Part shown: positions 1 to 46,723 of the stretch, piece after piece
Position numbering within the stretch: position 1 is the stretch's first letter
Layout of the letters: the number at the start of each line of letters is the position of its first letter
IMG/VR virus record: IMGVR_UViG_647533159_000003
DNA length: 46,723 nucleotides
From: a virus
Lineage: Duplodnaviria; Heunggongvirae; Uroviricota; Caudoviricetes
Reading direction: 5' to 3' (one strand)
Notes under the pieces: generated by a model
Told to the model about the DNA's origin: nothing
What the model saw: only the letters and a program-made list of their open reading frames with translations
Database searches by the model: none
Made by a program: the position numbers and the translations under genes

Positions 1-1131
1 TCAAATAACCAGTTTTTTCCACTCCTTACCGCGTGCGTCGTTGTAAATATCGGTCATTTTTTGATTCGAATGACCCAGCAAAATTTTGGTATCAATTCCC
101 TGTTCTCTGAACAATCTTTCTGATAAAGATCTTTGCTCATGGAAAGAGGGTGGAGTGCCATTAGCACGCCAGTTGTAATCCACAGAATCCCGGGCTTTTT
201 TAAATGCAACTGTTAACGTTGCTGGTTTAACCATCCCGCCGCGCTTACCCATCCCCTTAGCGTGATGATGGTGCAATAACCACGGACTAAGGATGTAATC
301 ACGACAGGATGACACCACGTCACCTAGGGTCAGATTTAATTTGTCGCAACGCAGAGCCAGGGGAATGGCTATCCGGGCTCCTGTTTTTTGCTGTTCGACA
401 TGAAGGTAACCATCCCGGATATCCGAAAACTGCATTTTGCAAATATCCGAAAGACGCTGGCCCGTCATCAGTGCCAGCAGCATGCCGCGCTGTAAAAAGT
501 AACCATCCTTTTCCGCTGCGTTATAAATCATCATCCACTCATCAAAAGTCAGTCGCTGTCTTGATATCCGCACTTGCGGTTTTTTTGCCGATTCAGCCGG
601 GTTAAAGCCTGGCGGGACATCACCCGTTTGTTGAGCCTCCCGGAAAACATCGATCAATACCTTCCTGAAAATTTGTCCCATTCTGTTATGTCCCTTTGCC
701 TTGTATTCTTCCAGCACCGATACCACATCTTTTACGGTTATGGCATCTAGCGGCCTGGCTCCAAAACGTTCATCAAACACCCTGAGAGGAGCCGCTTTTT
801 GTTTCAGCGTGCTGAGCTTGATTTCTCCGTTCTCATATCTTTCCTGTTGAATTTTTCTGTAATTATTCAGAAAAATGGAAACGGTTGATGCGCCGCCGGT
901 ATCACTAATAATTTTCTCCTGCAGACTGAGCATTTGCTCCATTTGTTGTCTGGCAAGACGGCTGTTCGCTTCTGCTGCAATGGTTTCCGCCAGTTTCTGG
1001 TCAATACTGCCGAGTCCATGATTTTTACCTGTGATGGGATGCCTGTAACGCCAGTAAACTTTGTTATTTCTTTTGTCAAAATACGGAGATAAACCCGGAA
1101 CATCGGTTTTATATTTTCGCGGGCGCGCCAT
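1..1131 (-). CDS. int: Tyrosine-type phage integrase
   Basis: 376-aa ORF; C-terminal catalytic-type region (HHHAKGMGKRGG ... LLGHSNQKMTDIY); first gene at the prophage edge next to an excisionase-like gene. Confidence 0.9.
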   Translation of the reverse strand: MARPRKYKTDVPGLSPYFDKRNNKVYWRYRHPITGKNHGLGSIDQKLAETIAAEANSRLARQQMEQMLSLQEKIISDTGGASTVSIFLNNYRKIQQERYENGEIKLSTLKQKAAPLRVFDERFGARPLDAITVKDVVSVLEEYKAKGHNRMGQIFRKVLIDVFREAQQTGDVPPGFNPAESAKKPQVRISRQRLTFDEWMMIYNAAEKDGYFLQRGMLLALMTGQRLSDICKMQFSDIRDGYLHVEQQKTGARIAIPLALRCDKLNLTLGDVVSSCRDYILSPWLLHHHHAKGMGKRGGMVKPATLTVAFKKARDSVDYNWRANGTPPSFHEQRSLSERLFREQGIDTKILLGHSNQKMTDIYNDARGKEWKKLVI

Positions 1132-1357
1132 CTTCCAGTATCCTCTTCAAAGCAGGGTGATCTGTGGCGATCACCTCAGGCTTGTTTACCATTCCGACAA
1201 AGCGAGCGCGTGGATCCACTCGCCAGTGCCTTCCTACTTTTTTGGGGAGAGGAAATATCATTCCGGCTTTAGCGTATTTACTTAACGTACCCGGAGTAGG
1301 GACCGGTTCACTGAATTCCTCTTTTGCCCACTCAGTGAGCAGAATAAGTCTTGCCAT
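1109..1357 (-). CDS. xis: Excisionase-like DNA-binding protein
   Basis: 82 aa immediately upstream of and overlapping int; Xis-like motif (IFPLPKKVGRHWRV). Confidence 0.7.
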   Translation of the reverse strand: MARLILLTEWAKEEFSEPVPTPGTLSKYAKAGMIFPLPKKVGRHWRVDPRARFVGMVNKPEVIATDHPALKRILEDGAPAKI

Positions 1358-1421
1358 GAGCGTCGTTCGCTAATCATGGTCGCCGCCACTATAGCTGGTG
1401 GGCGACGACCAGGGTTGAACA

Positions 1422-3896
1422 TTAAAAATCAGCCTGATTCGGGATCAGTTTTTGCCAGATTGCTGAAACGTATTTCGCCTGGTGACGGGCATCATCCAGC
1501 GCATGGTGGCGCACGCCTTCAAATGGAATAACTGTTCTGGCATCGAAGTCGATAGTTTTTCCCAGTTCAACGATTGTACGTACATCGCGATCGTTGTAGT
1601 AACGCCACGGGCAGGGGATGTTCAGGCGTTCGTACGAGGTTCGTAAAATAGTGTTGTCGAAAGTTGCACCATTGCCCCATACCTGAACGAATTTTTCATT
1701 CGAGTACTCATTGATGAATTCCCGAAATTGAATAAGAGCGTCAACCAGTTTTACCTGATCAACTAAAATTGCAGATCTGGCTTCGCTGGACTGAGCAAGC
1801 CACCATTCGATGGTGGAACCATCAGGTACAGCCCCCGTGTCCATAGCGTCAACCAGGCTGATAACGATATAAAATGTTGGCCCGATTTCCCCGGTCTGCG
1901 GATCGAAGAACACAGCACCAATAACCACGATGGGGGCATTACTTTTTTTACCCATCGTTTCAAGGTCGATCATCAGGTGGTACCACACTCTGCTGGTGGA
2001 TGTGCTTTTATGATGACCATTCACATTAATTAAGGGATCTGCCGCCTCACCAGTTTCACTATCGCTGGCGTGGTCCTGAGCGCCGCTAGTGTCCCCCTTG
2101 TGTGGATGTTCAGCGCCTTCCATTTCCTCCGGATCATTTTCCTGAACTTCAACCTGATTCTCTTCATCGAATGTTTCCTGATATGTTGCGTTGCCCATCA
2201 CCGCGCCACAATCAGGGCAGTTGCCGCCACCGCTCTGACCGCAGGCGGTGCAGGTTTTTTCTGGTTCTTGTTGCGCTACTGGTTCGGATTGTTTCGTTTC
2301 TGGCTCGTTTTGTAACGCATTTTGGCTGTTTTGTTCCGCTTTCTGGTCGTTCTGTTCCGTTTCTTGCTGGTTCTGGTACACAGAATCGCGGGTTTCAATC
2401 CCCTTCACCCATTTCGGATCATTCGGGTCGCTAATCCCTGCAACAAATTCTCCGCGAGAGGCAGCAAGCAACTGATTGGCGTCAGGCTGGCTGACTGCCT
2501 GCATAATTTTGTTTACTTCGTCAGCGGTAACTTTTACCGGCTCTGGTTGTGCGGTCGTGTCAGATGCACCAGTATTTTGTTGTGAACCTGAGTATGTGCC
2601 GTTTTTGCGGGCAAAATATTCTTCTTTCGTGATTTCAGTAGCCCCGGCAGCCAGCGCCTTATTCAGACCAGAAAGTTTGTTTGCACGACCATATTTTTCG
2701 CCATCCTTATCGGTGAAGAGGAAGTAGAACGGCCCCTCACGCTCTACAGATGGTTCAGTTTCCAGCGCGCTTTCATTTTTTTTGGTATCAGATACTTCAG
2801 TTTCCACTGCATCAGTTTGTGCTGCTGACGGCTGGAGAATATCAGCAGTGTTCTGGTCTGTTTCTTCATCCTCAAACACGCCCTTTGTCGCCAGGTATTC
2901 AGTGATGTATTTGTTCAGTGCCACGGGATCCTTGTGAATGTCGATCGGACGCTCACGGACAAGGCCAAAAATAGTCTGACGGTCATAGCGAATGGCATCA
3001 GGCTGTTTGCGCATTGATGCGGAAATACGCTTCCAGTCTTCGCGATCGTTCTCGATAACTTCATTTTTTGCCCAGCGATGGATGCTGCCGTCAATGTTTC
3101 CGGCATCAATGTCACTAGGCCACAGAGCGTAGGCCAGTTCATCATCCAATGTTTTCCATGTCTGCTTGTATTCGCGACGAATAACTGCAGTGACAGGGGG
3201 GATTTTTTCTGCTGAGTTTTCAGTGTGCTGTCGGTTGACTCTGGTGCGGGCGAGATCAACAACAGACGTGTATTTTCCAGTCTCTTTGCGCTCCGCGTCC
3301 TGCCGTTTTTTCCAGTTACGTAATTCAGCCTGAATTTCGGGCCATTTGGCACCCGGCTTACATTTGTGTTTACCCCATCCGATAGCGAACAGTTTGCGTT
3401 CCGGATACATAGCGTTAATTTCTGGTGTTTTCATCAGTGCTTCAACGATATGCCCGTCGAATGTCGCCACGTCTTCCTGCAGTAACTCCTGTGCGCTAAT
3501 CACCATATCAACGGTGATGTTTTCACATGTACCGAACTTAACCAGGACCGCGTTCTGTACTTCAAGGGACAGCTTGTCAAAATTGACGTTCATCGGATCG
3601 GATTCTGGTTCGACCGGAATAAAGGAAGCGGATTCCTCATCCCAGCGGTTTTCCTGCATATATTCGGTATCCCAGGAGTCGATAGCAGGGCGGGGCATGC
3701 CGGGTTTATCCTCGCAGACAAGAAATTTATAAGCGCAGTCCTGAGCAGCCGGATATTGCTCCAGGAATTGCCAGGTAAATTTGGCACGGGCGCGGCGTTC
3801 GTCACCGGCTTCAATGGCAGTGGCTACAGCAACTGCACCTTCTTCCTTTATTGCCTGTTCGTCCGGAATGGCGGCGCAAATAAAGACTTTACTCAT
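1422..3896 (-). CDS. Putative exonuclease (C-terminal DEDDh/DnaQ-like 3'-5' exonuclease domain; acidic Q/E-rich linker and Cys4 zinc ribbon)
   Basis: 824-aa ORF in the exo/bet position; C-terminus carries DLETMG ... HHALDDA motifs; central [16 protein letters not shown]. Confidence 0.7.
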
Positions 3897-3976
3897 TTTG
3901 TTTTAACCTCATTACAGATTTAAGGGTGAACAAATCCCTGCCATTGCTGGCATCTAAAAATGAAACCGGATATTAA

Positions 3977-4180
3977 TTACGGTGCTGCTTTAAGTCCTGC
4001 CGGGATTTCGTTATTGTCCATGCGAATAACTTTATCAACCGGATAACAGTTGCCGGGAATTTTCTGTTCCGCTGCGGCAGCCATGCATTCTTTCATTGAG
4101 TCATGTATACCAATAACAAGATCGACTGGTTCGCCTGTATTAAGAAAAACTGTCAGAACGAGTGCAAATGCTGTATTCAT
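3977..4180 (-). CDS. Small protein with hydrophobic N-terminus (putative secreted/membrane), unknown function
   Basis: 67 aa from ATG 4180 (MNTAFALVLTVFLNTG...); SD-like AAGGACG upstream; 2-nt spacing to the upstream gene. Confidence 0.4.
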   Translation of the reverse strand: MNTAFALVLTVFLNTGEPVDLVIGIHDSMKECMAAAAEQKIPGNCYPVDKVIRMDNNEIPAGLKAAP

Positions 4181-4182
4181 TG

Positions 4183-4365
4183 TCAGCGTCCTTTTTGCAT
4201 CAGGCGTAAACGGGCCAGCATTGAAACAATGCATATTTGATTTAATAGCTCCCGTTCGTGTTTTCTCTTATTAATGGCATCTTCAGTAAATACAGGGTTA
4301 CTGATTCTGACACCAATTTCAAAACAACCTTCAGACGTATTGACGTTTGGTAATAACGTTTCCAT
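4183..4365 (-). CDS. Small hypothetical early protein
   Basis: 60 aa from ATG 4365 with GAGGA SD 8 nt upstream; coupled to the downstream small gene. Confidence 0.35.
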   Translation of the reverse strand: METLLPNVNTSEGCFEIGVRISNPVFTEDAINKRKHERELLNQICIVSMLARLRLMQKGR

Positions 4366-4544
4366 TATCGCGTCCTCAACAATGAATTTTGTGATGCGGT
4401 GCCTGGTGCCTCCAGGTGACGTTAACCAGTTAATAATTAACGCCGGATACAGAGAACCCACCCATAAGAACCAATACGGAAGTCAACTGGCCTTTTTAAC
4501 TGTTCCGCGTGCGCTGAGCCGCATTCACCGCATCACAAAATTCA

Positions 4545-4591
4545 CTTTAAAAAGGGCGGGTATCACGGGGAAAACAAAACGGATACCCGCC
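4545..4591 (-). terminator. Hairpin plus T-tract (minus strand), putative early-left terminator
   Basis: 10-bp inverted repeat GGCGGGTATC/GATACCCGCC (4555-4564 / 4582-4591) followed on the minus strand by TTTTTAAAG. Confidence 0.4.
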
Positions 4592-4932
4592 AAAAGGTAA
4601 TCAACATGGGTTGTTGTGGCGGGGTTGTCACTCAGGCGTATGGTCAACCTGACAACCCGGTGCCACTAATGGGGTAAGGATAACCCCGCCATACTTACCG
4701 CCGCGCCATTTCGCGGATTGCCACAACCGGAAGCGCACGGTCGAATTAAATTTAACGACACCGTACAGACAGAAGAACTTCGCCGTGCGCTTTCGCGTTA
4801 TGCCCTGACTTTTCAGGGATATATCCTTTCAGTAAACTGTCAGTGCCGGATTCTTATCCGTGTCCGGCGCACGACTACACGTGGCAGCGTGTTGGTCTCC
4901 ATTTTTAACCCAGAACCTCAATGGAGGATAAA

Positions 4933-5142
4933 ATGCCAAACAGACCAATACATCCGCTTATTGAAAAACAGATTGAATGTCTGGTTAATCAACTCAGGCA
5001 ATCAGGGTTATTAAAAAACCATTCAGAGTTAAGGCTCACGAAATCAGCATTTGACGATAAATTAAACAATGTGCTTTATAATGGCATCATTGATTACAAT
5101 CGTGGTGTTGGTCGTCGTGGCCCTGCTGGCACCGCCCTGTAA
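4933..5142 (+). CDS. Hypothetical 69-aa protein, convergent partner of the 212-aa gene
   Basis: ATG 4933 preceded by GGAGGA (4923-4928); AT-rich; stop codon abuts the stop of the minus-strand gene. Confidence 0.35.
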   Translation: MPNRPIHPLIEKQIECLVNQLRQSGLLKNHSELRLTKSAFDDKLNNVLYNGIIDYNRGVGRRGPAGTAL

Positions 5143-5781
5143 TTACCAGTCAATCCAGAGCGGATAGTGTTCAGCGTAAATATAGCTGTATACATCAAGG
5201 TTGTATTTGTGGTCTGCTTTTAACAGGTCACAAATACATGTTGCTGCTTCCAGGGCTGAAGCTCTGTTACTGAACATCCACGTCGCAACATTCCAGCTAT
5301 TCTCTGTATCCCATTCTTTCGCAAGAGTTGACACTCTGAAGGATCCGTTGGCGTTGCCATCAAATACTTCTGTTTCCAGGTTCTTAAGCAATGCCTGATG
5401 AACTTTTGTCAGGTATTCAGCCGGAATCTTGCCACGGATTCTGATGAGATTGTCATAAACAAACATATTTCCCGCGTATGGCGATTTTTCTTTCTTGTTT
5501 TTTAAACCAGCATCATGAGCAAACTGATCAATTTCTTCTTTCATTGGTTTCGTATTGATGTTTTGCGCTGTCGTTTCTGCAATTTTCTTTGCCACACTCT
5601 CTGAGTCGTGTTTATTTACAGACGAACAGAAATACAATCCGGTAAACGCATCGCGCACATTACGAGCCATATTATCAATGTCTTTCTTCGTTGCAGATTC
5701 TAATTCAACTTCGGACAGACGTTGACAAAGTGCATGCGCTGCAATCACCTTGATTTCTTTTGGTAACTCTTTAAATTCCAT
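5143..5781 (-). CDS. Hypothetical protein, 212 aa (accessory gene in early-left operon)
   Basis: Long clean ORF, AT-rich relative to its flanks, no motif recognised. Confidence 0.7.
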   Translation of the reverse strand: MEFKELPKEIKVIAAHALCQRLSEVELESATKKDIDNMARNVRDAFTGLYFCSSVNKHDSESVAKKIAETTAQNINTKPMKEEIDQFAHDAGLKNKKEKSPYAGNMFVYDNLIRIRGKIPAEYLTKVHQALLKNLETEVFDGNANGSFRVSTLAKEWDTENSWNVATWMFSNRASALEAATCICDLLKADHKYNLDVYSYIYAEHYPLWIDW

Positions 5782-5792
5782 CTATAACCCCG

Positions 5793-5921
5793 TTAGTCGA
5801 TAGATTTTGCCGAACTGGAAAGCGCCTGTTTAAACTCACTGAAGCTGAGAGCTTCTTCGCCTTCGGCAAGGCCTTCGAAGTATTCTTCGTAAGCCTTTTC
5901 CATGATTGTGTCGAAATCCAT
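5793..5921 (-). CDS. Small acidic hypothetical protein (42 aa)
   Basis: MDFDTIMEKAYEEYFEGLAEGEE...; AGGTGA SD; ATG lies 1 nt after the stop of the upstream gene (GGTGAGTGATATG). Confidence 0.4.
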   Translation of the reverse strand: MDFDTIMEKAYEEYFEGLAEGEEALSFSEFKQALSSSAKSID

Positions 5922-5922
5922 A

Positions 5923-6078
5923 TCACTCACCTGAATTTCTTTCCAGCCAGCGACGTGCGCCAGATTCGGTTTTAAACGTTTTGCTTTTGGTATACGTCAT
6001 CGCGGTGAATGTGCCGTCCTGGTTGGGAAACACGCCGTATACCAGAGATTCGTTGTTGCCAAGATCGATAGTATCCAT
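5923..6078 (-). CDS. Small protein resembling the Rac-prophage YdaF/DUF1391 family (51 aa)
   Basis: MDTIDLGNNESLVYGVFPNQDGTFTAMTYTKSKTFKTESGARRWLERNSGE; GAGGT SD 6 nt upstream; first gene downstream of the PL-like promoter. Confidence 0.55.
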   Translation of the reverse strand: MDTIDLGNNESLVYGVFPNQDGTFTAMTYTKSKTFKTESGARRWLERNSGE

Positions 6079-6151
6079 GCTGACCTCATTTCCCCTTAAC
6101 GCCGGGGTGGCGGAACTAAGACCTGTCGCACCGTTGTGCTTTGATGACTGA

Positions 6152-6179
6152 ATGATACTACCTGAAGTAGATGTGTCAA
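6152..6179 (-). promoter_or_regulatory. PL-like sigma70 promoter (leftward) with operator-like TGTAG/CTACA repeats
   Basis: Minus strand reads TTGACA-16 nt-TATCAT; flanked by CTCTAC/CATCTAC/GGTAG motifs that recur at the PR-like promoter. Confidence 0.5.
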
Positions 6180-6232
6180 CACTAAAAGTAGAGTTTATTG
6201 TGTTTTTGTCTACATAAAGTTGTTTTTTAAGG

Positions 6233-6258
6233 CAAAAAAAACCCGGCAATGCCGGGGG
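6233..6258 (-). terminator. Rho-independent terminator after the repressor gene
   Basis: Minus strand: CCCGGC-ATT-GCCGGG hairpin followed by an 8-T run. Confidence 0.75.
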
Positions 6259-6274
6259 TTGTTAACAGATAAAG

Positions 6275-6763
6275 TCACTCAGAAGGTGGTGGGGTGCTGG
6301 CGTATTTCTCGTAGAAATCGTAAAGTTTCTTGAGTCTCATCTCAAAAGCCAGAAGCATATTCCTGGCTTCAACTGGCGGAAACTCCCGAAACGTTCGTAT
6401 CAGCCGCTTTTCATCTTCACTTAACTCAGTAAATTCGCCATTGCTATTGGCACCAGATCTTTGTGTTACAAATGAATCTTCTGCTGGTTCAATTCCTTTC
6501 TCTGTTGGCTGACCGTATTCCAGCCATGCAGGTTCAACTCCCAGAAATTCTGCTATTCGTTCGAGTTTTTCGTCGCGGGGTTTAGCTGTACCTAGGGTGT
6601 AGCGCCGCGCCATTTCGTATGTGACGCCCGTAGATAAGCTTAAGTCTTTGATGGATTTGTTTTTTCTATCCATTTCTGACTTAAGTCTTGTTGCGAATGC
6701 GTGATGTTTATGTGCGTTTTCTACCATATGTAGAAGATTAAAGCAGTTGCCTTGATTCGTCAT
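6275..6763 (-). CDS. Phage repressor, HTH XRE family (cI/RacR functional analogue)
   Basis: HTH region AFATRLKSEMDRKNKSIKDLSLSTGVTYEMARRY; divergent from a Cro-like gene. Start uncertain (ATG 6763 or 6727, possibly leaderless); the 6784 TTG overlaps the PR -35. Confidence 0.8.
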   Translation of the reverse strand: MTNQGNCFNLLHMVENAHKHHAFATRLKSEMDRKNKSIKDLSLSTGVTYEMARRYTLGTAKPRDEKLERIAEFLGVEPAWLEYGQPTEKGIEPAEDSFVTQRSGANSNGEFTELSEDEKRLIRTFREFPPVEARNMLLAFEMRLKKLYDFYEKYASTPPPSE

Positions 6764-6778
6764 TTCTATTTTGTGTAG

Positions 6779-6806
6779 TTGCAAATTCTACTTTATGTAG
6801 TATTAT
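6779..6806 (+). promoter_or_regulatory. PR-like sigma70 promoter (rightward) overlapping palindromic operator motifs
   Basis: TTGCAA (6779-6784)-16 nt-TATTAT (6801-6806); GTAGTTGCAAATTCTAC and TACTTTATGTAGTA partial palindromes overlap it. Confidence 0.55.
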
Positions 6807-6833
6807 TCTCTCGTTCTTGAAATGGAGCTAACG

Positions 6834-7118
6834 ATGAGCACTACATACAAAAACATTACAGAAAAGGCAGTTATGGCTATTGGTTCTCCCTCTGCTGTAA
6901 GTCGCATGTTTGGTTTCAAATCGCCTCAATCCATTTTTAATTGGATTATCAGGAACAGGGTTCCTAGTGAGAGGGTTATTAGGCTTTGTGAGCTTGGGGA
7001 ATGGATTGTTACTCCGCATGATCTCCGGCCTGATTTGCACCCTACTCCAGTTAGTGGGATTCCAGAAGAAGTTATCAGATCCAAAAAAATAGGGTTGATT
7101 CATGAAAATCAAGCATGA
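6834..7118 (+). CDS. Cro-like HTH regulator, YdaS family
   Basis: GGAG SD then ATG 6834; HTH ...SAVSRMFGFKSPQSIFNWI... and HDLRPDL motif; first gene of the rightward operon. Confidence 0.75.
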   Translation: MSTTYKNITEKAVMAIGSPSAVSRMFGFKSPQSIFNWIIRNRVPSERVIRLCELGEWIVTPHDLRPDLHPTPVSGIPEEVIRSKKIGLIHENQA

Positions 7119-7527
7119 ACACATCCGCATGGCGATGAATGCCTGGGCGCATCCGGACGGTGAAAAAGTTCCGGCAGCTGAAATAACCCGGGCTTATTTT
7201 GAGCTGGGTATGACGTTCCCGGAGCTATATGACGACAGGCATCCGGAAGCCCTGGCTCGCAATACTCAGAAAATTTTCCGCTGGGTGGAGAAAGACACCC
7301 CTGATGCGGTTAAGAAAATTCAGGCGTTGTTACCAGCTATCGAAAAAGCAATGCCGCCTCTGCTGGTGGCCCGAATGCGCAGCCACAGTTCAGCCTATTT
7401 TCGGGAGCTGGTGGAGACGCGGGAACGACTGGTGAGAGACGCTGATGATTTTGTCGCAGTGGCGATCGCTGGTTTCAACCAGATGAATCGTGGTGGCCCG
7501 GCGGGAAATATTGTGGTTGTGCATTGA
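7102..7527 (+). CDS. YdaT-like protein (reported CII functional analogue / toxic when derepressed)
   Basis: N-terminus MKIKHEHI..., 141 aa, directly after the YdaS-like gene. Confidence 0.7.
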   Translation: MKIKHEHIRMAMNAWAHPDGEKVPAAEITRAYFELGMTFPELYDDRHPEALARNTQKIFRWVEKDTPDAVKKIQALLPAIEKAMPPLLVARMRSHSSAYFRELVETRERLVRDADDFVAVAIAGFNQMNRGGPAGNIVVVH

Positions 7528-7598
7528 CTGACAATATTCATACCGGATCGCTTCCGGCAATTCGTGAATAAAAAGATTCGGTATCAGAAGAGGTGAGT

Positions 7599-8546
7599 AT
7601 GGCTAACGCCTGGCTCAGATTATGGCATGACATGCCAAATGATCCTAAGTGGCGAACAATTTCCAGGGTGTCAGGACAGCCAATCGCAACAGTGATGGCT
7701 GTGTATATCCACCTTCTGGTGAGCGCGTCACGAAATGTCACGACATGTCACGGCGTGTCACTACGTGGTCACATTGATGTCACGACGGAAGATTTAGCAA
7801 GTGCGCTTGATGTGACGGAAGAAGTAATTGATTCAATTTTACAGGCAATGCAGGGGCGGGTACTTGATGGAGATTTAATCTCTGGATGGGAAAAACGCCA
7901 GGTACTGAAAGAGGACAATGGCAACGTTTCACAAACCGCGAAATCCCCGGCAGAGCGCAAGAGAGCGCAGCGCGAGAGGGAAAAATTACGAAAACAGAAT
8001 GAGGGGGGTCATGACGAGTCACGCATATGTCACGACATGTCACGACGAGTCACGACAGATAAAGATACAGATAAAGAATTAAACCCCACACATAACGCGC
8101 GCGTGTGCGAGAGTGCTCCGACCAGTGAGTCGAATGGCGTGCCGTTGCAGGCAGCGGAACCTGATTACCTGGAAGGCCTGAGCGAACCCATCGGGAAATT
8201 TCCGATGACTGATGGCTGGCATCCGTCGCCGGATTTTCGACGGCGGGCAGCTCTGTGGGGAGTGGCTCTGCCGGAGCCGGAATTTACACCAGCTGAACTT
8301 GCCGCCTTCCGGGACTACTGGGCAGCGGAGGGCAAAGTGTTCACGCAGGTTCAGTGGGAGCAGAAATTCGCCCGTCACGTAAATCACGTCAGGGCGCAGG
8401 TTAAACCAGTCAGCAAGGGGGTAAACCATGCAGCAACGCCAGGTGGCACCGCATCACGGGCAGTTCAGGAAATTCGGGCAGCACGTGAGCAGTGGGAACG
8501 TGAAAACGGATTTATCAGCGACGGAAACGGCGTGGAAGCTGTGGGA
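7599..8546 (+). CDS. Replication initiation protein (DUF1376-type N-terminus, DnaT-like C-terminal region); 3' end lost in N run
   Basis: MANAWLRLWHDMPNDPKWRTI... N-terminus; iteron clusters embedded in the gene; AGAGG SD before ATG 7599. Confidence 0.7.
7724..7788 (+). repeat. Iteron cluster 1 (about 6 copies of a GTCAC(G) motif), putative ori
   Basis: gtcacgaaatgtcacgacatgtcacggcgtgtcactacgtggtcacattgatgtcacgacgg. Confidence 0.6.
8008..8056 (+). repeat. Iteron cluster 2 (about 5 copies of GTCACGAC-like motif)
   Basis: gtcatgacgagtcacgcatatgtcacgacatgtcacgacgagtcacgac, about 220 bp downstream of cluster 1. Confidence 0.6.
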
Positions 8547-9391
8547 NNNNNNNNNNNNNNNNNNNNNNNNNNNNNNNNNNNNNNNNNNNNNNNNNNNNNN
8601 NNNNNNNNNNNNNNNNNNNNNNNNNNNNNNNNNNNNNNNNNNNNNNNNNNNNNNNNNNNNNNNNNNNNNNNNNNNNNNNNNNNNNNNNNNNNNNNNNNNN
8701 NNNNNNNNNNNNNNNNNNNNNNNNNNNNNNNNNNNNNNNNNNNNNNNNNNNNNNNNNNNNNNNNNNNNNNNNNNNNNNNNNNNNNNNNNNNNNNNNNNNN
8801 NNNNNNNNNNNNNNNNNNNNNNNNNNNNNNNNNNNNNNNNNNNNNNNNNNNNNNNNNNNNNNNNNNNNNNNNNNNNNNNNNNNNNNNNNNNNNNNNNNNN
8901 NNNNNNNNNNNNNNNNNNNNNNNNNNNNNNNNNNNNNNNNNNNNNNNNNNNNNNNNNNNNNNNNNNNNNNNNNNNNNNNNNNNNNNNNNNNNNNNNNNNN
9001 NNNNNNNNNNNNNNNNNNNNNNNNNNNNNNNNNNNNNNNNNNNNNNNNNNNNNNNNNNNNNNNNNNNNNNNNNNNNNNNNNNNNNNNNNNNNNNNNNNNN
9101 NNNNNNNNNNNNNNNNNNNNNNNNNNNNNNNNNNNNNNNNNNNNNNNNNNNNNNNNNNNNNNNNNNNNNNNNNNNNNNNNNNNNNNNNNNNNNNNNNNNN
9201 NNNNNNNNNNNNNNNNNNNNNNNNNNNNNNNNNNNNNNNNNNNNNNNNNNNNNNNNNNNNNNNNNNNNNNNNNNNNNNNNNNNNNNNNNNNNNNNNNNNN
9301 NNNNNNNNNNNNNNNNNNNNNNNNNNNNNNNNNNNNNNNNNNNNNNNNNNNNNNNNNNNNNNNNNNNNNNNNNNNNNNNNNNNNNNNNNNN
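8547..9391. other. Run of 845 N (assembly gap or masked sequence)
   Basis: Uninterrupted n characters; length not a multiple of 3, so the reading frame is not preserved across it. Confidence 0.99.
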
Positions 9392-9540
9392 CATCGCTGC
9401 ATATGGCAAACCGCGAACTGCGTCGGGCGAAAAGTCATGTCCAGAAGTGGGAGCGAGTCTGCGCCGCGCTGCGGGAGCTGAATAAATATCGCGATATTGT
9501 CGCCCAGCTTTGCCAGGAGGAAACCAGTGAGCAACATTAA
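9392..9540 (+). CDS. 3' end of a gene truncated by the N run (or an independent 45-aa ORF from ATG 9403)
   Basis: In-frame ...SLHMANRELRRAKSHVQKWERVCAALRELNKYRDIVAQLCQEETSEQH ending at TAA 9538-9540. Confidence 0.3.
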
Positions 9541-10171
9541 TTACCAGGCACTGCGAATGGCGGCAGAAAATGCAACCCCTGGCGAATGGTGTTCTGATGA
9601 CTACTATGGGGTAATTGCTGATTCCGGAATGAATGGCAATTACTACATAGCATTATGCTCAGGACCAGATAAGCGCGCCAATAAGCGATTCATAGCAGCA
9701 GCCAATCCGGCTACCGTGCTGGCACTGCTGGATGAACGGGAAGCCCAAAGCAAACGCATTGCAGAGCTGGAGGCTAATCTTGCTGCGCTTGCGGCGGAGA
9801 ATGCGGGGCTGAATAAATTTATCGTACAGAGTTGCTACGTGTTTGATGGCGAGCAGGATGAACTATCTGATGCGTATATCTGCGCAATAGACGGAAGGAT
9901 GCCGCAAACCCCAGCCACCGACGCTTTCTTGGCTGAAGTGAAGACTGAAGCACGCAAGGAGGGCGCTTACTTTGTGGCGAACAGAATGCTGGCTGCCTGG
10001 GAAGCTGGTTTTATTGATGATACTGCGAAGAACGCCGCGGATATTGCCCGGATGATTCTTACCTCTACTGAGTTTATGGCTAATGCGCCGGAAGGCGATT
10101 TTGACCGCTCATTCTCTGATGGCGTTCTCGAAGATATCGCCGAACAGCTTCGAAAAGGAGGTAAACAGTGA
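9527..10171 (+). CDS. ead/Ea22-like family protein
   Basis: AGGAGG SD 6 nt before GTG 9527; N-terminus ...NYQALRMAAENATPGEWCSDDYYG typical of this family. Confidence 0.6.
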   Translation: MSNINYQALRMAAENATPGEWCSDDYYGVIADSGMNGNYYIALCSGPDKRANKRFIAAANPATVLALLDEREAQSKRIAELEANLAALAAENAGLNKFIVQSCYVFDGEQDELSDAYICAIDGRMPQTPATDAFLAEVKTEARKEGAYFVANRMLAAWEAGFIDDTAKNAADIARMILTSTEFMANAPEGDFDRSFSDGVLEDIAEQLRKGGKQ

Positions 10172-10422
10172 GTGAGCCAAAATGCCAAATTAATGGCAAC
10201 AAGATAGAACCATGTGCAGCACTGGCAAAATCCCTTGAGCATGATGCTGAATACACGACGCGAAAAGGTCTGCTGATATACAAAATCTGGAATGAGAGTT
10301 TAACTCGCGGCCCTGATTTGGTGATGTTGCGTTCCGGTGAATTTTCTAAATCACCAGTGCGGGTTTCATTTTGTCCGTTCTGTGGTGAAAGTCTGAAAAC
10401 GTGGGAGAACAGAAATGAATGA
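10168..10422 (+). CDS. Hypothetical protein with C-terminal CxxC (84 aa)
   Basis: AAGGAGG SD, GTG start overlapping the upstream stop (GTGA); C-terminal CPFCGESL. Confidence 0.5.
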   Translation: MSEPKCQINGNKIEPCAALAKSLEHDAEYTTRKGLLIYKIWNESLTRGPDLVMLRSGEFSKSPVRVSFCPFCGESLKTWENRNE

Positions 10423-10720
10423 AATTAAAGAAATACCAGTAGTACGTGATGAATATGGCTGCTGGACGCATCCTGAATATGAAAAATTCTGTGATGGTAG
10501 AGAACTTATTTCAACGGAAGAGTTTAACGCCTGGATGGAGGAAAATAATCTTCAATGGACCATCAGAACTATGGATGAAGATGATTTTAATCTGGACGCG
10601 GATGGTCCCGATATTGCCTCCTGGAAACCGGAGCGCCCGGAAGGTGAAGGCTGGTTCATTGGTTCCATTCATGACACTGAAGATGGTCCTGTTTGTGTAT
10701 GGCTGAGAAATAAGGCTTAA
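10415..10720 (+). CDS. Hypothetical nin-region protein (101 aa)
   Basis: GGGAG SD; ATG 10415 overlaps the upstream gene by 8 nt; acidic protein. Confidence 0.55.
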   Translation: MNEIKEIPVVRDEYGCWTHPEYEKFCDGRELISTEEFNAWMEENNLQWTIRTMDEDDFNLDADGPDIASWKPERPEGEGWFIGSIHDTEDGPVCVWLRNKA

Positions 10721-10853
10721 GCATAAAGGCGATAAACCACCTGACAACAAAACACTGAAAATTTAAATCAGAAGTGATTTTTATTAAATCCTTAACCGGA
10801 GGGATTCCTGCACCCTCAAATCATCAGGAGGCCGCCCGAAAGGGCGGTAATGA

Positions 10854-11072
10854 ATGGTCACATTATTCAGAAAAAAATATCCACGAAAGAGTAGAACAAC
10901 AGAATTCCTGTTTCTCATTCTGTTTATCGTGTTGATGATACCGATATCCCCGTTAATCCTGGTCTGGGTAATTGGAAAAATAATTGAACCAGTTATTGAG
11001 TTATATACCGATGTGACATGGGAACCATTCAGGGCGCTACACAATAAATTTAATCCGTATAAGGAAAACTGA
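10854..11072 (+). CDS. Putative small membrane protein (72 aa)
   Basis: Single strongly hydrophobic segment (FLFLILFIVLMIPISPLILVWVIG); AGGAGG and a GNRA hairpin precede the ATG. Confidence 0.3.
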   Translation: MVTLFRKKYPRKSRTTEFLFLILFIVLMIPISPLILVWVIGKIIEPVIELYTDVTWEPFRALHNKFNPYKEN

Positions 11073-11073
11073 T

Positions 11074-11361
11074 ATGACCACTATTACCAAAGAACGTATT
11101 GAATTGTTCATTAAAAATCCGCTTGAAAACGGGCTTACTCGTGGCGAACAAATGGAACTGGCACGAATTGCACTGGCATCACTGGCAGCAGTATCGGATG
11201 AACGAGCAGCCTATGAATTATTTATGGAGAAGCGTTTCGGGGAATCTGTAGATCGCCGCAGGGCAAAAAATGGCGATAGAGAATACATGGCATGGGATAT
11301 GGCGCTTGGCTGGATTATCTGGTGTCACCGCGCCGCAATGCTTAAGGGAGATAAATCATGA
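11074..11361 (+). CDS. Hypothetical protein (95 aa)
   Basis: AAGGAAAA SD-like before ATG 11074; start 2 nt after the upstream ORF's stop. Confidence 0.5.
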   Translation: MTTITKERIELFIKNPLENGLTRGEQMELARIALASLAAVSDERAAYELFMEKRFGESVDRRRAKNGDREYMAWDMALGWIIWCHRAAMLKGDKS

Positions 11362-11723
11362 TTAATCGAACCAAACTGGAACACATTCTCGAATATGCCA
11401 GGCAGCAGAGGCGCTTTGGTCAGCATTGCAAAATTCCGCCAGGAGATATGGTTGAAATCGTGGAGATTGCCATGCGCAAGGCTGGCAACTCTCCGGTAAC
11501 TCCGGATGGTTGGATAAGCTGTAGTGAGCGAATGCCGGAAAAGAACCAGAACGTGCTTATTTCGGTGAATTTCGATAGCTCTCTGGTTGAACCGCTAATA
11601 TGCTCCGCACGCTATACAGGAAGCACATTCCGGCGAGGAGAAGCAACGATTAAGCCGGGTAATGGTATTGAGCAGGCAACTCACTGGATGCCGCTACCGG
11701 AGCCACCGCAGGAGGTGAACTGA
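11358..11723 (+). CDS. DUF551-type phage protein
   Basis: C-terminal ...THWMPLPEPPQEV signature; start overlaps the upstream stop. Confidence 0.6.
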   Translation: MINRTKLEHILEYARQQRRFGQHCKIPPGDMVEIVEIAMRKAGNSPVTPDGWISCSERMPEKNQNVLISVNFDSSLVEPLICSARYTGSTFRRGEATIKPGNGIEQATHWMPLPEPPQEVN

Positions 11724-12118
11724 TGAAAAATGAAGTCGACAATGTTATCACCCTCGTACAGCCAAAATCAGAGGAGGAAGGACTCCTCAACGTTGTGATA
11801 ACCGACAGAAAAAGCGGCGAGCAAAAATGCTGTCAGCATATTCGTACAACAATTTCAGAAGTGAATCGTACGATTACCTGCAAACGGTGTGGATTAGCTT
11901 TAGATCCGTTCGAGTTTATTCTCGACCGTGCGAGAAACGGTGAAAACATCGTGTCTGAGATTAAATCACTCTATGCAAAGCGGGATGCTCTTCGTGAAGC
12001 TGTGGCAAAACTTGAACGTGAAGAGAAAAACGCCAAAGCCCGGTTACGAGCAGCCAGGACAGCAATACTGTATGCGGAAAATGACCTTAAAAATATTGAG
12101 CAGGAGGTGAATCGATGA
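11723..12118 (+). CDS. Hypothetical protein with zinc-ribbon-like Cys pairs and C-terminal coiled coil
   Basis: CC...C..C pattern (KCCQHIRTT...CKRCG); C-terminal K/E/R-rich heptad region. Confidence 0.5.
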   Translation: MKNEVDNVITLVQPKSEEEGLLNVVITDRKSGEQKCCQHIRTTISEVNRTITCKRCGLALDPFEFILDRARNGENIVSEIKSLYAKRDALREAVAKLEREEKNAKARLRAARTAILYAENDLKNIEQEVNR

Positions 12119-12198
12119 CCTGGCCTGAAGCATTCACAACGGTAGGAATTGCAATGGCGGCGGCGCTGGTGGTGTATTCGATTTGCCGCTGGATGTAA
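12115..12198 (+). CDS. Small hydrophobic peptide (27 aa), translationally coupled
   Basis: AGGAGG SD 7 nt before ATG 12115, which overlaps the upstream stop (ATGA); MTWPEAFTTVGIAMAAALVVYSICRWM. Confidence 0.4.
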   Translation: MTWPEAFTTVGIAMAAALVVYSICRWM

Positions 12199-12360
12199 GG
12201 TATTAAAAAAACGCCCCGCATACAGACGTTGAGCGCCTGAGATGTGGGGATAGGGAGTTAGTTAAATAGTTATACAACAATACCTGATTTTATATTGAAG
12301 CAAGAAATAGGTTGCTACATATTGAATCATGCGCGTGTACGTCAAATATGGGAGGTCATC

Positions 12361-12450
12361 GTGCTGGTTCTGAAATGTGCGCTGGCTGTTGCGGCAGTAA
12401 TGGCAATTTATTGTCTTGTTATCGTTCTTATGAATCACCTTTCTGATTGA
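12361..12450 (+). CDS. Small hydrophobic peptide (29 aa), possible type I toxin-like membrane peptide
   Basis: GGGAGG SD 5 nt before GTG 12361; VLVLKCALAVAAVMAIYCLVIVLMNHLSD. Confidence 0.3.
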   Translation: MLVLKCALAVAAVMAIYCLVIVLMNHLSD

Positions 12451-12663
12451 TTTCATATTGGCGAGGTGATGGGAGTTAAGTAGAATTGCTGCGGGTGCTT
12501 GAGGCTATCTGCCTCGGGCATGAACACCAACGGCAGATAGAGAAAAGCCCCAGTTAACATTACGCGTCCTGCAAGACGCTTAACATTAATCTGAGGCATA
12601 TCTGTATGCGACACATAAAGATTAGCCTCTTAACAGTAAGAAATCAACTAACAGGGGGCTGTA

Positions 12664-12809
12664 ATGCGAAGGAGCTATGTGTTTTGTCTGGTGGTGGTTT
12701 GCATCACCATTCTGATATTTGTCTGGATGGTTCGCTATGCGAGCTGCACATCAGGCAGGGAAACACAGAGCTTTCAGCGTATTTAGCCTACGAAGTTGAA
12801 AAACGTTAA
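12664..12809 (+). pseudogene. hok/gef-family type I toxin gene with an internal frameshift (mok-like overlapping frame 12606-12809)
   Basis: Frame from ATG 12664 gives MRRSYVFCLVVVCITILIFVWMVR (Hok TM-like); the Hok C-terminal signature SLCELHIRQGNTELSAYLAYE continues in the adjacent frame. Confidence 0.55.
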
Positions 12810-12876
12810 GAGCTACGGCGGGGAGCAATTCCCGCCACTCTTTAAGTTGTCAGGTATCCTCAATGCACCCGCACTT

Positions 12877-12897
12877 AACCCGCTTCGGCGGGTTTTT
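12877..12897 (+). terminator. Rho-independent terminator (copy 1 of a repeated 21-mer)
   Basis: aaCCCGCttcgGCGGGttttt. Confidence 0.7.
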
Positions 12898-13023
12898 CGT
12901 CGCATTATGAGGTTGTAATTTTAGCTACCATTAGACTATCCTAAGGATCTCAAACAGATCTATTTTGCATCAAATTTGGTGCATGGCTTTGCCAATAATC
13001 GGAAAACAAAAGGACTCATTAGT

Positions 13024-13203
13024 ATGAGCTGCCCACTCAAAAAACACACGCGGTTGAGTATTCCGCCTCGCGATAAAAGCGTTGTGGCAGTCCCTCGCCC
13101 AGCGATTGATGAAAACTGCGCACATCGTGAACAAGTGAAAAATGCTTTTGACTTCGGTTTTTCTCGTTATGAGAAAGCCATGGAAGACCTCTCTAAAGTG
13201 TAA
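13024..13203 (+). CDS. Putative antitoxin partner of the Doc-family toxin
   Basis: 59-aa ORF ending 3 nt before the toxin start; no family recognised; alternative TTG start at 12976. Confidence 0.4.
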   Translation: MSCPLKKHTRLSIPPRDKSVVAVPRPAIDENCAHREQVKNAFDFGFSRYEKAMEDLSKV

Positions 13204-13206
13204 TAG

Positions 13207-13707
13207 ATGGGGCTGTACTCCATGGCTGAGATTGTTGAAGGTGTGCATTACCTTACGGTTGATGATCTTGTTGAAATCAATTGTTCCCTAATTGAATTAC
13301 AGACGCCAGATGAGCCCGTTGGTGTTCTGAGTCCAGATAACTTAAGTTCTTCTCAGGCCCGTCCCAGCATGGTTCGATGGTATGAACAGATCAATGACAT
13401 GTTTGTACTGGCATCGGCATTGATTGAAAGTCTGATTCAGAATCATCCGTTTGCTAATGCGAACAAACGAACAGCTATGATGGCTGGTTACGTCTTCTTG
13501 TTGTTGAATGGCTATGAGTTAACAGCACCAGGCGATGAAATCGTGGAAATGGCAGAGGGACTGGCCTGCAAAACCTATACTCGAGAAGATCTCGAGAACT
13601 GGTTGTGTTATTGGTCTCGCGCGTATGACAGCCGGGAATTATGTAAAACAGGCGCAACTATTGTTTTGTATGAAACTATCAAGCTAAAAATAGAACAGCA
13701 AAACTAA
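13207..13707 (+). CDS. Fic/Doc-family toxin (Doc-like motif HPFANANKR)
   Basis: Motif ...NHPFANANKRTAMMAGYVFLL... fits the Doc signature HxFx(D/N)(A/G)NKR. Confidence 0.7.
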   Translation: MGLYSMAEIVEGVHYLTVDDLVEINCSLIELQTPDEPVGVLSPDNLSSSQARPSMVRWYEQINDMFVLASALIESLIQNHPFANANKRTAMMAGYVFLLLNGYELTAPGDEIVEMAEGLACKTYTREDLENWLCYWSRAYDSRELCKTGATIVLYETIKLKIEQQN

Positions 13708-13723
13708 AGGTGCTTCCAATGAA

Positions 13724-13745
13724 AACCCGCTTCGGCGGGTTTTTT
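13724..13745 (+). terminator. Rho-independent terminator (copy 2 of the same 21-mer)
   Basis: aaCCCGCttcgGCGGGtttttt, identical to the 12877-12897 core. Confidence 0.75.
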
Positions 13746-14169
13746 GTTGTTTATTTTCGGTGAGTATGATGCATCTGGTTGTACTGATGTGGCTGGCTGA
13801 TTCTGTTATTCAGGTGGCTTATTGCTGTTGATTGGTATGTCTTCACGGCTAGAATCGAGGATCTTAAGTAGCGCGCAGGGAGAAGAGGGATGGACCCCTT
13901 AAGGGGAGGTGTTTAAAGTTCACGGGATTTTGGTTATGAACGATAAGGAATTAATTGCTGCGCTCTCTGTACCTGGTAATTATGAAGTAATAGTTCTTGA
14001 GAATGGTGAATTTATCGTAATGCCATTGCCACCCGATGTTATTCTGATCACCAAAGAATCGCATGCGGATTCGGTCAGTCACTTCAGCATTAAGAAAGAC
14101 TAGATTATAATGCCGTAGTTAAAGCCAGCCTGAACAACTGGCGTCTGTCGCACCATTACGAGGATAGTA

Positions 14170-14448
14170 GTGGTGCATTACAAGAAAATTAACAATTCTG
14201 ATAATACAGCCGTCTTTGCCAGCAGGCACGGGCGGCGTTCTCATGCATTTAAATCTGACTGGTTCCAGCATGATCCATGCACTGAAGAACAGGCCGAATG
14301 GCTGATTCAGAACTATCGCAGACGTGGGTATGAGTTTAGGAAAGCCCTCAGCCTCGATTATCGTCACTGGATAATCTACGTCAGGCTCCCTTATTCCGAA
14401 CGCCCACCACGCCCGTCCCGCACATTCCAGCAACGGATCTGGAGGTAA
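14170..14448 (+). CDS. Hypothetical protein (92 aa)
   Basis: GTG start with GAGGA upstream; stop lies 1 nt before the DUF968 start. Confidence 0.4.
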   Translation: MVHYKKINNSDNTAVFASRHGRRSHAFKSDWFQHDPCTEEQAEWLIQNYRRRGYEFRKALSLDYRHWIIYVRLPYSERPPRPSRTFQQRIWR

Positions 14449-14449
14449 C

Positions 14450-15496
14450 GTGCGGGTATTACTTCGACCTGTTCCGATACCGGAACTCGGGCTGGTGGTC
14501 CTTAAACCAGGCCGTGAATCCATGCAGGTATTTCATAACCCTCGAGTGCTGGTGGAGCCGGAACCGAAAAGCATGCGAGGTCTGCCATCCGGAGTCGTTC
14601 CTGCCGTTCGCCAGCCGCTGGCGGAGGATAAATCATTACTGCCATTTTTCAGCGATGAGCGGGTGATTCGTGCTGCTGGCGGCGCTGGTGCACTGTCTGA
14701 CTGGCTGTTGCGTCATATCAAATCCTGCCAGTGGCCTCATGGTGACTACCACCACAGCGAAACCGTCATACATCGTTACGGTACCGGCGCGATGGTGTTG
14801 TGCTGGCACTGCGACAACCAGCTGCGTGACCAGACTTCCGAATCACTCGGGCAACTTGCTCATCGAAACCTGTCAGCATGGATGATTGACGTCATACGCC
14901 ATGCAATGAACGGCACGCAGGAGCGGGAACTGTCGCTGGCTGAATTATCCTGGTGGGCGGTCCGCAATCAGGTGGCGGACGCGCTACCGGAAGCGGTATT
15001 ACGTCGTTCGCTGGGGTTGCGTGCGGAAAAAATCCGCTCAATGTACCGTGAAAGCGACATAGTACCGGGAGAGCAGACCGCCACCAGCATACTGAAGCAG
15101 CGCACAAAAAATCTTGCGCCGCTGCCTCACGCCCACCAGCAAAACCCGCCACAGGAAAAGACGGTGGTCAGCATTGCCGTTGATCCGGAGTCTCCTGAAT
15201 CTTTCATGAAGCGACCTAAACGTCGCCGTTGGGTAAATGAGAAATATACGCGCTGGGTAAAGACACAGCCGTGTGAGTGTTGTGGTAAGCCAGCCGACGA
15301 TCCCCATCACCTGATTGGTCATGGTCAGGGCGGAATGGGAACAAAATCCCACGATATTTTTACGCTACCGCTGTGCCGGGAGCATCACAATGAACTTCAT
15401 GCTGATCCGCTGGCATTTGAAGAAAAGCATGGTTCCCAGATTGATTTAATTTTTCGTTTTCTTGATCACGCCTTTGCAACCGGCGTGCTCGGGTAA
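14450..15496 (+). CDS. DUF968 family protein (YdfU-like; C-terminal HNH-like Cys/His cluster)
   Basis: GGAGG SD then GTG; C-terminus CECCGKPADDPHHLIGHGQGG...CREHHNELH. Confidence 0.75.
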   Translation: MRVLLRPVPIPELGLVVLKPGRESMQVFHNPRVLVEPEPKSMRGLPSGVVPAVRQPLAEDKSLLPFFSDERVIRAAGGAGALSDWLLRHIKSCQWPHGDYHHSETVIHRYGTGAMVLCWHCDNQLRDQTSESLGQLAHRNLSAWMIDVIRHAMNGTQERELSLAELSWWAVRNQVADALPEAVLRRSLGLRAEKIRSMYRESDIVPGEQTATSILKQRTKNLAPLPHAHQQNPPQEKTVVSIAVDPESPESFMKRPKRRRWVNEKYTRWVKTQPCECCGKPADDPHHLIGHGQGGMGTKSHDIFTLPLCREHHNELHADPLAFEEKHGSQIDLIFRFLDHAFATGVLG

Positions 15497-15508
15497 AAGA
15501 GGTTACTG

Positions 15509-15868
15509 ATGCGTATAGAGTTTGTTTTGCCTTACCCACCGACAGTGAACACCTACTGGCGGCGTCGTGGCAGCACATATTTTGTATCAAAAGCCGGTGA
15601 GCGTTATCGCAGGGACGTTGCGCTTATCGTTCGTCAACTGCAATTGAAATTAAATCTGTCCGGAAGGCTGGCGATAAAGATTATTGCAGAGCCGCCGGAT
15701 AAGCGCCGTCGTGACTTGGACAACATTCTGAAAGCACCACTGGATGCACTGACGCATGCGGGGCTTCTCATAGACGACGAGCAGTTTGATGAAATTAATA
15801 TTGTGCGCGGTCTTCCTGTTCCTGGTGGTCGGTTGGGGATAAAAATCACAGAACTGGAGTGCGCATGA
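15509..15868 (+). CDS. rusA: Holliday junction resolvase RusA
   Basis: 119 aa; ...DKRRRDLDNILKAPLDALTHAGLLIDD... matches the RusA family. Confidence 0.85.
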   Translation: MRIEFVLPYPPTVNTYWRRRGSTYFVSKAGERYRRDVALIVRQLQLKLNLSGRLAIKIIAEPPDKRRRDLDNILKAPLDALTHAGLLIDDEQFDEINIVRGLPVPGGRLGIKITELECA

Positions 15869-16554
15869 ATAACCAGTATTTACAGTTTGTTCGTGAGCAG
15901 CTCATTATCGCCACCGCCGATTTGAGTGGGGCAACAAAAGGCCAGCTTGAAGCCTGGCTGGAGAATGCCATGTTCGATACAGGGCGTTACAGGCGTAAAA
16001 AAATCCGGTACCGCGATGAAGTGACTGGAAAAATGATCACGCGGGATAATCCACCAATCCCGGGGAAACAATCGCTGGCAAAGGGGACGTCAATTCCTCT
16101 GGTAAGTCAGGTTGAGTTTTCGACATCATCATGGCGACGGGCAGTTCTGTCTCTTGAAGAACACCATAAAGCCTGGTTGCTGTGGTGTTACAGCGGCAGC
16201 ATTTGCTGGGAACACCAGATTGCGATAACACAGTGGGTGTGGAATGAATTTAACGCCCAATCCGGTACCAGAAAAATTGCAGGGAAAACGCTGGAGCGCC
16301 TGAAAAAATTAATCTGGCTGGCGGCACAGGATGTGAAGAGTGAGCTGGCTGGGCGTGAAACTTATGAATATCAGGAGCTGGCATTACTGGCGGGAGTAAC
16401 AACAAAAAACTGGTCCAAAACATTTACTGGTCACTGGGTTGCAATGAAACACATTTTCCACCGTCTGGATAGTGAGGCTTTATTGTTTGTGATGAGAACA
16501 CGTTCAGAACAAAAGGCGGCATTTTCAAAGCAAAGTGTTGCAAAAGTAGATTAA
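15865..16554 (+). CDS. Putative late-gene antiterminator Q
   Basis: ATG overlaps the rusA stop (ATGA); sits directly upstream of a strong promoter plus terminator (PR'/tR'-like). Confidence 0.6.
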   Translation: MNNQYLQFVREQLIIATADLSGATKGQLEAWLENAMFDTGRYRRKKIRYRDEVTGKMITRDNPPIPGKQSLAKGTSIPLVSQVEFSTSSWRRAVLSLEEHHKAWLLWCYSGSICWEHQIAITQWVWNEFNAQSGTRKIAGKTLERLKKLIWLAAQDVKSELAGRETYEYQELALLAGVTTKNWSKTFTGHWVAMKHIFHRLDSEALLFVMRTRSEQKAAFSKQSVAKVD

Positions 16555-16566
16555 AAGGCATATATT
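16538..16566 (+). promoter_or_regulatory. Late promoter candidate (PR'-like)
   Basis: TTGCAA (16538-16543)-17 nt-TATATT (16561-16566), overlapping the Q stop codon. Confidence 0.55.
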
Positions 16567-16616
16567 TCGTGCAAATCTGATATTTTGCCGATTTTGTACA
16601 CGATGGCAAAGCAAGC

Positions 16617-16644
16617 AAAACCCGCTGCCGAGCGGGTTTTTTTA
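16617..16644 (+). terminator. Rho-independent terminator about 50 nt downstream of the late promoter (tR'-like)
   Basis: CCCGCT-gccg-AGCGGG followed by TTTTTTT. Confidence 0.75.
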
Positions 16645-16878
16645 TGTCCGCAAAATGGCGTGGAAGAAAAAATTAATCAGATTGTAACTGAGATAAAAAA
16701 CAATCGTTAAATATGCATTTAATAATTTCTTTATTTCATAAAAAATAAAAACATATATGTATATTTACAAATCTTGATGTGATTTTCCATTGAAAAGAGA
16801 GCTGGTATTATTAATATCGGTCCCCGGTTCCGAAGGGGATGTAAGCGCGGTCATTTTTATTTCTCTTGAGGAACCAGT

Positions 16879-16954
<76 letters not shown>

Positions 16955-16957
16955 TAT

Positions 16958-17032
<75 letters not shown>

Positions 17033-17299
17033 TAGTAGTAAGGCGAGATTGTGTTATGCACTGACACATTATATATGTGGGGATGGTTTTTGGCCTCTTT
17101 ATCCACGTCCCGTTCTGTAATGAGTGATACCAATTGCAGTCCAGTGCTATTTTTTTACACCATCGGAATGGTGCATCATTGGTAGAGATTTGCAATATCT
17201 CTGGCAGGGTCGGTGATGCATCATCCCGATGTTGTAAACATCGCTAAACGTGACATTGAGATTAATCATATACTAATCAAAATCTGGTAATACATCCTT

Positions 17300-17326
17300 A
17301 ACCGCCGTACCAGGCGGTTTTTTTTA
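17300..17326 (+). terminator. Rho-independent terminator downstream of the tRNA pair
   Basis: CCGCC-gtacca-GGCGG followed by 8 T. Confidence 0.7.
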
Positions 17327-17345
17327 TTCACAATACTGTTTCTTA

Positions 17346-17370
17346 TGGCTCGCTACGGCGGGCTTTTTTC
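17346..17370 (+). terminator. Second tandem terminator
   Basis: GCTCGC-tacg-GCGGGC (one G-U pair) followed by TTTTTT. Confidence 0.6.
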
Positions 17371-17430
17371 ATGTATACCCTGGCGGTTATTATGACGGCT
17401 TGTTTTTTTGTTCATAAGAGGATTGATACA

Positions 17431-17934
17431 GTGGTCACTTATGCGGATATCAGGGCGAAACAAGCCGAAATTCTGAAAGCTGAGCAGGAATACATTCAGC
17501 GGTTGCGGGATACAGCCAAAAGGCTGGTCAGTGTTTATGAAGACTCACTGGAATTGCCAGCTTCACAGTGGCGCGATATTAACGGCAAAGAACGTCCGTA
17601 TGTTTATATTTTGTGGAATGGGCACAATACAAAACCTGAGGATTTGCGAGTAGAGCTTCAGGATGGTGTCGCATTTGATTTGTGGACTGTCGTTGATGAT
17701 AACCCTCGTCAGTCTGCAAGCGTGAAGGTTGCGGTAAAGATTGTGTTGCTTGATGGCGATAACATAACGATTTCGGTTAATGGTTATCAGGTCAGAACAT
17801 TTTCGCACGTAGATTCGCACGCAAAATTTAACGAGGTATGCGAGTTCATCAAAGACAGTATTTTAATGTCGATGAATGATGTGAAATTTGGCAAAGCATC
17901 TCTTCCGAAGATAGAGGGCTGGAGCCGAAAATAG
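17431..17934 (+). CDS. Hypothetical cargo protein (167 aa) at the Q-lysis moron locus
   Basis: AAGAGGA SD 8 nt before GTG 17431 (the in-frame ATG 17371 abuts a terminator, so is unlikely to be the start). Confidence 0.6.
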   Translation: MVTYADIRAKQAEILKAEQEYIQRLRDTAKRLVSVYEDSLELPASQWRDINGKERPYVYILWNGHNTKPEDLRVELQDGVAFDLWTVVDDNPRQSASVKVAVKIVLLDGDNITISVNGYQVRTFSHVDSHAKFNEVCEFIKDSILMSMNDVKFGKASLPKIEGWSRK

Positions 17935-17956
17935 TTCGAAAATCTCTGAATCACCA

Positions 17957-17982
17957 GGCTACGCATTTGCGTGGCCTTTTTT
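17957..17982 (+). terminator. Rho-independent terminator after the cargo gene
   Basis: Imperfect hairpin GGCTACGC/GCGTGGCC followed by TTTTTT. Confidence 0.6.
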
Positions 17983-18118
17983 GTATCCGCGCCACGCCCG
18001 GCGCACATCAAAAACCACAGAGCCTTTCAGGGGTGAGCTTACGGGATGGTCAGTGTGACTTTCTCTGTGGGCTGGTCACCCCCGGGCGCAGGCTCACCCA
18101 CTAAAAGGAAAAGTCACG

Positions 18119-18544
18119 ATGTTTGGTATTTTCAAAAAGAAAACCCGCAAGGCCATTACTGAAGTAAAGAAAATGGAGAACCGCGACGCAGTGGAGGCGA
18201 CCGTCTGGGGTGCGTATTCCATCGCATTCGCCGACGGCACCTGTGATGCGAAAGAAATCGCGGTGCTGGAGAAAACCATTGCAGCACTTCCTGCTTTTGC
18301 GCCGTTCTCCGGTGAGATTGCACAAATGAGTGCAAATATCCGCGCCCGTTATGAAGCGTCGCCGCGTTCTGCCAATGCCGAAGCTCTTCGTCAGCTGGCT
18401 GATGTTGCCGGTACTGATGATGCAGTTAATGTGCTGTGCCTGTGTCTGGATATCGCTGACCAGGATGGCATTGGTCCGGATGAAGAAGCACAGCTCAAGA
18501 AAATTGCTCAGGCGCTGCAGTTGCCGCTGGAGCAGTACCTGTGA
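18119..18544 (+). CDS. TerB-like (tellurite-resistance TerB domain) protein
   Basis: 141 aa; two repeats of the pattern I(A)xADGxxDxxE...L (SIAFADGTCDAKEIAVLEK...; LDIADQDGIGPDEEAQLKK). Confidence 0.55.
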   Translation: MFGIFKKKTRKAITEVKKMENRDAVEATVWGAYSIAFADGTCDAKEIAVLEKTIAALPAFAPFSGEIAQMSANIRARYEASPRSANAEALRQLADVAGTDDAVNVLCLCLDIADQDGIGPDEEAQLKKIAQALQLPLEQYL

Positions 18545-18693
18545 AAAGTGCGCGCCTTGTGTTGGCTGCCATCCTGCTGTTTCTGGTGGTGGCGGTGGAT
18601 TTCACCGGACGGCTGATGTCGGTGCTGGCAGATGGTGTGCTGGTGGCGATGGCGCTGGTTGTGCTCCGGCCTTTACTGCGCAAATCTGAATAA
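18541..18693 (+). CDS. Putative 50-aa two-TM membrane peptide coupled to the TerB-like gene
   Basis: GTG 18541 overlaps the TerB stop (CTGTGA); VKSARLVLAAILLFLVVAVDFTGRLMSVLADGVLVAMALVVLRPLLRKSE. Confidence 0.3.
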   Translation: MKSARLVLAAILLFLVVAVDFTGRLMSVLADGVLVAMALVVLRPLLRKSE

Positions 18694-18741
18694 CATCACA
18701 CAAAAGGCATCTGCGGGTGCCTTTGACGGGGTGTTTTTTAC

Positions 18742-18763
18742 GGGCCGCTGGTGGCCCTTTTTT
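18742..18763 (+). terminator. Rho-independent terminator closing the TerB-like cassette
   Basis: GGGCC-gctggt-GGCCC followed by TTTTTT. Confidence 0.65.
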
Positions 18764-18783
18764 ATTTACAGGAGAAAAAAAGT

Positions 18784-19176
18784 ATGTCTGAACCCTTATC
18801 CGGTTCCGGCACGGCTGCGGCGCTCGGCGGGGCGACGGTATTCGGGCTGTTTACCGGAACGGATTTCGGGATTGTGTTTGGTGCGTTCGCCGGGGCGTTA
18901 TTTGTGGCAACAATTCCGCAGGCGCTTTCAGCCTGGCGTGTGGCGGCGCATTTTCTGGTGTCGTTCATTATCGGCGTGCTGGGGGCAGAGGTTCTGGCAT
19001 CCTGGCTGGTAAAGCACACAGGGTTTGACGGTGCACCTGTCGACGCATTGTGTGCAGTACTGGTGTCAGTGGTGTCGGTGAAGATTCTCTCGTTCATCCA
19101 CCAGCAGGATATTGCATCACTGGTGTCCGGCCTGTTCTCCCGCCTGCGGGGTGGAGGAGGCGGCAATGTTAAGTAA
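18784..19176 (+). CDS. Putative holin (Gly-rich multi-TM membrane protein)
   Basis: AGGAG SD; three hydrophobic segments; directly upstream of the endolysin block. Confidence 0.5.
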   Translation: MSEPLSGSGTAAALGGATVFGLFTGTDFGIVFGAFAGALFVATIPQALSAWRVAAHFLVSFIIGVLGAEVLASWLVKHTGFDGAPVDALCAVLVSVVSVKILSFIHQQDIASLVSGLFSRLRGGGGGNVK

Positions 19177-19441
19177 CCTTCCCGGATTACTGAATGTGGC
19201 GTTATGCACGGTTATCGTGCTGACGCTCTTTTTTTATCGTCGTCGTGACTCCAGACACAAACCGCTGATGTCATGGCTGGCCTGGCTGCTGATGCTGCTT
19301 TATGCCTTTGCGCCCCTCAGCTATCTGTGTGGTCGCCCGTTAGCGGCGAACTGGCTGGCGGTGGGGCTTAATCTGCTGTTCTGCGTGCTGGTGATACGTG
19401 CACGCGGGAACGTTTCAAAAATTCTTTCATTCCGGAGGTGA
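19166..19441 (+). CDS. Putative second holin/antiholin-type membrane protein
   Basis: GGAGGAGG SD; overlaps the preceding ORF by 11 nt; 2-3 TM segments. Confidence 0.45.
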   Translation: MLSNLPGLLNVALCTVIVLTLFFYRRRDSRHKPLMSWLAWLLMLLYAFAPLSYLCGRPLAANWLAVGLNLLFCVLVIRARGNVSKILSFRR

Positions 19442-19443
19442 GT

Positions 19444-19821
19444 ATGTCGGGTAAATTCAGATTCAGCCGTCGCAGTGAAAAAAATCTGGAGGGCGTTAAA
19501 CCACAGCTGGTTGCTGTAGTTCGCCGTGCGCTGGAGCTGACGGAGGTTGATTTCGGTATTACGGAAGGGCTGCGCACGAAAGAACGCCAGAAACAGCTGG
19601 TTGCAGAAGGTAAGAGCCGGACCATGAACAGCCGCCACCTGACCGGTGATGCGGTGGATGTTGTGGCCTACATTGGCAGCCAGGTGTCATGGGACTGGCC
19701 TCTGTACGAGAAAATCGCGCAGGCATTTAAGCAGGCTGCCGCAGAGCTGGGAACTGCCATCGAATGGGGCGGGGACTGGAAAACACTGAAAGACGGGCCT
19801 CACTTTCAGTTGAAACGCTGA
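19444..19821 (+). CDS. Endolysin, peptidase M15 family (L-alanyl-D-glutamate peptidase, T5 Lys-like)
   Basis: GGAGG SD 5 nt before ATG 19444; zinc-site-like HLTGDAVD and DGPHF; N-terminus resembles T5 endolysin. Confidence 0.8.
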   Translation: MSGKFRFSRRSEKNLEGVKPQLVAVVRRALELTEVDFGITEGLRTKERQKQLVAEGKSRTMNSRHLTGDAVDVVAYIGSQVSWDWPLYEKIAQAFKQAAAELGTAIEWGGDWKTLKDGPHFQLKR

Positions 19822-19853
19822 TAACCAGGTGTGTTATGAGCAGAAAACACTGG
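19752..19853 (+). repeat. 102-bp direct repeat, copy A (endolysin 3' end plus first 18 nt of the next gene)
   Basis: Identical to 20418-20519. Confidence 0.95.
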
Positions 19854-20417
19854 NNNNNNNNNNNNNNNNNNNNNNNNNNNNNNNNNNNNNNNNNNNNNNN
19901 NNNNNNNNNNNNNNNNNNNNNNNNNNNNNNNNNNNNNNNNNNNNNNNNNNNNNNNNNNNNNNNNNNNNNNNNNNNNNNNNNNNNNNNNNNNNNNNNNNNN
20001 NNNNNNNNNNNNNNNNNNNNNNNNNNNNNNNNNNNNNNNNNNNNNNNNNNNNNNNNNNNNNNNNNNNNNNNNNNNNNNNNNNNNNNNNNNNNNNNNNNNN
20101 NNNNNNNNNNNNNNNNNNNNNNNNNNNNNNNNNNNNNNNNNNNNNNNNNNNNNNNNNNNNNNNNNNNNNNNNNNNNNNNNNNNNNNNNNNNNNNNNNNNN
20201 NNNNNNNNNNNNNNNNNNNNNNNNNNNNNNNNNNNNNNNNNNNNNNNNNNNNNNNNNNNNNNNNNNNNNNNNNNNNNNNNNNNNNNNNNNNNNNNNNNNN
20301 NNNNNNNNNNNNNNNNNNNNNNNNNNNNNNNNNNNNNNNNNNNNNNNNNNNNNNNNNNNNNNNNNNNNNNNNNNNNNNNNNNNNNNNNNNNNNNNNNNNN
20401 NNNNNNNNNNNNNNNNN
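19854..20417. other. Run of 564 N flanked by identical 102-bp sequence
   Basis: n characters; flanks are exact duplicates, suggesting an unresolved contig join or a masked insertion. Confidence 0.99.
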
Positions 20418-20519
20418 AACTGCCATCGAATGGGGCGGGGACTGGAAAACACTGAAAGACGGGCCTCACTTTCAGTTGAAACGCTGATAACCAGGTGTGT
20501 TATGAGCAGAAAACACTGG
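20418..20519 (+). repeat. 102-bp direct repeat, copy B
   Basis: Identical to 19752-19853. Confidence 0.95.
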
Positions 20520-20684
20520 ACACACAGAATGCCGCGAACGGCGGCGAAATGGGCACTGGTAGTGATACTGGTGCCTTTTTTATTGGTGGGATGCGTCAGC
20601 CTGGATAAGGCGCGCCAGCTTTTCGATACGGCTTCTCAGGTCTGCCAGCTTATCGATGGCGTTCGGCAGTGTCTGCAGAACTGA
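20502..20684 (+). CDS. Small putative lipoprotein (60 aa; signal peptide plus lipobox LLVGC)
   Basis: AGGTG SD; MSRKHWTHRMPRTAAKWALVVILVPFLLVGCVSL...; not proline-rich, so not a typical Rz1. Confidence 0.45.
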   Translation: MSRKHWTHRMPRTAAKWALVVILVPFLLVGCVSLDKARQLFDTASQVCQLIDGVRQCLQN

Positions 20685-20855
20685 TCGCCTGTAAGAGCAG
20701 AATATTTTGCTGAAAAATGAAGGGTGCGCCAGCGTCCGGAAAGCATGAAATTCTGTGTTTGTGGCTACTCAATAAAATAAATTCTTTCTGTCGCCGCGAA
20801 TACTCAAATGTTGATCAGTGCCCGGTGCGGCGACGGGCTTCGATATCAGGAGACG

Positions 20856-21155
20856 ATGATGGAAAAAACAGAAAACAAACCGATTGTAATTGGTGCTGAT
20901 GCTGCTCCGTTTAAGTTTGAGTTGTCTCAACTGGTGGAGATGCGCATCAGTGATGAATGGGGTGAGGTTAAAGCCCGCGCGCAGTATGCGTATGGCGAAA
21001 ACCAGTACTTGATCCACTACAAAGCAGCTGATGGTCGCGCCACGACGGAGTGGTTTGGTGAGTCAATGCTGGAAGCAACAGAAGATGATCGCCATCCGGG
21101 CTGTCCGGTATTTGCCGGTATGAAATTACCGGAAGGCGCAGTTGTTACTGAGTAA
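20856..21155 (+). CDS. Hypothetical protein (about 99 aa)
   Basis: AGGAG SD before tandem ATGs 20856/20859; followed by a hairpin region. Confidence 0.5.
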   Translation: MMEKTENKPIVIGADAAPFKFELSQLVEMRISDEWGEVKARAQYAYGENQYLIHYKAADGRATTEWFGESMLEATEDDRHPGCPVFAGMKLPEGAVVTE

Positions 21156-21253
21156 CAGGCATTACAGCAGCCCTTCAGTGAGGGGCTGCGATAATGCTTG
21201 TTGTAATTAGTTAATAAGAAATGAAAATGCGCCCTGACAAGGGCGCAAAGGCA

Positions 21254-21451
21254 TTACGGATATGGATCTTCTTTTGCATCACCCTGGCCGCTTAAAGCAG
21301 TCCATGAGTTTTTCGTATGCTCCTTAACGTTTCTGTTTGGGCAAGGTGGGAGGGATGTATTGGAGGATTTTGTAAAAGTGTATCCGCAATCATCACAGGA
21401 GTACGTCCCAGAAGATGTATCACTTCCATATGGAATGCCTGTTTTTTTCAT
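21254..21451 (-). CDS. Small Cys-containing hypothetical protein (65 aa, possible zinc ribbon)
   Basis: AGGA SD on the minus strand; CDDCG...CP pattern; hairpin plus T-rich tract downstream. Confidence 0.4.
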   Translation of the reverse strand: MKKTGIPYGSDTSSGTYSCDDCGYTFTKSSNTSLPPCPNRNVKEHTKNSWTALSGQGDAKEDPYP

Positions 21452-21644
21452 AAAAATATCCTGATTAAAACATCACAACATTGTGACCATACGAACATTG
21501 TGGTTTTGTGCGCGTATTTCAATATTGCTTTATTGATATGTGTGTGATTTACCTCACGTTTTACGGGTCCTTTCCAGAATCTGAAACACCGAGGGTCATA
21601 GCACGCGCAAAAACGCGCTATTTATGAAAATTTTTCAGGAAAAA

Positions 21645-21757
21645 GCATGTCGGTACTTCTCGCGCATAACTATTTGTTTTTTCTGACATCACATCAGTAA
21701 AAGGTCCGACATGAAAACACCCGAAAAAGGGCATTTTAAGCGTTTTCATGTCGGACC
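21645..21757. promoter_or_regulatory. cosB-like region: three copies of a 12-16 bp element, two forming a perfect 16-bp inverted repeat
   Basis: ggtccgacatgaaaac (21703-21718) and its exact reverse complement (21742-21757), plus partial copy gcatgtcggtac (21645-21656); just upstream of the small terminase gene. Confidence 0.5.
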
Positions 21758-21781
21758 CTGTATTTGATAGAGAAATGTATT

Positions 21782-22330
21782 GTGAAAGTTAACAAAAAGA
21801 AACTTGCTGAAATTTTCAACGTGGATCCGCGAACGATTGAACGCTGGCAGTCTCAGGGGCTATCTTGCGTCTCCGGAGGTAGCAAGGGTGTTGAATCGGT
21901 GTTTGATACCGCGATGGCAATTCAGTGGTACGCGCAGAGAGAAACTGATATCGAAAACGAAAAGCTCCGCAAAGAACTGGAAGATTTGCGTGCGGCTGCA
22001 GAATCAGATTTACAACCCGGCACCATTGACTATGAACGCTACCGGCTCACCAAAGCACAGGCTGACGCACAGGAGCTGAAAAATGCCCGTGAAGAAGGGC
22101 TGGTGCTGGAAACGGAATTGTTTACCTTCATTCTGCAACGTGTGGCACAGGAGATTTCGGGGATACTTGTACGTGTGCCGCTGACATTACAGCGTAAATA
22201 TCCGGATATTTCACCATCACACCTTGATGTGGTGAAAACTGAAATCGCGAAAGCCTCCAATGTTGCAGCTAAAGCCGGTGAAAACGTGGGCAGGTGGATT
22301 GATGATTTCAGACGCACAGAAGGCAGCTAA
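21782..22330 (+). CDS. Terminase small subunit (lambda Nu1-like)
   Basis: From GTG 21782: [12 protein letters not shown]...[46 protein letters not shown], closely resembling lambda Nu1. Confidence 0.85.
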
Positions 22331-24218
22331 TGCAGCCGGTGCGATAGCTACAGGGCTTTTATCTCTCAATATTCCGGTTCCACTGACGACGGTTCAGTGG
22401 GCTGATCAACATTATTATCTGCCGAAAGAATCTTCATACACTCCCGGACAATGGGAAACCCTGCCGTTTCAGGTTGCCATTATGAACAGCATGGGAAATG
22501 ACCGGATCCGCACCGTTAATCTGATTAAATCGGCGCGCGTTGGTTACACCAAAATGCTGTTGGGGGTGGAGGCTTATTTTATTGAGCATAAATCCCGTAA
22601 CAGTCTGCTTTTTCAGCCAACAGATTCTGCGGCAGAAGATTTCATGAAATCTCATGTTGAGCCAACGATCAGGGATGTCCCTGCATTGCTGGAGCTGGCT
22701 CCATGGTTCGGAAGAAAGCACCGCGATAATACACTCACCCTGAAGCGTTTTTCCTCCGGCGTGGGGTTCTGGTGCCTGGGCGGTGCCGCAGCTAAAAACT
22801 ACCGTGAAAAATCTGTGGATGTGGTCTGCTATGACGAACTCTCCTCGTTTGAACCGGATGTGGAAAAAGAAGGCTCGCCGACGCTGCTTGGCGATAAACG
22901 TATCGAAGGCTCGGTATGGCCTAAATCCATACGTGGCTCAACGCCGAAAATTAAAGGCTCCTGTCAGATTGAGAAAGCCGCGAATGAATCTGCGCATTTC
23001 ATGCGGTTTTATGTCCCTTGCCCTCATTGCGGGGAGGCCCAGTATCTGAAGTTTGGCGATGATGCGACGCCGTCTGGCCTGAAATGGGAGAAGGGTAAAC
23101 CGGAAACGGTGTATTACCTGTGTGAACATAATGGCTGTGTGATCCGGCAGTCGGAACTTGACCAGACCGACGGACGCTGGATTTGTGACAATACCGGGAT
23201 GTGGACGCGCGACGGCCTGGCATTTTACAGCGCCGGTGATGAGGAGATACCGCCACCGCGCTCAATCACGTACCACGTGTGGACAGCGTACAGTCCGTTC
23301 ACCACCTGGGTGCAGATTGTCTACGACTGGCTGGATGCGCTGAAGGATCCGAACGGCGTCAAGACGTTTATTAACACCACGCTCGGGGAGCCCTATGAAG
23401 AGGCTGTGGCAGAAAAGCTGAGTTTTGAGTTGTTACTGGAAAAGGTCTGCCACTATGGTGCGCAGGTTCCCCTGCGGGTGGTTTACCTGACCGCAGGGAT
23501 CGACTCCCAGAAAGATCGCTATGAAATTTATGTCTGGGGCTGGGCTCCCGGCGAAGAAGCCTTTCTGATTGATAAGCAAATTATCATGGGGCGACCGGAA
23601 GACGAGGACACCCTTAAACGTGTTGATACGGTGATCCGGAAAAAATATCGTCATGCTGACGGTACTGAAATTTCCATTTCCCGTGTCTGCTGGGATACCG
23701 GTGGTATCGACCAGGACATTGTGTATCAGCGTTCCAGGAAACACGGCACTTTTTTTGTGCTTCCCATAAAAGGGGCATCGGTGTACGGCAAGCCGGTGAT
23801 CACCATGCCCAAAAAGCGCAACCAGCGTGGTGTGTTTTTGTGTGAGGTGGGCTCCGATACCGTCAAGGAAATGCTGTACGCCCGTTTTGCCCTGCCAGTG
23901 GTCTCTGCCAGTGAAGCCGCCCCGTACACCTTCCGTTTTCCGGATAACCCCGACATTTTTTCGGAAGAAGAGGCGCGTCAGATCGTGGCGGAAGAGCTGG
24001 TGGAGAAGGTGGTTAATGGCAGGGTGAAACTGCTGTGGGATAAAAAAGGACGACGCAACGAAGCCCTCGACTGCCTGGTATATGCCTATGCTGCCCTGCG
24101 TATTTCAGTTCAGCGGTGGCAGCTGGATCTTGAAGCACTGGCCCGTGCCAGAAGAGATGAGCAGGACGACGATGAGATGAGTCTGGAAGAAATCGCGGCT
24201 GCACTGAGTGGAGGATAA
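22302..24218 (+). CDS. Terminase large subunit (lambda A-like)
   Basis: AGGTGGA SD then ATG 22302; collinear similarity to lambda gpA ([12 protein letters not shown]..., ...[19 protein letters not shown]...). Confidence 0.9.
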
Positions 24219-24221
24219 AGA

Positions 24222-24431
24222 ATGGTTTATACGCATGAAATGCTTTGTGATGCCCGTCGGGCATTACATGAACTGATGATCGGACGTGCTGTGGTTTCCG
24301 TCAGCAAGGACGGGCGTCAGGTTCAGTATTCGCGGGCGACGATTGGTGAACTGCGTCAGTATATTGAAGAGCTGGAAAGTGCGCTGGGTGTATCCGGACG
24401 GCGTCGCGGCCCGGCAGGAGTGGGGCTGTGA
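24222..24431 (+). CDS. Head-tail joining protein (lambda W-like)
   Basis: 69 aa; ...DARRALHELMIGR...RRRGPAG resembles lambda gpW; GGAGG SD. Confidence 0.8.
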   Translation: MVYTHEMLCDARRALHELMIGRAVVSVSKDGRQVQYSRATIGELRQYIEELESALGVSGRRRGPAGVGL

Positions 24432-25999
24432 ACGGGGAACTGGTGGATCTTCACGGGCAGCCACTGCGGCAGAGTATGGGGTATTCCGGAGGGGGTACCG
24501 GATTTGGCGGGCAGCTTGCGGAATGGCTGCCTGCACCGGAAAGTGCCGACGTGGCGCTCTTACCTTCCATTCAGCTGGGTAACGCCCGTGCGGATGATCT
24601 GGTCCGCAATAACGGTATTGCCGCAAACGCCGTTGAAATTCATAAAGACCATATCGTCGGACACATGTTTCGTCTGAGTTACCGGCCCAACTGGCGCTGG
24701 CTGGGGATGTCGGAAGCCGATTCACATGTCTTTATTGAAGATGTTGAGGCAGCGTGGATGGAATTCTGCGATCCGGTGTTTGGTTCGATGGATGTGGAGG
24801 GGCGTCGCTCGTTTACCGAATTTATTCGTGAAGGGGTGGGCGTTCATACATTTAACGGTGAAATTTTTGTCCAGCCCGTATGGGATACGGAATCCACGTC
24901 ATTATTCCGGACGAAATTCAAGACCATCAGCCCGAAACGTGTCAGTACACCCGGTTATGGTACCGGCGATCGTTTTATGCGTGCCGGGGTGGAAATCAAC
25001 CGGTACGGAAAAGCACTGGCCTACCATGTTCAGGAAGATGACTGGCCCGGTTACGGTGTCAGCAACTGGACGCGGATTGCGGCGACGCTGCCCTCCGGGC
25101 GACCGGGAATGATCCATGTGTTTCAGCCGCAGGAGGACGGGCAGACGCGCGGGGCCAACCAGTTTTATTCTGTCATGGAGCGTCTCAAGATGCTCGACAC
25201 ACTGCAGGCCACGCAACTGCAGTCGGCGGTGGTGCGGGCGATGTATGCCGCGACGATTGAATCCACGCTGGATTCGGAAAAAGCATTTGAATATATCGCC
25301 GGGGTGGGAGATGGCGGTAAAAATCCCCTGAACACCATCATGAAAGGCTACGCGCGTTATTACGCCACCAATACGGTAAAGCTGGGTGGGGTCCGTATTC
25401 CGCATCTTTATCCGGGGGATTCACTGAATCTGCAGACAGCGCAGAATGCAGATAATGGTTTCTCTGAACTGGAAAAGGCGCTGTTACGTTACATCGCTGC
25501 CGGACTGGGGGTGTCCTATGAACAGCTTTCCCGTGATTATTCACAGGTCAGTTATTCCAGTGCCAGGGCATCCGCCAATGAGTCGTGGCGGTATTTTATG
25601 GGCAAACGAAAATTTGTGGCCAGTCGACTGGCATCACAGATGTTTGCCTGCTGGCTGGAGGAAGCCCTTATTCGCGGTGTGATCCGCCCGCCGAAATCCC
25701 GTTTTTCATTCTGGGAGGCCCGTTCCGGATGGTGTCGTGCCGAGTGGATTGGTGCCGGTCGCATGGCGATTGATGGCCTTAAGGAAGTGCAGGAAGCGGT
25801 GATGCGTATTGAAGGTGGTTTAAGCACGTACGAGAAAGAGCTGGCCCTGATGGGCGATGACTATCAGGAGATTTTCCGTCAGCAACTGCGTGAAAGCCAG
25901 GAGCGACAGGCAGCGGGTCTTCCCCGCCCCATCTGGATTAAGGACACGTTTCAGCAGCAGATCCGACAGACAACGGGAGAAAAAGGCGATGCGTCGTAA
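24428..25999 (+). CDS. Portal protein (lambda B-like)
   Basis: 523 aa; ...GGGTGFGGQL...NARADDLVRNNG...WDTGGID... similar to lambda gpB; start overlaps the W stop. Confidence 0.9.
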   Translation: MNGELVDLHGQPLRQSMGYSGGGTGFGGQLAEWLPAPESADVALLPSIQLGNARADDLVRNNGIAANAVEIHKDHIVGHMFRLSYRPNWRWLGMSEADSHVFIEDVEAAWMEFCDPVFGSMDVEGRRSFTEFIREGVGVHTFNGEIFVQPVWDTESTSLFRTKFKTISPKRVSTPGYGTGDRFMRAGVEINRYGKALAYHVQEDDWPGYGVSNWTRIAATLPSGRPGMIHVFQPQEDGQTRGANQFYSVMERLKMLDTLQATQLQSAVVRAMYAATIESTLDSEKAFEYIAGVGDGGKNPLNTIMKGYARYYATNTVKLGGVRIPHLYPGDSLNLQTAQNADNGFSELEKALLRYIAAGLGVSYEQLSRDYSQVSYSSARASANESWRYFMGKRKFVASRLASQMFACWLEEALIRGVIRPPKSRFSFWEARSGWCRAEWIGAGRMAIDGLKEVQEAVMRIEGGLSTYEKELALMGDDYQEIFRQQLRESQERQAAGLPRPIWIKDTFQQQIRQTTGEKGDAS

Positions 26000-27605
26000 T
26001 TTATCGCATATTGCCGCCATGGCATTTAATGAGCCGCTTTTACTGGAACCCGCCTATGCGCGGGTTTTCTTTTGCGCGCTGGGTAAAGAGATAGGGGCCG
26101 GCAGCCTTGCCGTTCCTCAGCAGGCTGTTCAGCTTGATGCTGATGGTATGCAACTGGCGGTGACTGACTATATGGCGGGCGGTCAGCGTCCGGCAAAGAG
26201 TTACCAGGTGAAGAATGGCATTGCCATTCTGCCGGTGAGCGGCACGCTGGTGCATAAACTGGGTACCCTGCGGCCTTACTCCGGCATGACAGGCTATGAC
26301 GGTCTGACTGCTCGTCTTCAGATGGCGGTGAATGATCCGGATGTGCGCGGCATTTTGCTGGATATCGACAGCCCGGGCGGTCAGGCTGCCGGGGCGTTTG
26401 ACTGTGCTGACATGATTTACCGTCTGCGGGAACAGAAGCCCGTGTGGGCGCTGTGTAATGACATGGCCTGTTCAGCCGCCATGTTGCTGGCGGCAGCCTG
26501 TACCCGTCGGCTGGTCACGCAGACGGCAAAAATTGGTTCGATTGGCGTGATGATGGCGCACACCAGTTATGAGAAACAACTGGCACAGGAAGGGGTGGAC
26601 ATCACGCTGATTTACTCCGGGCAGCACAAGGTTGACGGCAACAGTATTCAGGCATTGCCGGCAGGTGTGCGTGCAGATTTTCAGCGCCGTATTGATGAGG
26701 CCCGCCGGATGTTTGTCGACAAGGTGGCGCTTTATACGGGGCTGAGTTCAGAGGCAGTGATGAATACCGAGGCTGCCGTTTATGACGGTCAGGCAGGCAT
26801 TGATGCAGGCCTGGCTGATCAACTGATTAATGCTGCAGATGCCGTTGAAGTGATGGTTTCTGCACTGAATGACTCTGTTACGAAGGAGAATGCAATGACT
26901 GTTAAAAATCTCACCGTTGCTGAAGCGGTGGCCCAGGAAAATCAGCGCGTGATGGGGATCCTGAATTGTCAGGAGGCGAAAGGGCGCGAGCAACTGGCGC
27001 AAATGCTGGCAGGTCAACCTGGAATGACGGTTGAGCAGGCGAAAACGTTGCTGGCTGCTGCGCCGGTTGCCGGTACTGACAGCACGGGTGATCAGATTAT
27101 GGCGCTGCCGGAAGCAAAGGGGCGTGAACAACTGGCACAGATGCTGGCAGGTCAACCGGGGATGACGGTGGCGCAGGCGAAAGCGTTTCTGGCGGCAGCC
27201 CCTGCTGCCGGTGCTGCAGGCGCAGGCGATCAGATTATGGCGTTACCGGAAGCAAAAGGGCGTGAACAACTCGCGCAGGCGCTGGCTGAACAGCCGGGAA
27301 TGACCGTTGACCAGGCCAAAACGTTACTGGCGGCGGCACCGGTTGCGGGCTCTGCAAGTGTCGGCGATCAGATTATGGCGCTGCCGGAGGCGAAAGGGCG
27401 CGAACAACTTGCACAGGCACTGACAGAACAGCCAGGAATGACGGTGGCGCAGGCGAAAACGCTGCTGGCAGCCGCGCCGGCGGCATCGCAACCGTCACAG
27501 GAAACACTTTTTGATCGCTTTATGGCACAGCATGCTGCCAGTGCGGTTTCCGGTGGCGGAACTGCCGGGCGCGGGGAGGAAGACCTGCTGATGAGTATGC
27601 CGTAA
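25989..27605 (+). CDS. Head maturation protease/scaffold (lambda C/Nu3-like, S49 family) with four C-terminal tandem repeats
   Basis: N-terminal ...LSHIAAMAFNEPLLLEPAYARVFFCAL... matches lambda gpC; C-terminal 46-aa unit repeated four times. Confidence 0.85.
   Translation: MRRNLSHIAAMAFNEPLLLEPAYARVFFCALGKEIGAGSLAVPQQAVQLDADGMQLAVTDYMAGGQRPAKSYQVKNGIAILPVSGTLVHKLGTLRPYSGMTGYDGLTARLQMAVNDPDVRGILLDIDSPGGQAAGAFDCADMIYRLREQKPVWALCNDMACSAAMLLAAACTRRLVTQTAKIGSIGVMMAHTSYEKQLAQEGVDITLIYSGQHKVDGNSIQALPAGVRADFQRRIDEARRMFVDKVALYTGLSSEAVMNTEAAVYDGQAGIDAGLADQLINAADAVEVMVSALNDSVTKENAMTVKNLTVAEAVAQENQRVMGILNCQEAKGREQLAQMLAGQPGMTVEQAKTLLAAAPVAGTDSTGDQIMALPEAKGREQLAQMLAGQPGMTVAQAKAFLAAAPAAGAAGAGDQIMALPEAKGREQLAQALAEQPGMTVDQAKTLLAAAPVAGSASVGDQIMALPEAKGREQLAQALTEQPGMTVAQAKTLLAAAPAASQPSQETLFDRFMAQHAASAVSGGGTAGRGEEDLLMSMP
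26950..27500 (+). repeat. Four tandem copies of a 138-bp (46-codon) unit inside gene C
   Basis: Unit starts about 26973, 27111, 27249, 27387 (exact 138-bp period); encoded peptide (D)QIMALPEAKGREQLAQ.LA.QPGMTV.QAK.LLAAAP.AG. Confidence 0.9.
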
Positions 27606-27643
27606 GCGATATCCGGAATTCAGATAAATCAGGAGGCTGAAAA

Positions 27644-27979
27644 ATGATTAAAACCACCACGGAAAAGCGCGCGGATGTGCACATTTTTGCCGGAAACGAT
27701 CCGGCGCATACCGCAAAAGCCACCAGTGGTATCAGTGCCGCCATGCCTGCACTGACGCCACTGATGCTGGATGACGCCACCGGTAAACTGGTGGCATGGG
27801 ATGGTCAGAAAGCCGGAACGGCAGTGGGCGTGCTGGCTCTGGCGCTTACCGGGACCGAGTCCATGCTGACGTACTACAAAAGCGGTACATTTGCCACTGA
27901 GTCGCTGGTCTGGCCTGATTCTGTGGATGCGGTGAAAAAAGCCAACGCATTTGTGGGAAGTGCCATCAGCCACGCCTGA
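27644..27979 (+). CDS. Head decoration protein (lambda D-like)
   Basis: 111 aa; ...DPAHTAKATSGISAAMPALTPLMLD...KLVAWDG...YYKSGTF... resembles lambda gpD. Confidence 0.85.
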   Translation: MIKTTTEKRADVHIFAGNDPAHTAKATSGISAAMPALTPLMLDDATGKLVAWDGQKAGTAVGVLALALTGTESMLTYYKSGTFATESLVWPDSVDAVKKANAFVGSAISHA

Positions 27980-28003
27980 TGGTGAAGTGATTGACTGAAA
28001 AAA

Positions 28004-28031
28004 CGGGTCGCGATGCGGCCCGTTTGTGTTT
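28004..28031 (+). terminator. Terminator-like hairpin after D
   Basis: CGGGTCGC-gat-GCGGCCCG followed by TTTGTGTTT. Confidence 0.45.
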
Positions 28032-28048
28032 CTGAAGGAAAATAAATT

Positions 28049-29077
28049 ATGGGGTTATTTACCACGCGTCAGTTACTCGGGTACACCGAGCAGAAAGTGA
28101 AATTTCGTGCGCTGTTTCTGGAGCTGTTCTTTCGTCGCACGATCACTTTCCATACTCAGGAAGTCATGCTGGATAAAATTACCGGCAAAACACCGGTTGC
28201 GGCGTATGTGTCTCCGGTGGTGTCAGGCAAAGTGCTGCGCAGCCGTGGTGGTGAAACCCGCGTGTTACGTCCCGGTTATGTAAAACCAAAACACCGCTTT
28301 GATTATCAGCAGGCAGTGGAACGTCTTCCGGGGGAAGATCCGTCCCGTCTTAATGACCCGGCCTACCGCCGCCTGCGTATTCTGACGGACAACCTGAAAC
28401 AGGAAGAGCAGGCGATTGTGCAGGTGGAAGAAATGCAGGCGGTCAGTGCCGTTCTGCAGGGTAAATACACCATGAGCGGCGAGCAGTTTGAGACAGTGGA
28501 AGTGGATTTTGGGCGTTCTGCCGCCAATAACATTACGCAGGCTGGCGGACGCGAATGGTCAAAGCAGAATGCTGACACCTTTGATCCGACGCATGATCTG
28601 GATGCGTACTGCGATTTTGCTTCCGGCACCATCAATATCGCGATTATGGACGGCACGGTCTGGCGTATGCTGAACGGTTTTAAACTGTTCCGTGAAAAAC
28701 TGGATACCCGCCGTGGCTCCAAATCTGAGCTGGAAACGGCACTGAAAGACCTGGGTTCCGTGGTTTCCTTTAAGGGCTGGTACGGCGATCTGGCTGTCGT
28801 GGTGGCGAAGACAACGTATGTTGACGAAAACGGGGATGAACAGCGTTATCTGCCGGAAGGTACACTGATTCTGGGAAACACTCAGGCGGAGGGCGTCCGT
28901 TGCTATGGCGCAATCCAGGATAATCAGGCGCTGAGTGAAGGGATCACCTCTGCGATTCGTTATCCGAAACACTGGGAGGAAGTGGGGGATCCTGGTTGCG
29001 AATATACCATGACGCAGTCTGCGCCGTTGATGGTGCTGCCGGATCCGGATGCGTTTGTGGTGGTTCAGGTGAAATAA
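28049..29077 (+). CDS. Major capsid protein (lambda E-like)
   Basis: 342 aa; ...PGYVKPKH...VEEMQAVSAVLQGKYTM...KLDTRRGS..SELETA.KDLG... collinear with lambda gpE. Confidence 0.9.
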   Translation: MGLFTTRQLLGYTEQKVKFRALFLELFFRRTITFHTQEVMLDKITGKTPVAAYVSPVVSGKVLRSRGGETRVLRPGYVKPKHRFDYQQAVERLPGEDPSRLNDPAYRRLRILTDNLKQEEQAIVQVEEMQAVSAVLQGKYTMSGEQFETVEVDFGRSAANNITQAGGREWSKQNADTFDPTHDLDAYCDFASGTINIAIMDGTVWRMLNGFKLFREKLDTRRGSKSELETALKDLGSVVSFKGWYGDLAVVVAKTTYVDENGDEQRYLPEGTLILGNTQAEGVRCYGAIQDNQALSEGITSAIRYPKHWEEVGDPGCEYTMTQSAPLMVLPDPDAFVVVQVK

Positions 29078-29080
29078 GAC

Positions 29081-29108
29081 GGGGCGGGATATACCCGCCT
29101 TTTTCTTT
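29081..29108 (+). terminator. Rho-independent terminator after the capsid gene
   Basis: GGCGGG-atata-CCCGCC followed by TTTTTCTTT. Confidence 0.7.
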
Positions 29109-29127
29109 ATCGCACGGGAGAGATGTG

Positions 29128-29493
29128 ATGACAAAAGAGCAGATGACGGAACGCCTTCAGGCGCTGGCAGTGATTCTGGGGCGTGAAGCAGATATTTCAG
29201 GTTCAAAAGCCGATCTTGAGCAGCGTCTGGCGGAATGGGAGGAGGAGGCCGCCGGATTCGATGGGGAGGAGACGGGGAAGGAAGAGGTGGGCAACGATGC
29301 ATCCGGCGACGGAATGCATTCTGAGCAGGGACTCGCCCGGGTGCGTATGCTGAAAACGGCGCATATGCCAGCCTGTGATGCTGTGACGGGAAAAATGTTG
29401 ATGTTTGCCCGGGCCTTCAGTGTTGTGCTGGTTAATGAAGCCACAGTTCCCGCGTTGCTGGCAGACGGTCTGGCAGAAAAAATCCGGGAGTGA
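29128..29493 (+). CDS. DNA-packaging/head assembly protein (lambda FI-like)
   Basis: GGGAGAG SD then ATG 29128; MTKEQMTERLQAL... resembles the lambda FI N-terminus. Confidence 0.6.
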   Translation: MTKEQMTERLQALAVILGREADISGSKADLEQRLAEWEEEAAGFDGEETGKEEVGNDASGDGMHSEQGLARVRMLKTAHMPACDAVTGKMLMFARAFSVVLVNEATVPALLADGLAEKIRE

Positions 29494-29897
29494 TGATGTT
29501 CAATAATCTGTTCGATCAGGCCATGAGTGATGCGGATGACATCATCCTGGATACGATGGGGACGGAAATCAGCATATATCCGGGCGGCACGGAAAGAAAA
29601 ATCCGTGCCGTTTTTGATGCCCCGGCAGATAACACCGGGATTAACACTGGCAGCGGCGAAATTCGTGATACTGCGCCCGTGTTATTTACCCGGAGCGCAT
29701 GGGCCGCCGGTCTGAAAAAATATGACAGGGTCATGATCCACGGCGAACCCTATCAGGTAGTCGATCCCGGCTGGGATGAGTCAGGCACTGCGGGTCAGGG
29801 GGTGATTACCATCACCCTTGCGCGTGGAGAGCCGGGGAGAAATACACCTGCTGCCCCTGTCCGACCGAGTAAACGTTATGGCAGTCAGAGAGCATGA
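29493..29897 (+). CDS. Head-tail connector protein (lambda FII-like)
   Basis: ATG overlaps the FI stop (ATGA); ...FNNLFDQAMSDADDII..TMGT... resembles lambda FII. Confidence 0.7.
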   Translation: MMFNNLFDQAMSDADDIILDTMGTEISIYPGGTERKIRAVFDAPADNTGINTGSGEIRDTAPVLFTRSAWAAGLKKYDRVMIHGEPYQVVDPGWDESGTAGQGVITITLARGEPGRNTPAAPVRPSKRYGSQRA

Positions 29898-30600
29898 ACG
29901 AAGCAGTGCCCGGCAGCGACGGCTGGCACGAAACCTCGTCGTCGATATTGATGAAGATGAGGTGCTGAAAATTATCGCTAAACTGGGTGGGTCAAAAAGT
30001 CAGATCCGTAAAGCCTGGGGCGTGGCGCTGAAAAGAGCCGCGTCTGCACTGCGGATGAAGGCTATGGCAGAGTTTAAAAAACAGGTTGCCCCACGCAGTC
30101 AGAAAATGATCAAAAAGCGTGTTCTGCATAATTTTATCATTCGTCGTAACGGTGATGAGTTTGATGAGGCGAAGGTATGGTTCGGTCTGAATGCCATCAA
30201 AGTACGCGATCTGCGCGGACGCATCAGTGGGGGGCGACGCGGCGAACGCCATCAGTTGCGCGATGAGCGGGGGCGTTTTGCACCAGCTTCCAGCCGCAGG
30301 AAGGCTCGGGAGATCCGTTTTAAACCTGCCGGGGAATCCCTGCCTGTCACCACCTGGTCAACGGATGATGCCTTTATCAACCAGTTCGAAGCGGAAAATC
30401 GTAACGGACGTATATCAAAAAGGAAAACGATACTGATCCGACAGGCATCCGGACGACGGAGGGTGCGTGAAGCGGAAATTGATATTTATGAAGCCATGCT
30501 GAACCGTATAGAGGATTTTGTTTTTCCGGATGCGGAAGCACTGATCCTGAAAAATTTTGAGCATGAACTGAAATTCCGGGTATTTAAGGGGCTGGAGTGA
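29878..30600 (+). CDS. Putative tail completion protein (lambda Z-like)
   Basis: Basic protein after FII in the Z position; start uncertain (ATG 29878). Confidence 0.5.
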   Translation: MAVREHERSSARQRRLARNLVVDIDEDEVLKIIAKLGGSKSQIRKAWGVALKRAASALRMKAMAEFKKQVAPRSQKMIKKRVLHNFIIRRNGDEFDEAKVWFGLNAIKVRDLRGRISGGRRGERHQLRDERGRFAPASSRRKAREIRFKPAGESLPVTTWSTDDAFINQFEAENRNGRISKRKTILIRQASGRRRVREAEIDIYEAMLNRIEDFVFPDAEALILKNFEHELKFRVFKGLE

Positions 30601-31163
30601 TGGAGCCATTGATGATGGGCGCCTGGCATCAGGCGGTGATTGACAGTCTGAAACAAATTCCCTGGGTGGAAGATGCCGATGAGTACCCGGAAAAAGTGAC
30701 GCAACTGGTGACGCCTGCTGTGTTTGTGGATGTACCGGGCTGGGACAAGGCTCATTTTGCTGACGGGCAAACGCGGGTCACGCTGAAATGTGATCTGTTT
30801 GTGGTGACAGACCGGGCCGGGAAGACGGAAAACGTGCCAAAACCGCAGATTTTTGCCCGTTGTCTGGCGATGGATTTATCTGACTGGATTGAGGGAGCCA
30901 CGTTCGGGCTGGATAACGTTGATCCAGCGGTTTTTATCGATGCTGAGGTGGATACCTTCGACCGGCTACTGGACGACTACATCGTTTTCCGTGTCTCTTT
31001 TGAACAGGACATTCCGGTCGGCGAAGATCCGTTTGCGGTTCCGGCAGGTGCGCCGTTACAGGAAGTCTGGCTGGGTAAAGTACCGGAAACCGGCAAGAGA
31101 CATGAGCAGGATTATCGTCTTATCTGGAAATCGGAGGGCACCGGTGATGAGTCTGGCGGATGA
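30600..31163 (+). CDS. Putative head-tail connector/tail terminator-type protein
   Basis: 188 aa, acidic; between the Z-like gene and baseplate V; ATG overlaps the upstream stop. Confidence 0.45.
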   Translation: MEPLMMGAWHQAVIDSLKQIPWVEDADEYPEKVTQLVTPAVFVDVPGWDKAHFADGQTRVTLKCDLFVVTDRAGKTENVPKPQIFARCLAMDLSDWIEGATFGLDNVDPAVFIDAEVDTFDRLLDDYIVFRVSFEQDIPVGEDPFAVPAGAPLQEVWLGKVPETGKRHEQDYRLIWKSEGTGDESGG

Positions 31164-31770
31164 AGTGGCAGAGTTACGCCGCAGGGTGGCGGACATGGTC
31201 CGGCGTGGTGTAGTGGAAGAGGTGATCCCGGGTAGTCCGGTGATGGTCCGGGTGGATATCGGGGATGTGCTTTCGCCGCCGTTGCCCTGGATTCAGGTAC
31301 AGTCCGGGCGCTACATGCAGGTCAGTAATTATCCGGCCCCCGGAGATGCCGTTACAGTGATATCGGAGGCGGGCGATCTGCGTAACGGTCGGGTGTATCC
31401 GGGGCCCAATATTGACGCCATTCCTGTCCCTGAGGGCAGTGAATACGAACATGTTATTTTGTTTGATACCGGAACGGAAATCCGTTACGACCGTCAGGCT
31501 AATGCCCTGTCCATCGCGCTGGCTGAAGGCGGCAGCTATAAAATTACCGGCAGGGGAACCCTGGACGGTCCGGTAGAAATCACAGATACCCTGACCGTAC
31601 AGGGTAAAGCAACCATGAATGCTGAGGCGGTGGTTAAGGCGGATCTGATGGTCGGTGGTGAGGTTTCTGATTATCACGGAACGATGAGTCAAATCAGAAT
31701 TGTCTATAACGGTCACAATCACCGGGGCGACAGTGGTGGCAGCACCGGACAGCCTGGTCAGCAAATGTAA
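31147..31770 (+). CDS. Baseplate spike/assembly protein V (P2 gpV-like)
   Basis: 207 aa; C-terminal ...VYNGHNHRGDSGGSTGQP motif typical of gpV-type spikes. Confidence 0.8.
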   Translation: MSLADEVAELRRRVADMVRRGVVEEVIPGSPVMVRVDIGDVLSPPLPWIQVQSGRYMQVSNYPAPGDAVTVISEAGDLRNGRVYPGPNIDAIPVPEGSEYEHVILFDTGTEIRYDRQANALSIALAEGGSYKITGRGTLDGPVEITDTLTVQGKATMNAEAVVKADLMVGGEVSDYHGTMSQIRIVYNGHNHRGDSGGSTGQPGQQM

Positions 31771-31803
31771 TCTCCTTTCAGTTCTTTTTCCGGAATAAAC
31801 AAC

Positions 31804-32160
31804 ATGATTGGTATTGATTCAGCCACCGGCAGATATCTGCACGGTAACGAACATCTGCGCCAGTCCGTCACTGATATTTTGTCAACACCGGTCGGCAGCC
31901 GGGTCCTGCTCAGGGAATACGGCAGCAGACTTTTCAGTCTGCTTGATAACCCACAGGATGATTTCACGCGGGTGAGAATTGTTCGCGAAACGGTAACCGC
32001 CCTTGAACGCTGGGAACCCCGCCTGACTCTCCGGCGGGTGGAAGTGACGTGGACAGGAGAAGGAAGCGCGTGGCTGACGCTTGTCGGGGTGAATAACGAA
32101 ACTCAGGATACGATTCGACTCGAGGAGATAAAAATTGGCAACGTCTCAGGCAATTATTGA
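31804..32160 (+). CDS. Baseplate protein W (P2 gpW / T4 gp25-like)
   Basis: 118 aa; small baseplate wedge protein pattern immediately after V. Confidence 0.8.
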   Translation: MIGIDSATGRYLHGNEHLRQSVTDILSTPVGSRVLLREYGSRLFSLLDNPQDDFTRVRIVRETVTALERWEPRLTLRRVEVTWTGEGSAWLTLVGVNNETQDTIRLEEIKIGNVSGNY

Positions 32161-33049
32161 TCTGTCTGCGATACCGGTACCGGATGCGGTGGAGGTGCCG
32201 GACACTGCTGTGCTGGTCACTCAGATAGTGACGAAGTATCAGGAGCTGGACACGTTGTTTTCGGCCCTGGTGGAATCCGATCCGGCGTATAAATGGGCAG
32301 AGGCGCTGGCTTTTCGCGTGGCGCTGATGCGCCAGCTGGTCAATGATGCTGTCCGGGGTGTATTGCTTGCGAGTGCCCGGAGGAACGACCTGGATCAGAT
32401 TGGTGCGAATTTTCAGGTGCAGCGTCTGGTGATTACCCCGGCAGATGACAGCACCATTCCGCCCACGCCTGCGGTGTATGAAGATGATGACGCTTTTCGC
32501 GAACGTATCCAGTTGTCATGGGCACGGCTGAGCACCGCCGGCGCGAAAAATGCGTACCACTATTTTGCGCAAAGTGCTGATCCTGATGTGCTGGATGTGA
32601 AGGCTTACGGGCCGGAAACGCATTCACAGGAAGGGCGTGTTTTTCTTTATGTGTTATCCCGGTCCGGAAATGGCACTGCATCACAACCCCTGCTGGATAA
32701 GGTGGCAGCATCAGTCTGTGATGATGAAACCCGTCCCCTGACGGATTTTGTCAGTGTCCGGACGGCAGAAATTATTCCCTACGATGTGGTGGCGGATATT
32801 CATATTCCCTACGGACTGGATGGTGAACTGGTTATGGCAAATGCCCGCAAGGCGCTGCAGTCATACACTGACAGCGTCCACCGGATTGGCTCGGTGGCAT
32901 CCCGTTCTGGCATGGATGGTGCCCTTCACCAGACCGGGGTGATTACGGTGAATCTGACCTCTCCGGGCAGTGATATCGTTCCTGCGATGGGGCAGGCACC
33001 GTGGTGCCGTAAGGTAACGCTGAATAAGGTGGAGACAACTGATGAATGA
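32135..33049 (+). CDS. Baseplate assembly protein J (P2 gpJ-like)
   Basis: ...AIIDLSAIPVPDAVE... and ...ITPADDSTIPPTPAV... match P2 gpJ; start codon uncertain (TTG). Confidence 0.8.
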   Translation: MATSQAIIDLSAIPVPDAVEVPDTAVLVTQIVTKYQELDTLFSALVESDPAYKWAEALAFRVALMRQLVNDAVRGVLLASARRNDLDQIGANFQVQRLVITPADDSTIPPTPAVYEDDDAFRERIQLSWARLSTAGAKNAYHYFAQSADPDVLDVKAYGPETHSQEGRVFLYVLSRSGNGTASQPLLDKVAASVCDDETRPLTDFVSVRTAEIIPYDVVADIHIPYGLDGELVMANARKALQSYTDSVHRIGSVASRSGMDGALHQTGVITVNLTSPGSDIVPAMGQAPWCRKVTLNKVETTDE

Positions 33050-33632
33050 CGATATCAGGAGCATACTGCCGGTCAGTGCCAGCCGGGCAGAGCGGGTGGT
33101 GGACTGTGTCGCCGGAGATATGCTGTCAGACATAGCGGTCTGCCTGATCCGCTATGTGAAAAATCCCGATTTATGTCCTGCTGAATTGCTGCCCTGGCTG
33201 GCCTGGGAAATGGCGGTGGACACCTGGAATGAACACTGGACGGAGGCGGAAAAAAGGTCTGCGATAAAACGTGCTGCATACATCCACCGCCACAGAGGGA
33301 CTAAAGCGGCGCTGATGGCATCGCTGGCTGAAAGTCCCTTCCGGTCGCAGATTGTTGAGTGGTATGAGCAGACCCCACCCGGGGAGCCGTATACCTTCCG
33401 TCTGAACGTGGAGCAGAAGGATTTACCGGTGCTGATGAATGATCATCAGGATCTGAAGCATGCGGTGCTCCGTGCCAAAAATCTGCGCAGCTGGTTCAGT
33501 ATTCACGTTTACGGGAACAGCACAGGGCGTGGATTTGGTTACGGCTATGTGATGGCGACAGAAAAAATCAGAAGTACCGGTGTGACAACAAAGACAGTGC
33601 CCACAGGCGGGCAGAGTGAGGCAGGTGTATGA
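33042..33632 (+). CDS. Baseplate/tail protein I (P2 gpI-like)
   Basis: 196 aa, position and size as P2 gpI; overlaps the J stop. Confidence 0.7.
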   Translation: MNDDIRSILPVSASRAERVVDCVAGDMLSDIAVCLIRYVKNPDLCPAELLPWLAWEMAVDTWNEHWTEAEKRSAIKRAAYIHRHRGTKAALMASLAESPFRSQIVEWYEQTPPGEPYTFRLNVEQKDLPVLMNDHQDLKHAVLRAKNLRSWFSIHVYGNSTGRGFGYGYVMATEKIRSTGVTTKTVPTGGQSEAGV

Positions 33633-34858
33633 ATGGACTGATTCTGACAACGTCCGGCGCTGCAGAAATTGAAGCAGCATATCAGAACGGGCAAACCGTG
33701 ACCGTCCGGCATGTTCTGCTTGGTGACGGGGGCGGGCGGGCATTGCCATCCACGCCGGATGAAATGGCAGCAATGACATCGTTGTACGGCGAATTCGGGC
33801 AGGAACCCTTTTCCGACGGTGCGGTGGAGGAGGGCTTCATCAGCGGGGATATTGTGATTGACTGTAAATCATACCCCGGTAAAACCCTTCGAGAACTGGG
33901 GATGATCAGCGACAGAGGTACGCTTATCGCGTACGGACGTTATCCGGACACCTTTTTACCAGACCAGACGGACTCCGTTATCAAGGAAGTTATTCTGACG
34001 CTGGTTCTTGGGCTGACGCACGCACAAAACGTGGTGCTGGAAGTTGATCCGGACAGGGCCATTATTACTCAGGAAATCGGAGACAGACGCTATCTGCAAC
34101 GAAAAAAGAATCTTTCGGATGTGGAAGACAAGGATGAGGCTGTTGAAAACCTCGGATTAAAACCCACGGTGGACAAGGCAAAAAATGCCGTTCAGCGTGA
34201 TGGCGACACCATGACAGGAAAGCTGACGCTGCCCCAGACCTCCGGATTTGGTGTTAACACTGACAATACCCTGGGAGGTAACTCAATTGCTTTCGGGGAT
34301 AACGATACAGGTATAAAACAAAACGGCGACGGCATTCTGGATGTTTATGCGAATGGACAGCATGTATTTCGTTTCCAGAATGGTGTGGCGATAGCGTTAA
34401 AAAATATTCAGGCCGGAAATGCTAAAAAATTCACGTTATCCAGCGCCAACAACTCCACGAAAAACGCAACGTTTAATTTATGGGGTAATTCATCCCGACC
34501 TGTAGTTGCAGAGCTTGGTGATGATTCCGGCTGGCATTTTTACAGCCAGAGAAATACCGATGGCAGTATCACATTCGCTGTAAACGGACAGATGACCCCA
34601 TCAAACTATGGAAATTTCGATGCCCGTTATCAGCAGCGAAATGGCGGCGTGCAGGATGTGCGTTATGGTTCCGAAATGTATTACAACCCGGGAGGTAACC
34701 AGGTATCCTGGACATTTCGCTCACCTTCAGGCCACGGGTTATCCGGTATTAATGTGCAGGAAACCGGAAGTAATTCGGCAGATAACATCGGCGGCGTGTA
34801 TTACCGTCCGCTTCAGAAACTGATCAACGGCACCTGGTATAACGTGGCGAGTGTTTAA
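33629..34858 (+). CDS. Tail fibre protein (P2 gpH-like C-terminal receptor-binding region)
   Basis: C-terminus ...GDNDTGIKQNGDGILDVYANGQHVFRFQNGVAIA.KNIQAG... near-collinear with the P2 H C-terminus. Confidence 0.8.
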   Translation: MNGLILTTSGAAEIEAAYQNGQTVTVRHVLLGDGGGRALPSTPDEMAAMTSLYGEFGQEPFSDGAVEEGFISGDIVIDCKSYPGKTLRELGMISDRGTLIAYGRYPDTFLPDQTDSVIKEVILTLVLGLTHAQNVVLEVDPDRAIITQEIGDRRYLQRKKNLSDVEDKDEAVENLGLKPTVDKAKNAVQRDGDTMTGKLTLPQTSGFGVNTDNTLGGNSIAFGDNDTGIKQNGDGILDVYANGQHVFRFQNGVAIALKNIQAGNAKKFTLSSANNSTKNATFNLWGNSSRPVVAELGDDSGWHFYSQRNTDGSITFAVNGQMTPSNYGNFDARYQQRNGGVQDVRYGSEMYYNPGGNQVSWTFRSPSGHGLSGINVQETGSNSADNIGGVYYRPLQKLINGTWYNVASV

Positions 34859-34860
34859 CA

Positions 34861-35403
34861 ATGTTGCATTTAAAAAATATTACTGCGGGCAATCCGAAAA
34901 CCGCAGAACAATATCAGATGACAAAAAAATATGATGTTACCTGGCTTTTTTCGGAAGACGACAAAAACTGGTATGAAGAACTGAAGAATTTCGCCAGCGA
35001 CACAATAAAAATAGCTTACACCGGAGACGGGCGCGTGGTGTGGGTCGGTAAGGATGTGACAGGTATTGAACCCCGTAACGCCAGTGTTATTGAAGTTCCT
35101 GATATTACCGCTAACCGCCGCATTACCGCACCGGGTTACTGGTTCTACCGCAATGATGAATTTGTTTTTGACTACAAACTTAAAGCGGAAGATGAGCGTG
35201 ATGCACTGTTAAAACAGGTCAGCATCATGACCAGCGAATGGGGAAAAGACCTGCTGCTGGGATTAATCAGTGACGAAGACAGGGAGAAACTGAAAGCGTA
35301 CCGCATTTACGCGAAATCGCTGCAGGCGATGGATTTCAGCGCTATTACGGATAAGACCACTTACAACAATATTAGCTGGCCTGAGCAGCCACAAAATACC
35401 TGA
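34861..35403 (+). CDS. Tail fibre assembly chaperone (P2 gpG / Tfa-like)
   Basis: 180 aa immediately after the fibre gene; Tfa-family-like C-terminus. Confidence 0.7.
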   Translation: MLHLKNITAGNPKTAEQYQMTKKYDVTWLFSEDDKNWYEELKNFASDTIKIAYTGDGRVVWVGKDVTGIEPRNASVIEVPDITANRRITAPGYWFYRNDEFVFDYKLKAEDERDALLKQVSIMTSEWGKDLLLGLISDEDREKLKAYRIYAKSLQAMDFSAITDKTTYNNISWPEQPQNT

Positions 35404-35422
35404 AAAAGAAGTTAATCATCTG

Positions 35423-35446
35423 ACCGCCTGAGGGCGGTTTTTTTAT
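35423..35446 (+). terminator. Rho-independent terminator after the fibre/chaperone pair
   Basis: ACCGCC-tgag-GGCGGT followed by TTTTTTT. Confidence 0.75.
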
Positions 35447-35457
35447 GGGAGAAATGT

Positions 35458-36933
35458 ATGTCCGGATTACATGGTGTTGAAACCATTGAACTGACGACAG
35501 GCACGGTTGCCGTGCAGACCATCTCCACGGCAGTGATTGGCCTGGTGGGGACAGCGCCGGACGCCTCTGGTGGTGTATGCGCTTCCGGCACAGCCGGCTC
35601 CTGGCTGCTGGGAACGGCGCTGGATTTCACGGCGAAACAGGAAGGTCGGGCCGGTAATAAGATTTCGGTTGTTGCTGTGGCTGCCACAGAACAAAACGCG
35701 CAGACAGTGGCCTCGCTGAAAGGTACGACCCTGACGATAACACTGGGGACGGACGAACACAGCCAGGTTAACGCCAAGGCGGACCGTGTGACTGAAGTGG
35801 TGAATGCGCTGGGGGATTCGCCTGTGACGGCGGCTGTCAGCACCCTGAATGCAGGAAGTGCTGAAAATAATGTGGTGTTGCCGTTCAGCCTGACGTTATC
35901 CGGCGGAGAAGATGAGGCGTTCCCGGTCAATACACCAGTGGTGGTGGCAGGGGCCATTACTCAGGCAGGGAAACTGGGCACAGCCGGAACATTATACCCG
36001 GCCCTGCGAGATATTTTTGACCAGACTGGTGCGCTGGTGATTGTGGTGCGCGCAGAAAGTAAAACAAAGGCGAAAGAGGCTGAACAGCGTGTGGCGGTGA
36101 TTCAGGCCATGGAGGCGCTGACAGAAAGTAAGGGCGTGACAGGCTATCAACCGCGCATCCTCATTGCCACGGGGTACAGTGAGGATGATGGCGTGGCAAA
36201 GGCGCTGGAAACGTATGCCGCGAAGCTGCGGGCTGTGGCCTATATTGACTCGCCCTCAATGGCAACGCCGCAGGATGTGGTCCAGCGGCGCGCGTCATTT
36301 GGTGGGCGTGTGGAGCTGCTGCGTCCGCGCGTGTCAGTGACGGATGACAGCGGGCAAACGATATTTCGTCCATATTCGGCTCGTGCTGCCGGGCTGCGTG
36401 CCCGTATTGATTACGAAAAAGGGTGGTGGTGGTCCAAATCAAACCAGGACGTGATGAATATCACCGGTCTGGAGCAGGTGGATACGTTTATTCTCGGGGA
36501 GCAGAACTGCACGGCAAACCTGCTGAACATGGAAAATATCTCCACCATTATTCGCCATGACGGTTTTAAACACTGGGGTAACCGTCTGTGCACATCCCAC
36601 AGTCAGTGGCGTTTTGAGCCGGTACGCCGCACTGCAGATGTGATTGAGGACAGCATCCAGGAGGCCATGCTGCCTTATGTCGATCGTCCGCTTGATCGGG
36701 ATGTGGCAGACGACATTCTTGGCAGCATTAATGCCTATATGCGTCAGCTTAAAAATCTGGGCGCGATCCACGGTGGCAGTGCATGGCTGAACGATGAACT
36801 GAACACTGCAGAAACCCTGGCGGCAGGGCAGTTGTATATCGATTATGACTTTGGGCCGAAGTCACCACTGGAGCGCCTGACACTGCGGGCAATGATTAAC
36901 AATAAACTGGCGCTGGAGGAACTGACGGTATGA
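35458..36933 (+). CDS. Contractile tail sheath protein (P2 FI-like)
   Basis: 491 aa; position before tube and chaperone; sheath-like size and sequence character. Confidence 0.8.
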   Translation: MSGLHGVETIELTTGTVAVQTISTAVIGLVGTAPDASGGVCASGTAGSWLLGTALDFTAKQEGRAGNKISVVAVAATEQNAQTVASLKGTTLTITLGTDEHSQVNAKADRVTEVVNALGDSPVTAAVSTLNAGSAENNVVLPFSLTLSGGEDEAFPVNTPVVVAGAITQAGKLGTAGTLYPALRDIFDQTGALVIVVRAESKTKAKEAEQRVAVIQAMEALTESKGVTGYQPRILIATGYSEDDGVAKALETYAAKLRAVAYIDSPSMATPQDVVQRRASFGGRVELLRPRVSVTDDSGQTIFRPYSARAAGLRARIDYEKGWWWSKSNQDVMNITGLEQVDTFILGEQNCTANLLNMENISTIIRHDGFKHWGNRLCTSHSQWRFEPVRRTADVIEDSIQEAMLPYVDRPLDRDVADDILGSINAYMRQLKNLGAIHGGSAWLNDELNTAETLAAGQLYIDYDFGPKSPLERLTLRAMINNKLALEELTV

Positions 36934-37448
36934 TGACGGGTGAAAAAAAACTGTTGCGCGCATGGGCGTTATTTCTTCCTGGCGGGATCCGCCTTCAGGG
37001 GGCACATGAATACACGCCACCTGCCATTAATATCACGACAGTGGATATCAAAACCGGCGCAATGGATGCACCGGTGGCAGTGGATGACGGCATGGCAGCG
37101 CTGACCTGTTCGTTTAAGATTTATGGTTATGATGTTGCCATGCTTACGCTGCTGGGATTACAGGCCGGGCTTTATTCGCCGGAGATCGTTGTCCGCCAGG
37201 CTTACCAGGTGGGGAATGCGACCAGCGGACAGGTGGAAACCCTGCAGGGGATGATCACCAGTATCACGCCGGATGCACGTCCCGCAACGTCACAGGCAGA
37301 GGCTTCGGTGACGGTGGAAATGTCACTGAGTTATTACCGTCAGGCTGTTGACGGTGTGGAAACCATCTGCATTATTCCGGAGGAATTTGTGCGCCGTATT
37401 AACGGCGTTAATGTTCTGGCGGATCTGAAAAAAATCATCCGGGTTTAA
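36930..37448 (+). CDS. Tail tube protein (P2 FII-like)
   Basis: 172 aa directly after the sheath; overlaps its stop. Confidence 0.8.
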   Translation: MMTGEKKLLRAWALFLPGGIRLQGAHEYTPPAINITTVDIKTGAMDAPVAVDDGMAALTCSFKIYGYDVAMLTLLGLQAGLYSPEIVVRQAYQVGNATSGQVETLQGMITSITPDARPATSQAEASVTVEMSLSYYRQAVDGVETICIIPEEFVRRINGVNVLADLKKIIRV

Positions 37449-37468
37449 TCCGGGGATCCTGTCATTCA

Positions 37469-37494
37469 GGCGGCTCAGGCCGCCTTTTCTTTTT
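37469..37494 (+). terminator. Rho-independent terminator after the tube gene
   Basis: GGCGGC-tcag-GCCGCC followed by TTTTCTTTTT. Confidence 0.7.
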
Positions 37495-37507
37495 AAAGGA
37501 GATGCTT

Positions 37508-37810
37508 ATGTCGGAAAAAAACAGTGTTCCTGCCAGCAGCGTGGAAATTGTGTTATCCGTGCCGTATGTCACCGCATCAGGACAGACGATCACGCACGTC
37601 ACTATGCGTGCGCCCACTGTCCGCGATCGTCTGTTGCATCGCCGGAGTAACAAACCGGAAGCAGAGGCTGATCTGGATATGATTGCCGGTCTGTGTGGGA
37701 TGGACGCGGCAGACATGATGAACATGGAAGCGTGTGATTACCTGGCCCTGGAGCGTCAGTTTAATGTTTTTTTGCTGCCGCCGGTCCGGCGGAAGAAGAA
37801 AGCATCCTGA
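37508..37810 (+). CDS. Tail assembly chaperone (P2 gpE-like), zero-frame product
   Basis: AGGAG SD; 100 aa; ends ...LERQFNVFLLPPVRRKKKAS; contains the slippery heptamer. Confidence 0.7.
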   Translation: MSEKNSVPASSVEIVLSVPYVTASGQTITHVTMRAPTVRDRLLHRRSNKPEAEADLDMIAGLCGMDAADMMNMEACDYLALERQFNVFLLPPVRRKKKAS

Positions 37811-37947
37811 CAGCGATACGGCGTGCCGGTGCCTGGTTCGGGTGGTCTCCCGGAGATGTGATGGCGCTGCCGTATACGGATTTTGTGGCAATGATGCTGG
37901 CGGAGTCGGAAGAGAGGAAGCGATGTTATGGCAACGGTGGGCGATAA
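37508..37947 (+). CDS. Tail assembly chaperone, -1 frameshift fusion product (E+E'-like)
   Basis: Shift at T_TTT_TTG (37768-37774) into the -1 frame, which stays open to TAA 37945-37947 (...FFAAAGPAEEESILTAIRRAGAWFGWSPGDVMALPYTDFVAMMLAESEERKRCYGNGGR). Confidence 0.55.
37768..37774 (+). promoter_or_regulatory. Programmed -1 ribosomal frameshift slippery heptamer
   Basis: T TTT TTG in the chaperone zero frame; conserved feature of tail chaperone genes upstream of tape measure genes. Confidence 0.55.
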
Positions 37948-39580
37948 CCTTAAAGCGAATATCCGGATCGGAGGCACGATAGATCCGTCGTGGAAAAAAT
38001 CGGTTGATGGGTTGAAGCACGGATTATCAGGGGCAACACAGGAAGTGGCTCGTCTGACACGCCAGCAGGACGTACTGAAACGAAAAATTCAGGCTGGCGT
38101 TCTGGCTGGACAGGATATTACTGATCTGCGAAAGCAGTATGAAAAGCTGGGTAAAAAAATTCATGATGCCACCGGAGAGCAGGACAAATTTAACCGTAAG
38201 CTGGCGCGCGCGGAACGTCTGGCTCGCTGGAAAGGGTGGGCCGGGACCGTTCTTAAGACCGGGCTGGGGCTTTCGGTTGGTTCCGGGCTTACGCTGGCAG
38301 CAGGTGCAAGTGCGGTACTGAACCGGAATTCGGAAACAGCAGAGCGTGCAGGGATAGCGCGGAGCTACGGGGTGGACTATGAAACCTATGCGGCGTGGGA
38401 TTCACTGGGCCGTCAGATGGGGTTAAACGGTGAAAACATCGGTGATCTGTTTGAGGAATACCGGAACAAGGTTTTTGACGATGATAATGGTGCCACGGAC
38501 AAAGGAGCCATTCAGGAGGTATTCGGTAAACTGGGGCTGAAAGCGGGCGTAATGGCCGGAAAAAGTAACCAGGAGCAGGTCGAATTTTTATTTGATCGCT
38601 TACTGCAGGTAGAGAATGAACAGGTGGCAGCCGGGATGGCAGATGCGTTGTTCGGTGGTGAGGCCAATAAAATTCTGACCTGGATGCGTCTGTCAGGGAA
38701 AACTTACCGGGAGCTTATCAGTGAGCAGAAACGCTATAACCTGGTGACAAAGGCAGGGGCTGATGGCGCAGTTCAGGGACATGTGGCACTGTCAAATCTC
38801 CGTAATGTTCTGAGTTCTTCCATTGATGAAATCAGCGGGCAGCTGGGTAATGAACTTGCCCCACATATTCAACAGGTGACGGATGACCTTGCGGCCTGGT
38901 TTAAGAATGGTGGGCTGGAAAAAATCCGGGCATTTATTCGTGATGATGCCCTGCCGGCGCTGATCGACATGGCTGCCTGGATGTGGAAATTTGGAAAAGT
39001 TCTTGCCGGAATTACACAAAAAGCCATTGAGTGGGGGCTGGCGGATGATCCGCGAGAGGACCGACGGGAAGTGCTGGAGTATCTGGCAAAAATGGGGTCG
39101 CCGGAGCTGGCGAGAGCAGTGGCGCAGAAAAACGGTCAGGGTGAATGGTTTGATGAACTGCTCAGGCAAAATCCTGACCTGACAAAACAGGTTGTACAGG
39201 CCTATAAAGACACCCGCGGTTATCTCCCCTGGAATCATGACGATAAAAAGTTTGATGCATTTCTCGACCCTCTGCTGGGGCCGAAAGAAGAACCTGATTT
39301 TAAGGCGATAAAAGAGAAATCCCGCACCTATATTGACGGACTTCCTGCAGCAGTTCAGGGGCAGGGTAATTCGGATCCTCTCTCGGCTCTTCAGTCTACC
39401 CCCGGCAGTGTCAGCCAGGTGGAAGTAAAACCCACCTATCAGATACGGGCGGAATTTAACATCACTCAGAAGCCTGGCGAGGATGCCGGACAACTGGCTG
39501 ACAGGGTAACGAAAAATCTGGGAGATATTCATTTTGGTCAGCGTTCCCGCATGACCGATGGCGATGCATTCTGGGGGTGA
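37928..39580 (+). CDS. Tail tape measure protein
   Basis: 550 aa, immediately after the frameshift chaperone; helical, Gly-rich hydrophobic stretch. Confidence 0.75.
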   Translation: MATVGDNLKANIRIGGTIDPSWKKSVDGLKHGLSGATQEVARLTRQQDVLKRKIQAGVLAGQDITDLRKQYEKLGKKIHDATGEQDKFNRKLARAERLARWKGWAGTVLKTGLGLSVGSGLTLAAGASAVLNRNSETAERAGIARSYGVDYETYAAWDSLGRQMGLNGENIGDLFEEYRNKVFDDDNGATDKGAIQEVFGKLGLKAGVMAGKSNQEQVEFLFDRLLQVENEQVAAGMADALFGGEANKILTWMRLSGKTYRELISEQKRYNLVTKAGADGAVQGHVALSNLRNVLSSSIDEISGQLGNELAPHIQQVTDDLAAWFKNGGLEKIRAFIRDDALPALIDMAAWMWKFGKVLAGITQKAIEWGLADDPREDRREVLEYLAKMGSPELARAVAQKNGQGEWFDELLRQNPDLTKQVVQAYKDTRGYLPWNHDDKKFDAFLDPLLGPKEEPDFKAIKEKSRTYIDGLPAAVQGQGNSDPLSALQSTPGSVSQVEVKPTYQIRAEFNITQKPGEDAGQLADRVTKNLGDIHFGQRSRMTDGDAFWG

Positions 39581-39582
39581 AT

Positions 39583-40071
39583 ATGGTGGATTTGCTGGGC
39601 TGGGGTGTAAACCGGCTTGAGCGCGAAGCATGGGACGCGGTGGGCTCATTAACGGATGTCGCCTCCCGCGTCATGCTGTCGTTTGGTGAGTTTGAATTCA
39701 GTATTGATACTGCTGCATATAACGCCATGAAGCGCACGATGGAATGGCGATGGGATGAACAACAGCTTATCGGAAAAAACGACCTGCTGCAGTATACCGG
39801 TAAGGGGGCCAGAACAATAACCCTTGAAGGTATGGTGCATGCGGGATTTCGTGACGGTGTGGGAATGGATGCCCTTGATACACTGGTTCAGATGGTGGAT
39901 GGCAATCCGGCCCCGCATCTTCTGGTCTCGAGCACAGGTGATGTGATGGGGTATTTCGTGGCAACCGCCTATTCAGATAACACCACGTCTTTTCTTCCCG
40001 GCGGTGCGCCAAAGAACAAAACGTTCACACTGGAGCTGAAATACTATGGCGAAAAACTGGCGGACCACTGA
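39583..40071 (+). CDS. Tail protein U (P2 gpU-like)
   Basis: GGGGTGA SD then ATG 39583; size and position as P2 gpU. Confidence 0.7.
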   Translation: MVDLLGWGVNRLEREAWDAVGSLTDVASRVMLSFGEFEFSIDTAAYNAMKRTMEWRWDEQQLIGKNDLLQYTGKGARTITLEGMVHAGFRDGVGMDALDTLVQMVDGNPAPHLLVSSTGDVMGYFVATAYSDNTTSFLPGGAPKNKTFTLELKYYGEKLADH

Positions 40072-40264
40072 CGGCGATATGCTGGATGACATCTGCCAGA
40101 GACATTATGGCAGTGCCGGGCTTAACCAGTCACTGGCGGCGGTACTGGAAGCCAATCCCGGGCTGGCTGACTTTGGTCCGGTGTATCCCGCCGGGGTGGA
40201 AATCGTGTTGCCTGACTGGACATATGAACCGGAAATGAAGGAGACGTTTCAGTTATGGGACTGA
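40046..40264 (+). CDS. Tail protein X (P2 gpX-like, LysM-type)
   Basis: ...GDMLDDICQRHYG...VLEANPGLADFGPVYPAGVEIVLPD... matches P2 gpX. Confidence 0.8.
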   Translation: MAKNWRTTDGDMLDDICQRHYGSAGLNQSLAAVLEANPGLADFGPVYPAGVEIVLPDWTYEPEMKETFQLWD

Positions 40265-41343
40265 ATGAATATCAGCCGGATTTCAGTCTGACAGCGGAAG
40301 GTCAGGATATCACGAAGGCAATAAAACGTGGGCTGGCTGAACTGCGATATACCGATAATGGTGCTGGCACAAAGCGGTCCGATGAACTGATGATAACGCT
40401 GTTCAGCGAGACGCTGGCGTTGCCACCGAAAGGCGCGGTGCTAACGCTGGGACTGGGGTTCAACGGAAATCTGGTCAATAAAGGCAGTTTTACCGTCTGT
40501 CAGGTGGCAAGCGGTGGTCCTCCCCGCCGGCTCACCATTTATGCCACCGCAGCCCCCATGAATGCGTCAAAACATGGCGCAGACGTGACCGCACTGAAAA
40601 CCCGGGCTTTCAGCGATATCACACTGGGCGACCTGGTGAAAACCATCGCCACTGAAAATAATCTGGTGGCGCGCGTCTCATCGGTGCTTGCTGATATTCA
40701 TATCCCGTGGGTGATGCAGTCATCAGAATCTGATGCTGCCCTCTTATCCCGCATTGCAGGTATGTACGGCGCCACCAGTAAACCGACCAATGGCTACTGG
40801 TTATTTCTGGAATATGGGGCATCACAGAGTACGGGGGGCAGAAATGCGCCTGAGATAACCATTACGCCGGGTATGGTATCAGACTGGGATTATCGTGAAG
40901 GTGAGCGACAGGGCGCTGCGGGTGGTGCGAAGGGGGATAAAAAGAGCGGGAAAGTTGGGGTCCGGTATTTTGATGCCCGTGACGGACGCACACGTGAAGT
41001 TAAAGTTGACGTGGAGTCAACAGATAAGCGGCATCCGTTTACCCAGCCTGACCAGGGCACCGCAAAACACTGTGCAGAGTCGAAGGTTAAACGTGTGCAG
41101 AAAGCCGGACGCCAGATGACGATAACGTTGCCCTGCAGGCCGGAACTGCTGAAAGCAGGGGCGGAGATGCGTTTTGTCACGCAGGGATTTGGTGTGCGTG
41201 AGGACCATCACTGGCAGGCTGAGTCTGTGGAGTTTTCACTGGTACCGGGACAGGGATTTACGCTGAATCTGTCACTGACCACGGATATTTCTGCAAAGGG
41301 GAAAGCCAGTGGCAAGAAAAAAGGCGTCAATTATTTTGGTTAA
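40255..41343 (+). CDS. Tail protein D (P2 late control gene D-like)
   Basis: 362 aa, position and size as P2 gpD. Confidence 0.75.
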   Translation: MGLNEYQPDFSLTAEGQDITKAIKRGLAELRYTDNGAGTKRSDELMITLFSETLALPPKGAVLTLGLGFNGNLVNKGSFTVCQVASGGPPRRLTIYATAAPMNASKHGADVTALKTRAFSDITLGDLVKTIATENNLVARVSSVLADIHIPWVMQSSESDAALLSRIAGMYGATSKPTNGYWLFLEYGASQSTGGRNAPEITITPGMVSDWDYREGERQGAAGGAKGDKKSGKVGVRYFDARDGRTREVKVDVESTDKRHPFTQPDQGTAKHCAESKVKRVQKAGRQMTITLPCRPELLKAGAEMRFVTQGFGVREDHHWQAESVEFSLVPGQGFTLNLSLTTDISAKGKASGKKKGVNYFG

Positions 41344-41367
41344 TGTTTTCTGAATCAGGAAATAAAC

Positions 41368-44050
41368 ATGTCTGTATTAATTTCGGGTGTGCTGACGGAT
41401 GGCACGGGACTCCCCATGTCCGGATACCATATTATTCTGAAAGCCCGACAGAATACATCCGCAGTGGTTATGAGAACGGTGGCAACAGTGGTGACGGGGC
41501 CGGCAGGAGAATATGCATTTGAGGCTCAGACCGGAAGATATGACGTTTATCTTCGGTCATGTATTGAAAGAGAATATTGTGTTGGTGATATTTCGGTTTA
41601 CGACGATTCAAAGCCCGGCACACTGAACGACTTTCTGACCGCCCTTGATGAAGGCGATTTAAAGCCGGATGTAGTGAAACGCTTTGAGGAACTGGTGGCG
41701 CAGGCGCAGCAGAGCGCGGAAGCGGCAGCGGAAAGCGAACGACAGGCCGGGCAACATGTCGCTGATGCGCAACAAATCAAGAGCGACTGCGAGACGCTGG
41801 CGGATAACGTACAGCAGAATGCAGAAGCCGTTGCCGAAGATAAAAAGCAGGTGGCACAGCTGGCATCATCTGCCACACAGGATGCCGCCCGCGCAGAGCA
41901 GGCTGTCAAGGATGCTGNNNNNNNNNNNNNNNNNNNNNNNNNNNNNNNNNNNNNNNNNNNNNNNNNNNNNNNNNNNNNNNNNNNNNNNNNNNNNNNNNNN
42001 NNNNNNNNNNNNNNNNNNNNNNNNNNNNNNNNNNNNNNNNNNNNNNNNNNNNNNNNNNNNNNNNNNNNNNNNNNNNNNNNNNNNNNNNNNNNNNNNNNNN
42101 NNNNNNNNNNNNNNNNNNNNNNNNNNNNNNNNNNNNNNNNNNNNNNNNNNNNNNNNNNNNNNNNNNNNNNNNNNNNNNNNNNNNNNNNNNNNNNNNNNNN
42201 NNNNNNNNNNNNNNNNNNNNNNNNNNNNNNNNNNNNNNNNNNNNNNNNNNNNNNNNNNNNNNNNNNNNNNNNNNNNNNNNNNNNNNNNNNNNNNNNNTAT
42301 TACACCTTTTCCACGCGAACGGAAGAAACCACCGGGGATAACAGAAATTATCTGGCTGGATAATGGCTGGGGCGACAAAACCAGCCAGACAGCAACAAAG
42401 CTGGTTCTGTTCTTTGGAAAAGACGGACGGATTCTTATGACCGTTCGTGGCGATAATATCTCCGCCCCGGTCACCTGGACGAATCTGACGCCACAACTGG
42501 GCAATGCAGCACAAAAGGATGCGCAGGAGAATATTTACGACCGCACCGAAGGCCGCCTGGCGATTCCTGGCATGTTCGGTTTCGGGAAAATATTTTCCAG
42601 TAGCGACAGAACTGAATTTAAATCAGGGACTGATTTTCTCAGGTGGGTAAAAACAGCAAAACCCGGTCGTTATACCGTATTTGCGGACACAAATGTGGTG
42701 GTACCTGGCATACAGACAAACGGTGTTATTGAAATTATCTGGCCACAACCTAAAACCAGCCCGAATGATGAGTATGCCTATAAGATAATTATTTATTACG
42801 GTGTTAATGGTCATATTTATTATAACCGTTGCGCGGTGTCATCAGATGGTGGTTATCTGGTTGGCTGGGAAAACCTGAAGGTTGATGAGGCTTCACTCAG
42901 GGCACTGATTGAAGCCCGCGCACCACTGAAAAGTCCGGCACTGACCGGAACTCCGACAGCACCAACACCGCCGGATGATGCAGCAGGTAATGAAATAGCC
43001 AATGCGGAGTTTGTCCGCAAACTGCTCGCTGCGCTGGTTGACTCATCACCTGAAGCCCTGGACACGCTGAACGAGCTGGCAGCGGCGCTGGGTAATGACC
43101 CGAACTTTGCGACAACGGTCACTAATGCACTGGCAGGTAAACAGCCGCTTAATGACGTGTTAACGGCTGTCAGCCAGATAATACCGGAAGAAAACACGCT
43201 GCCTTATTTCAGTGAAGAGGGCCGGATTTTACTGGCGCAGCTGTCAGAAAAAGCCCGCGCATTACTGGCACTGGACACACCTGAAGCCATGCGCACGGAG
43301 CTTGAGCTGAAAGCGGCTGCGACGATGGAATCCCAGAGCGATATCCGCGACCGTACACCGGGCAGGCTGGCGCTGTCCGGCATGTACGGATTCGGTCAGG
43401 CATTTACCAGCACCGACGCTCTGGCGTTTGACGGACAGGCTGATTTTGCTGAATGGCTGAAAGAGGCCACGCCGGGGCGTTATGCGGTCAGCATTGCGGA
43501 CTCTTCCACGCTGCTGGTTGGCACAACGAAATTTAACGGCATCATTGATGTAATGTGGTCGCCCTTTGATAACGATGAGTCGGACACAACGCGCAAATTC
43601 AAAACGCTGCTGTGTTTTAACCAGTATTACGAAGGTGAGCACAGTATTCATCGCCTGACTTATCGCTGGAGTGGAAACAACTGGAATGCAACAGTAAGCC
43701 CTGTCATTTACGATGGCGATTCGCTGGCGTTCCTGCTGTCCCGAACGGCAGGCTCAGGCTCATATTTCAAATACCCGGCAGTGGGTGTTCCGGTGCTTGC
43801 TGTTTATCGCGGAACAACGTCCGGGGATAAAGAAATCAAAATTGGCCTGGGTGATGTGGTGCCAGGGTCACAACTGGGCGGAGTTAATCTTTCGTGCACA
43901 ATATCTTCTGCGGGGGCTGGCTCCTACGGTTCCACACCGAGTGCAGGAGCTACAGGGTACACTTTTCCGGGGCGTTATATGGCGTTATCCGGGGTCAGGG
44001 ACTCTTACGGAACAAGCGGTCGTATCTGCCTGTTTGTGCGCATCGAGTAA
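41368..44050 (+). CDS. Side tail fibre (lambda Stf-like N-terminus, P2 H-like central collar), interrupted by an N run
   Basis: N-terminus ...ISGVLTDGTGLP...ILKARQNTSAVV...VYDDSKPGTLNDFL... resembles lambda Stf; after the gap ...APLKSPALTGTPTAPT...LNELAAALGNDPNFATT.TNALAGKQP... resembles P2 H. Confidence 0.7.
41918..42297. other. Run of 380 N inside the fibre gene
   Basis: n characters; length mod 3 = 2, which explains the apparent frame change of the fibre ORF. Confidence 0.99.
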
Positions 44051-44064
44051 CGGGGAAATAAGAC

Positions 44065-44643
44065 ATGAAAATCAGAGCGGTAAAAGGCATCAGAAACGCG
44101 CATTATCTCGAAAATGGTGCGGTTGACTGCGAGGTGTTATTTGAAGGTGAAAGGGAATTCGTCCCGTATACCGCCATGCAGGACGATACCGCAATGACAG
44201 GCCAGCGCATCTGGGAAGAGTTACAGAGCGGCAAGTGGGGGAAAATCGCCCCATTCACCGTCACGCCTGAACTTATCGCAGCGGCAAAAGATGCCAAACG
44301 CCAGGAAATCGAAGCCTGGCGCACAGAACAGGAGGCGCAGCCGTTCACGTTCGAATGGAACGGTCGCACCTGGAATGCTGGCCCAGACTCACTGGCCCGT
44401 CTCTATCCGGTGGTAATGGCTGCAAAATCTGATACGGCACGAACCGCCCTTGTGTGGGGCGACGCTGATAATCAACAGGTGAAACTGTCGATGCAGGAAC
44501 TTGAAGAACTGGCGGCAGCACTGGCGCAGGCGCAGGTCAATCGCAACGACGAGATTTATCGTCGGCAGCGGGAGATGAAAGAAGAACTGAATAACTTGGA
44601 TGATTTGCGCTCAATTAGAGCGATTGCAATTAGCAGTAATTAG
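44065..44643 (+). CDS. Tail fibre assembly protein (Tfa-like)
   Basis: 192 aa directly after the Stf-like fibre; its last about 24 codons recur as a remnant at 46046-46123. Confidence 0.65.
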   Translation: MKIRAVKGIRNAHYLENGAVDCEVLFEGEREFVPYTAMQDDTAMTGQRIWEELQSGKWGKIAPFTVTPELIAAAKDAKRQEIEAWRTEQEAQPFTFEWNGRTWNAGPDSLARLYPVVMAAKSDTARTALVWGDADNQQVKLSMQELEELAAALAQAQVNRNDEIYRRQREMKEELNNLDDLRSIRAIAISSN

Positions 44644-44682
44644 CTCAGAAAATGCAAATAACAAGTTGTCATATCATAGAGT

Positions 44683-44704
44683 AGTGAGGGGGGCGCCCCT
44701 CACT
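44683..44704. terminator. GC-rich 9-bp-stem hairpin between convergent genes (bidirectional terminator candidate)
   Basis: AGTGAGGGG-ggcg-CCCCTCACT followed by ATTTATT. Confidence 0.5.
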
Positions 44705-44709
44705 ATTTA

Positions 44710-45255
44710 TTACCACCAGCTATCAGCTTTACTCTCTCGTGCTTTTCCCTCACTTTGCAACAATTCTTTGGTACCAGTTGAAATATTACGCCGAGCATCC
44801 GCTTCTGATTGAATAACGTCAGTTTGTGCAGCCCGCTCCTTGAGTTCTTGATCCAGAAAATCGTTTGCTCTATTTACCCTGGCCCTTTTAGCTTCGAGTT
44901 CGAGTTTTCGGTTTTCTAGCTCAAGTTGGCGTAATTGATCTTCATAATCTTGATCGCGTTTTTTATCTGCCGCCATCTCCGCTTCGAGCTTAGCTTTACG
45001 CTCAAACTCAGCCGCTCGTCGTTGTTTTTCTTTTGCTGCTGCCATAGCCGCTGCTTTCTCTTTGCGAATCCTTTCCGCATTGGCACGTTGGCGCTCTTGT
45101 TCTTTACGTGCATCTTCAATACGTTTTTCTTCGGCTTTACCTTCATTTTCGGCTCGCGCAATAGCCGCTAATTGTTCCTGTAAAGAAGACGCGTTAACGT
45201 AAAAAGTGCTTAGGCACGGCAAAGCTAATAGTATATATAAAGCAAGACGTGTCAT
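44710..45255 (-). CDS. Secreted coiled-coil protein (signal peptide plus K/E/R/A-rich helical region), cargo
   Basis: MTRLALYILLALPCLSTFYVNA signal-like N-terminus; AT-rich; strong charge periodicity. Confidence 0.6.
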   Translation of the reverse strand: MTRLALYILLALPCLSTFYVNASSLQEQLAAIARAENEGKAEEKRIEDARKEQERQRANAERIRKEKAAAMAAAKEKQRRAAEFERKAKLEAEMAADKKRDQDYEDQLRQLELENRKLELEAKRARVNRANDFLDQELKERAAQTDVIQSEADARRNISTGTKELLQSEGKARESKADSWW

Positions 45256-45267
45256 CTGAAATGGCCA

Positions 45268-45780
45268 TTATTTATTATCAGGGCATGTTGCATTTGGTTG
45301 AATACGTGTTTCGTTTTCTTTAGTTGAAATCATGGCTGCTAATCCAGGTGCAAATTGGCAAGCTCTACCAACTTGAGTCGATGTATAAACTTTTGTACCT
45401 TCTTTGTATGTTAGAGAAACGCCTTCAACAATTGTTTTATCTTTGACTAATGAACCAGCGGCTGCACCAAGTGCGGTTCCACCTACAGCCCCTGCGGTGG
45501 TTGCCAGTTTCGAACCACTTTTGGTGTTATGTCCAATTACTCCTCCAGCAACGGCACCAACTACAGCACCGAATGTTTGTGCTGCTTCTTTATTTTCTTT
45601 GTTGTCCACAGCAATTTTTGCAGGAAGAACCGAAATGATAGTTATCATTTTGGTTTCTTGTTTGGAATTAACCTGAGTGGTGTCATAAACATCTGCAGCA
45701 AGATGTTCTGCAGTAGACTGACACCCACTTAATGCAAAGACAGCTAATAAAGAAATGGTTGCTTTATTTAATTTCAACAT
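45268..45780 (-). CDS. Outer-membrane lipoprotein with glycine-zipper motif (SlyB/PCP-like), cargo
   Basis: Lipobox LSGC; glycine zipper GAVVGAVAGGVIG...GAVGGTALGAAAG; AT-rich. Confidence 0.65.
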   Translation of the reverse strand: MLKLNKATISLLAVFALSGCQSTAEHLAADVYDTTQVNSKQETKMITIISVLPAKIAVDNKENKEAAQTFGAVVGAVAGGVIGHNTKSGSKLATTAGAVGGTALGAAAGSLVKDKTIVEGVSLTYKEGTKVYTSTQVGRACQFAPGLAAMISTKENETRIQPNATCPDNK

Positions 45781-46045
45781 TTTACTTGCTCTCCTAGTTT
45801 CTGAGAAACTGCAAATATATTTACCTGAGCTTTTGTGTCAATATTTTTGGGGCTGTTTTGTTGTCTTTAATCAAAAAAAGTATCCTGCTCATATAGTTAT
45901 GTTTAGTGTTTTTATGTTTTTTAATAAATTTCATAAATAGCTGAATTTATTGATATCAATATATAAACTTATCGTGCATACATTGCCCAAAATACAGTTT
46001 CAGAAGGGGGCTGGTTGTTGTTGGGGGCAATGTTATCAGTGGGAA

Positions 46046-46123
46046 ATGCAGGATGAACTGAATAATCTGGATGATTTAAGCTCAATCAGAGAGATGACGA
46101 TTAGCGGCAATCACGCTCGATAA
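46046..46123 (+). pseudogene. Remnant of a tail-fibre-assembly gene 3' end (duplicate of the tfa C-terminus)
   Basis: Encodes (M)QDELNNLDDLSSIREMTISGNHAR versus the tfa C-terminus EELNNLDDLRSIRAIAISSN; about 80% DNA identity to 44585-44643. Confidence 0.5.
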
Positions 46124-46129
46124 AATTAA

Positions 46130-46152
46130 CCCCGGTGATCATCCGGGGTTTT
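46130..46152 (+). terminator. Hairpin terminator (possibly bidirectional)
   Basis: CCCCGG-tgatcat-CCGGGG followed by TTTT; A-rich tract on the other side. Confidence 0.55.
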
Positions 46153-46159
46153 GCATTCA

Positions 46160-46723
46160 TTAAAACCGCATCAACCGTTCCACCAGTTGTTCTTTACGGG
46201 CAACGATCCAGCCGTGTTGCTCCAGATAAAATTTAAACCGCTCCAGAGTGCATACCATCGCATCGGCGGGGACTTTTTCCGTGAACTCGACCTGACCGTG
46301 TTTATCGAAGTGGATCAGTAATGCGAATCCATCATTTTTGGTGGCGGAGTTTTGTGCTGCTGGTGGTTGTTTTTGGCTGAAATAACAGTCTTCGAGTTTT
46401 TCGAACACTTCCCACGCCTGATCGGTTTCGAGCATTTTTGCGTGGCGAGCTGCCCCGCGTTCTGTCCATAGGATGAGGGAGCGGGCTTTGGGAGATATGG
46501 GGTTTTGTGACTTACTTAAAGTAAGTCGCAAATTTTTTAATTCTTCACCCGATGCTTTAAAAAAGTGCTTTCCTTCGACAAAACGCTCTTTGTTTCTGGT
46601 GAAGTTAACCTGGATATTCAGAATTTCGGTGCCATAAAGCTGCGCCAAAAGTTCGGTGGTAATAACAGGGATCTGGTTATGGGTGATCGGGGAGAGAGTT
46701 TCAACAGAGATTTGAGTGGCCAT
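46160..46723 (-). CDS. Phage regulatory protein with ORF6N/antirepressor-like N-terminal domain
   Basis: N-terminal ...NFTRNKERFVEGKHFFKASGEELKNLR... pattern; the window ends exactly on its start codon, so the upstream region is not visible. Confidence 0.55.
   Translation of the reverse strand: MATQISVETLSPITHNQIPVITTELLAQLYGTEILNIQVNFTRNKERFVEGKHFFKASGEELKNLRLTLSKSQNPISPKARSLILWTERGAARHAKMLETDQAWEVFEKLEDCYFSQKQPPAAQNSATKNDGFALLIHFDKHGQVEFTEKVPADAMVCTLERFKFYLEQHGWIVARKEQLVERLMRF

Follow-up and report, generated by a model that had tools for sequence, protein, structure and literature searches.

A convergent gene pair in the dicBF operon of a prophage appears to be one allele of an exchangeable two-gene cassette

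The convergent gene pair and its operon

The window analysed here (the whole stretch of 46,723 nucleotides of IMG/VR record IMGVR_UViG_647533159_000003, to which all positions refer) carries two convergent genes, one on the minus strand for a 212-aa protein (A212, named Ybl81 by some sources) and one on the plus strand for a 69-aa protein (B69). They are listed with the neighbouring features in Table 1. An earlier reading made from the letters alone (the sequence-only reading) had placed the two ORFs tail-to-tail, the smaller with a GGAGGA Shine-Dalgarno (SD) sequence, and the coordinates of both were verified. Their stop codons are indeed adjacent, the small gene ending with TAA at 5140-5142 and the large one with the complement of TTA at 5143-5145. 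The plus-strand ORF that ends at 5142 could be read as 73 codons from an ATG at 4921 or as 69 codons from the ATG at 4933; the GGAGGA at 4923-4928 lies five bases 5' of the second ATG, which is also the start methionine kept among B69 homologues. As had been noticed, the pair is AT-rich. Its GC content is 0.405 in the 69-aa gene and 0.408 in the 212-aa gene, whereas the window as a whole has 0.503, the recE-like gene 0.492 and the DicF leader next to the pair 0.523. This low GC content suggests acquired DNA.

Table 1. Features of the locus, in window coordinates
Feature	Position	Strand	Basis or remark
RecE-like exonuclease gene	1422-3896		
dicB (PF05358) and ydfD (DUF1482)	3977..4374	-	Pfam; same operon, downstream
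DicF-like hairpin and U-tract, divergent allele	4549..4597	-	alignment, folds
Conserved structured untranslated region upstream of DicF (dicBF 'long UTR')	4612..4843	-	
Right handle: small-gene leader with hairpin GCCGGA...TCCGGC, GGAGGA at 4923-4928, ATG at 4933	4844..4932	+	
Small gene, 69 aa (B69)	4933..5142	+	ORF, phrog_4274
Variable core: B69 body, A212 linker and C-domain	4936..5620	.	replaced as a block elsewhere
Large gene, 212 aa (A212)	5143..5781	-	ATG start; ORF, phrog_2151
A212 C-terminal domain, codons 98-212 and stop	5143..5490	-	allele-specific, acidic, predicted alpha/beta
A212 N-terminal helical-hairpin domain (predicted), codons 1-57 (MEFKDLP...NVRDAFTGLY)	5611..5781	-	shared with unrelated C-termini
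ydfB-like gene (5793-5930) and ydfA/DUF1391 (ATG at 6078)	5793..6078	-	first genes of the early-left operon
HTH_3 repressor gene, DicA/RacR position	6275..6784	-	Pfam, PHROG
ydaS-like and ydaT-like genes	6822-7527		divergent from the repressor gene

The pair sits in an early-left operon of the Qin/Rac dicBF type, between ydfB and the structured DicF leader. The sequence-only reading had put it in the early-left operon, between the recombination genes and the repressor, and this placement holds: below a repressor of the DicA/RacR type follow ydfA (DUF1391), ydfB, the convergent pair, the DicF leader, the DicF-like hairpin, dicB and ydfD (DUF1482), in that order, and downstream of these lie the gene for an 824-aa RecE-like exonuclease, then xis and int. 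The gene order below the repressor is that of a dicBF operon, and the A212 gene is itself a member of this repressor-controlled transcription unit. The ydfA product is matched by PF07151 at E 8.8e-29, and the ydfA/ydfB region, with matches to phrog_2061 and phrog_751, is 94-96% identical to its K-12 counterpart.

The operon of the Qin cryptic prophage reads ydfA-ydfB-ydfC-dicF-dicB-ydfD (PMC5069750, PMC10448788), and the UTR region of the K-12 dicBF transcript is processed by RNases III and E (PMC10448788). Transcription of this K-12 operon starts from a DicA-repressed promoter upstream of ydfA. The window shares with Qin the DUF1391 gene ydfA, ydfB, the long structured UTR, a hairpin at the DicF position, DicB and DUF1482. 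It differs in two respects: K-12 has an unrelated 72-aa YdfC and no convergent ORF, and the DicF of the window is a divergent allele unrecognised by Rfam. Within 3500-7500 the Rfam DicF model (RF00039) gave no match at E <= 1, while K-12 DicF is detected at 76.7 bits. The hairpin nevertheless aligns to K-12 dicF with a 9-nt gap, and the K-12 ydfC-dicF spacer aligns to the window from about 4875 down to 4540. A 'YdfC-like' label for A212 was considered and rejected, as BLASTP against K-12 YdfC (b1573) produced no alignment at E <= 100; in the loci L169 and L166 the cassette has ydfC upstream of it as a gene of its own, and L169 carries both.

On the opposite strand, the small gene's leader doubles as the distal end of the untranslated region of the DicF precursor. 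As a single sequence the leader folds more stably on the plus strand (z of -6.6, against -3.3 on the minus strand), and a plus-strand RNA structure was considered. Among eight diverged copies of the leader, three pairs alternate between G-C and G-U or between U-A and U-G on the minus strand, changes that would be A-C mismatches on the plus strand. This pattern of wobble substitutions favours a structure on the minus (dicBF sense) strand, in agreement with a structured DicF precursor, and the plus-strand interpretation was dropped. In fold predictions, an upstream CUCCAU or CCUC can base-pair with the small gene's SD.

Conservation and structure of the two proteins

The absence of any recognisable motif in A212 had been remarked on, and searches with both proteins against Pfam, NCBIfam and PADLOC (for B69 at E <= 0.1-1) indeed assigned neither to a family (NCBIfam returned noise at E about 0.02), while PDB sequence-profile searches gave matches at E about 1 only. 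Both proteins are matched over their full length by PHROG families of unknown function, A212 by phrog_2151 (1-212/212, E 1.4e-119) and B69 by phrog_4274 (1-69/69, E 5.9e-43), and both ORFs are annotated in RefSeq as hypothetical proteins. Among 153 IMG/VR loci we found 36 unique full-length alleles of the 212-aa gene and 21 of the 69-aa gene, all free of internal stops. Nei-Gojobori estimates of dN/dS for the 212-aa gene are 0.33 overall, 0.41 in the N-terminal domain, 0.53 in the linker and 0.19 in the C-terminal domain; for the 69-aa gene, compared with the window allele at dS of 0.2-0.5, they are 0.10-0.22.

Judged from this conservation, both ORFs are evidently real genes. It is hardly credible that one or both are chance reading frames: they have neither a Pfam family nor a detectable promoter, but their intact copies run into the hundreds at 65-100% identity, dN/dS stays well below 1 at dS up to 0.8, the PHROG matches span both proteins end to end and RefSeq annotates both, so that the chance reading appears contradicted. 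Coding conservation is thus strong for both genes, neither of which shows homology to a known lambda early gene, and the sequence-only reading stands on both counts. Of the checks it had proposed, the dN/dS analysis revealed purifying selection, while structure prediction and fold search yielded low-confidence models and no identified fold.

A212 is modular, with a conserved N-domain, a disordered linker and an allele-specific C-domain. Its AF2 model (pLDDT 58, low confidence) predicts a helical hairpin at residues 8-47, disorder at 49-99 and a C-terminal domain at 102-208 with the order strand-strand-helix-strand-strand-helix-strand. Homology searches divide the protein in a similar way. Matches to phrog_1363, 9419, 6937 and 33007 cover residues 1-75 only, the proteins P0160-P0176 match from residues 1-50 to 1-96 only and have unrelated C-termini, and tblastn matches in phages are limited to residues 1-50 to 1-86, with none for the C-domain among sequenced phages.

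B69 is predicted to be soluble and basic (pI 9.7, against 5.3 for the acidic C-domain of A212), with no transmembrane segment and with a conserved disordered C-terminal tail, GRRGPAGxxL. Its AF2 model, also of low confidence (pLDDT 60), has helices at 8-24, 30-33 and 37-60.

A polymorphic cassette with two conserved handles

Comparison with other prophages indicates that the pair is one allele of an exchangeable convergent two-gene cassette that recurs in many prophages of E. coli and Salmonella. Unrelated versions of it number at least seven; they have in common the N-domain of the large protein (MEFKDLP...) and differ both in its C-terminus and in the convergent small ORF. The breakpoints of the variable core were drawn from blastn comparisons with six loci (L164, L167, L169, L166, L163 and L162): homology to the other alleles runs through the DicF leader, ends near the ATG of the small gene (4934-4947) and restarts at 5618-5644, at about codon 50 of A212. 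The exchanged segment is therefore bordered by two conserved handles, each at the 5' end of a gene. The left handle consists of the first ~50 codons of the large gene (MEFKDLP...NVRDAF). The right handle (GTGTCCGGCGCAC...GGAGGAnnnnATG) is the small-gene leader, roughly 90 nt 5' of the ATG that are the same in front of six unrelated small ORFs; aacctcaatGGAGGAtaaaATG and the hairpin GCCGGA...TCCGGC are part of it. Locus L171 of Salmonella has two copies of this leader, one before each small ORF of two tandem cassettes. At the same place the phages Evi and PPompW encode a 135-aa protein with the common N-terminus and another C-terminus, accompanied by an unrelated convergent 77-aa ORF that overlaps the 135-aa gene by 23 nt.

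To record which large and small genes occur together, we scanned all fetched loci for the N-terminal signature of the large gene and for the leader on the opposite strand. The clusters of large-protein C-termini and those of small ORFs correspond one to one, in seven pairings with zero cross combinations. Counting contigs that were fetched more than once, these are: 1) the A212 C-domain with B69 (172 fetched loci, 31 distinct allele pairs); 2) 135 aa with 77 aa (86 loci); 3) 119 aa with 64 aa (25 loci); 4) 179 aa with 80 aa (10 loci); 5) 129 aa with 99 aa (10 loci); 6) 201 aa with 63 aa (9 loci); and 7) 125 aa with 102 aa (8 loci). Recombination at the two 5' handles would swap the whole middle, so that each C-domain travels with its own small protein. 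Among the small ORFs of the other alleles, four belong to PHROG families of unknown function (10133, 8894, 4987 and 10348), those with enough divergence show dN/dS of 0.13-0.27, and one weakly resembles the antitoxin GhoS, in a Pfam match that stays below threshold (E 0.015).

A related pairing recurs in a second type of prophage. Two Salmonella proteins, P0168 and P0170, are related to the A212 C-domain (31-32% identity in alignment A5, 37-38% when counted over the matched stretch); their N-termini are unlike that of A212, and P0168 has an additional HTH_3 domain. Their prophages are of a Cox type, arranged as int - HTH repressor - Cox - [P0168/P0170] - ... - RecE. Behind each of the two genes, and overlapping its 3' end, lies a convergent ORF of 64-69 aa; these small ORFs are B69 homologues with 38-49% identity and the same RRGxPAGxxL end. 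Q13, E15, Q20, L21, SGLLK 24-28, F40, K43 and L44 are invariant between B69 and the Cox-type proteins, as is the C-terminal R-x-x-PAG-x-x-L. The C-domain and its small protein thus appear to have been kept together across deep divergence and in a second prophage type.

Distribution and losses

Of 5426 complete E. coli genomes, 565 contain, at >= 80% coverage and mostly with about 87% identity, a block of 920 bp (4881-5800) that spans the pair; carriers include O157:H7 and other STEC, often with the allele in several prophages of one genome, and the other alleles of the cassette are as common or nearly so. The sequence-only reading took the pair for an accessory module, and accordingly K-12 Qin and phages such as Tritos lack the block and have a ydfC segment of roughly 320 bp in its place. 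In a large collection A212 corresponds to 142 protein clusters and B69 to 36, all from Escherichia and Salmonella. Two scans of a one-genome-per-species collection returned no relative, and tblastn of B69 against sequenced phages gave nothing significant, its single match having an E of 0.8. Prophages and IMG/VR contigs are therefore the only known sources of the window allele. Linkage of the two genes is tight in one direction: all 73 IMG/VR loci with a B69 gene have an A212 gene directly tail-to-tail with it, and the B69 gene was never found without the A212 C-domain.

The reverse does not hold. In L063, L075 and L077 an internal deletion has removed the equivalent of window positions 4935-5097 from the small gene, while the large gene is intact and ends ...WIDWFKG. 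Many 211-aa 'WIDWFKG' proteins, Ybl81 included, likewise come with a deleted small gene and a whole large one. The large protein is therefore tolerated without its partner. The same three loci have another convergent gene, phrog_1244 with its own TATAAT, inserted in the leader region. In about 20 fetched loci (repeat contigs counted; 3 distinct allele pairs) the small gene is frameshifted by the loss of one A from the A7 run after codon 4, which may be a sequencing error.

Sigma-70 promoter scans for the small gene found no credible promoter, and no terminator was found. One recurring element, TTAACC-N16-18-TAAAAT, was rejected as its promoter: it overlaps the start codon and so cannot give an mRNA that bears the SD. 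The peptide was not found in the supplementary data of a Sakai Ribo-seq study or of an Enterobacteriaceae microprotein survey.

Resemblance to known systems

The sequence-only reading had pointed to the slot in which lambdoid phages carry exclusion functions, and the comparison is apt. The lambda genes N (complement 35037-35438) and sieB (34482-35036) converge, with their stop codons side by side; Rac has a 4-nt overlap between ydaF (DUF1391) and sieB, and next come the kilS sRNA and kilR, an order (ydaF-sieB-kilS-kilR) that mirrors ydfA...[small gene]-DicF-dicB. In each case a gene of opposite direction inside the early-left operon abuts or overlaps an early gene tail-to-tail. Given this matching convergent layout, the slot of the small gene is that of sieB. 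The prophage expresses sieB under modulation by an antisense RNA, named sas in P22 (PMC12197685, PMC7067206), and a gene lying antisense to a lytic operon is a typical accessory locus (PMC7067206). The likeness to sieB is one of gene layout. B69 has no Pfam match, no transmembrane segment and no sequence or family relationship to SieB (phrog_4274 is its sole PHROG match), and it has 69 aa against roughly 160-190 for SieB. Unlike sieB, for which neither is known, the B69 gene co-varies with the C-terminal half of the abutting gene and shares its leader with unrelated small genes.

Two bacterial systems have a comparable division of labour. Pore-forming colicins (for example A, E1 and Ia) are stress- or SOS-induced and carry their variable activity in the C-terminal domain, with a small, cognate and constitutive immunity gene directly downstream on the opposite strand, in many specificity types. 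The cassette resembles them in its conserved N-part, variable C-domain and convergent small gene. As secreted bacteriocins, colicins have domains for receptor binding and translocation and come with a lysis gene, and the immunity proteins of the pore-forming ones are integral membrane proteins, unlike the cassette proteins, which are both small, soluble, phage-borne and without homology to them. In the polymorphic toxins CdiA-CT/CdiI and Rhs-CT/RhsI, a conserved N-part is joined to unrelated C-terminal domains, each with its own small gene, and alleles are exchanged by recombination at conserved flanks. The cassette shares this architecture of a conserved N-region with unrelated C-regions, each accompanied by a small gene. 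Polymorphic toxins are huge and secreted, with a co-directional small gene and junction motifs such as VENN or PxxxxDPxGL; the cassette is convergent and lacks such motifs, and its large protein is neither huge nor secreted. By type, then, the pair would belong with prophage accessory or exclusion-slot genes, the effector/partner layout being a resemblance of architecture only. Overall, the sequence-only reading keeps its accessory module, early-left operon and exclusion slot, refined here to a dicBF operon, a polymorphic cassette and a modular A212.

What the cassette may do

The sequence-only reading had also raised a sense/antisense relation between the two genes. Geometrically this relation is unavoidable, since the early transcript must reach dicF and dicB and in doing so passes antisense through the small gene; a regulatory effect is putative. 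The interpretation that we tentatively prefer, at a probability of roughly 0.4, is that the cassette encodes a cognate early effector and a small inhibitor made by the lysogen under antisense control. B69 would be translated from a transcript of its own in the repressed prophage, and this basic protein would bind and neutralise the acidic C-domain of the early protein, whether that protein arose from leaky expression or was brought in by a phage of the same allele, superinfecting or co-resident. Upon induction, antisense transcription of the early operon would silence the small gene and thereby release the effector. By analogy, such antisense logic may resemble that of sieB and its antisense RNA (P22, lambda) and of SOS-induced colicins with convergent immunity genes. 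Coding constraint on both genes, their tight linkage, the recurrence in Cox-type prophages, the one-to-one pairing, the opposite charges and the sieB precedent all point in this direction. Against a cognate pair speak the retention of the large gene where the small one is deleted or frameshifted and a small gene for which the searches made detected no promoter, terminator or expression.

Almost as probable is that the two genes are independent neighbours. The small gene would then be a moron in the slot of sieB, expressed by the lysogen for exclusion, for defence or for some other kind of lysogenic conversion; the large gene would be an early accessory, for instance an anti-defence or host-takeover factor with a diversifying C-terminus; and their co-variation would come solely from lying between the same two recombination handles. 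Linkage alone can produce co-variation here, as the only shared sequences, and hence recombination sites, are outside both variable parts. The slot equals that of sieB in lambda and Rac; genes antisense to lytic operons are typically accessory (PMC7067206); the small gene can be lost while the large one is kept, a phrog_1244 moron can enter beside it, and the pair's GC content suggests acquired DNA. Yet a moron swap needs no change in the C-terminal half of the neighbour, and every allele has one. The C-domain and the small protein also recur as a convergent couple in the Cox-type prophage, at about 31-49% identity, and the small gene is never seen without the C-domain.

A classical toxin-antitoxin or abortive-infection system, in which the large protein is a toxin and the small one an antidote that the lysogen cannot lack, is improbable. 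A variable C-terminal domain next to a small cognate gene and the opposite charges of the two products are suggestive of one, as is the GhoS-like match of a small ORF from another allele (E 0.015). However, neither protein has a match in PADLOC, Pfam or NCBIfam, and Pfam and PADLOC show no type II toxin-antitoxin domain in either. The genes are convergent, unlike the autoregulated co-directional bicistronic operons of type II systems, and the repressor of the prophage already silences the large gene. Moreover, the small gene does not behave as an indispensable antitoxin, the large gene being intact in many genomes where the small one is deleted or frameshifted.

Likewise improbable is a role of the small product, or of its antisense transcript, in regulating dicBF itself (DicF processing or dicB read-through), with an unrelated large protein beside it. 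The small gene does start within the conserved structured leader of the DicF precursor, its SD can pair with the upstream CUCCAU or CCUC, and its product is basic with an Arg/Gly tail. But other alleles have unrelated small proteins behind the same leader, so the function of the small protein should be allele-specific rather than operon-specific. Qin of K-12, furthermore, lacks any small ORF yet possesses the leader and processes DicF, and purifying selection acts on the amino-acid sequence of the small protein.

An extended form of the cognate-pair interpretation is that the cassettes make up an undescribed specificity system, with at least seven interchangeable versions in lambdoid and Cox-type prophages of Enterobacteriaceae, in which each small protein neutralises its own effector only. 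We consider this unlikely on present evidence. If it were true, phages of the same allele, superinfecting or co-resident, would be disarmed by a resident prophage, which upon induction would turn its own inhibitor off by antisense early transcription; this would be a phage-phage analogue of colicin and immunity. Such a system would explain the polymorphism of the locus in strains that hold many lambdoid prophages.

About one in ten complete E. coli genomes carries the window allele, and the cassette proteins are without assigned fold or function. Sets of effectors and inhibitors would add a new layer to superinfection immunity and prophage competition and would bear on the control of dicBF, whose products DicF and DicB affect cell division and phage resistance. 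Merely linked morons would define a new accessory-gene hot-spot at the sieB position of lambda and Rac. No description of Ybl81, of the RefSeq accessions or of such a cassette was found in the literature, and what is new at this locus is a widespread polymorphic convergent cassette with conserved 5' handles at the sieB position. The two handles provide a simple sequence rule by which all of its alleles can be found.

An untranslated region shared upstream of DicF

Upstream of DicF, on the strand opposite the leader of the small (69-aa) gene, lies an untranslated region, ~320 nt long and structured, whose copies in the window, the K-12 Qin dicBF region (L155), a Cox-type prophage (L156) and a Salmonella enterica contig (L171) are about 80-90% identical (see the table below). 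It is present in the Cox-type prophage despite flanking proteins at only ~31-49% identity. The G-U wobble substitutions among the copies are consistent with the dicBF sense strand being the structured one, and the region has no Rfam family. A different terminator hairpin (6401-6418, plus strand) comes after it in L156, as if leader-plus-sRNA modules carried differing sRNAs.

The RNA at the DicF position of the window, recognized by alignment to K-12 DicF, consists of one 10-bp hairpin followed by a U-tract, and differs from K-12 DicF by a 9-nt gap and in both loop and seed. Rfam RF00039 gave no match to it at E <= 1; the same model recovered K-12 DicF at 76.7 bits. This divergent allele may have a target set unlike that of DicF. 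The spacer between DicF and dicB scores 33.5 (window) and 34.4 bits (K-12) against Rfam STnc100, below the gathering score of 47, and is 80% identical to a stretch of Rac comprising the 3' end of kilR and the kilR-kilS spacer, up to the edge of kilS. Elsewhere in the window, the leftmost of three masked runs breaks the replication-gene region, right of ydaT.

Coordinates of features in the window and in compared loci
Feature	Window	Strand	Other loci	Basis
Promoter-like element, TTAAC(C/T)-N16-18-TAAAAT	4905-4934		L171 3050-3021 and 2361-2334	
Structured untranslated region, ~320 nt, upstream of DicF	4612-4935		L155 2545-2890; L156 6043-6385; L171 3020-3340	
DicF-position RNA, divergent allele	4549-4597	minus		alignment to K-12 DicF
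DicF-dicB spacer	4388-4542	minus	L155 2933-3142	
Tandem double cassette			L171 1523-3340	
Derived cassette alleles			L063 4350-5113; L075; L077	
Runs of N (masked sequence), n = 3	8547-9391, 19854-20417, 41918-42297			

The start of the small gene

Every small-gene start carries a promoter-like element, the -10 of which overlaps the ATG, and an mRNA with the Shine-Dalgarno sequence cannot arise from such an element. In one IMG/VR locus (L005) and ~19 others the small gene is frameshifted within codons 3-6 by a change from A7 to A6 in ATGCCAAACAAAAAAAG, which could mean that the tract is slippery, that the gene is decaying or that the homopolymer was misread in sequencing.

Tandem, derived and multiple cassettes

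The Salmonella contig, whose prophage repressor is of the Mu type (HTH_Tnp_Mu_1), has two cassettes in tandem. The first pairs a 200-aa gene resembling the window's large gene (A212) with a 69-aa gene, the second combines genes of 119 and 64 aa, and a copy of the same ~110-nt leader stands ahead of each small gene. Three further loci (L063, L075 and L077) with derived alleles have lost 163 nt inside the 69-aa gene, and their leader is interrupted by a convergent gene of ~172-211 aa (phrog_1244, no function assigned), which encodes a coiled-coil and zinc-ribbon protein and brings its own perfect TATAAT. Their large-gene product ends in ...WIDWFKG, an end shared with proteins named Ybl81. The 102-aa small ORF of another allele (L169 2789-3097) shows a weak, sub-threshold likeness to Pfam GhoS, a type V antitoxin (E 0.015; 15.8 bits, cut-off 21).

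Single genomes or contigs can hold several cassettes of differing alleles in different prophages, as in IMG/VR 2654588054_000006 (L006 and L175) and in E. coli genomes, where sequence of the window's allele occurs at a median of 2 and a maximum of 4 places per genome. This multiplicity bears on any notion of specificity among co-resident prophages.

What the first reader, a model, noticed from the sequence alone, without database searches (positions are those of the whole stretch)
12606..12809. hok/gef-type type I toxin locus disrupted by a frameshift, with an intact mok-like overlapping frame
From ATG 12664 one frame encodes a Hok-like N-terminus and TM helix (MRRSYVFCLVVVCITILIFVWMVR), but the conserved Hok C-terminus (SLCELHIRQGNTELSAYLAYE, compare HokA/HokC ...SLCELHIKQ... 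/ ...DLCEVHIRTGQTEVAVFTAYE) lies in the adjacent frame. That frame is open for 67 codons from ATG 12606, 58 nt upstream, which is the mok-type arrangement. An indel near 12735-12745 therefore appears to have inactivated the toxin, as is known for many chromosomal hok loci. The structured leader upstream (inverted repeats at about 12505-12539 and 12573-12588) fits hok mRNA architecture. A sequencing error would instead imply a live toxin.
Basis: partly seen in the sequence, partly recalled or inferred. Interest (0 to 1): 0.6.

Follow-up and report, generated by a model that had tools for sequence, protein, structure and literature searches.

The report
Frameshifted hok/sok toxin locus in prophage
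This is an ordinary hok/sok toxin-antitoxin cassette in a lambda-like prophage whose toxin gene was broken by loss of one copy of a 7-base tandem repeat, while all its RNA control elements still look intact.

Summary
Window 12458-12897 is a complete hok/mok/sok type I toxin-antitoxin cassette. Rfam RF01794 scores 98 bits. Pfam HOK_GEF matches the two halves in two different frames.

Intact relatives, identical at every aligned base, carry GGTTCGC twice in tandem. The window has one copy (12729-12735). This 7-bp deletion splits Hok into two products:
- a 40-aa peptide with the membrane helix and a nonsense tail;
- a 67-aa ORF that is not an intact Mok, but Mok residues 1-41 fused to Hok residues 25-50. 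Real Mok is 66 aa and ends in another frame.

It is not a sequencing error. The same allele occurs in a 5.16-Mb chromosome, in E. coli B799 and in an ENA metagenome, always in the same prophage backbone. It is rare: 0 of 5,426 complete E. coli genomes, whereas the intact peptide is on 532 contigs.

The following are unchanged or look intact:
- the hok promoter;
- 5'/3' end pairing (tac/fbi);
- the mok start;
- the mapped Sok gene.

The extra A at 12600 is a polymorphism also found in intact alleles.

Verdict: a recent, single-origin hok pseudogene in a lambdoid prophage. It belongs to a known kind and is of low interest.

The parts
12458..12486 (+). hok/mok mRNA promoter (-35 TTGGCG, 17-nt spacer, -10 TAGAAT)
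   Evidence: Consensus scan, 9 of 12 matches. It lies 7 nt upstream of the first position of the Rfam model. The -10 is conserved in all relatives.
12493..12897 (+). Full-length hok mRNA (about 405 nt), from the leader to the intrinsic terminator hairpin (12877-12894) and T run
   Evidence: Predicted MFE is -173.1 kcal/mol, z = -9.1 against 100 shuffles. It is collinear with annotated hok loci in L001, L002, L003 and L015.
12493..12504 (+). tac element (5' end), pairs with fbi
   Evidence: In the MFE, nt 1-12 pair with nt 366-378. Pairing probability is 0.90-1.00 per base.
12858..12870 (+). fbi element (3' fold-back inhibitory sequence)
   Evidence: Partner of 12493-12504 in the MFE and in the ensemble. 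Conserved in the 933W, N61 and ETEC1731 loci.
12493..12666 (+). hok mRNA leader, matched by Rfam RF01794 'sok' on the mRNA strand
   Evidence: 98.2 bits against a gathering score of 59, E 4e-21, model positions 1-157 of 157.
12543..12612 (-). Sok antisense RNA gene: about 70 nt, with a 5' single-stranded tail, a long hairpin and a U-rich 3' end
   Evidence: Mapped column by column from the annotated sokW of phage 933W (L003 671-741). The fold is -29.7 kcal/mol, z = -5.6. It covers the mok SD and start codon.
12619..12647 (-). Putative Sok promoter (-35 TTGATT 12647-12642, 17-nt spacer, -10 TAATCT 12624-12619)
   Evidence: Read from the sequence, 7 nt upstream of the mapped Sok 5' end. It is identical in all intact E. 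coli alleles. It falls below the consensus-scan threshold, so it is inferred and not shown.
12593..12608 (+). mok Shine-Dalgarno (GAGG 12593-12596) and start codon (ATG 12606-12608); polymorphic extra A at 12600
   Evidence: Sequence. The mok start aligns with the annotated mokW start, offset by 2 nt. The extra A is also present in the intact alleles L011 and L012.
12606..12809 (+). 67-aa chimeric ORF. The 123 nt upstream of the repeat unit encode Mok residues 1-41. The deletion fuses them in frame to Hok residues 25-50.
   Evidence: ORF list. The intact Mok is 66 aa and ends in a different frame. Pfam HOK_GEF profile positions 23-42 match residues 43-62. It is deposited as hypothetical protein EIG43335.1 in E. 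coli B799.
12664..12786 (+). Truncated hok' ORF: Hok residues 1-24 (membrane helix) plus 16 out-of-frame residues (YASCTSGRETQSFQRI), 40 aa in all
   Evidence: ORF list. Pfam HOK_GEF profile positions 3-23 are matched. Residues 1-24 are identical to the intact 50-aa WP_001585819.1.
12729..12735 (+). The single remaining GGTTCGC unit: site of the 7-bp deletion, where intact alleles have two tandem copies
   Evidence: Alignments with 9 distinct intact loci from E. coli, IMG/VR contigs and Salmonella. All of them carry GGTTCGCGGTTCGC.

Best explanation
The locus is a hok/mok/sok type I toxin-antitoxin cassette carried in the early-right region, upstream of antiterminator Q, of a lambda-like prophage.

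How the intact form works (established knowledge of the family):
- A stable hok mRNA is kept untranslatable by pairing of its 5' end (tac) with its 3' end (fbi).
- Slow 3' trimming then opens the mok ribosome-binding site.
- Translation of mok is needed for translation of the overlapping hok frame.
- The short-lived antisense Sok RNA, made from the opposite strand across the mok start, blocks this and triggers RNase III cleavage.

What happened here:
- One unit of a 7-bp tandem repeat (GGTTCGC GGTTCGC, encoding V23-R24-G25-S26-L27) was lost, most likely by slipped-strand mispairing.
- The hok frame now leaves the Hok sequence after residue 24 and ends after 16 unrelated residues.
- The conserved periplasmic C-terminal half is now read in the mok frame, as a Mok'-'Hok fusion without a membrane helix.
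- Neither product is expected to kill, so the toxin arm is dead.
- The promoter, tac/fbi, mok start, Sok gene and terminator are unchanged. The locus probably still makes hok mRNA and Sok RNA.

What is shown and what is inferred:
- Shown: the family match, the exact lesion, its presence in independent assemblies, its single prophage background, and the conservation of the RNA elements.
- Inferred: loss of toxicity, continued transcription, and slippage as the mutational mechanism.
For: Family match:
- Pfam HOK_GEF scores 26.3 and 28.7 bits for the two half-ORFs, matching complementary halves of the profile.
- Rfam RF01794 scores 98.2 bits.

Lesion:
- The window differs from E. coli ETEC1731 by 0 mismatches and 2 gaps over 413 nt.
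- One gap is the 7-bp repeat unit.
- The other is the A at 12600, which also occurs in the intact alleles L011 and L012.
- The two-copy state is ancestral. It gives a gapless 50-aa Hok. It is present in all 9 distinct intact loci examined, including Salmonella. The intact peptide is on 532 contigs, with close variants in Salmonella, Citrobacter and Enterobacter.

The mutation is real:
- The exact 67-aa fusion ORF is encoded in OU349838.1 (100% identical to the window over 6.2 kb), in E. coli B799 and in ENA metagenome ERZ28647215. A one-residue variant lies on two further contigs.

Single origin:
- All carriers share the same flanks.
- Outside one recombination patch at 10335-10744, they differ from the window by a single SNP.

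RNA elements intact:
- The tac/fbi pairing probability is at least 0.9.
- The predicted fold is essentially identical with or without the 7 nt (-173.1 against -174.2 kcal/mol), because the deleted unit lies in an internal loop.
- Sok maps by homology to the annotated sokW and folds into a tail, hairpin and U tract.

Loss of toxicity, by analogy:
- In R1 Hok, 18 of the 20 codons that one substitution can turn into a stop were recovered as loss-of-toxicity mutations. An 8-aa C-terminal tag abolishes toxicity, and a 17-aa C-terminal extension is expected to (PMC9841398).
- A stop-codon Hok R1 construct is non-toxic (bioRxiv 10.1101/2025.08.07.668861).
- Replacing the Gef C-terminal region with PhoA gave a non-toxic protein (Poulsen 1991, as cited in PMC8509063).
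Against: - No expression or toxicity data exist for this allele.
- No toxicity test of the intact allele was found. It is listed as peptide #1537 in the Hok catalogue preprint, but it is absent from the supplementary files that hold the tested constructs.
- The 40-aa product keeps the whole membrane helix and by chance has a Cys at position 28, so some residual membrane activity cannot be excluded.
- The Sok promoter hexamers (TTGATT / TAATCT) are weak by consensus, and the generic scan did not call them.
- Raw reads could not be inspected.
Confidence: 0.9

Rival explanations
1. The 7-bp gap is a sequencing or assembly error, and the locus encodes a live 50-aa Hok toxin.
For: None positive. 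The allele is absent from 5,426 complete RefSeq E. coli genomes and from the GTDB species representatives.
Against: The same deletion is found in a 5.16-Mb chromosome (OU349838.1), in the older draft of E. coli B799 and in an ENA metagenome assembly. A one-residue variant of the fusion ORF lies on two further contigs. A clean loss of a 7-nt repeat unit is not a typical base-calling error.
Confidence: 0.02
2. The frameshift did not kill the gene. The 40-aa membrane peptide, or the 67-aa Mok-Hok fusion, keeps attenuated toxicity or has acquired another small-protein function.
For: The 40-aa ORF keeps the full hydrophobic helix (residues 1-24 identical to intact Hok). It also keeps the hok SD, the start codon and mok coupling. 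Saturation mutagenesis of HokC indicates that the membrane segment contributes to toxicity (PMC8509063).
Against: Premature stops across R1 hok, and C-terminal tags and extensions, abolish toxicity (PMC9841398). The new 16-residue tail has no family match. The fusion lacks a hydrophobic segment. The allele is rare and confined to one young prophage lineage, so there is no sign of spread or selection.
Confidence: 0.06
3. A dead toxin with a live antitoxin. The locus is retained because its Sok RNA neutralises the same hok type on incoming or co-resident phages and plasmids, acting as an anti-addiction or immunity module. This is compatible with the pseudogene reading and adds a function to it.
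For: The Sok gene, its promoter region and the whole hok mRNA scaffold show no substitutions relative to intact alleles. The Sok hairpin and terminator are predicted intact.
Against: Zero divergence is equally expected if the deletion is simply recent. The carriers are almost identical over several kb. There is therefore no time depth to detect selection, and no expression data exist.
Confidence: 0.08
4. Programmed recoding (a -1 ribosomal frameshift or transcriptional slippage at the repeat) restores full-length Hok at low frequency, as an extra safety catch.
For: Only the geometry. The two halves overlap on the 7-nt unit, and a shift from the hok frame into the mok frame would rebuild a Hok-like protein.
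Against: There is no slippery heptamer or homopolymer run at 12720-12745. The predicted structure there is an internal loop, not a stimulatory hairpin or pseudoknot. All other members of the subfamily are encoded in a single frame.
Confidence: 0.01

Closest known systems
Intact allele of the same hok subfamily (WP_001585819.1, 'Hok/Gef family protein'; peptide #1537 in the Hok catalogue of bioRxiv 10.1101/2025.08.07.668861)
   Same: The DNA is identical at every aligned base across the whole cassette in E. coli ETEC1731 (0 mismatches over 413 nt). It has the same promoter, leader, mok start, Sok region and fbi, and it also sits in lambdoid prophages upstream of DUF968/RusA/Q.
   Different: The window lacks one GGTTCGC unit, so Hok is split across two frames. 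The window also carries the polymorphic extra A at 12600 and has different flanking DNA.
hokW/mokW/sokW of Stx2 phage 933W / Sakai prophage Sp5
   Same: It is a prophage-borne hok/mok/sok cassette. Its leader is nearly identical at 12473-12598 and its fbi is conserved. The annotated sokW covers the mok start in the same position. Experiments show it to be a working type I TA that aids phage release after induction (PMC8621323).
   Different: The toxin is only 37% identical. It sits at a different place in the phage genome. hokW is intact and functional, whereas the window's toxin is frameshifted.
hokD (relF)-type cassette in the same prophage backbone (E. coli N61, L015)
   Same: The flanks are essentially the same as in the window: the upstream small ORF, then the downstream 59-aa ORF, Doc-family toxin and DUF968 gene. 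The leader and terminator are also the same.
   Different: The central mok/hok coding block is a different hok type (37% protein identity) and is intact. The window looks like a cassette swap, with joints in the conserved leader and the fbi/terminator.
hok/sok of plasmid R1 (the family's reference system)
   Same: The overall anatomy matches: tac/fbi end pairing, an overlapping mok frame that starts upstream, an antisense Sok across the mok start, and a toxin of about 50 aa with a membrane helix and a periplasmic C-terminus (PMC9841398).
   Different: R1 hok/sok is plasmid-borne and active in post-segregational killing. The window's copy is prophage-borne and frameshifted.
Inactivated chromosomal hok loci of E. 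coli K-12 (Pedersen and Gerdes 1999, from my own knowledge; chromosomal loci described as inactive in bioRxiv 10.1101/2025.08.07.668861)
   Same: The general phenomenon is the same: hok loci in genomes are often non-functional.
   Different: As I recall, the K-12 loci are inactivated mainly by IS elements, rearrangements or point mutations in regulatory parts. Here a 7-bp repeat-unit deletion hits the coding frame and leaves every regulatory element untouched.

Membership tests
Hok/Gef toxin family (Pfam PF01848) | One reading frame of about 50 codons that matches the whole profile (N-terminal membrane helix plus conserved C-terminal LCE...AYE part) | tested here: not met
   The profile is split. 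Positions 3-23 lie in the frame from 12664 and positions 23-42 in the frame from 12606. Re-inserting GGTTCGC gives one frame with 72.8 bits over positions 3-42. The locus is therefore a pseudogene of a family member, not a coding member.
Hok/Gef toxin family (Pfam PF01848) | Significant sequence match to the family profile | tested here: met
   Both fragments exceed the 22-bit gathering score (26.3 and 28.7 bits). The 24 N-terminal and 26 C-terminal residues are identical to the RefSeq Hok/Gef protein WP_001585819.1.
hok/mok/sok type I TA locus | Overlapping mok frame with its own SD and start upstream of hok | tested here: met
   GAGG at 12593-12596 and ATG at 12606, 58 nt upstream of the hok ATG. 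The start aligns with the annotated mokW start. The downstream part of the frame is altered by the deletion. Translation of mok beyond the hok start is reported to be dispensable (PMC9841398).
hok/mok/sok type I TA locus | Structured hok mRNA with 5'-3' end pairing (tac/fbi) and the conserved leader | tested here: met
   Rfam RF01794 at 98.2 bits. The MFE pairs 12493-12504 with 12858-12870 at probability 0.90 or higher, z = -9.1.
hok/mok/sok type I TA locus | Antisense Sok RNA gene with its own promoter, overlapping the mok translation start | tested here: inconclusive
   Sok maps by homology to the annotated sokW at 12612->12543. It folds as a 5' tail, a hairpin and a U tract, z = -5.6. Promoter hexamers are present at the expected distance but are weak and were not called by the scan. 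Transcription cannot be tested here.
hok/mok/sok type I TA locus | Toxin kills when Sok is absent, and Sok suppresses killing | not testable with these tools
   This needs expression assays. By analogy with R1 hok truncations, the frameshifted products should be non-toxic.
HokA equivalog (NCBIfam NF007290) | Score at or above the curated cut-off of 89 bits | tested here: not met
   Even the repaired 50-aa protein scores only 70 bits. It is HokA-like but not HokA.
Hok subfamily model (NCBIfam NF007279) | Score at or above the curated cut-off of 73 bits | tested here: not met
   The repaired protein scores 62.4 bits. PGAP accordingly names the intact allele only 'Hok/Gef family protein'.

The most novel reading that the evidence does not exclude
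The tandem GGTTCGC repeat inside this hok subfamily may be a built-in, one-way off switch: the dominant route by which lysogens escape the toxin. The resulting dead-toxin, live-Sok locus may then be kept as an anti-addiction or immunity module against related hok-carrying phages. The evidence does not exclude this, because the Sok gene and the mRNA scaffold are untouched. It does not support it either, because the carriers are too closely related to show selection.
Probability: 0.08. Interest if true: 0.4.

Novelty: new member of a known kind. Interest (0 to 1): 0.13.

Why it matters
It matters mainly for annotation. The 67-aa ORF deposited as a hypothetical protein (EIG43335.1) is a Mok-Hok fusion artefact of a frameshift. 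Gene callers do not report the 40-aa fragment at all. The locus should be annotated as a frameshifted hok pseudogene with a probably intact sok.

It is also a clean natural example of how a type I toxin is lost while its RNA regulatory scaffold survives. The 7-bp tandem repeat that encodes VRGSL is a candidate mutational weak point of this Hok subfamily. Nothing here changes the understanding of hok/sok biology.

Tried and rejected
- **Sequencing error:** rejected, because the same allele occurs in independent assemblies.
- **The extra A at 12600 as a second lesion in the mok SD-ATG spacer or the Sok tail:** rejected. The same A is present in the intact alleles L011 and L012, and 933W has an even longer spacer.
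- **An effect of the deletion on mRNA structure:** rejected.
- **Recurrent, independent deletions (a hot spot seen in the wild):** not supported.
  - All deletion carriers share one backbone.
  - L007 from IMG/VR turned out to be the same sequence as B799.
  - A gapped pattern allowing 0 to 14 bases between the flanks found only 7-base (two-copy, intact) inserts elsewhere: 6 IMG/VR contigs and 1 Salmonella representative genome. It found no three-copy expansions.
  - The JGI metagenome scan found neither allele.
- **A lead that this subfamily is naturally non-toxic:** it came from the non-toxic construct 69_1540 in the Hok preprint. It was rejected because #1540 is an unrelated sequence.
- **Searches that could not be run:** The gapped pattern derived from the window was used instead.
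- **Missing data:** the FASTBAC-seq supplement with individual stop-codon positions is not held.

Full report
**Observation**

The two overlapping ORFs exist as described: 12606..12809 (67 aa) and 12664..12786 (40 aa). Against Pfam's HOK_GEF profile:
- the 40-aa ORF matches positions 3-23 (26.3 bits);
- the 67-aa ORF matches positions 23-42 (28.7 bits).

Both exceed the 22-bit gathering score. A one-frame repair matches positions 3-42 at 72.8 bits. The upstream leader matches Rfam RF01794 over the full model (12493-12666, + strand, 98.2 bits against a gathering score of 59, E 4e-21). This is far beyond chance.

**The lesion**

Eleven of 5,426 complete E. coli genomes carry this hok type. All are annotated as an intact 50-aa 'Hok/Gef family protein', WP_001585819.1: MRRSYVFCLVVVCITILIFVWMVRGSLCELHIRQGNTELSAYLAYEVEKR.

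The window differs from the ETEC1731 locus by 0 mismatches and 2 gaps over 413 nt.
- **First gap.** Intact alleles read ATGGTTCGCGGTTCGCTATGC, with GGTTCGC twice in tandem. The window has one unit, at 12729-12735. Losing 7 nt shifts the Hok C-terminal half into the mok frame.
- **Second gap.** The window has an extra A at 12600, between the mok SD and its ATG. Two intact alleles from IMG/VR (L011, L012) have the same A, so it is a polymorphism.

The two-copy state is ancestral. It gives a gapless family match. It is present in every intact locus examined, including a Salmonella enterica representative genome. The intact peptide is seen on 532 contigs, with variants at least 90% identical in Salmonella, Citrobacter and Enterobacter.

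**The mok frame**

ATG 12606, preceded by GAGG at 12593-12596, is the authentic mok start. It aligns with the annotated mokW start of phage 933W, offset by 2 nt. In intact alleles Mok is 66 aa and ends ...DGSRFAMRAAHQAGKHRAFSVFSLRS*. The window's 67-aa ORF is therefore a chimera: Mok residues 1-41 fused to Hok residues 25-50. It is not an intact Mok. For R1, translation of mok beyond the hok start is reported to be unnecessary (PMC9841398), so the coupling function of mok may well survive.

**Real mutation or error**

The exact 67-aa fusion ORF is encoded in:
- OU349838.1, a 5.16-Mb chromosome that is 100% identical to window 9606-15809;
- E. coli B799, where it is deposited as hypothetical protein EIG43335.1;
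- an ENA metagenome assembly (ERZ28647215).

A one-residue variant lies on two further contigs. An IMG/VR hit (L007) is the B799 sequence again and does not count as independent.

All carriers share the same flanks. Outside a recombination patch at 10335-10744, they differ from the window by a single SNP. This points to one event in one young prophage lineage.

The allele is absent from the complete E. coli genomes, from the GTDB species representatives and from the JGI metagenomes.

**Regulatory anatomy**

- **Promoter.** A promoter-like site (TTGGCG, 17 nt, TAGAAT; 12458-12486) lies 7 nt before the first position of the Rfam model.
- **hok mRNA.** The 407-nt transcript 12493-12899 folds at -173.1 kcal/mol, z = -9.1. 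Its first 12 nt pair with 12858-12870 (tac/fbi) at probability 0.90 or higher. A terminator hairpin lies at 12877-12894.
- **Effect of the deletion on the fold.** Re-inserting the 7 nt leaves the fold unchanged (-174.2 kcal/mol), because the unit sits in an internal loop.
- **Sok.** It maps from the annotated sokW to 12612->12543 on the minus strand. It folds as a 5' single-stranded tail of about 15 nt, a long hairpin and a U-rich end, z = -5.6.
- **Sok promoter.** Upstream of Sok lie TTGATT (12647-12642), a 17-nt spacer and TAATCT (12624-12619). These are weak by consensus and the scan did not call them, but they are identical in all intact E. coli alleles.
- **Rfam strand.** The Rfam 'sok' hit is on the mRNA strand, not on the Sok strand.

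**Context**

The cassette lies in a lambdoid prophage. The window holds:
- integrase at 1-1131;
- the Ea22/DUF4014/DUF551 gene block;
- the hok cassette;
- a 59-aa ORF and a Doc-family toxin;
- DUF968 and RusA genes, and antiterminator Q at 15859-16554;
- two tRNAs;
- terminase at 22260-24218.

hok genes are known to be enriched in prophages (bioRxiv 10.1101/2025.08.07.668861). The hokW/sokW pair of prophage Sp5 is a working type I TA that promotes phage release (PMC8621323).

The window's cassette is mosaic. Its flanks match the hokD-type locus of E. coli N61. Its mok/hok core matches the WP_001585819 type. The joints lie in the conserved leader and in the fbi/terminator.

**Mechanism and consequence**

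Losing one unit of a two-unit tandem repeat is what slipped-strand mispairing would produce (inference). Neither product is expected to be toxic:
- The hok frame now yields residues 1-24 (the membrane helix) plus 16 unrelated residues.
- The conserved C-terminal half is made only as part of a fusion that has no hydrophobic segment.

The support comes from other Hok proteins:
- For R1 Hok, 18 of the 20 codons that one substitution can turn into a stop were recovered as loss-of-toxicity mutations. An 8-aa C-terminal tag abolishes toxicity, and a 17-aa C-terminal extension is expected to (PMC9841398).
- A stop-codon Hok R1 construct is non-toxic.
- Replacing the Gef C-terminal region with PhoA gave a non-toxic protein (Poulsen 1991, as cited in PMC8509063).

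I therefore rate the toxin as dead (inferred, about 0.9). The RNA parts are probably still expressed (inferred).

**Comparison and novelty**

The intact protein is a Hok/Gef family member. It is not an equivalog of HokA (70 bits against an 89-bit cut-off) and does not reach the NCBIfam Hok subfamily model (62.4 against 73). It is only 37% identical to HokD and HokW. It is already catalogued as peptide #1537 in the Hok survey preprint. It is absent from the supplementary files that hold that study's tested constructs.

Non-functional hok loci in genomes are a long-known phenomenon (Pedersen and Gerdes 1999, from my own knowledge). This case is a new allele of a known kind and is of low interest.

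The only mildly interesting points are:
- the 7-bp repeat as a possible escape hot spot;
- the dead-toxin, live-Sok configuration, which I could not test.

Noticed in passing
13024-13707 (+): A second toxin-antitoxin module lies directly downstream of the dead hok. It is a 59-aa ORF with no family match, followed by a 166-aa Doc-family toxin (Pfam Fic 43.5 bits; NCBIfam TIGR01550 DOC_P1 125 bits). The same pair is annotated as a death-on-curing family toxin in E. coli N61. It appears intact.
   Followed up: partly
12380-12990, compared with L015 (E. coli N61) and L001 (ETEC1731): The hok cassette is mosaic. Both flanks match a hokD-type locus in the same prophage backbone, while the mok/hok core matches a different hok type. 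The joints lie inside the conserved leader (12473-12598) and the fbi/terminator (about 12855-12890). The conserved RNA elements may serve as recombination sites for swapping toxin cores.
   Followed up: partly
12600: A one-base A insertion/deletion polymorphism lies between the mok SD and ATG, which is also within the 5' recognition tail of Sok. It is present in the window and in the intact alleles L011 and L012, and absent in others. Phage 933W has a still longer spacer.
   Followed up: yes
12473-12598 against 12599-12850, compared with 933W (L003): The leader, including the Sok hairpin and terminator, is almost identical between hok types whose toxins share only 37% identity. Divergence starts exactly at the Sok 5' tail and the mok start. 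Sok RNAs of different hok types would then share the hairpin and differ mainly in the recognition tail.
   Followed up: no
12295-12450 (+): A 51-aa hydrophobic ORF (MKQEIGCYILNHARVRQIWEVIVLVLKCALAVAAVMAIYCLVIVLMNHLSD) lies just upstream of the hok promoter. It is conserved upstream of the hokD-type locus in E. coli N61 and has no Pfam match.
   Followed up: no
16879-17032 (+): Two tRNA genes, tRNA-Thr (TGT) and tRNA-Gly (TCC), lie immediately downstream of the antiterminator Q gene.
   Followed up: no
12493-12666 (+): Rfam family RF01794, named 'sok antitoxin', matches the hok mRNA (sense) strand. The Sok gene itself maps to the minus strand at 12612-12543, so the family name can mislead strand annotation.
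   Followed up: yes
10335-10744, window compared with L007/L005 (E. coli B799): Twenty-nine of the 30 differences between the window and the B799 prophage cluster in this 410-bp stretch. This looks like a small recombination patch in an otherwise near-identical prophage.
   Followed up: no

Follow-up and report, generated by a model that had tools for sequence, protein, structure and literature searches.

Comparative analysis of a 46,723-nt stretch of viral DNA (IMG/VR record IMGVR_UViG_647533159_000003; the whole stretch is hereafter called the window) indicates that its Doc gene is probably part of a moron-type type II toxin-antitoxin (TA) cassette, which is associated with two separate terminators and occupies a polymorphic slot, with the terminator hairpin as the proposed joint. 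The cassette would consist of a weak candidate promoter, a 59-aa antitoxin gene, the Doc toxin gene, and an intrinsic terminator, in this order. The TA reading of the cassette is well supported by the sequence comparisons described below.

The surrounding genes are replication genes, a DUF551 gene, and hok, followed by genes for DUF968, RusA, and a late regulator, a setting typical of the nin-equivalent region of a lambdoid prophage. The Doc cassette was found at a coverage of at least 80% in 107 of 5,426 complete Escherichia coli genomes, where its two genes were always annotated as "death-on-curing family toxin" and "hypothetical protein". The G+C content of the cassette (0.434 versus 0.484) falls at the 18th percentile of equal-sized segments, which is not distinctive, and we rejected it as a sign of foreign origin. 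All features given below with coordinates lie on the plus strand.

The Doc-family toxin gene

The 166-aa open reading frame (ORF) at 13207–13707 matched the NCBIfam model TIGR01550 DOC_P1 (E = 1.5e-36; 125.2 bits, cutoff 38.65), Pfam Fic (PF02661; E = 6e-11; 43.5 bits, cutoff 24), PHROG 577, "Doc-like toxin" (E = 1.7e-50), and chains of solved Doc structures (PDB 9vzc, 3k33, and 3dd7). These profile matches identify the ORF as a Doc-family toxin, in agreement with the preliminary description, which had recognized a Fic/Doc-type ORF by its motif. The Doc-type active-site motif is HxFx(D/N)(A/G)NKR, with Lys where the Fic motif has its second Gly. In the window, the motif is intact as HPFANANKR (residues 80–88, H80 to R88, encoded at 13444–13470) and aligns to HIFNDANKR of P1 Doc. 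Judging from the family and the intact motif, the protein would be a P1 Doc-type kinase, phosphorylating EF-Tu and halting translation. A PADLOC search gave no meaningful match for either Doc or the 59-aa protein. As a toxin, the window Doc is an ordinary, routine homologue, and a RefSeq name has already been given to it.

It should be mentioned that 166 aa is the length of the maximal ORF. A second ATG at 13222 (MAEIV...) corresponds to the start conserved in Doc homologues and is also the annotated start of the 99% identical RefSeq copy in E. coli M8, and the first ATG is not in frame with Doc in two variants of the cassette (L086 and L094). The real Doc therefore probably starts at ATG 13222, which would give a protein of 161 aa and a gap of 18 nt after the stop codon of the upstream gene. 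Thus, the 166-aa ORF reported earlier does exist, but its product is probably shorter. The 59-aa and 166-aa ORFs share one reading frame and are divided by TAA TAG.

The cassette 5' region

The 126 nt upstream of the 59-aa ORF (12898–13023) contain a candidate promoter, a near-palindrome, and a ribosome-binding site. The weak candidate sigma-70 promoter, TTGTAA-18-TATCCT at 12913–12942, was found in a hexamer scan and matches the consensus at four of six positions in each hexamer; a standard promoter scan of the region returned no site with at least nine of 12 matches. The corresponding candidate in the second variant of the Doc cassette is TTGTGA-18-TATGCT. Clearer promoters precede the related cassettes of Providencia and Morganella (TTGACT-17-CATTAT, with a palindrome between −35 and −10) and those of Pseudomonas phages (TTGACA-17-AACAAT). 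In the window, the 18-bp near-palindrome TGCATCAAATTTGGTGCA lies at 12966–12983, and an AAGGA ribosome-binding site is located at 13010–13014. Type II antitoxins bind their toxins and usually autoregulate the operon at a palindromic operator.

Two identical hairpins with different owners

The 21-mer AACCCGCTTCGGCGGGTTTTT occurs in two exact copies on the plus strand of the window, at 12877–12897 (copy 1) and 13724–13744 (copy 2). Allowing up to three mismatches, we found no further copies in the 46.7 kb, and none occurred in 100 dinucleotide shuffles. The copies are spaced 847 nt apart, and the repeat can be extended to 24 nt with one mismatch. Both fold into a 5-bp G+C stem (CCCGC/GCGGG) closed by a UUCG loop, in the form C(UUCG)G, and extended by A-U pairs, with a T-run thereafter. 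The folding energies of the 41-nt contexts are −13.9 kcal/mol for copy 1 and −16.2 kcal/mol for copy 2 (z = −3.7 for the latter). A simple terminator scan reported copy 2 only; copy 1 was missed because it is followed by exactly five Ts and then CGT. The two identical 21-bp terminator hairpins of the preliminary description were thus recovered.

The cassette lies downstream of a hok/sok type I TA locus. The sok antisense RNA and hok leader region (12493–12666) matched Rfam RF01794 over its full length (98.2 bits, gathering score 59; E = 4.3e-22). The hok-like coding region (12664–12809) is frameshifted, and its matches to the Pfam HOK_GEF profile fall in two frames, one covering profile positions 3–23 and the other 23–42. 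The N-terminal half lies in the frame of 12664–12786 and the C-terminal half in that of 12606–12809; in comparison with the intact hokD of E. coli M8 and gef of the PPompW phages, the window hok shows a 7-nt gap.

The conserved sequence at the 3' end of hok is contiguous with copy 1, and PPompW phages carry hok with a single hairpin and no Doc cassette. Since the hok 3' sequence and the hairpin occur together in these cassette-free phages, the comparison identifies copy 1 as the terminator of the adjacent hok/sok locus and not as part of the cassette. Copy 2 is located 16 nt past the Doc stop codon. Doc cassettes of Citrobacter and Salmonella phage SW-37, which lie outside the hok-terminator context, end in the same hairpin, and those of other genera end in variants of it (CCCACTTCGGTGGG, CCCGCTCAGGCGGG, and GCCACCTACGGGTGGC; e.g., CCCAC..GTGGG), some with compensatory changes in the stem. 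Upstream of the Doc cassettes outside the hok slot no identical hairpin was found, the only copy being at the 3' end. The retention of the 3' hairpin in other contexts and the lack of one upstream thus mark copy 2 as the cassette's own terminator. In the proposed organization, the left hairpin would end the hok transcript and the right hairpin the Doc operon. The two hairpins are therefore two separate terminators rather than one unit, and the idea that both belong to the cassette as its ends did not survive the comparison, because the left copy is present in relatives that lack Doc.

The hairpin as a generic terminator

AACCCGCTTCGGCGGGTTTTT was found on at least 120 viral contigs, and among the matches listed, about 100 came from unrelated contexts with G+C contents from 0.30 to 0.67. 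The Rfam rsmX model has this hairpin as its consensus terminator. Sub-threshold Rfam matches to rsmX and istR at approximately 13656–13746 were rejected as small RNA genes, since the terminator alone explains both. The 21-mer is thus a generic, strong, near-optimal terminator (CCCGC-UUCG-GCGGG followed by a T-run) and not a cassette-specific mark.

The broad occurrence of the 21-mer raises an alternative to the hairpin as a joint, namely that convergence alone accounts for the two copies. Both units would have come independently to use a near-optimal terminator, the hairpin would have no role in moving cassettes, and the polymorphism of the slot described below would result from homologous recombination in the flanks together with illegitimate insertions between genes. 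This alternative is favored by the many unrelated viral contexts and the agreement with the rsmX consensus, by the presence of the 3' hairpin on Doc cassettes that lie outside the hok slot, and by the fact that morons by definition carry their own terminators (PMC3594210). However, second copies are rare elsewhere. Among the matches listed, only one of about 100 non-hok contexts (572 kb searched) had another copy of the 21-mer within 4 kb.

A polymorphic cassette slot downstream of hok

In loci that contain the hok 3' end and the hairpin, divergence begins directly past the T-run. Three kinds of occupancy were seen at this position, which were no cassette, the Doc cassette, and RosmerTA-like cassettes. 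In empty sites only one hairpin is present, and any of several right flanks comes after it. Two variants of the Doc cassette were seen, distinguished by their 5' non-coding regions. The RosmerTA-like cassettes, which encode RmrT and RmrA (PADLOC E = 4.6e-25 and 6e-105, respectively; Pfam HTH plus Peptidase_M78), occur in three versions. All cassettes with enough sequence to be assessed (36 of 36 Doc and 37 of 37 RmrT/RmrA cassettes) end in the 14-nt hairpin core CCCGCTTCGGCGGG, with at most one mismatch, followed by a T-run. Homology to the empty sites restarts directly after the right hairpin, and right flanks are shared among different occupants, empty sites included. The layout has hok on the left in every case, at least six states in the middle, and at least four or five types of flank on the right, and the breakpoints of the variants coincide with the hairpin. 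Because related strains with near-identical prophages contribute many of the IMG/VR loci, these counts do not represent independent events.

Related lambdoid prophages differ in what they carry just past the hok terminator, and this site behaves as a polymorphic cassette slot. Our search of the literature for a hok-adjacent slot found no description of one. The junctions support the view that the Doc cassette is gained and lost as a unit whose boundaries would lie exactly at the two hairpins. The preliminary description had proposed that the cassette was acquired or duplicated as a unit; gain or loss as a unit with hairpin boundaries agrees with the comparison, but duplication found no support. 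The Doc cassette has its own terminator and is present in some and absent from other, otherwise collinear phages, both of which are characteristics of morons. Morons are further characterized by a promoter of their own and a G+C content unlike that of their surroundings; for these, the cassette showed the weak promoter candidate and the 18th-percentile G+C content given above.

Several of these observations argue against convergence as the only cause. The hairpin core was kept in all 73 assessable occupants, although these fall into five classes with protein sequences that diverge by as much as about 70% (RmrA proteins are only 32–43% identical). The restart of homology directly past the hairpin and the free combination of right flanks with occupants also speak against it. 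We consider convergence alone rather unlikely.

We favor the reading in which the identical hairpin of 20–24 bp would most likely be the recombination joint. Exchange could proceed through short-homology recombination, Campbell-type insertion, or deletion between direct repeats, plausibly with the help of phage recombinases of the Red/RecT type, and deletion between the repeats would regenerate empty sites. The minimal length for efficient pairing by Red-beta is reported to be 23–27 bp (PMC3945230). The hairpin identity of 20–24 nt is close to this range, with 21 nt at or below the minimum. Recombination at the hairpin is the simplest reading of the junction patterns, and we consider the chances for and against it to be about equal, because the loci are not independent and because flank recombination combined with a convergent terminator could mimic much of the pattern.

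The upstream partner and its family

The 59-aa ORF at 13024–13203, the putative antitoxin gene, matched PHROG 2208 (function unknown) over its whole length (E = 1.4e-40). The 12 loci compared come from nine genera, and in each of them the gene is 59 codons long without gaps; substitutions at codon positions 1, 2, and 3 numbered 186, 107, and 397, with the third position dominating. This codon pattern indicates that the ORF is a real, conserved gene. The family is small, with 13 clusters when grouped at 90% identity; at 50% identity, 32 were recovered from 1.84 billion representatives. Its members are 47–95 aa in length, none being fused to another domain.

No named antitoxin family could be assigned to the partner, as the preliminary description had also concluded. 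A Pfam scan of 33 family members gave no recurrent match, and neither PF02604 nor YhfG was matched; NCBIfam had no match for the 59-aa ORF, and the RefSeq annotation is "hypothetical protein". A profile search of the PDB with the family found no relative, returning only a spurious designed protein (E = 1.7). An hhalign comparison of the family profile with P1 Phd, the sequence of which was confirmed against the PDB, gave a probability of 1.4% and a chance match of nine residues only. A literature search for this antitoxin family found nothing specific.

AlphaFold2, run with the 33-sequence alignment, predicted residues 1–33 to be without secondary structure and a single helix at residues 34–57 (pLDDT ~96); neither a DNA-binding fold nor a globular domain was predicted. 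Conservation across the family is strongest in the C-terminal helix, which has the motif QVxNAFxxxFxRYEKAxxxLSKV, and the N-terminal part contains another conserved motif, RLxIPxRDK. Membership in Phd/YefM was rejected on the basis of the lack of a PF02604 match, the hhalign result, and the predicted model, which lacks the N-terminal fold. A register of hydrophobic residues aligned by eye between the partner's C-terminal helix and Phd residues 56–70 is an analogy, and we did not count it as evidence because hhalign had recovered only the nine-residue chance match. Membership among the class I Fic antitoxins YhfG and VbhA was also rejected, since the 59-aa sequence contains no (S/T)xxxE(G/N) motif and there was no YhfG Pfam match; Glu at position 50 of the partner is variable across the family alignment.

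Conserved coupling of the partner to Doc

The coupling of Doc to the upstream 59-aa ORF, which had been described for this DNA only, extends well beyond it. A Fic/Doc gene adjoins the partner in 20 of 21 informative loci, ranging from Enterobacterales to Pseudomonas phages, with gaps of 3–18 nt (the member P0041 was left out because its contigs end too early). Doc lies directly downstream of the partner in all 17 loci from E. coli and IMG/VR, 11 further genomes, and three phages. The 11 genomes are those of Serratia, Citrobacter, Kluyvera, Hafnia, Rosenbergiella, Morganella, four Providencia, and Yersinia pestis, and the same order is present in Salmonella phage SW-37. In the Pseudomonas P2-like phages Sirocco and LPPA56, the partner is 52–54% identical and is followed by Doc after a gap of 3 nt. 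Even the distant metagenomic members P0036, P0032, and P0029 have a Fic-domain gene next downstream. The weakest profile match (P0045) has no Fic/Doc neighbor.

In comparative genomics of TA systems, a small conserved ORF is regarded as a very probable antitoxin if the other gene of its two-gene operon encodes a known toxin, and Fic/Doc toxins are paired with several unrelated antitoxin families, including Phd, AbrB/MazE, and YhfG (PMC2701414). The conserved pairing, taken together with this criterion, makes it very likely that the partner is the cognate antitoxin and acts on Doc via its C-terminal helix, and the 59-aa protein very probably represents a new family of Doc antitoxins. By analogy with the helix of Phd, the invariant amphipathic C-terminal helix would most likely bind and block Doc, and the 59-aa protein would thereby be its cognate neutralizer.

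Other roles for the pair have to be weighed. The 59-aa protein may instead act as a transcription factor or as a subunit with an accessory or activating role, or Doc may be non-toxic to the host and act on invading phages or another target. Such roles would fit a partner that has no homology to known antitoxins and no predicted DNA-binding fold or globular domain, and whose family includes one weak member without Doc. However, the small gene keeps its strict upstream position across distant hosts and phage types with gaps of only a few nucleotides, the comparative criterion favors an antitoxin, and the catalytic motif of Doc is intact. We therefore regard these other roles as improbable.

Relation to known systems

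The interpretation of the repeats as target-site duplications or att-like sites of a dedicated transposase or integrase was rejected as highly improbable, because, despite direct repeats of 20–24 nt at both cassette ends, no gene for a recombinase or transposase is present in the Doc or RosmerTA cassettes, 21 nt far exceeds the usual duplication length, empty sites already have the left copy as their hok terminator, and Doc cassettes elsewhere lack an upstream copy.

As a TA module, the cassette most resembles the Phd-Doc systems of P1 and Salmonella Typhimurium. All are two-gene operons with the antitoxin upstream of a Fic-fold toxin that has the Doc-type motif, and all are prophage-borne. 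The neutralizing element of Phd is a C-terminal helix (residues 52–73; PMC9207808) of a small, largely unstructured protein, an organization that is predicted for the window partner as well. However, the partner has only 59 aa, lacks the N-terminal DNA-binding domain of YefM/Phd, and shows no detectable relationship to Phd. The window Doc (161–166 aa) is also longer than P1 Doc (126 aa) and matches it weakly (phmmer E = 1.3e-05, residues 55–120), and P1 is a plasmid prophage, whereas the window element is integrated in a lambdoid prophage.

In the YhfG-Fic and VbhA-VbhT modules, too, the gene for a Fic-fold enzyme is preceded by that for a small helical protein. Unlike these, the window partner contains no (S/T)xxxE(G/N) motif and does not match the YhfG Pfam model, and its enzyme has the Doc (kinase) motif and not the Fic (AMPylation) motif. 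The YhfG-Fic pairing has been reported as limited to Enterobacteria/Gammaproteobacteria (PMC2701414).

As a genomic unit, the cassette resembles morons of the HK97 gene 15 type, which are independent units with their own terminator, lie between backbone genes, and are present or absent among relatives (PMC3594210). The slot resembles the anti-phage hotspots of P2/P4 prophages in holding alternative TA or defense cargo (Doc, RosmerTA-like, or none). The difference from both is that the same short terminator hairpin marks both ends of the window slot, its left copy belonging to hok/sok.

In the Qin prophage of E. coli K-12, relBE, a type II TA system, presumably lies upstream of hokD in the same lambdoid region, with rem/ydfU-like genes after it. 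If so, Qin and the window would be alike in having a type II TA module adjoining a hok-family type I TA locus and rem/ydfU-like genes thereafter (cf. the PPompW annotation), but the window Doc module is downstream, after the hok terminator, whereas relBE of Qin is upstream of hokD.

A bolder proposal joins the two parts of this study. The AACCCGCTTCGGCGGGTTTTT hairpin would be a portable, recombinase-independent docking site that creates an integron-like slot through short-homology exchange of the Red/RecT type inside the hairpin, so that TA and defense cassettes ending in it would enter, replace one another, and be lost past the hok terminator of lambdoid prophages, and the 59-aa protein would found a minimal, helix-only family of Doc antitoxins. 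As a whole, this proposal is speculative, and we are inclined to doubt it.

Significance

The comparative finding of this study is the hok-terminator slot with Doc or RosmerTA cargo, and the antitoxin family is uncharacterized and absent from curated families; the advance is modest. With one helix and a conserved extended segment, the 59-aa partner would be a compact model of Doc neutralization without the Phd fold, and it would serve as a template for Doc-inhibiting peptides. For phage genomics, the hok-terminator slot with its alternative Doc and RosmerTA-like cargo may matter more than the partner. If the hairpin is the recombination joint, it would provide a concrete, testable mechanism for the movement of morons between phages, as well as a simple sequence handle with which further cargo could be mined.

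Reading-frame layout and relatives of the cassette

The 59-aa putative antitoxin ORF and the Doc-family toxin ORF (window 13024-13707) lie in one reading frame, with nothing but the tandem stops TAA TAG between them. In the Pseudomonas phage versions, one stop is followed by one sense codon (GCC) and then the toxin start. Of all members of the 59-aa family, P0045 (49 aa; L257 2001-2150) is the weakest. It lies within a phage-like gene string, and no Fic/Doc gene adjoins it there. Either this match is a false positive, or P0045 represents an orphan antitoxin-like gene.

The closest genome copy of the cassette, in E. coli M8, is 99.1% identical. This strain also carries an insertion of ISEc23 (IS66-family) ~280 nt downstream of the cassette (L001 7137-9553), an element that is absent from the window. 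In Salmonella phage SW-37, whose record is unannotated, both genes of the cassette, the small ORF and Doc, appear frameshifted (L005 2301-2945), and the identical 21-mer terminator hairpin still closes the cassette despite these apparent frameshifts.

The neighbouring hok-like gene and sequence quality

The hok-like gene adjoining the cassette (window 12664-12809) is itself frameshifted, with its match to the Hok Pfam profile shared between two frames. Compared with hokD of E. coli M8 and gef of PPompW, both of which are intact, the window gene has a 7-nt gap; the sok and leader RNA portion beside it is intact. The frameshift may reflect either a pseudogene or a sequencing error. Three runs of N, representing masked or unknown sequence, occur in the window (8547-9391, 19854-20417, and 41918-42297), and the listed ORFs spanning them are artefacts.

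Hairpin-bounded genes in other genomes

Paired hairpins were also observed in an unrelated high-G+C viral contig, where a lone 198-aa gene sits between two near-identical copies of the hairpin that flanks the Doc cassette, AAACCCGCTTCGGCGGGTTTTTT and AACCCCGCTTCGGCGGGGTTTTTT, spaced 686 nt apart (L100 10095-10800).

In other lambdoid prophages, the slot directly after the hok terminator is occupied by RosmerTA-like cassettes (L011 2836-4675; also L227, L157, and L146), which contain RmrT and an HTH/Peptidase_M78 RmrA. These cassettes occur in three diverged versions, each of which opens with the promoter-like element GGTTGACAAA a few bases past the hairpin, and every version ends at its 3' side in the same hairpin as the hok terminator.

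Follow-up and report, generated by a model that had tools for sequence, protein, structure and literature searches.

A terminator-bounded single-gene cargo cassette at the stx slot of a lambdoid prophage

Results and Discussion

[quoted passage not shown]

The stretch of DNA analysed, referred to here as the window, is a lambdoid prophage of 46,723 nt, and the window genes and terminators described below lie on the + strand. Genes for a DUF968 protein (14450-15496) and for RusA (15509-15868) precede the late antiterminator gene Q (15859-16554), the product of which belongs to the Q21-type family PF06323 (Pfam E=2.4e-94; phrog_304). A promoter scan identified TTGCAA-17-TATATT at 16538-16566 as a putative pR', and a terminator scan identified a hairpin of -16 kcal/mol at 16617-16640, followed by a T tract extending to 16647, as a putative tR'. 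The short transcript presumed to run from pR' to tR' (approximately 16570-16647) possibly corresponds to lambda 6S RNA or StxS. Matches to the Rfam families isrJ and isrK, which are Hfq-binding RNAs of Salmonella Gifsy-1, were seen at 16570-16641 with scores of 27.7 and 20.5 bits, below gathering. Two tRNA genes were then located with ARAGORN: tRNA-Thr(TGT) at 16879-16954 (Rfam tRNA, 73.8 bits) and tRNA-Gly(TCC) at 16958-17032 (65.6 bits). The gene studied here, at 17431-17934, is followed by a TerB-like gene (18119-18544) and an overlapping DUF3927/TciB-like gene (18541-18693), both assigned by Pfam and PHROG matches. A backbone double hairpin/terminator detected by folding and by the scan (18703-18763; also in locus L035) separates these from the lysis cassette (18784-19821), in which profile matches identified a holin (PF16931), a second holin (PF05449) and an M15 endolysin. 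The coordinates of Q, the tRNA genes and the holin and endolysin genes thus agree with the original prediction, made from the window sequence, that the gene lies after the late promoter and tRNA genes and before the lysis genes.

Three intrinsic terminators surround the gene: T1 (17300-17327; -12.4 kcal/mol, z -4.5) and T2 (17347-17370; -12.1 kcal/mol, z -4.7) upstream, and T3 (17956-17983; -15.9 kcal/mol, z -4.2) downstream. Not one shuffled sequence was as stable as T1, T2 or T3, and the 2.6-kb region 16400-19000 contains 12 terminator-like sites compared with 3.2 +/- 2.1 in shuffles, so the earlier description of two terminators before the gene and one after it was accurate. Variants of the T1 stem across loci preserve pairing. 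The description does need to be amended in one respect, in that T1 and T2 belong to the phage backbone and lie outside the cassette, with the cassette junction following the T tract of T2, whereas T3 is carried by the cassette itself.

A long RNA hairpin is found between tRNA-Gly and T1 (17157-17246; -41.9 kcal/mol, z -5.1). Its 29-bp stem is kept in 11 prophage loci, with compensatory double changes at three pairs, and in L003, L011 and L012 the apical part has been swapped for a different hairpin. The structure is also found in a prophage that lacks the cargo gene, and in part in the LT-IIb prophage SerU, and has no family in Rfam; it is a candidate prophage sRNA or trailer of the tRNA transcript. 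The window also contains three masked runs of N, at 8547-9391 (845 bases), 19854-20417 (564 bases) and 41918-42297 (380 bases). A peptide of approximately 30 residues is repeated in the translations on both sides of the 19854-20417 run, which suggests either that a masked insertion has duplicated flanks or that the assembly has a gap there.

Borders of the cassette and its empty site

The limits of the insertion were read from an alignment of the window with L032, an E. coli A36 prophage in which Q, the tRNA genes, T1 and T2 are as in the window and the cassette is absent. In L032 the sequence '...GGCGGGCCTTTTTCAT' runs straight into 'ATCCGCGCCACGCC...', which is the sequence found 3' of T3 in the window, giving a cassette of 612 bp at 17373-17984 that consists of a leader, the ORF and T3. 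Since the 3' half of T2 (GGGCTTTTTTCAT) resembles the 3' half of T3 (GGCCTTTTTTGT), the junction is not placeable to the base. Gain and loss of the cassette through recombination between these terminators is plausible. The GC content of the cassette is 0.41-0.47, compared with 0.53-0.57 in the downstream genes, and the cassette is carried by 27 of 5426 complete E. coli genomes (0.5%). Window 17373-17984 is a single-gene cargo cassette of the moron type, located directly 3' of a backbone terminator in the late-operon leader. A moron is recognized by its own 3' terminator, its absence from the same site in a close relative and a differing base composition, and these were found here in T3, in L032 and in the GC values, respectively; the presence/absence polymorphism with defined junctions and the GC content below that of the flanks thereby bear out the cargo status first proposed for this gene.

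A second cargo segment, consisting of the TerB-like and DUF3927/TciB-like genes (18011-18689), lies between the cargo ORF and the lysis genes. L035 and L010 lack the pair, and in both of them the holin leader comes directly after the cargo gene; the pair is an independent presence/absence cassette. The interval from Q to the holin gene is thus a backbone of terminators that accepts cassettes. Within the clade of the window the cargo ORFs are 68-98% identical, compared with 94-100% for the adjacent TerB gene, so the cargo alleles have either been swapped or diverged much faster than their flanks. In L036 (1-462; E. coli EC11 prophage) a prophage-borne ompC-type porin gene, another classic cargo of this neighbourhood, was observed in the opposite orientation, ahead of the methyltransferase/cargo region.

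The site was also compared with that of stx2, since the original prediction had placed the gene in the slot occupied by stx in Stx phages. In three viral contigs (L004, L005 and L009) the tRNA genes that precede the cassette share 92.5% identity with ileZ-argN-argO of Stx2 phages. After argO, the phage Stx2a_F723 reads 'GGCTCGCTTTTGCGGGCC TTTTTT AT|ATCTGCGCC...', with stx2A starting 90 nt from argO, and L004 reads 'GGCTCGCTACGGCGGGCC TTTTT CAT|ATATACC...', a homologous hairpin, with the GTG start codon 98 nt from argO. T2 of the window is homologous to this hairpin, which immediately precedes stx2A in Stx2 phages, and on the strength of this homology the placement in the stx slot holds at nucleotide resolution. 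The region 3' of the window tRNA genes also shares sequence with the LT-IIb prophage SerU.

Start codons and coding capacity of the cargo gene

The cargo gene extends from a GTG codon at 17431 to a TAG codon ending at 17934 and encodes 167 residues, within a frame that is open from 17371 to 17934. A Shine-Dalgarno sequence, AAGAGGA (17416-17422), lies 8 nt before the GTG. At the aligned column 17431, 18 related loci have GTG and the two most distant viral loci have ATG, and in the family at large the core start column is always ATG or GTG, with a purine-rich motif before it in all lineages. Pairwise comparisons with intact homologues gave dN/dS values of 0.13-0.29, at dS reaching 1.2 and beyond. 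The ORF, its start codon and its Shine-Dalgarno sequence therefore stand as first described, and the ORF is a genuine gene, as indicated by dN/dS, the start codon, the 122 homologous clusters described below and the confidence of the AlphaFold model.

An in-frame ATG (17392-17394) is located 13 codons before the GTG and is conserved. In most independent lineages (the window clade, L015, L019, L020, L023, L025, L028, L029, L030 and L031) an in-frame ATG with its own Shine-Dalgarno-like motif is present 11-14 codons before the core start; in L038 the distance is 6 codons, and L026 and L037 have the core start alone. These tandem starts (17392-17433 in the window) are kept across lineages of 20-50% protein identity. 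The sequence of the resulting N-terminal extension is not conserved, and the 13 residues from ATG 17392 are disordered in the AF2 model. It is possible that the two starts yield two isoforms, of 180 and 167 residues. The conserved TATTATG could represent a Shine-Dalgarno sequence plus the in-frame ATG or, alternatively, a -10 element. The start of the longest ORF, ATG 17371, was rejected, as it crosses the cassette junction and reads ATA in L004-type loci. A lipoprotein or membrane anchor within 'MYTLAVIMTAC' was likewise rejected, the stretch being too short and not conserved.

Decay of the ORF in closely related prophages had been named as evidence that would count against the original prediction, and it was found in part. 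L008 (1-1021; IMGVR_UViG_2529292882_000005) matches window 17429-18118 at every position apart from one deleted nucleotide (T17511), and an IS-like element whose transposase is encoded on the other strand separates the Shine-Dalgarno sequence from the GTG, so that this copy is decayed; the copy in L010 is frameshifted. In contrast, each of the 27 complete E. coli genomes with the cassette has a full-length copy that is annotated as an intact CDS. The inactivation of the near-identical L008 copy indicates that the cargo gene is dispensable.

The protein family and its predicted fold

The cargo protein matches the phrog_5091 HMM with E=8.3e-49 over residues 1-155, and all 92 aligned relatives match the same family. 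An exhaustive profile search returned 122 clusters at E<1e-3, nearly all of 155-185 residues; a word-indexed search returned only 20, from Escherichia, Salmonella, Citrobacter and Hafnia. Homologues are found in prophages of Hafnia, Kosakonia, Providencia, Yersinia and Chromobacterium and in phages of E. coli C, and several carriers are STEC or diarrhoeal isolates, others being commensal and wildlife isolates. Strains that carry the cassette include E. coli 52F4 (NZ_CM147848.1) and STEC383 (NZ_CP091026.1). No relative was found among the GTDB species-representative genomes, and a literature search by protein accessions and PHROG identifier found nothing. One candidate relative, P0032 (2983 residues, 21 matching stretches), was rejected as a PKD-repeat protein because its match is a sum of weak matches to the motif 'TVxDD..G'.

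The original prediction recognized no domain in the protein, and the profile and structure searches proposed with it lead to the same view: apart from phrog_5091, searches of Pfam, NCBIfam and PADLOC with the cargo protein and 92 relatives, and a PDB profile search, gave nothing meaningful, and Foldseek returned no match to the model. Sub-threshold matches to DUF3576 and MoaD were dismissed as chance. PADLOC-DB 2.0 gave no family-wide match to a defence HMM, with two isolated chance matches among 92 members, and Rfam gave no RNA family within the cassette. The protein has no TM segment or hydrophobic N-terminus (maximum KD19 = 1.25) and no signal peptide, and its pI is 5.9 (family median 5.2); it is small, acidic and soluble. 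The AlphaFold (AF2) model (pLDDT 86.7-87.7, pTM 0.79) combines an N-terminal helix of 36 residues with an antiparallel eight- or nine-stranded sheet and a C-terminal helix, its tail being disordered, and the protein is accordingly predicted to be an alpha/beta sandwich. Its resemblance to the FP domain (PI31/Fbxo7), type III secretion chaperones, and YbjN-like and frataxin-like sandwiches is one of fold class and is not evidence of homology; unlike these, the cargo protein has an unusually long N-terminal helix (36 residues), and no sequence or profile relationship links it to them. The phrog_5091 cargo is a conserved, structurally confident and uncharacterised family of phage accessory proteins.

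Genomic contexts of the family

The genomic surroundings of distant members, of 20-50% identity, were also recovered. The member from Yersinia lies between Q (PF06530) and the lysis genes, that from Kosakonia between Q (PF03589) and the holins, and that from Hafnia between a Q21-type Q and a holin gene. In phage CharmingMan the gene is preceded by Q and HNH and followed by TerB and TciB, and the 3' junction is the same, 'ATCCGCGCCACGC'. A member in an E. coli prophage and the member in L020 lie 3' of the lysis cassette. In Providencia and one further prophage the gene is the last of an Arc/antirepressor (immI-like) block, just before Dit-like baseplate genes, and in Chromobacterium it lies between the tape-measure region and a Dit-like gene. 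A member with 26% identity is located between gpA and the portal gene gpQ of P2-like phages of the PhiR44_2 type, an interval that is a documented defence hotspot of P2 (PMC9122126). The family therefore occupies the Q-lysis, post-lysis, P2 gpA-gpQ and immI-like operon accessory hotspots, in three types of phage. In the Yersinia enterocolitica prophage L023, a gene with an Acb2/Tad1-hairpin domain, from a family of anti-CBASS/anti-Thoeris sponges, was observed just after the lysis genes (7395-7631), sharing its late accessory neighbourhood with the phrog_5091 member of that prophage.

A 3' terminator accompanies the gene across the family. A hairpin with a T tract was found no more than 80 nt past the stop codon in 16 of 16 family loci, as opposed to 37 of 144 other ORFs from the same loci (Fisher p = 4e-9, among lineages that are not fully independent). 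As an alignment of the T3 hairpins in structural register with MAFFT was unsatisfactory, each locus was folded separately and a presence test was used. Many of the family terminators have a common outer stem, AGGC...GCCT, with differing inner stems. The presence of the terminator at all 16 loci and the shared outer stem indicate that gene and terminator form a mobile unit. Look-alike terminators of this kind, with AGGC...GCCT followed by T5-6 and CAT, GT or AT, were observed at the bounds of cassettes and at varied positions across prophages, including window 17347-17372 and 17956-17984, L030 2367-2395, and sites downstream of the gene in L023, L026, L029-L031 and L038. Such terminators may serve as linkers for recombination when cassettes are exchanged.

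Expression of the cassette

Taken as a whole, the locus is best explained, in our view and with moderate confidence, as a cassette in the stx slot that is quiet in the lysogen and expressed as late cargo by Q read-through, and, more speculatively, as one encoding a binding or inhibitor protein involved in conflict. In Stx phages transcription from pR' is constitutive but ends at tR', the tRNA genes have a promoter of their own between tR' and stx2AB, and the stx2 toxin genes are expressed through Q antitermination (PMC7547250, PMC6266700). By analogy with Stx phages, transcripts from pR' in the lysogen would end at tR' and those from a tRNA promoter at T1 and T2, and for this reason the cassette would be silent or weakly transcribed. 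T3 and the hairpins at 18703-18763 would bar stray transcription from the lysis genes. Upon induction, RNA polymerase modified by Q would pass tR', T1, T2 and T3, and the cargo protein would be produced at the head of the late transcript. The location of the gene on the late strand, downstream of Q and tR', was counted in favour of late expression, and the cargo is probably expressed in a Q-dependent manner, as the stx2 genes are.

The main rival to Q read-through is that the cassette is an autonomous moron acting in the lysogen, which we consider possible though doubtful. A weak sigma-70 promoter at the junction of T2 and the cassette (TTTTCA at 17366-17371 and TATTAT at 17388-17393) would be active in the repressed prophage, T3 would end the transcript, and the protein would protect the lysogen, for example by superinfection exclusion or anti-phage defence. 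The promoter-like sequence, TTTTCA-16-TATTAT at 17366-17393, spans the cassette junction and has 9 of 12 matches to the consensus, and L006, in which the upstream context is different, has TTCACC-17-TATAAT at the same place. However, promoter-like sites of such quality are common (9 in 2.6 kb, compared with 3.3 expected), and TATTATG is read at least as well as a Shine-Dalgarno sequence plus an in-frame ATG, the ATG lying inside the proposed -10. The 3' terminator found throughout the family would be futile if only a terminator-resistant polymerase transcribed the gene, and its presence with varied stems in 16 of 16 loci is what is expected if non-antiterminated transcription needs to be stopped. 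The conserved terminator therefore argues for some autonomous transcription, and suggests that some Q-independent transcription takes place in addition to read-through. The low GC content, the presence/absence polymorphism and the family member in the P2 gpA-gpQ defence hotspot also fit an autonomous moron, but there is no PADLOC match, and a small soluble protein with no effector or membrane domain would be atypical as a stand-alone defence.

Possible functions of the cargo protein

Returning to the reading of the cassette as late cargo, we tentatively propose that the protein acts by binding other proteins, as an inhibitor or adaptor in phage-host or phage-phage conflict, although this is the less secure part of the interpretation and could well prove wrong. 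It is suggested by a small, acidic, soluble protein that is dispensable, has fast-diverging alleles and occurs in accessory hotspots; the protein has no catalytic motif and the gene no conserved partner gene, and searches of Pfam, NCBIfam and PADLOC gave no enzyme, defence or toxin profile match. As an example, the protein might blunt a defence that is triggered by late phage proteins. Late expression would be poor timing against early-acting defences, which counts against a role in conflict. A broader speculation, which we regard as no better than a one-in-several chance, is that phrog_5091 represents a new family of conflict factors that act as single proteins, whether as counter-defence inhibitors or as defence/exclusion proteins. 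These would move as a gene plus terminator between lambdoid, P2-like and myovirus-type hotspots with look-alike terminators as linkers, and would have two isoforms determined by whether the transcript arises by Q read-through or within the cassette.

It is improbable that the protein serves the phage itself in its late functions, for instance in the timing of lysis or as a helper in virion or tail assembly. The gene does adjoin the lysis cassette in most lambdoid contexts, in myovirus-type prophages it lies directly 5' of Dit-like baseplate genes, with the L028 copy overlapping the Dit-like start, and the predicted fold is chaperone-like. Against this, the gene is dispensable, being absent from close relatives and present in 0.5% of complete E. 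coli genomes, its position varies over four unrelated genome contexts, one of them beside the P2 portal gene, and a terminator separates it from downstream structural genes.

The slot shared with stx2AB, the sequence 3' of the tRNA genes held in common with the LT-IIb prophage SerU, and the several STEC and diarrhoeal carriers raise the question of a lysogenic-conversion virulence factor released at phage lysis, like Stx or LT-II. We judge this very unlikely. The AB5 toxins are recognized by signal peptides and by A and B subunit domains, and the cassette holds a single gene, the product of which has no signal peptide, TM segment, or toxin or enzyme domain, and is therefore not an exported toxin of the Stx kind. 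Moreover, homologues occur in prophages of Hafnia, Kosakonia, Providencia, Yersinia and Chromobacterium and in phages of E. coli C, and carriers include commensal and wildlife isolates. That the ORF is decaying or non-functional and simply fills the slot is hardly credible and largely refuted, since, despite the decayed copies in L008 (otherwise identical to the window) and L010, it is excluded by the dN/dS of 0.13-0.29 and the confident fold prediction, and the 122 clusters of uniform length and 27 of 27 complete E. coli copies annotated as intact also stand against it.

Comparison with known systems

The cassette is a well-known kind of element, a moron or cargo gene in the Q-lysis hotspot, carrying a protein from an uncharacterised family. 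Since ORFs with no assigned role are common in this slot, the finding of cargo is unsurprising in itself. Classical lambdoid morons include those of HK97 and HK022 and the bor and lom genes of lambda, and the moron concept is that of Juhala, Hendrix and colleagues. Like these, the gene described here is an extra gene in some but not all close phages, differs in base composition, is delimited by a terminator and lies between modules. Unlike them, its upstream terminators belong to the backbone, and its own promoter is a candidate.

AtiEcA (orf64) of phi80 offers a precedent, being a counter-defence gene of the late operon that depends on Q (PMC11364771). It resembles the cargo gene in being a small accessory gene of a Q-dependent late operon near the boundary of lysis and packaging, and its product binds another protein; in contrast, no divergently transcribed partner defence gene adjoins the window ORF. 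Homology to Tai/Ati of phi80 is not supported, as phi80 is absent from the tblastn matches of the cargo protein. The cargo of the P2 old/tin hotspot, between gpA and gpQ (PMC9122126), offers a second parallel, in that a family member of 26% identity lies beside the portal gene in PhiR44_2-type phages, whereas phrog_5091 has no match to known defence profiles. The recurrence of the family in defence and accessory hotspots makes phrog_5091 a reasonable candidate for a defence or counter-defence screen.

A further comparison is with the stx2AB locus of Stx2-converting phages such as Stx2a_F723 and 933W/Sp5. In both cases the cargo comes after Q, pR', tR' and phage tRNA genes and before the lysis genes, and the junction falls within about 10-20 nt of the same backbone point, with a homologous hairpin terminator before it. 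The loci differ in that the window cargo is one cytoplasmic 19-kDa protein with its own 3' terminator, whereas stx2AB encodes an exported AB5 toxin. Shiga toxin and LT-II are both delivered from the Q-to-lysis leader of lambdoid prophages, and the cassette described here neatly illustrates terminator-bounded exchange at the stx slot. That one backbone point takes unrelated cassettes bounded by look-alike terminators clarifies how this hotspot is built and how its contents are exchanged.

What the first reader, a model, noticed from the sequence alone, without database searches (positions are those of the whole stretch)
18119..18763. TerB-domain protein plus coupled 50-aa two-TM peptide as a second terminator-bounded cassette before the lysis genes
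The 141-aa protein shows two TerB-like repeats (I(A)xADGxxDxxE...L). A possible 50-aa membrane peptide starts within its stop codon (CTGTGA), and a terminator closes the unit at 18742-18763. TerB-like domains recur in stress and phage-defence contexts, and a soluble TerB protein paired with a membrane peptide immediately upstream of a holin may be a lysis-timing or defence-associated module.
Basis: partly seen in the sequence, partly recalled or inferred. Interest (0 to 1): 0.5.

Follow-up and report, generated by a model that had tools for sequence, protein, structure and literature searches.

The report
Phage tciA–tciB (TerB + DUF3927) cargo cassette
This is an ordinary, already-annotated copy of the phage P1 tciA–tciB gene pair (a TerB-domain protein plus a tiny membrane peptide) in a lambdoid prophage; its function has never been tested, it is not tied to the lysis genes, and it sits behind a conserved, apparently undescribed RNA leader that hides its ribosome-binding site.

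Summary

RefSeq annotates the same pair in at least 20 listed E. coli genomes; the DNA matches 746 of 5,426 complete genomes. The pairing is robust. DUF3927 follows TerB in 91/91 close relatives and in 9/12 divergent phage loci, always with a tight junction.

In P1/P7, N4-like, jumbo and Pseudomonas phages the pair lies away from lysis genes, so a lysis-timing role is not supported. No PADLOC defence profile matches. P1 tciABC is non-essential and named only by homology.

My best inference is a miniature TerB-plus-membrane-partner module that conditions the inner membrane during phage growth. This is untested.

A new side finding is a ~135-nt leader (17986-18118). It is more conserved than the gene, is supported by covariation, pairs the tciA Shine-Dalgarno sequence with CCUUU, and has no Rfam match. 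Diverged copies precede other cargo genes.

The parts
17956..17984 (+). Intrinsic terminator that closes the preceding cassette (ORF187) and marks the 5' edge of this one.
   Evidence: a 9-bp stem, AGGCTACGC-ATTT-GCGTGGCCT, followed by TTTTTTG.
17986..18118 (+). Conserved structured 5' leader of tciA. It has a small hairpin (GCGCC/GGCGC), an A/C-rich spacer, and a long branched stem in which CCUUU (18023-18027) pairs with the tciA Shine-Dalgarno sequence AAAGGA (18104-18109).
   Evidence: It is 84-96% identical in loci whose TciA is only ~43% identical, and 72% identical in an Erwinia jumbo phage. The RNAalifold structure has 7 compensatory pairs. On 47 distinct sequences, 96.6% of cells are paired and 20 pairs change on both sides, against 4.2±1.2 in shuffles. 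There is no Rfam match. MFE is -54 kcal/mol with z -2.0.
18119..18544 (+). tciA: a 141-aa cytoplasmic single-domain TerB-family protein.
18529..18544 (+). Coupling junction: the GGAG Shine-Dalgarno sequence for tciB lies inside the last codons of tciA, and the tciB start overlaps the tciA stop (GTGA).
   Evidence: One search shows the sequence. The CTGTGA overlap is kept in 85 of the 86 auto-scored close-relative loci; the other has TGATG. Junctions are tight in all 9 divergent paired loci.
18541..18693 (+). tciB: a 50-aa DUF3927 peptide, predicted to be an N-in/C-in two-helix membrane hairpin with conserved D20, D31-G32 and (W/R)43-P44.
   Evidence: Pfam DUF3927 gives E 2.4e-14 and PHROG 1470 gives E 2.5e-24.
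18692..18763 (+). Two tandem terminator-like hairpins that close the cassette: about 18692-18740, ending in a U6 run, and 18742-18757 followed by a T-run to 18763.
18784..19821 (+). Context only: the lysis cassette. It holds a Phage_holin_8 holin (18784-19176), a 3-TM holin (19166-19441) and an M15 endolysin (19444-19821).
15859..17032 (+). Context only: a Q-like antiterminator (15859-16554), tRNA-Thr (16879-16954) and tRNA-Gly (16958-17032) upstream. The cassette therefore lies in the late-operon cargo slot.
   Evidence: PHROG 304, E 2e-109.

Best explanation
Identity (near certain): this is a lambdoid-prophage copy of the phage P1 tciA-tciB pair. It is carried as a self-contained cargo cassette (leader, tciA, tciB, terminators) in the slot between the Q antiterminator/tRNA genes and the lysis genes.

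Mechanism (inferred, not shown):
- TciA is a cytoplasmic TerB domain. Its two conserved acidic DG...E motifs are the presumed cation-binding site of the family. Its conserved hydrophobic-polybasic N-terminus (MFGIFKKK) would sit at the membrane surface.
- TciB is a 50-aa helical hairpin in the inner membrane with acidic residues at or within the bilayer.
- The two proteins are made together by translational coupling.
- In this prophage they are transcribed with the Q-dependent late operon. Translation of tciA is gated by a conserved leader hairpin that buries its Shine-Dalgarno sequence.
- I propose the pair works as a miniature version of the TerB-TerC core of Ter systems: a membrane component capped by a cytoplasmic TerB sensor.
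- On this view it conditions the inner membrane (ion and proton-motive-force homeostasis) of the infected cell. That would protect phage development from membrane-directed insults such as pore-forming colicins, superinfecting phages, abortive-infection pores or premature holin firing.
- It is an accessory module of general use to phages, not a component of the lysis clock.
For: Identity:
- establish what the genes are.

Pairing:
- DUF3927 directly follows TerB in 91/91 close relatives. auto-scored 86 as paired; the five it flagged 'unpaired' carry the ORF on inspection.
- It also follows TerB in 9/12 divergent phage loci (TerB 31-85% identical), always with a -4 to +3 nt junction.
- Two independent TerB-DUF3927 fusion proteins exist (P0171, P0247).

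Timing and expression:
- The pair occurs in phages I take to be virulent (N4-like Schitoviridae, an Erwinia jumbo phage, Pseudomonas Nickievirus, Pantoea LIET2). This argues for a role during lytic growth rather than only lysogen fitness.
- In P1/P7 the pair lies in the C1-repressed ban operon.
- P1 TciA peptides were detected in lysate-derived virion preparations (PMC9024508).
- Here the cassette lies downstream of a Q-like antiterminator, and no sigma-70-like promoter was found in the leader.

Leader: it sequesters the Shine-Dalgarno sequence and has covariation support.

Family knowledge:
- ter operons confer phage inhibition and resistance to pore-forming colicins as well as tellurite resistance (as cited in PMC7371120 and PMC9603915).
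- TerB is reported as an interaction partner of the membrane protein TerC (Turkovicova 2016, as cited in PMC11003894).
- TerB proteins are described as amphitropic and occur with membrane effectors in defence systems (bioRxiv 2025.09.30.679545).
Against: - No experiment addresses the function. P1 tciA, tciB and tciC are named 'by homology' only.
- CRISPRi knock-down of each P1 gene gave no plating defect (PMC10695390).
- TciB shows no detectable similarity to TerC or to any family other than DUF3927.
- The partnership is not obligatory. TerB occurs without DUF3927 in Pseudomonas phages AF and PMBT3 and in Vibrio phage BUCT194. A DUF3927 gene occurs without TerB in E2348/69 prophage PP2.
- Deeply diverged TerB alleles (34% versus 85% identical to the query) sit next to nearly identical TciB in P7 versus P1, and in SP-058 versus SP-076. 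This argues against tight co-evolution of an interface.
- Metal binding, membrane insertion and any TciA-TciB contact are all inferred.
Confidence: 0.4

Rival explanations
1. Lysis-timing device: TciB acts as an antiholin or holin modulator, and TciA regulates it, tuning when the adjacent holins fire.
For: The cassette lies immediately upstream of two holin genes here and in most close relatives. TciB is a small two-TM peptide, the size class of some holins and antiholins. It would be co-transcribed with the late lysis genes.
Against: In the divergent phage lineages with the pair that were examined outside lambdoids (P1/P7, N4-like, Erwinia jumbo, Pseudomonas Nickievirus, Pantoea LIET2), it is not next to lysis genes. 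In PPyecE and JLK-2012 the next gene is a sialate esterase. There is no Pfam or PHROG holin match. Terminators separate the cassette from the holin. P1 knock-downs plate normally.
Confidence: 0.1
2. Lysogenic-conversion defence or superinfection exclusion: the prophage expresses TciAB to protect its host from other phages or colicins, like the Phi and PacB phenotypes of ter operons or the TerB-containing systems Shango, Bunzi and Dionysus.
For: TerB domains recur in validated defence systems, often with membrane effectors. ter operons inhibit phages and pore-forming colicins. The cassette has the terminator-bounded layout of a moron. It is common in E. coli prophages: 746 of 5,426 genomes match.
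Against: No PADLOC model matches either protein. The partner genes of Shango, Bunzi or Dionysus are absent from the neighbourhood. No promoter-like site was found for lysogen expression, and the cassette lies behind late-operon terminators. The pair is also carried by phages I take to be virulent, which have no lysogen to protect, although exclusion during lytic growth remains possible.
Confidence: 0.2
3. Counter-defence: phage TciAB neutralises a host membrane- or TerB-based immune or abortive-infection pathway. It would form part of an anti-defence island together with the phage tRNA genes it so often neighbours.
For: The pair is present in phages I take to be virulent as well as temperate ones. 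Same-strand tRNA genes lie within about 0.1-1.4 kb upstream in most lambdoid loci, and also in P1/P7, an Erwinia jumbo phage and a Pseudomonas Nickievirus. That phage tRNAs can offset tRNA-targeting defences is my own background knowledge, not tested here.
Against: This is purely contextual. The tRNA linkage may only reflect shared cargo hot spots or common descent of a tRNA-tciAB block. No known anti-defence family matches.
Confidence: 0.15
4. Genuine tellurite resistance, as the RefSeq product name suggests.
For: TerB-family membership and the product name in RefSeq.
Against: Resistance needs other ter genes; a lone terB is considered insufficient (PMC8421299; minimal constructs are terBCDEF). 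No TerC, TerD or TerE gene lies beside it.
Confidence: 0.03

Closest known systems
[quoted passage not shown]
   Same: TciA is 85% identical over all 141 aa. TciB is a clear homologue (54 aa in P1, with the same VDFT...LSDG...WP motifs). The tciA-tciB junction is equally tight, and tRNA genes lie nearby.
   Different: There is no tciC. P1's pair lies in the C1-controlled ban operon without the structured leader, whereas here it lies in the Q-dependent late region behind the leader and next to the holins.
TerB of terZABCDE(F) tellurite/phage/colicin resistance operons (Pfam PF05099; TerB-like structures 2h5n and 2ou3)
   Same: The same domain, the same all-helical fold, and the same duplicated acidic DG...E motifs.
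   Different: There are no TerC, TerD, TerE or TerZ partners; a 50-aa DUF3927 peptide takes their place. The Pfam score is modest (30.5 bits), and a sequence search of the PDB finds no TerB.
TerB-containing anti-phage systems (Shango SngA, Bunzi BnzA, Dionysus DinB)
   Same: A TerB domain is combined with a membrane component; Dionysus has a TM protein and a pore-forming toxin.
   Different: There is no PADLOC profile match. The ATPase/helicase, MAEBL and pore-forming-toxin partners are absent. This pair is phage-borne rather than located in a host defence island, and it is much smaller.
SD-sequestering mRNA leaders opened by a trans-factor or by processing (for example the rpoS leader and sRNAs; RNase III-processed phage leaders). 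This comparison applies to the leader only.
   Same: A long hairpin pairs the Shine-Dalgarno sequence with an upstream CCUUU, and an A-rich single-stranded stretch lies 5' of it.
   Different: There is no sequence relationship and no Rfam family. The activator, if any, is unknown. The resemblance is drawn from my own knowledge and was not tested.

Membership tests
TerB family (Pfam PF05099) | Profile match above the curated threshold | tested here: met
   30.5 bits against a gathering score of 24.4, E 4.9e-7. PHROG 632 gives E 1.3e-64.
TerB family (Pfam PF05099) | TerB-like all-helical fold | tested here: met
TerB family (Pfam PF05099) | Duplicated acidic motif (A-D-G-x5-E) forming the putative cation site | tested here: met
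   D39, G40 and E46 are invariant. D116, G117 and E122 are invariant or ≥90% conserved across 31-98% identity.
TerB family (Pfam PF05099) | Actual metal binding or membrane association | not testable with these tools
   Requires biochemistry.
ter operon (terZABCDE) | Neighbouring TerC, TerD, TerE or TerZ genes | tested here: not met
   The neighbours are a Q-like protein, tRNAs, ORF187 (PHROG 5091), DUF3927, holins and an endolysin.
P1 tciABC module | TciA orthologue | tested here: met
   85% identity over 141 aa.
P1 tciABC module | TciB (DUF3927) immediately downstream and translationally coupled | tested here: met
   PF13064 gives 53.5 bits against a cut-off of 25. PHROG 1470 gives E 2.5e-24. 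The start and stop overlap as GTGA.
P1 tciABC module | Third small gene, tciC (35 aa) | tested here: not met
   Only 90 nt, filled by two terminator hairpins, separate the tciB stop from the holin ATG. No ORF fits there.
Holin/antiholin | Match to a holin family, or conserved linkage to lysis genes | tested here: not met
   TciB matches no holin family. The pair is not next to lysis genes in P1/P7, N4-like, jumbo, Nickievirus or LIET2 phages.
Known anti-phage defence systems (PADLOC-DB v2) | Profile match to a component of a known or candidate system | tested here: not met
   Zero families at E ≤ 0.1 for TciA, TciB and ORF187. Dionysus (2025) is not in that library, so it was not tested.
Moron (promoter-gene-terminator cargo unit) | Own terminator and own promoter | tested here: inconclusive
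   Terminators are present on both sides. No sigma-70-like promoter was found at 17985-18118. Instead there is a conserved structured leader.
Rfam RNA families (for the leader and the 3' region) | Covariance-model match | tested here: not met
   Nothing reaches gathering score. Only chance-level hits appear at E ≤ 10 in 17900-18800. The 3' region does not resemble the PasA or PasD2 sequences of E2348/69.

The most novel reading that the evidence does not exclude
The ~135-nt leader (17986-18118) would be an undescribed cis-regulatory RNA class of enterobacterial phages. It is a terminator-proximal, SD-sequestering branched hairpin that gates translation of several unrelated cargo genes: tciA of both clades, an Ant/KilAC antirepressor, and a 246-aa unknown protein. 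It is conserved from E. coli lambdoid prophages to an Erwinia jumbo phage. Behind it, TciA-TciB would be a widespread two-protein phage module that guards or remodels the inner membrane during infection, a minimal Ter system.
Probability: 0.3. Interest if true: 0.55.

Novelty: already known. Interest (0 to 1): 0.3.

Why it matters
The gene pair itself is not new. It is P1 tciA-tciB, and RefSeq annotates it as 'TerB family protein / DUF3927 family protein' in many E. coli genomes.

Three points make it worth attention:
- A pair this widespread and this faithfully linked still has no tested function. It occurs in temperate and apparently virulent phages of Escherichia, Salmonella, Klebsiella, Erwinia, Pantoea and Pseudomonas.
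- TerB domains are now turning up in anti-phage systems whose mechanism is equally unclear. A two-gene phage version is the simplest available handle on what a TerB domain does at the membrane.
- The structured leader, if confirmed, would show how cargo genes embedded in the late operon are translationally gated.

Tried and rejected
1. A sequence search of the PDB with TciA returned only chance PNPase hits (E ~0.02). Fold comparison was needed instead.
2. NCBIfam gave only a sub-threshold DjlA hit.
3. PADLOC gave nothing.
4. I asked whether the 3' end of the cassette (18694-18768) is a PasA/PasC/PasD-type prophage sRNA, because those lie beside holin and DUF3927 genes in EPEC. I fetched E2348/69 PP2 and located PasD2 and PasA from the published coordinates and seed sequences. 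They do not resemble the window sequence, so I rejected this.
5. Rfam at a permissive E-value over 17900-18800 gave only chance hits.
6. tblastn of TciB against phages was crippled by the low-complexity filter, which masked TM1. It found only 14 records, so I could not quantify how often DUF3927 occurs without TerB.
7. I looked for a sigma-70 promoter in the leader. None appeared in the scan, and manual inspection found no conserved -10 box.
8. The leader is unlikely to be a small protein-coding ORF: the alignments contain 1-nt indels and paired compensatory changes rather than codon periodicity.
9. I did not model the TerB-DUF3927 fusion, because the tool returns no inter-residue contacts.
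10. A crude classification of the downstream neighbour is contaminated by spurious ORFs. I used it only qualitatively.

Full report
**1. What is in the sequence**

- The GTG start of the second ORF overlaps the TGA stop of the first (CTGTGA). A GGAG lies 8 nt upstream of it, inside the last codons of the first gene.
- Intrinsic terminators flank the unit. One is at 17956-17977 plus a T-run. The other is at 18742-18757 plus a T-run.
- A second hairpin followed by a U-run lies just before the downstream terminator, at about 18692-18740.
- Upstream lie a Q-like antiterminator (PHROG 304, E 2e-109), tRNA-Thr and tRNA-Gly, and an unknown 187-aa gene (PHROG 5091).
- Downstream lie two holins and an M15 endolysin.
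- The cassette therefore occupies the classic cargo slot of a lambdoid late operon.

**2. Identity of the two genes**

The 141-aa protein is a TerB-family protein.
- Pfam TerB (PF05099) scores 30.5 bits against a gathering score of 24.4.
- PHROG 632 'tellurite resistance' gives E 1.3e-64.
- It is 85% identical over its full length to phage P1 TciA.
- An AlphaFold2 model built on a 37-sequence alignment is confident (pLDDT 86.8, pTM 0.81) and all-helical.
The acidic motifs A-D39-G40...E46 and A113...D116-G117...E122 are invariant or nearly so across homologues of 31-98% identity.
- The N-terminus MFGxFKKK is also conserved. The model has low confidence there.

The 50-aa ORF is a real gene.
- It matches Pfam DUF3927 (53.5 bits against a cut-off of 25) and PHROG 1470 'TciB-like'.
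- It has 209 homologues in the large protein database.
- The family is small: only 42 representatives at 50% identity among 1.84 billion proteins.
- Pairwise dN/dS is 0.14-0.73.
- It has two hydrophobic segments and basic termini, which I read as an N-in/C-in hairpin. Conserved residues are D20, D31-G32 and (W/R)43-P44.

RefSeq already annotates this trio as 'tellurite resistance TerB family protein | DUF3927 family protein | putative holin'. The 851-nt query matches 746 of 5,426 complete E. coli genomes, 154 of them over at least 80% of its length.

**3. Is the pairing meaningful?**

Yes.
- In 91 loci carrying close relatives of TciA, the DUF3927 ORF follows every time.
  - auto-scored 86 of them as paired; 85 keep the GTGA overlap and one has TGATG.
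  - The five loci it flagged 'unpaired' carry the ORF on inspection of the printed sequences. Four were missed by my ORF caller, and L011 holds a diverged DUF3927-like ORF below the HMM threshold.
- Among 12 divergent phage loci (TerB 31-85% identical to the query), 9 have a DUF3927 homologue immediately downstream. These are P1, P7, Salmonella N4-like SP-076 and SP-058, PPyecE, JLK-2012, Erwinia jumbo phage Caitlin, Pseudomonas phiK7B1 and Pantoea LIET2. Their junctions span -4 to +3 nt.
- Pseudomonas phages AF and PMBT3 and Vibrio phage BUCT194 lack it.
- The reverse also happens. E2348/69 prophage PP2 has a DUF3927 gene behind an unrelated 247-aa gene, with no TerB.
- Two fusion proteins joining both domains exist (P0171 and P0247). 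Given the overlap, these are most simply 1-nt indels, so they are weak evidence.
- P1 versus P7, and SP-076 versus SP-058, carry deeply different TerB alleles next to almost identical TciB. Any physical interface must therefore rest on the parts conserved in both TerB clades.

**4. Does context support a lysis or defence role?**

- The pair is not next to lysis genes in P1/P7 (the C1-controlled ban/tRNA region), the N4-like phages, the jumbo phage, the Nickievirus or LIET2.
- Among lambdoid relatives the downstream neighbour varies. In PPyecE and JLK-2012 it is a sialate esterase.
- TciB matches no holin family. The lysis-timing idea is therefore not supported.
- On defence, no PADLOC model matches, and the partner genes of the TerB-containing systems Shango, Bunzi and Dionysus are absent.
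- Those systems do show that TerB domains work with membrane components in phage-host conflict.
- The literature on tciABC is annotation-level only. CRISPRi knock-down of each P1 gene is tolerated. TciA peptides were seen in P1 virion preparations.

**5. Mechanism proposed**

The steps below are inferred, not shown.
- Shown: the TerB fold and acidic motifs, the membrane-hairpin character of TciB, the conserved coupling, the late-operon position, and presence in phages I take to be virulent.
- Inferred: TciA and TciB form a cytoplasmic-cap plus membrane-anchor unit analogous to the reported TerB-TerC core.
- Inferred: this unit conditions the inner membrane during phage development, which would also account for the colicin and phage phenotypes historically tied to ter genes.
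- My confidence in the identity is above 0.95. My confidence in this mechanism is about 0.4. Defence or exclusion (0.2), counter-defence (0.15), lysis timing (0.1) and tellurite resistance (0.03) are the rivals.

**6. An unexpected element: the leader**

- The ~135 nt between the upstream terminator and the tciA ATG (17986-18118) are better conserved than the gene.
  - They are 84-96% identical in loci whose TciA is only ~43% identical.
  - They are 72% identical in the Erwinia jumbo phage.
- RNAalifold on a MAFFT alignment predicts a small hairpin and then a long branched stem.
  - In the stem, CCUUU (18023-18027) pairs with the Shine-Dalgarno sequence AAAGG (18104-18108).
  - Seven of the 35 predicted pairs show compensatory changes.
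- A covariance model found the leader upstream of tciA in both clades.
- It also found diverged copies upstream of other genes, each directly after a terminator:
  - an Ant/KilAC antirepressor (L119, L158);
  - a 246-aa unknown protein (L005, L123);
  - a further ORF (L161).
- On 47 distinct sequences, 96.6% of cells pair and 20 pairs change on both sides. Shuffles give 4.2±1.2, and slid controls give at most 7. That alignment is model-fitted, so it leans towards the structure.
- Rfam has no match, and the element is not a Pas sRNA.
- I read it as a translational gate on cargo genes of the late transcript.
- What opens it (RNase III processing, an sRNA with Hfq, or co-transcriptional kinetics) is unknown.

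**7. Verdict**

- The finding is a correct description of a known, named, widely annotated but functionally uncharacterised phage gene pair.
- The specific lysis-timing interpretation fails the comparative test.
- The defence interpretation remains open.
- The leader RNA and the recurrent linkage to phage tRNA genes are the parts that deserve follow-up.

Noticed in passing
window 17986-18118; also L005:6480-6596, L119:8854-8993, L121:14210-14346, L161:157-273(-), L098:1198-1340, L144:263-402(-): A conserved structured leader with no Rfam match sequesters the Shine-Dalgarno sequence of the downstream gene. It occurs upstream of tciA in both clades, and diverged copies lie upstream of an Ant antirepressor and other cargo genes, always just after a terminator.
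   Followed up: partly
window 16879-17032; loci L001, L097, L098, L099, L102 and most of L015-L094: tciAB recurrently lies within about 0.1-1.4 kb of same-strand phage tRNA genes in lambdoid prophages, P1/P7, an Erwinia jumbo phage and a Pseudomonas Nickievirus. The tRNA sets differ (Thr-Gly, Met-Arg-Arg, Met-Lys-Thr-Gly-Val, Asn-Thr). I did not test this against a whole-genome null.
   Followed up: partly
L001 vs L102 (P1 vs P7); L095 vs L101 (SP-076 vs SP-058): Closely related phages carry deeply diverged TerB alleles (85% versus 34%, and 67% versus 35% identity to the query) next to nearly identical TciB. This implies allele replacement by recombination, with a breakpoint near the 5' end of tciB.
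   Followed up: no
L226 (E. coli E2348/69, NC_011601 740958-741328): A DUF3927 gene without an upstream TerB gene follows a 247-aa PHROG-1521 protein. It is followed 41 nt later by the published Hfq-dependent sRNA PasD2. DUF3927 genes and prophage sRNAs therefore share this cargo region.
   Followed up: partly
P0171 (196 aa), P0247 (197 aa): Predicted TerB-DUF3927 fusion proteins occur in both TerB clades. They are probably 1-nt indels at the overlapping stop/start, or sequencing errors, rather than natural fusions.
   Followed up: no
window 12493-12666: A sok antitoxin RNA (Rfam RF01794, 98 bits) indicates a hok/sok-type toxin-antitoxin locus in the prophage early region.
   Followed up: no
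window ~19830-20400: A run of N (masked or unresolved sequence) lies just after the endolysin. The same ~70-nt coding sequence appears on both sides of it (…GRGLENTERRASLSVETLITRCVMSRKHW…). This looks like an assembly gap or a masked repeat, so the Rz/Rz1 region cannot be read.
   Followed up: no
H1/H28 (PP818812.1); L003, L008, L014: A record named 'Actinobacillus phage vB_Apl-pPE4' is 95.5% identical in DNA to this E. coli prophage region. Contigs labelled Bacillota MAG, Pseudomonas lundensis and Kocuria sabuli carry 86-95% identical tciA. Host labels or assemblies may be contaminated.
   Followed up: no
window 17371-17934: The preceding terminator-bounded cassette encodes a 187-aa protein of unknown function (PHROG 5091, E 8.6e-49; no Pfam, NCBIfam or PADLOC match). 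It lacks the leader element.
   Followed up: no

Follow-up and report, generated by a model that had tools for sequence, protein, structure and literature searches.

In the prohead protease gene of a lambdoid E. coli prophage we find four tandem, in-frame copies of a 46-residue module, placed in the region that the protease would share with a scaffold protein nested in the same gene. Our preferred reading, which we consider probable though well short of certain, is that these copies form an old and selected array, a multivalent beads-on-a-string version of lambda Nu3. The window (the whole stretch of DNA that was analysed, 46,723 nucleotides) opens with a lambda-type integrase, which indicates a lambdoid prophage of at least 46.7 kb; counted from the integrase, this span is lambda-sized. 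The gene that holds the array and its neighbours are as follows.

24428-25999, lambda-family portal gene (PF05136), upstream neighbour of the C-like gene
25989..27605, plus strand, gene C-like prohead protease/scaffold gene (538 aa, S49 peptidase family)
26424..26858, plus strand, S49 peptidase domain (aa 146-290 of 538; Pfam PF01343 envelope)
27644-27979, gpD-like decoration gene (PF02924, HDPD), downstream of the C-like gene
28049-29077, gpE-like major capsid gene (PF03864, Phage_cap_E), downstream of the C-like gene

The C-like gene can be recognized as one of the lambda C/Nu3 type by its S49 domain, by its place between a lambda-family portal gene and gpD/gpE-type genes, and by a scaffold module followed by a C-terminal tail, as aligned with lambda and phage 21. 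Its product matches PF01343 at 1.6e-33 (116 bits against a Pfam cutoff of 24.9) and the PHROG family phrog_53, 'head maturation protease', at 2e-217, and it can be aligned over its whole length with phage 21 gp5 and lambda gpC. Ser162 and Lys214, which we take from what is known of S49 peptidases to be the catalytic residues, are invariant in an alignment of eight sequences. The gene likely starts at 25989, its first 11 nt lying within the end of the portal gene. RefSeq gives the homologues no other label than 538-aa 'S49 family peptidase'. The identical protein is public on 21 contigs, and its 90%-identity cluster has 826 members.

The portal ORF, taken at its longest in the window, has 523 aa and a GTG start. 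In close relatives (including STEC005) RefSeq gives 507 aa, and the true portal start is probably 16 codons downstream of the longest-ORF start. Between the early and late regions of the prophage, at 16879..17032, lie adjacent tRNA-Thr (TGT) and tRNA-Gly (TCC) genes. An 824-aa minus-strand ORF (1422..3896), the C-terminus of which carries an Rv2179c-like 3'-5' exoribonuclease domain, contains a 21-bp tandem repeat of 5 copies (73% matches) at 2268..2372. A plus-strand ORF with a DnaT DNA-binding domain (7593..9485) contains 3.9 copies of a 10-bp repeat, GTCACGACAT, at 8018..8057, which may be origin iterons inside a replication gene.

Anatomy and age of the repeat array

Tandem Repeats Finder detects one array at 26972..27480, with a period of 138, 3.7 copies, 79% matches and a score of 564. 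No other tandem repeat in the 46.7-kb window comes near it, the only two others scoring 80 and 50. The EAKGREQLAQ motif begins at 26973, 27111, 27249 and 27387, which are exactly the unit starts, with an in-frame period of 138 bp, that the original prediction had given. The four 46-codon units occupy 26952-27503 in an ORF that ends at 27605; the PF01343 match and the portal, gpD-like and gpE-like neighbours bear out the earlier placement of the repeats in the C-terminal, scaffold-coding part of a lambda C-type S49 protease gene. The units and the segment that follows them are listed below.

26952..27089, plus strand, repeat unit 1 (MGILNCQEAKGREQLAQMLAGQPGMTVEQAKTLLAAAPVAGTDSTG), ortholog of the single lambda unit and of phage 21 Tri1
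27090..27227, plus strand, repeat unit 2, internal, with no close counterpart in the three-unit relative ERR4320027
27228..27365, plus strand, repeat unit 3, internal
27366..27503, plus strand, repeat unit 4, the last unit, conserved in position
27504..27602, plus strand, conserved C-terminal tail TLFDRFMAQH...EEDLLMSMP, common to protease and scaffold

Among the four units 27 of the 46 residues are invariant, and variability falls mainly in the last eight residues, a linker rich in Ala, Gly, Ser and Thr. The tail follows the pattern F..FM..H...G...LLMSMP, which is conserved across eight aligned proteins including those of lambda and phage 21.

The copies had been described as near-identical, which is true of the protein cores and untrue of the DNA, where the four units are only 64-78% identical in pairwise comparison. 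Units differ at 20-27 of the 46 third codon positions, against 5-15 at positions 1 and 2. Estimated by the Nei-Gojobori method, dS is 0.7-2.0 for every unit pair, that is, synonymous sites are near saturation, while dN in the 31-residue core (EAKG...AAAP) is 0.04-0.11 and core omega about 0.02-0.13. In a megablast search of 5426 complete E. coli genomes, 104 have a collinear repeat region of the same length, with identities of 86-99%. Judged from these substitution patterns and this distribution, the array is genuine and old, and purifying selection on its 31-residue core is strong.

For each pair of units in the window the longest exact match is just 8-23 bp, and RecA-dependent recombination needs a minimum exact match of roughly 23-27 bp. 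With matches as short as these, mis-assembly of reads is implausible and homologous unequal crossing-over should be inefficient. The original prediction had warned of assembly collapse, and the array could in principle be an artefact in which a single-copy segment was mis-expanded or a repeat was collapsed or expanded. Tandem repeats do carry a generic risk in short-read assemblies, and we found no specific support for an artefact here. Units that differ at 22-36% of DNA positions, with exact matches of at most 23 bp, allow reads to be placed unambiguously, and the same architecture is present in about 100 independent complete genomes, besides the 21 contigs with the exact protein. We give an artefact virtually no credence.

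It had also been proposed that the array is a recent expansion and that the site is an unstable hotspot of recombination. There is some evidence of this kind from relatives: copy number varies in the lineage, units 2 and 3 of RM13745 are 90% identical in DNA, adjacent units are near-identical in P0101 and in Cronobacter P0002, and units 1-3 of STEC005 share exact matches of 66-85 bp, which indicates that the STEC005 expansion is recent. The array of the window, however, has the dS values given above for each pair of its units, exact matches that do not exceed the RecA minimum, and a four-unit state that is kept across alleles diverged to 86% identity. For the window we hold a recent expansion at an unstable site to be very unlikely, and neither part of the proposal stands.

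A further alternative is that the repeat acts at the level of DNA or RNA, as regulator sites similar to the CII sites of phage 21, or through an overlapping antisense gene. The phage 21 record OL657228 annotates pattern-matched CII sites inside gene 6, and a 135-aa minus-strand ORF at 26748-27155 overlaps the repeat region. The substitutions between units, however, fall chiefly at third positions of the plus-strand frame, and neither a constrained DNA sequence nor a constrained antisense frame would allow such a pattern. The CII-type pattern TTGYN6TTGY does not occur in the repeats, and its window-wide count of 8 against 10.8 expected is at chance level. Such a role is extremely unlikely.

The predicted nested scaffold and its module

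Upstream of unit 1 there is an internal start that is preceded by a ribosome-binding sequence.

26883..26888, plus strand, Shine-Dalgarno sequence AAGGAG, 6 nt upstream of an internal ATG at 26895
26895..27605, plus strand, predicted nested in-frame scaffold gene (analogue of Nu3 and of phage 21 gp6), 236 aa

A 236-aa scaffold is predicted to be translated from 26895, made up of a 19-residue lead, the four 46-aa units (78% of the protein) and a 33-residue tail. This ATG corresponds in position and by homology to the start annotated for phage 21 gene 6, for which GenBank M81255 also annotates a ribosome-binding site. An equivalent Shine-Dalgarno sequence and Met are present at the homologous site in RM13745, OkiPb, STEC005, ERR4320027, phage 21 and lambda, and in 13 of 13 further species loci in which the start position could be located. 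Four stretches of the predicted product are matched by each of two PHROG families, phrog_8399 ('head scaffolding protein') and phrog_8940 ('capsid assembly protein'). The original prediction had raised the possibility of an internal Nu3-like start and had suggested that the array lengthens a scaffold-type protein; AAGGAG, six bases and the ATG provide a candidate for such a start, and its homology to that of phage 21 gene 6 agrees with the suggested lengthening.

In lambda (J02459) the equivalent of the conserved Shine-Dalgarno sequence and ATG is at nt 5342, cAGGAGGgcgaATG, and would give a 131-aa product that begins 'MTKETQ'. The nested start is conserved family-wide at this site, which is other than that of the classical lambda Nu3 annotation; the latter places the start at nt 5132 ('MDATRQ', 201 aa), has no Shine-Dalgarno sequence, and corresponds to an Ile codon in the window (26691). 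Yet another lambda Nu3 start is annotated in OM418625, with a product of 233 aa. From this comparison, the mutually inconsistent lambda annotations may be wrong.

The module has the consensus I..L.EA.GRE.LA..LA..PGMTV..AK..LAAAP, and a family-wide version, GILALPEAKGREALAQALAETPGMTVEQAKAILAAAPK, could be drawn from 173 units in diverse representatives, over which E7, A8, G10, R11, A15, L18, A19, A29 and L33 are each at least 90% conserved. By alignment, the module is the one element conserved throughout the lambda-type protease-scaffold family. No model in Pfam or NCBIfam covers it, and Pfam gives only sub-threshold matches in the repeats, leaving a conserved module in an annotation gap.

An AlphaFold2 model of the 236-aa product, built on a 48-sequence alignment, has a mean pLDDT of 76.6 and a pTM of 0.31. 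In this model every unit consists of a short helix followed by a helix-turn-helix, and the module probably packs as a three-helix mini-bundle. Units 1, 3 and 4 have a pLDDT near 90 and the linkers a low one, a pattern expected for independently folded beads on flexible linkers. Modelled by itself, a single unit again gave a helix-turn-helix at a pLDDT of 61 and was left out of the fold search. Lambda gpNu3 is reportedly partly disordered, and if so the units may fold only on binding.

A sequence search of PDB chains with the scaffold part returned no solved homologue, the best match being ribosomal protein L12 at E 0.09. Foldseek against PDB and BFVD gave nothing at E <0.001, with just S49/prohead-protease homologues at probabilities of 0.84-0.99, and fold matches were weak (Z at most 5.0). 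The motif.PGMTV..A..LL had brought to mind the helix-hairpin-helix motif of DNA-binding proteins, for which there was no significant match: T2SSK scored 19.8 bits against a Pfam cutoff of 24.2, and XPF-ERCC1 and RuvA had E >1 in Foldseek.

Copy number among relatives and possible roles of the units

Lambda-type genes contain a single unit and phage 21-type genes three; in the lineage of the window there are three, four or five. The comparison of repeat number among related prophages for which the original prediction had asked thus shows variation, and its statement that lambda gpC carries the segment once agrees with both the alignment and the unit matrix. In the window lineage, three units are found in the Logan contig ERR4320027 (protein P0003, 492 aa), four in the window, RM13745 and OkiPb strains, and five in E. 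coli STEC005 (584 aa, gene at 1880-3634), the protein of which is present on 15 contigs; STEC306 and STEC308 have the same match pattern as STEC005. A megablast search of sequenced phage genomes found no four-unit array, and the best match, phage 21, covered the protease part and unit 1 only.

Searched with a unit HMM, 117 of the 120 best protein homologues have three copies; these proteins have about 500 aa and belong to Salmonella, E. coli, Shigella, Cronobacter, Citrobacter, Trabulsiella and Klebsiella. The other three have four stretches: P0001, which is of the window lineage, P0101, which is of the phage 21-type lineage with a fresh duplication, and P0054. In a scan of one genome per species, the informative loci had one unit in 24 cases, three in 5, and two or four in none. 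A profile search of 1.84 billion representatives gave 394 proteins at E <=0.001; among the top 150 of these, a stricter per-domain count assigned one copy to 135, two to 10, three to 4 and none to 1. The long proteins among the matches are S49 peptidases with the module near the C-terminus.

Some of the matched sequences are irregular. P0054, a 323-aa 'putative phage capsid assembly protein' of a complete E. coli genome, is a frameshifted four-unit copy in which in-frame and out-of-frame segments alternate; it is a pseudogene or else reflects sequencing errors. In P0176, P0185 and P0203 an S49 protease and the unit are fused to tail protein U, tail protein L or tape-measure domains; these are probably degraded prophages or chimeric gene calls. 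Low-coverage contigs assigned to implausible hosts (Neobacillus, Kitasatospora, Shewanella, Leeuwenhoekiella and an Akkermansia MAG) have the same 1290-nt match at about 54% identity and look like lambda-type contaminant DNA; the one that was checked (L023) has a single unit.

When the DNA of the units is compared in a matrix, the first unit and the last are everywhere positional orthologues, and it is the internal units that expand and contract. Unit 1 of the window is 87-96% identical to unit 1 of its relatives and is the unit closest to unit 1 of phage 21 (73%) and to the lambda unit (65%). Unit 2 is 97% identical to OkiPb unit 2 and 86-88% to units 2 and 3 of STEC005, and unit 3 is 99% identical to STEC005 unit 4 and 87-88% to the internal units of ERR4320027 and RM13745. 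Unit 4 is 100% identical to STEC005 unit 5 and 85-86% to the last unit of ERR4320027 and RM13745. The nested products would have 120-140 aa with one unit, 190-202 with three, 233-236 with four and 282 with five, and the E proteins encoded beside them are all lambda-type, of 341-342 aa. As read from these comparisons, copy number shifts by unequal recombination in the lineage and does not track capsid type.

A link between copy number and capsid size, which had been put forward as a possible correlate, was considered and rejected: whether a prophage has three, four or five units, its major capsid protein is of 342 aa and 97.4-98.2% identical to that of the window, unchanged in length and sequence across these carriers.

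A possible role for the array can be proposed from these observations. Each module would be a small helical unit with a conserved polar patch (EA.GRE), followed by a flexible linker rich in Ala, Gly, Ser and Thr. The modules probably serve as scaffold interaction units that bind the inner face of the gpE-like coat shell, each other, or both, by analogy with P22 gp8; the partners reported for lambda Nu3 are E, C, B and Nu3 itself (PMC3224144). The full-length protease, carrying the same module string and the common tail, would be co-targeted into the assembling procapsid, and the linkers are plausible sites at which the S49 protease could cleave for scaffold removal. Extra copies would add valency and reach rather than alter capsid geometry, and three to five copies go with essentially one major capsid protein. 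Changes in copy number come about through unequal recombination among internal units, with the first and last units fixed.

The units might instead be a passive spacer or tether, length alone setting how far the protease domain or the scaffold N-terminus reaches from the capsid wall. The length of the nested product does vary widely (from 120-140 to 282 aa), and lambda-type genes have a long low-complexity linker at the place of the extra units. A spacer is disfavoured, however, by the strong conservation of the core, seen in the 27 invariant residues and low omega among paralogues and in the nine positions conserved over 173 units, with just the 8-residue linker free to vary. We therefore regard the spacer as quite improbable.

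It could also be that the conserved C-terminal tail, rather than the units, is the coat-binding element, and that the units are modules for scaffold self-association or for recruiting the portal. In herpesviruses and in the HK97 protease, targeting to the capsid is the task of the extreme C-terminus. Conservation of the tail extends to every member of the family, lambda included, and Nu3-Nu3 and Nu3-B interactions are reported for lambda. Nothing decisive speaks against this arrangement, which is a variant of our preferred reading, as the latter leaves the partner of the modules open; we consider it unlikely.

A more general proposal would make the 46-residue unit the mini-domain by which all lambda-family scaffolds bind coat and crosslink capsomers, with a valency that is freely tunable, under selection, and no determinant of capsid size. 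This is speculative, and we judge it unlikely. If true, the occurrence of one, three, four and five copies beside a near-constant major capsid protein would show scaffold valency to be a tunable, selected parameter, and valency might set the kinetics or fidelity of assembly, or provide escape from satellites or defence systems directed at scaffold or protease. The copy series is a natural one, with capsid proteins 97-98% identical among carriers of three to five copies, and together with the conserved start it offers a genetic handle on the partner of the Nu3 module and on the role of scaffold valency or length in T=7 assembly.

Comparison with known systems

Tandem three-helix-bundle modules of Gram-positive bacteria (protein A domains, the GA module and Embp/Ebh repeats) resemble the array as an architectural analogy only; their scores are too low for homology, and their biology is unrelated to that of the scaffold proposed here. 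In P22 gp8, a largely flexible scaffold, the coat is recognized by a small helix-turn-helix element. The window unit is likewise predicted by AlphaFold2 to be a helix-turn-helix, and its binding to coat is putative; the PDB search and Foldseek gave no sequence or significant fold match between the unit and the C-terminal domain of gp8. Unlike the window, P22 gp8 has one such domain, at its extreme C-terminus, and no fused or nested protease.

Lambda gpC and gpNu3 resemble the window in that an S49 protease and an in-frame scaffold have a common C-terminus and the head genes B, D and E are the same. Lambda shares with the window both the unit (MGILNCEEAHGREEQARVLAETPGMTVKTARRILAAAP) and the conserved tail, but has one unit, following a 36-residue low-complexity insert, where the window has four, and the window does not conserve its annotated Nu3 start (nt 5132).

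In phage 21, gene 5 and gene 6 (M81255, and the further record OL657228) are the same gene in the same head-module position with the same nested Shine-Dalgarno sequence and ATG. The protease part is 73% identical to that of the window, and a homologous 46-residue unit is repeated in tandem and in frame. M81255, a record of the phage 21 head operon from the early 1990s, annotates a 'Tri1 box', a 'Tri box' and a 'Tri3 box' as repeat_regions in gene 6, 'function unknown'; a literature search found no discussion of Tri boxes, which we know here from the GenBank feature table alone. The two differ in that phage 21 has three units and a nested product of 200 aa, whereas the window has four and 236 aa, in unit DNA that is only 53-73% identical, and in the polymorphism of the window lineage, with three, four or five units. 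Taken at the level of sequence homology, the array of the window is a four-copy allele or variant of the phage 21 Tri-box repeat and not a new kind of element.
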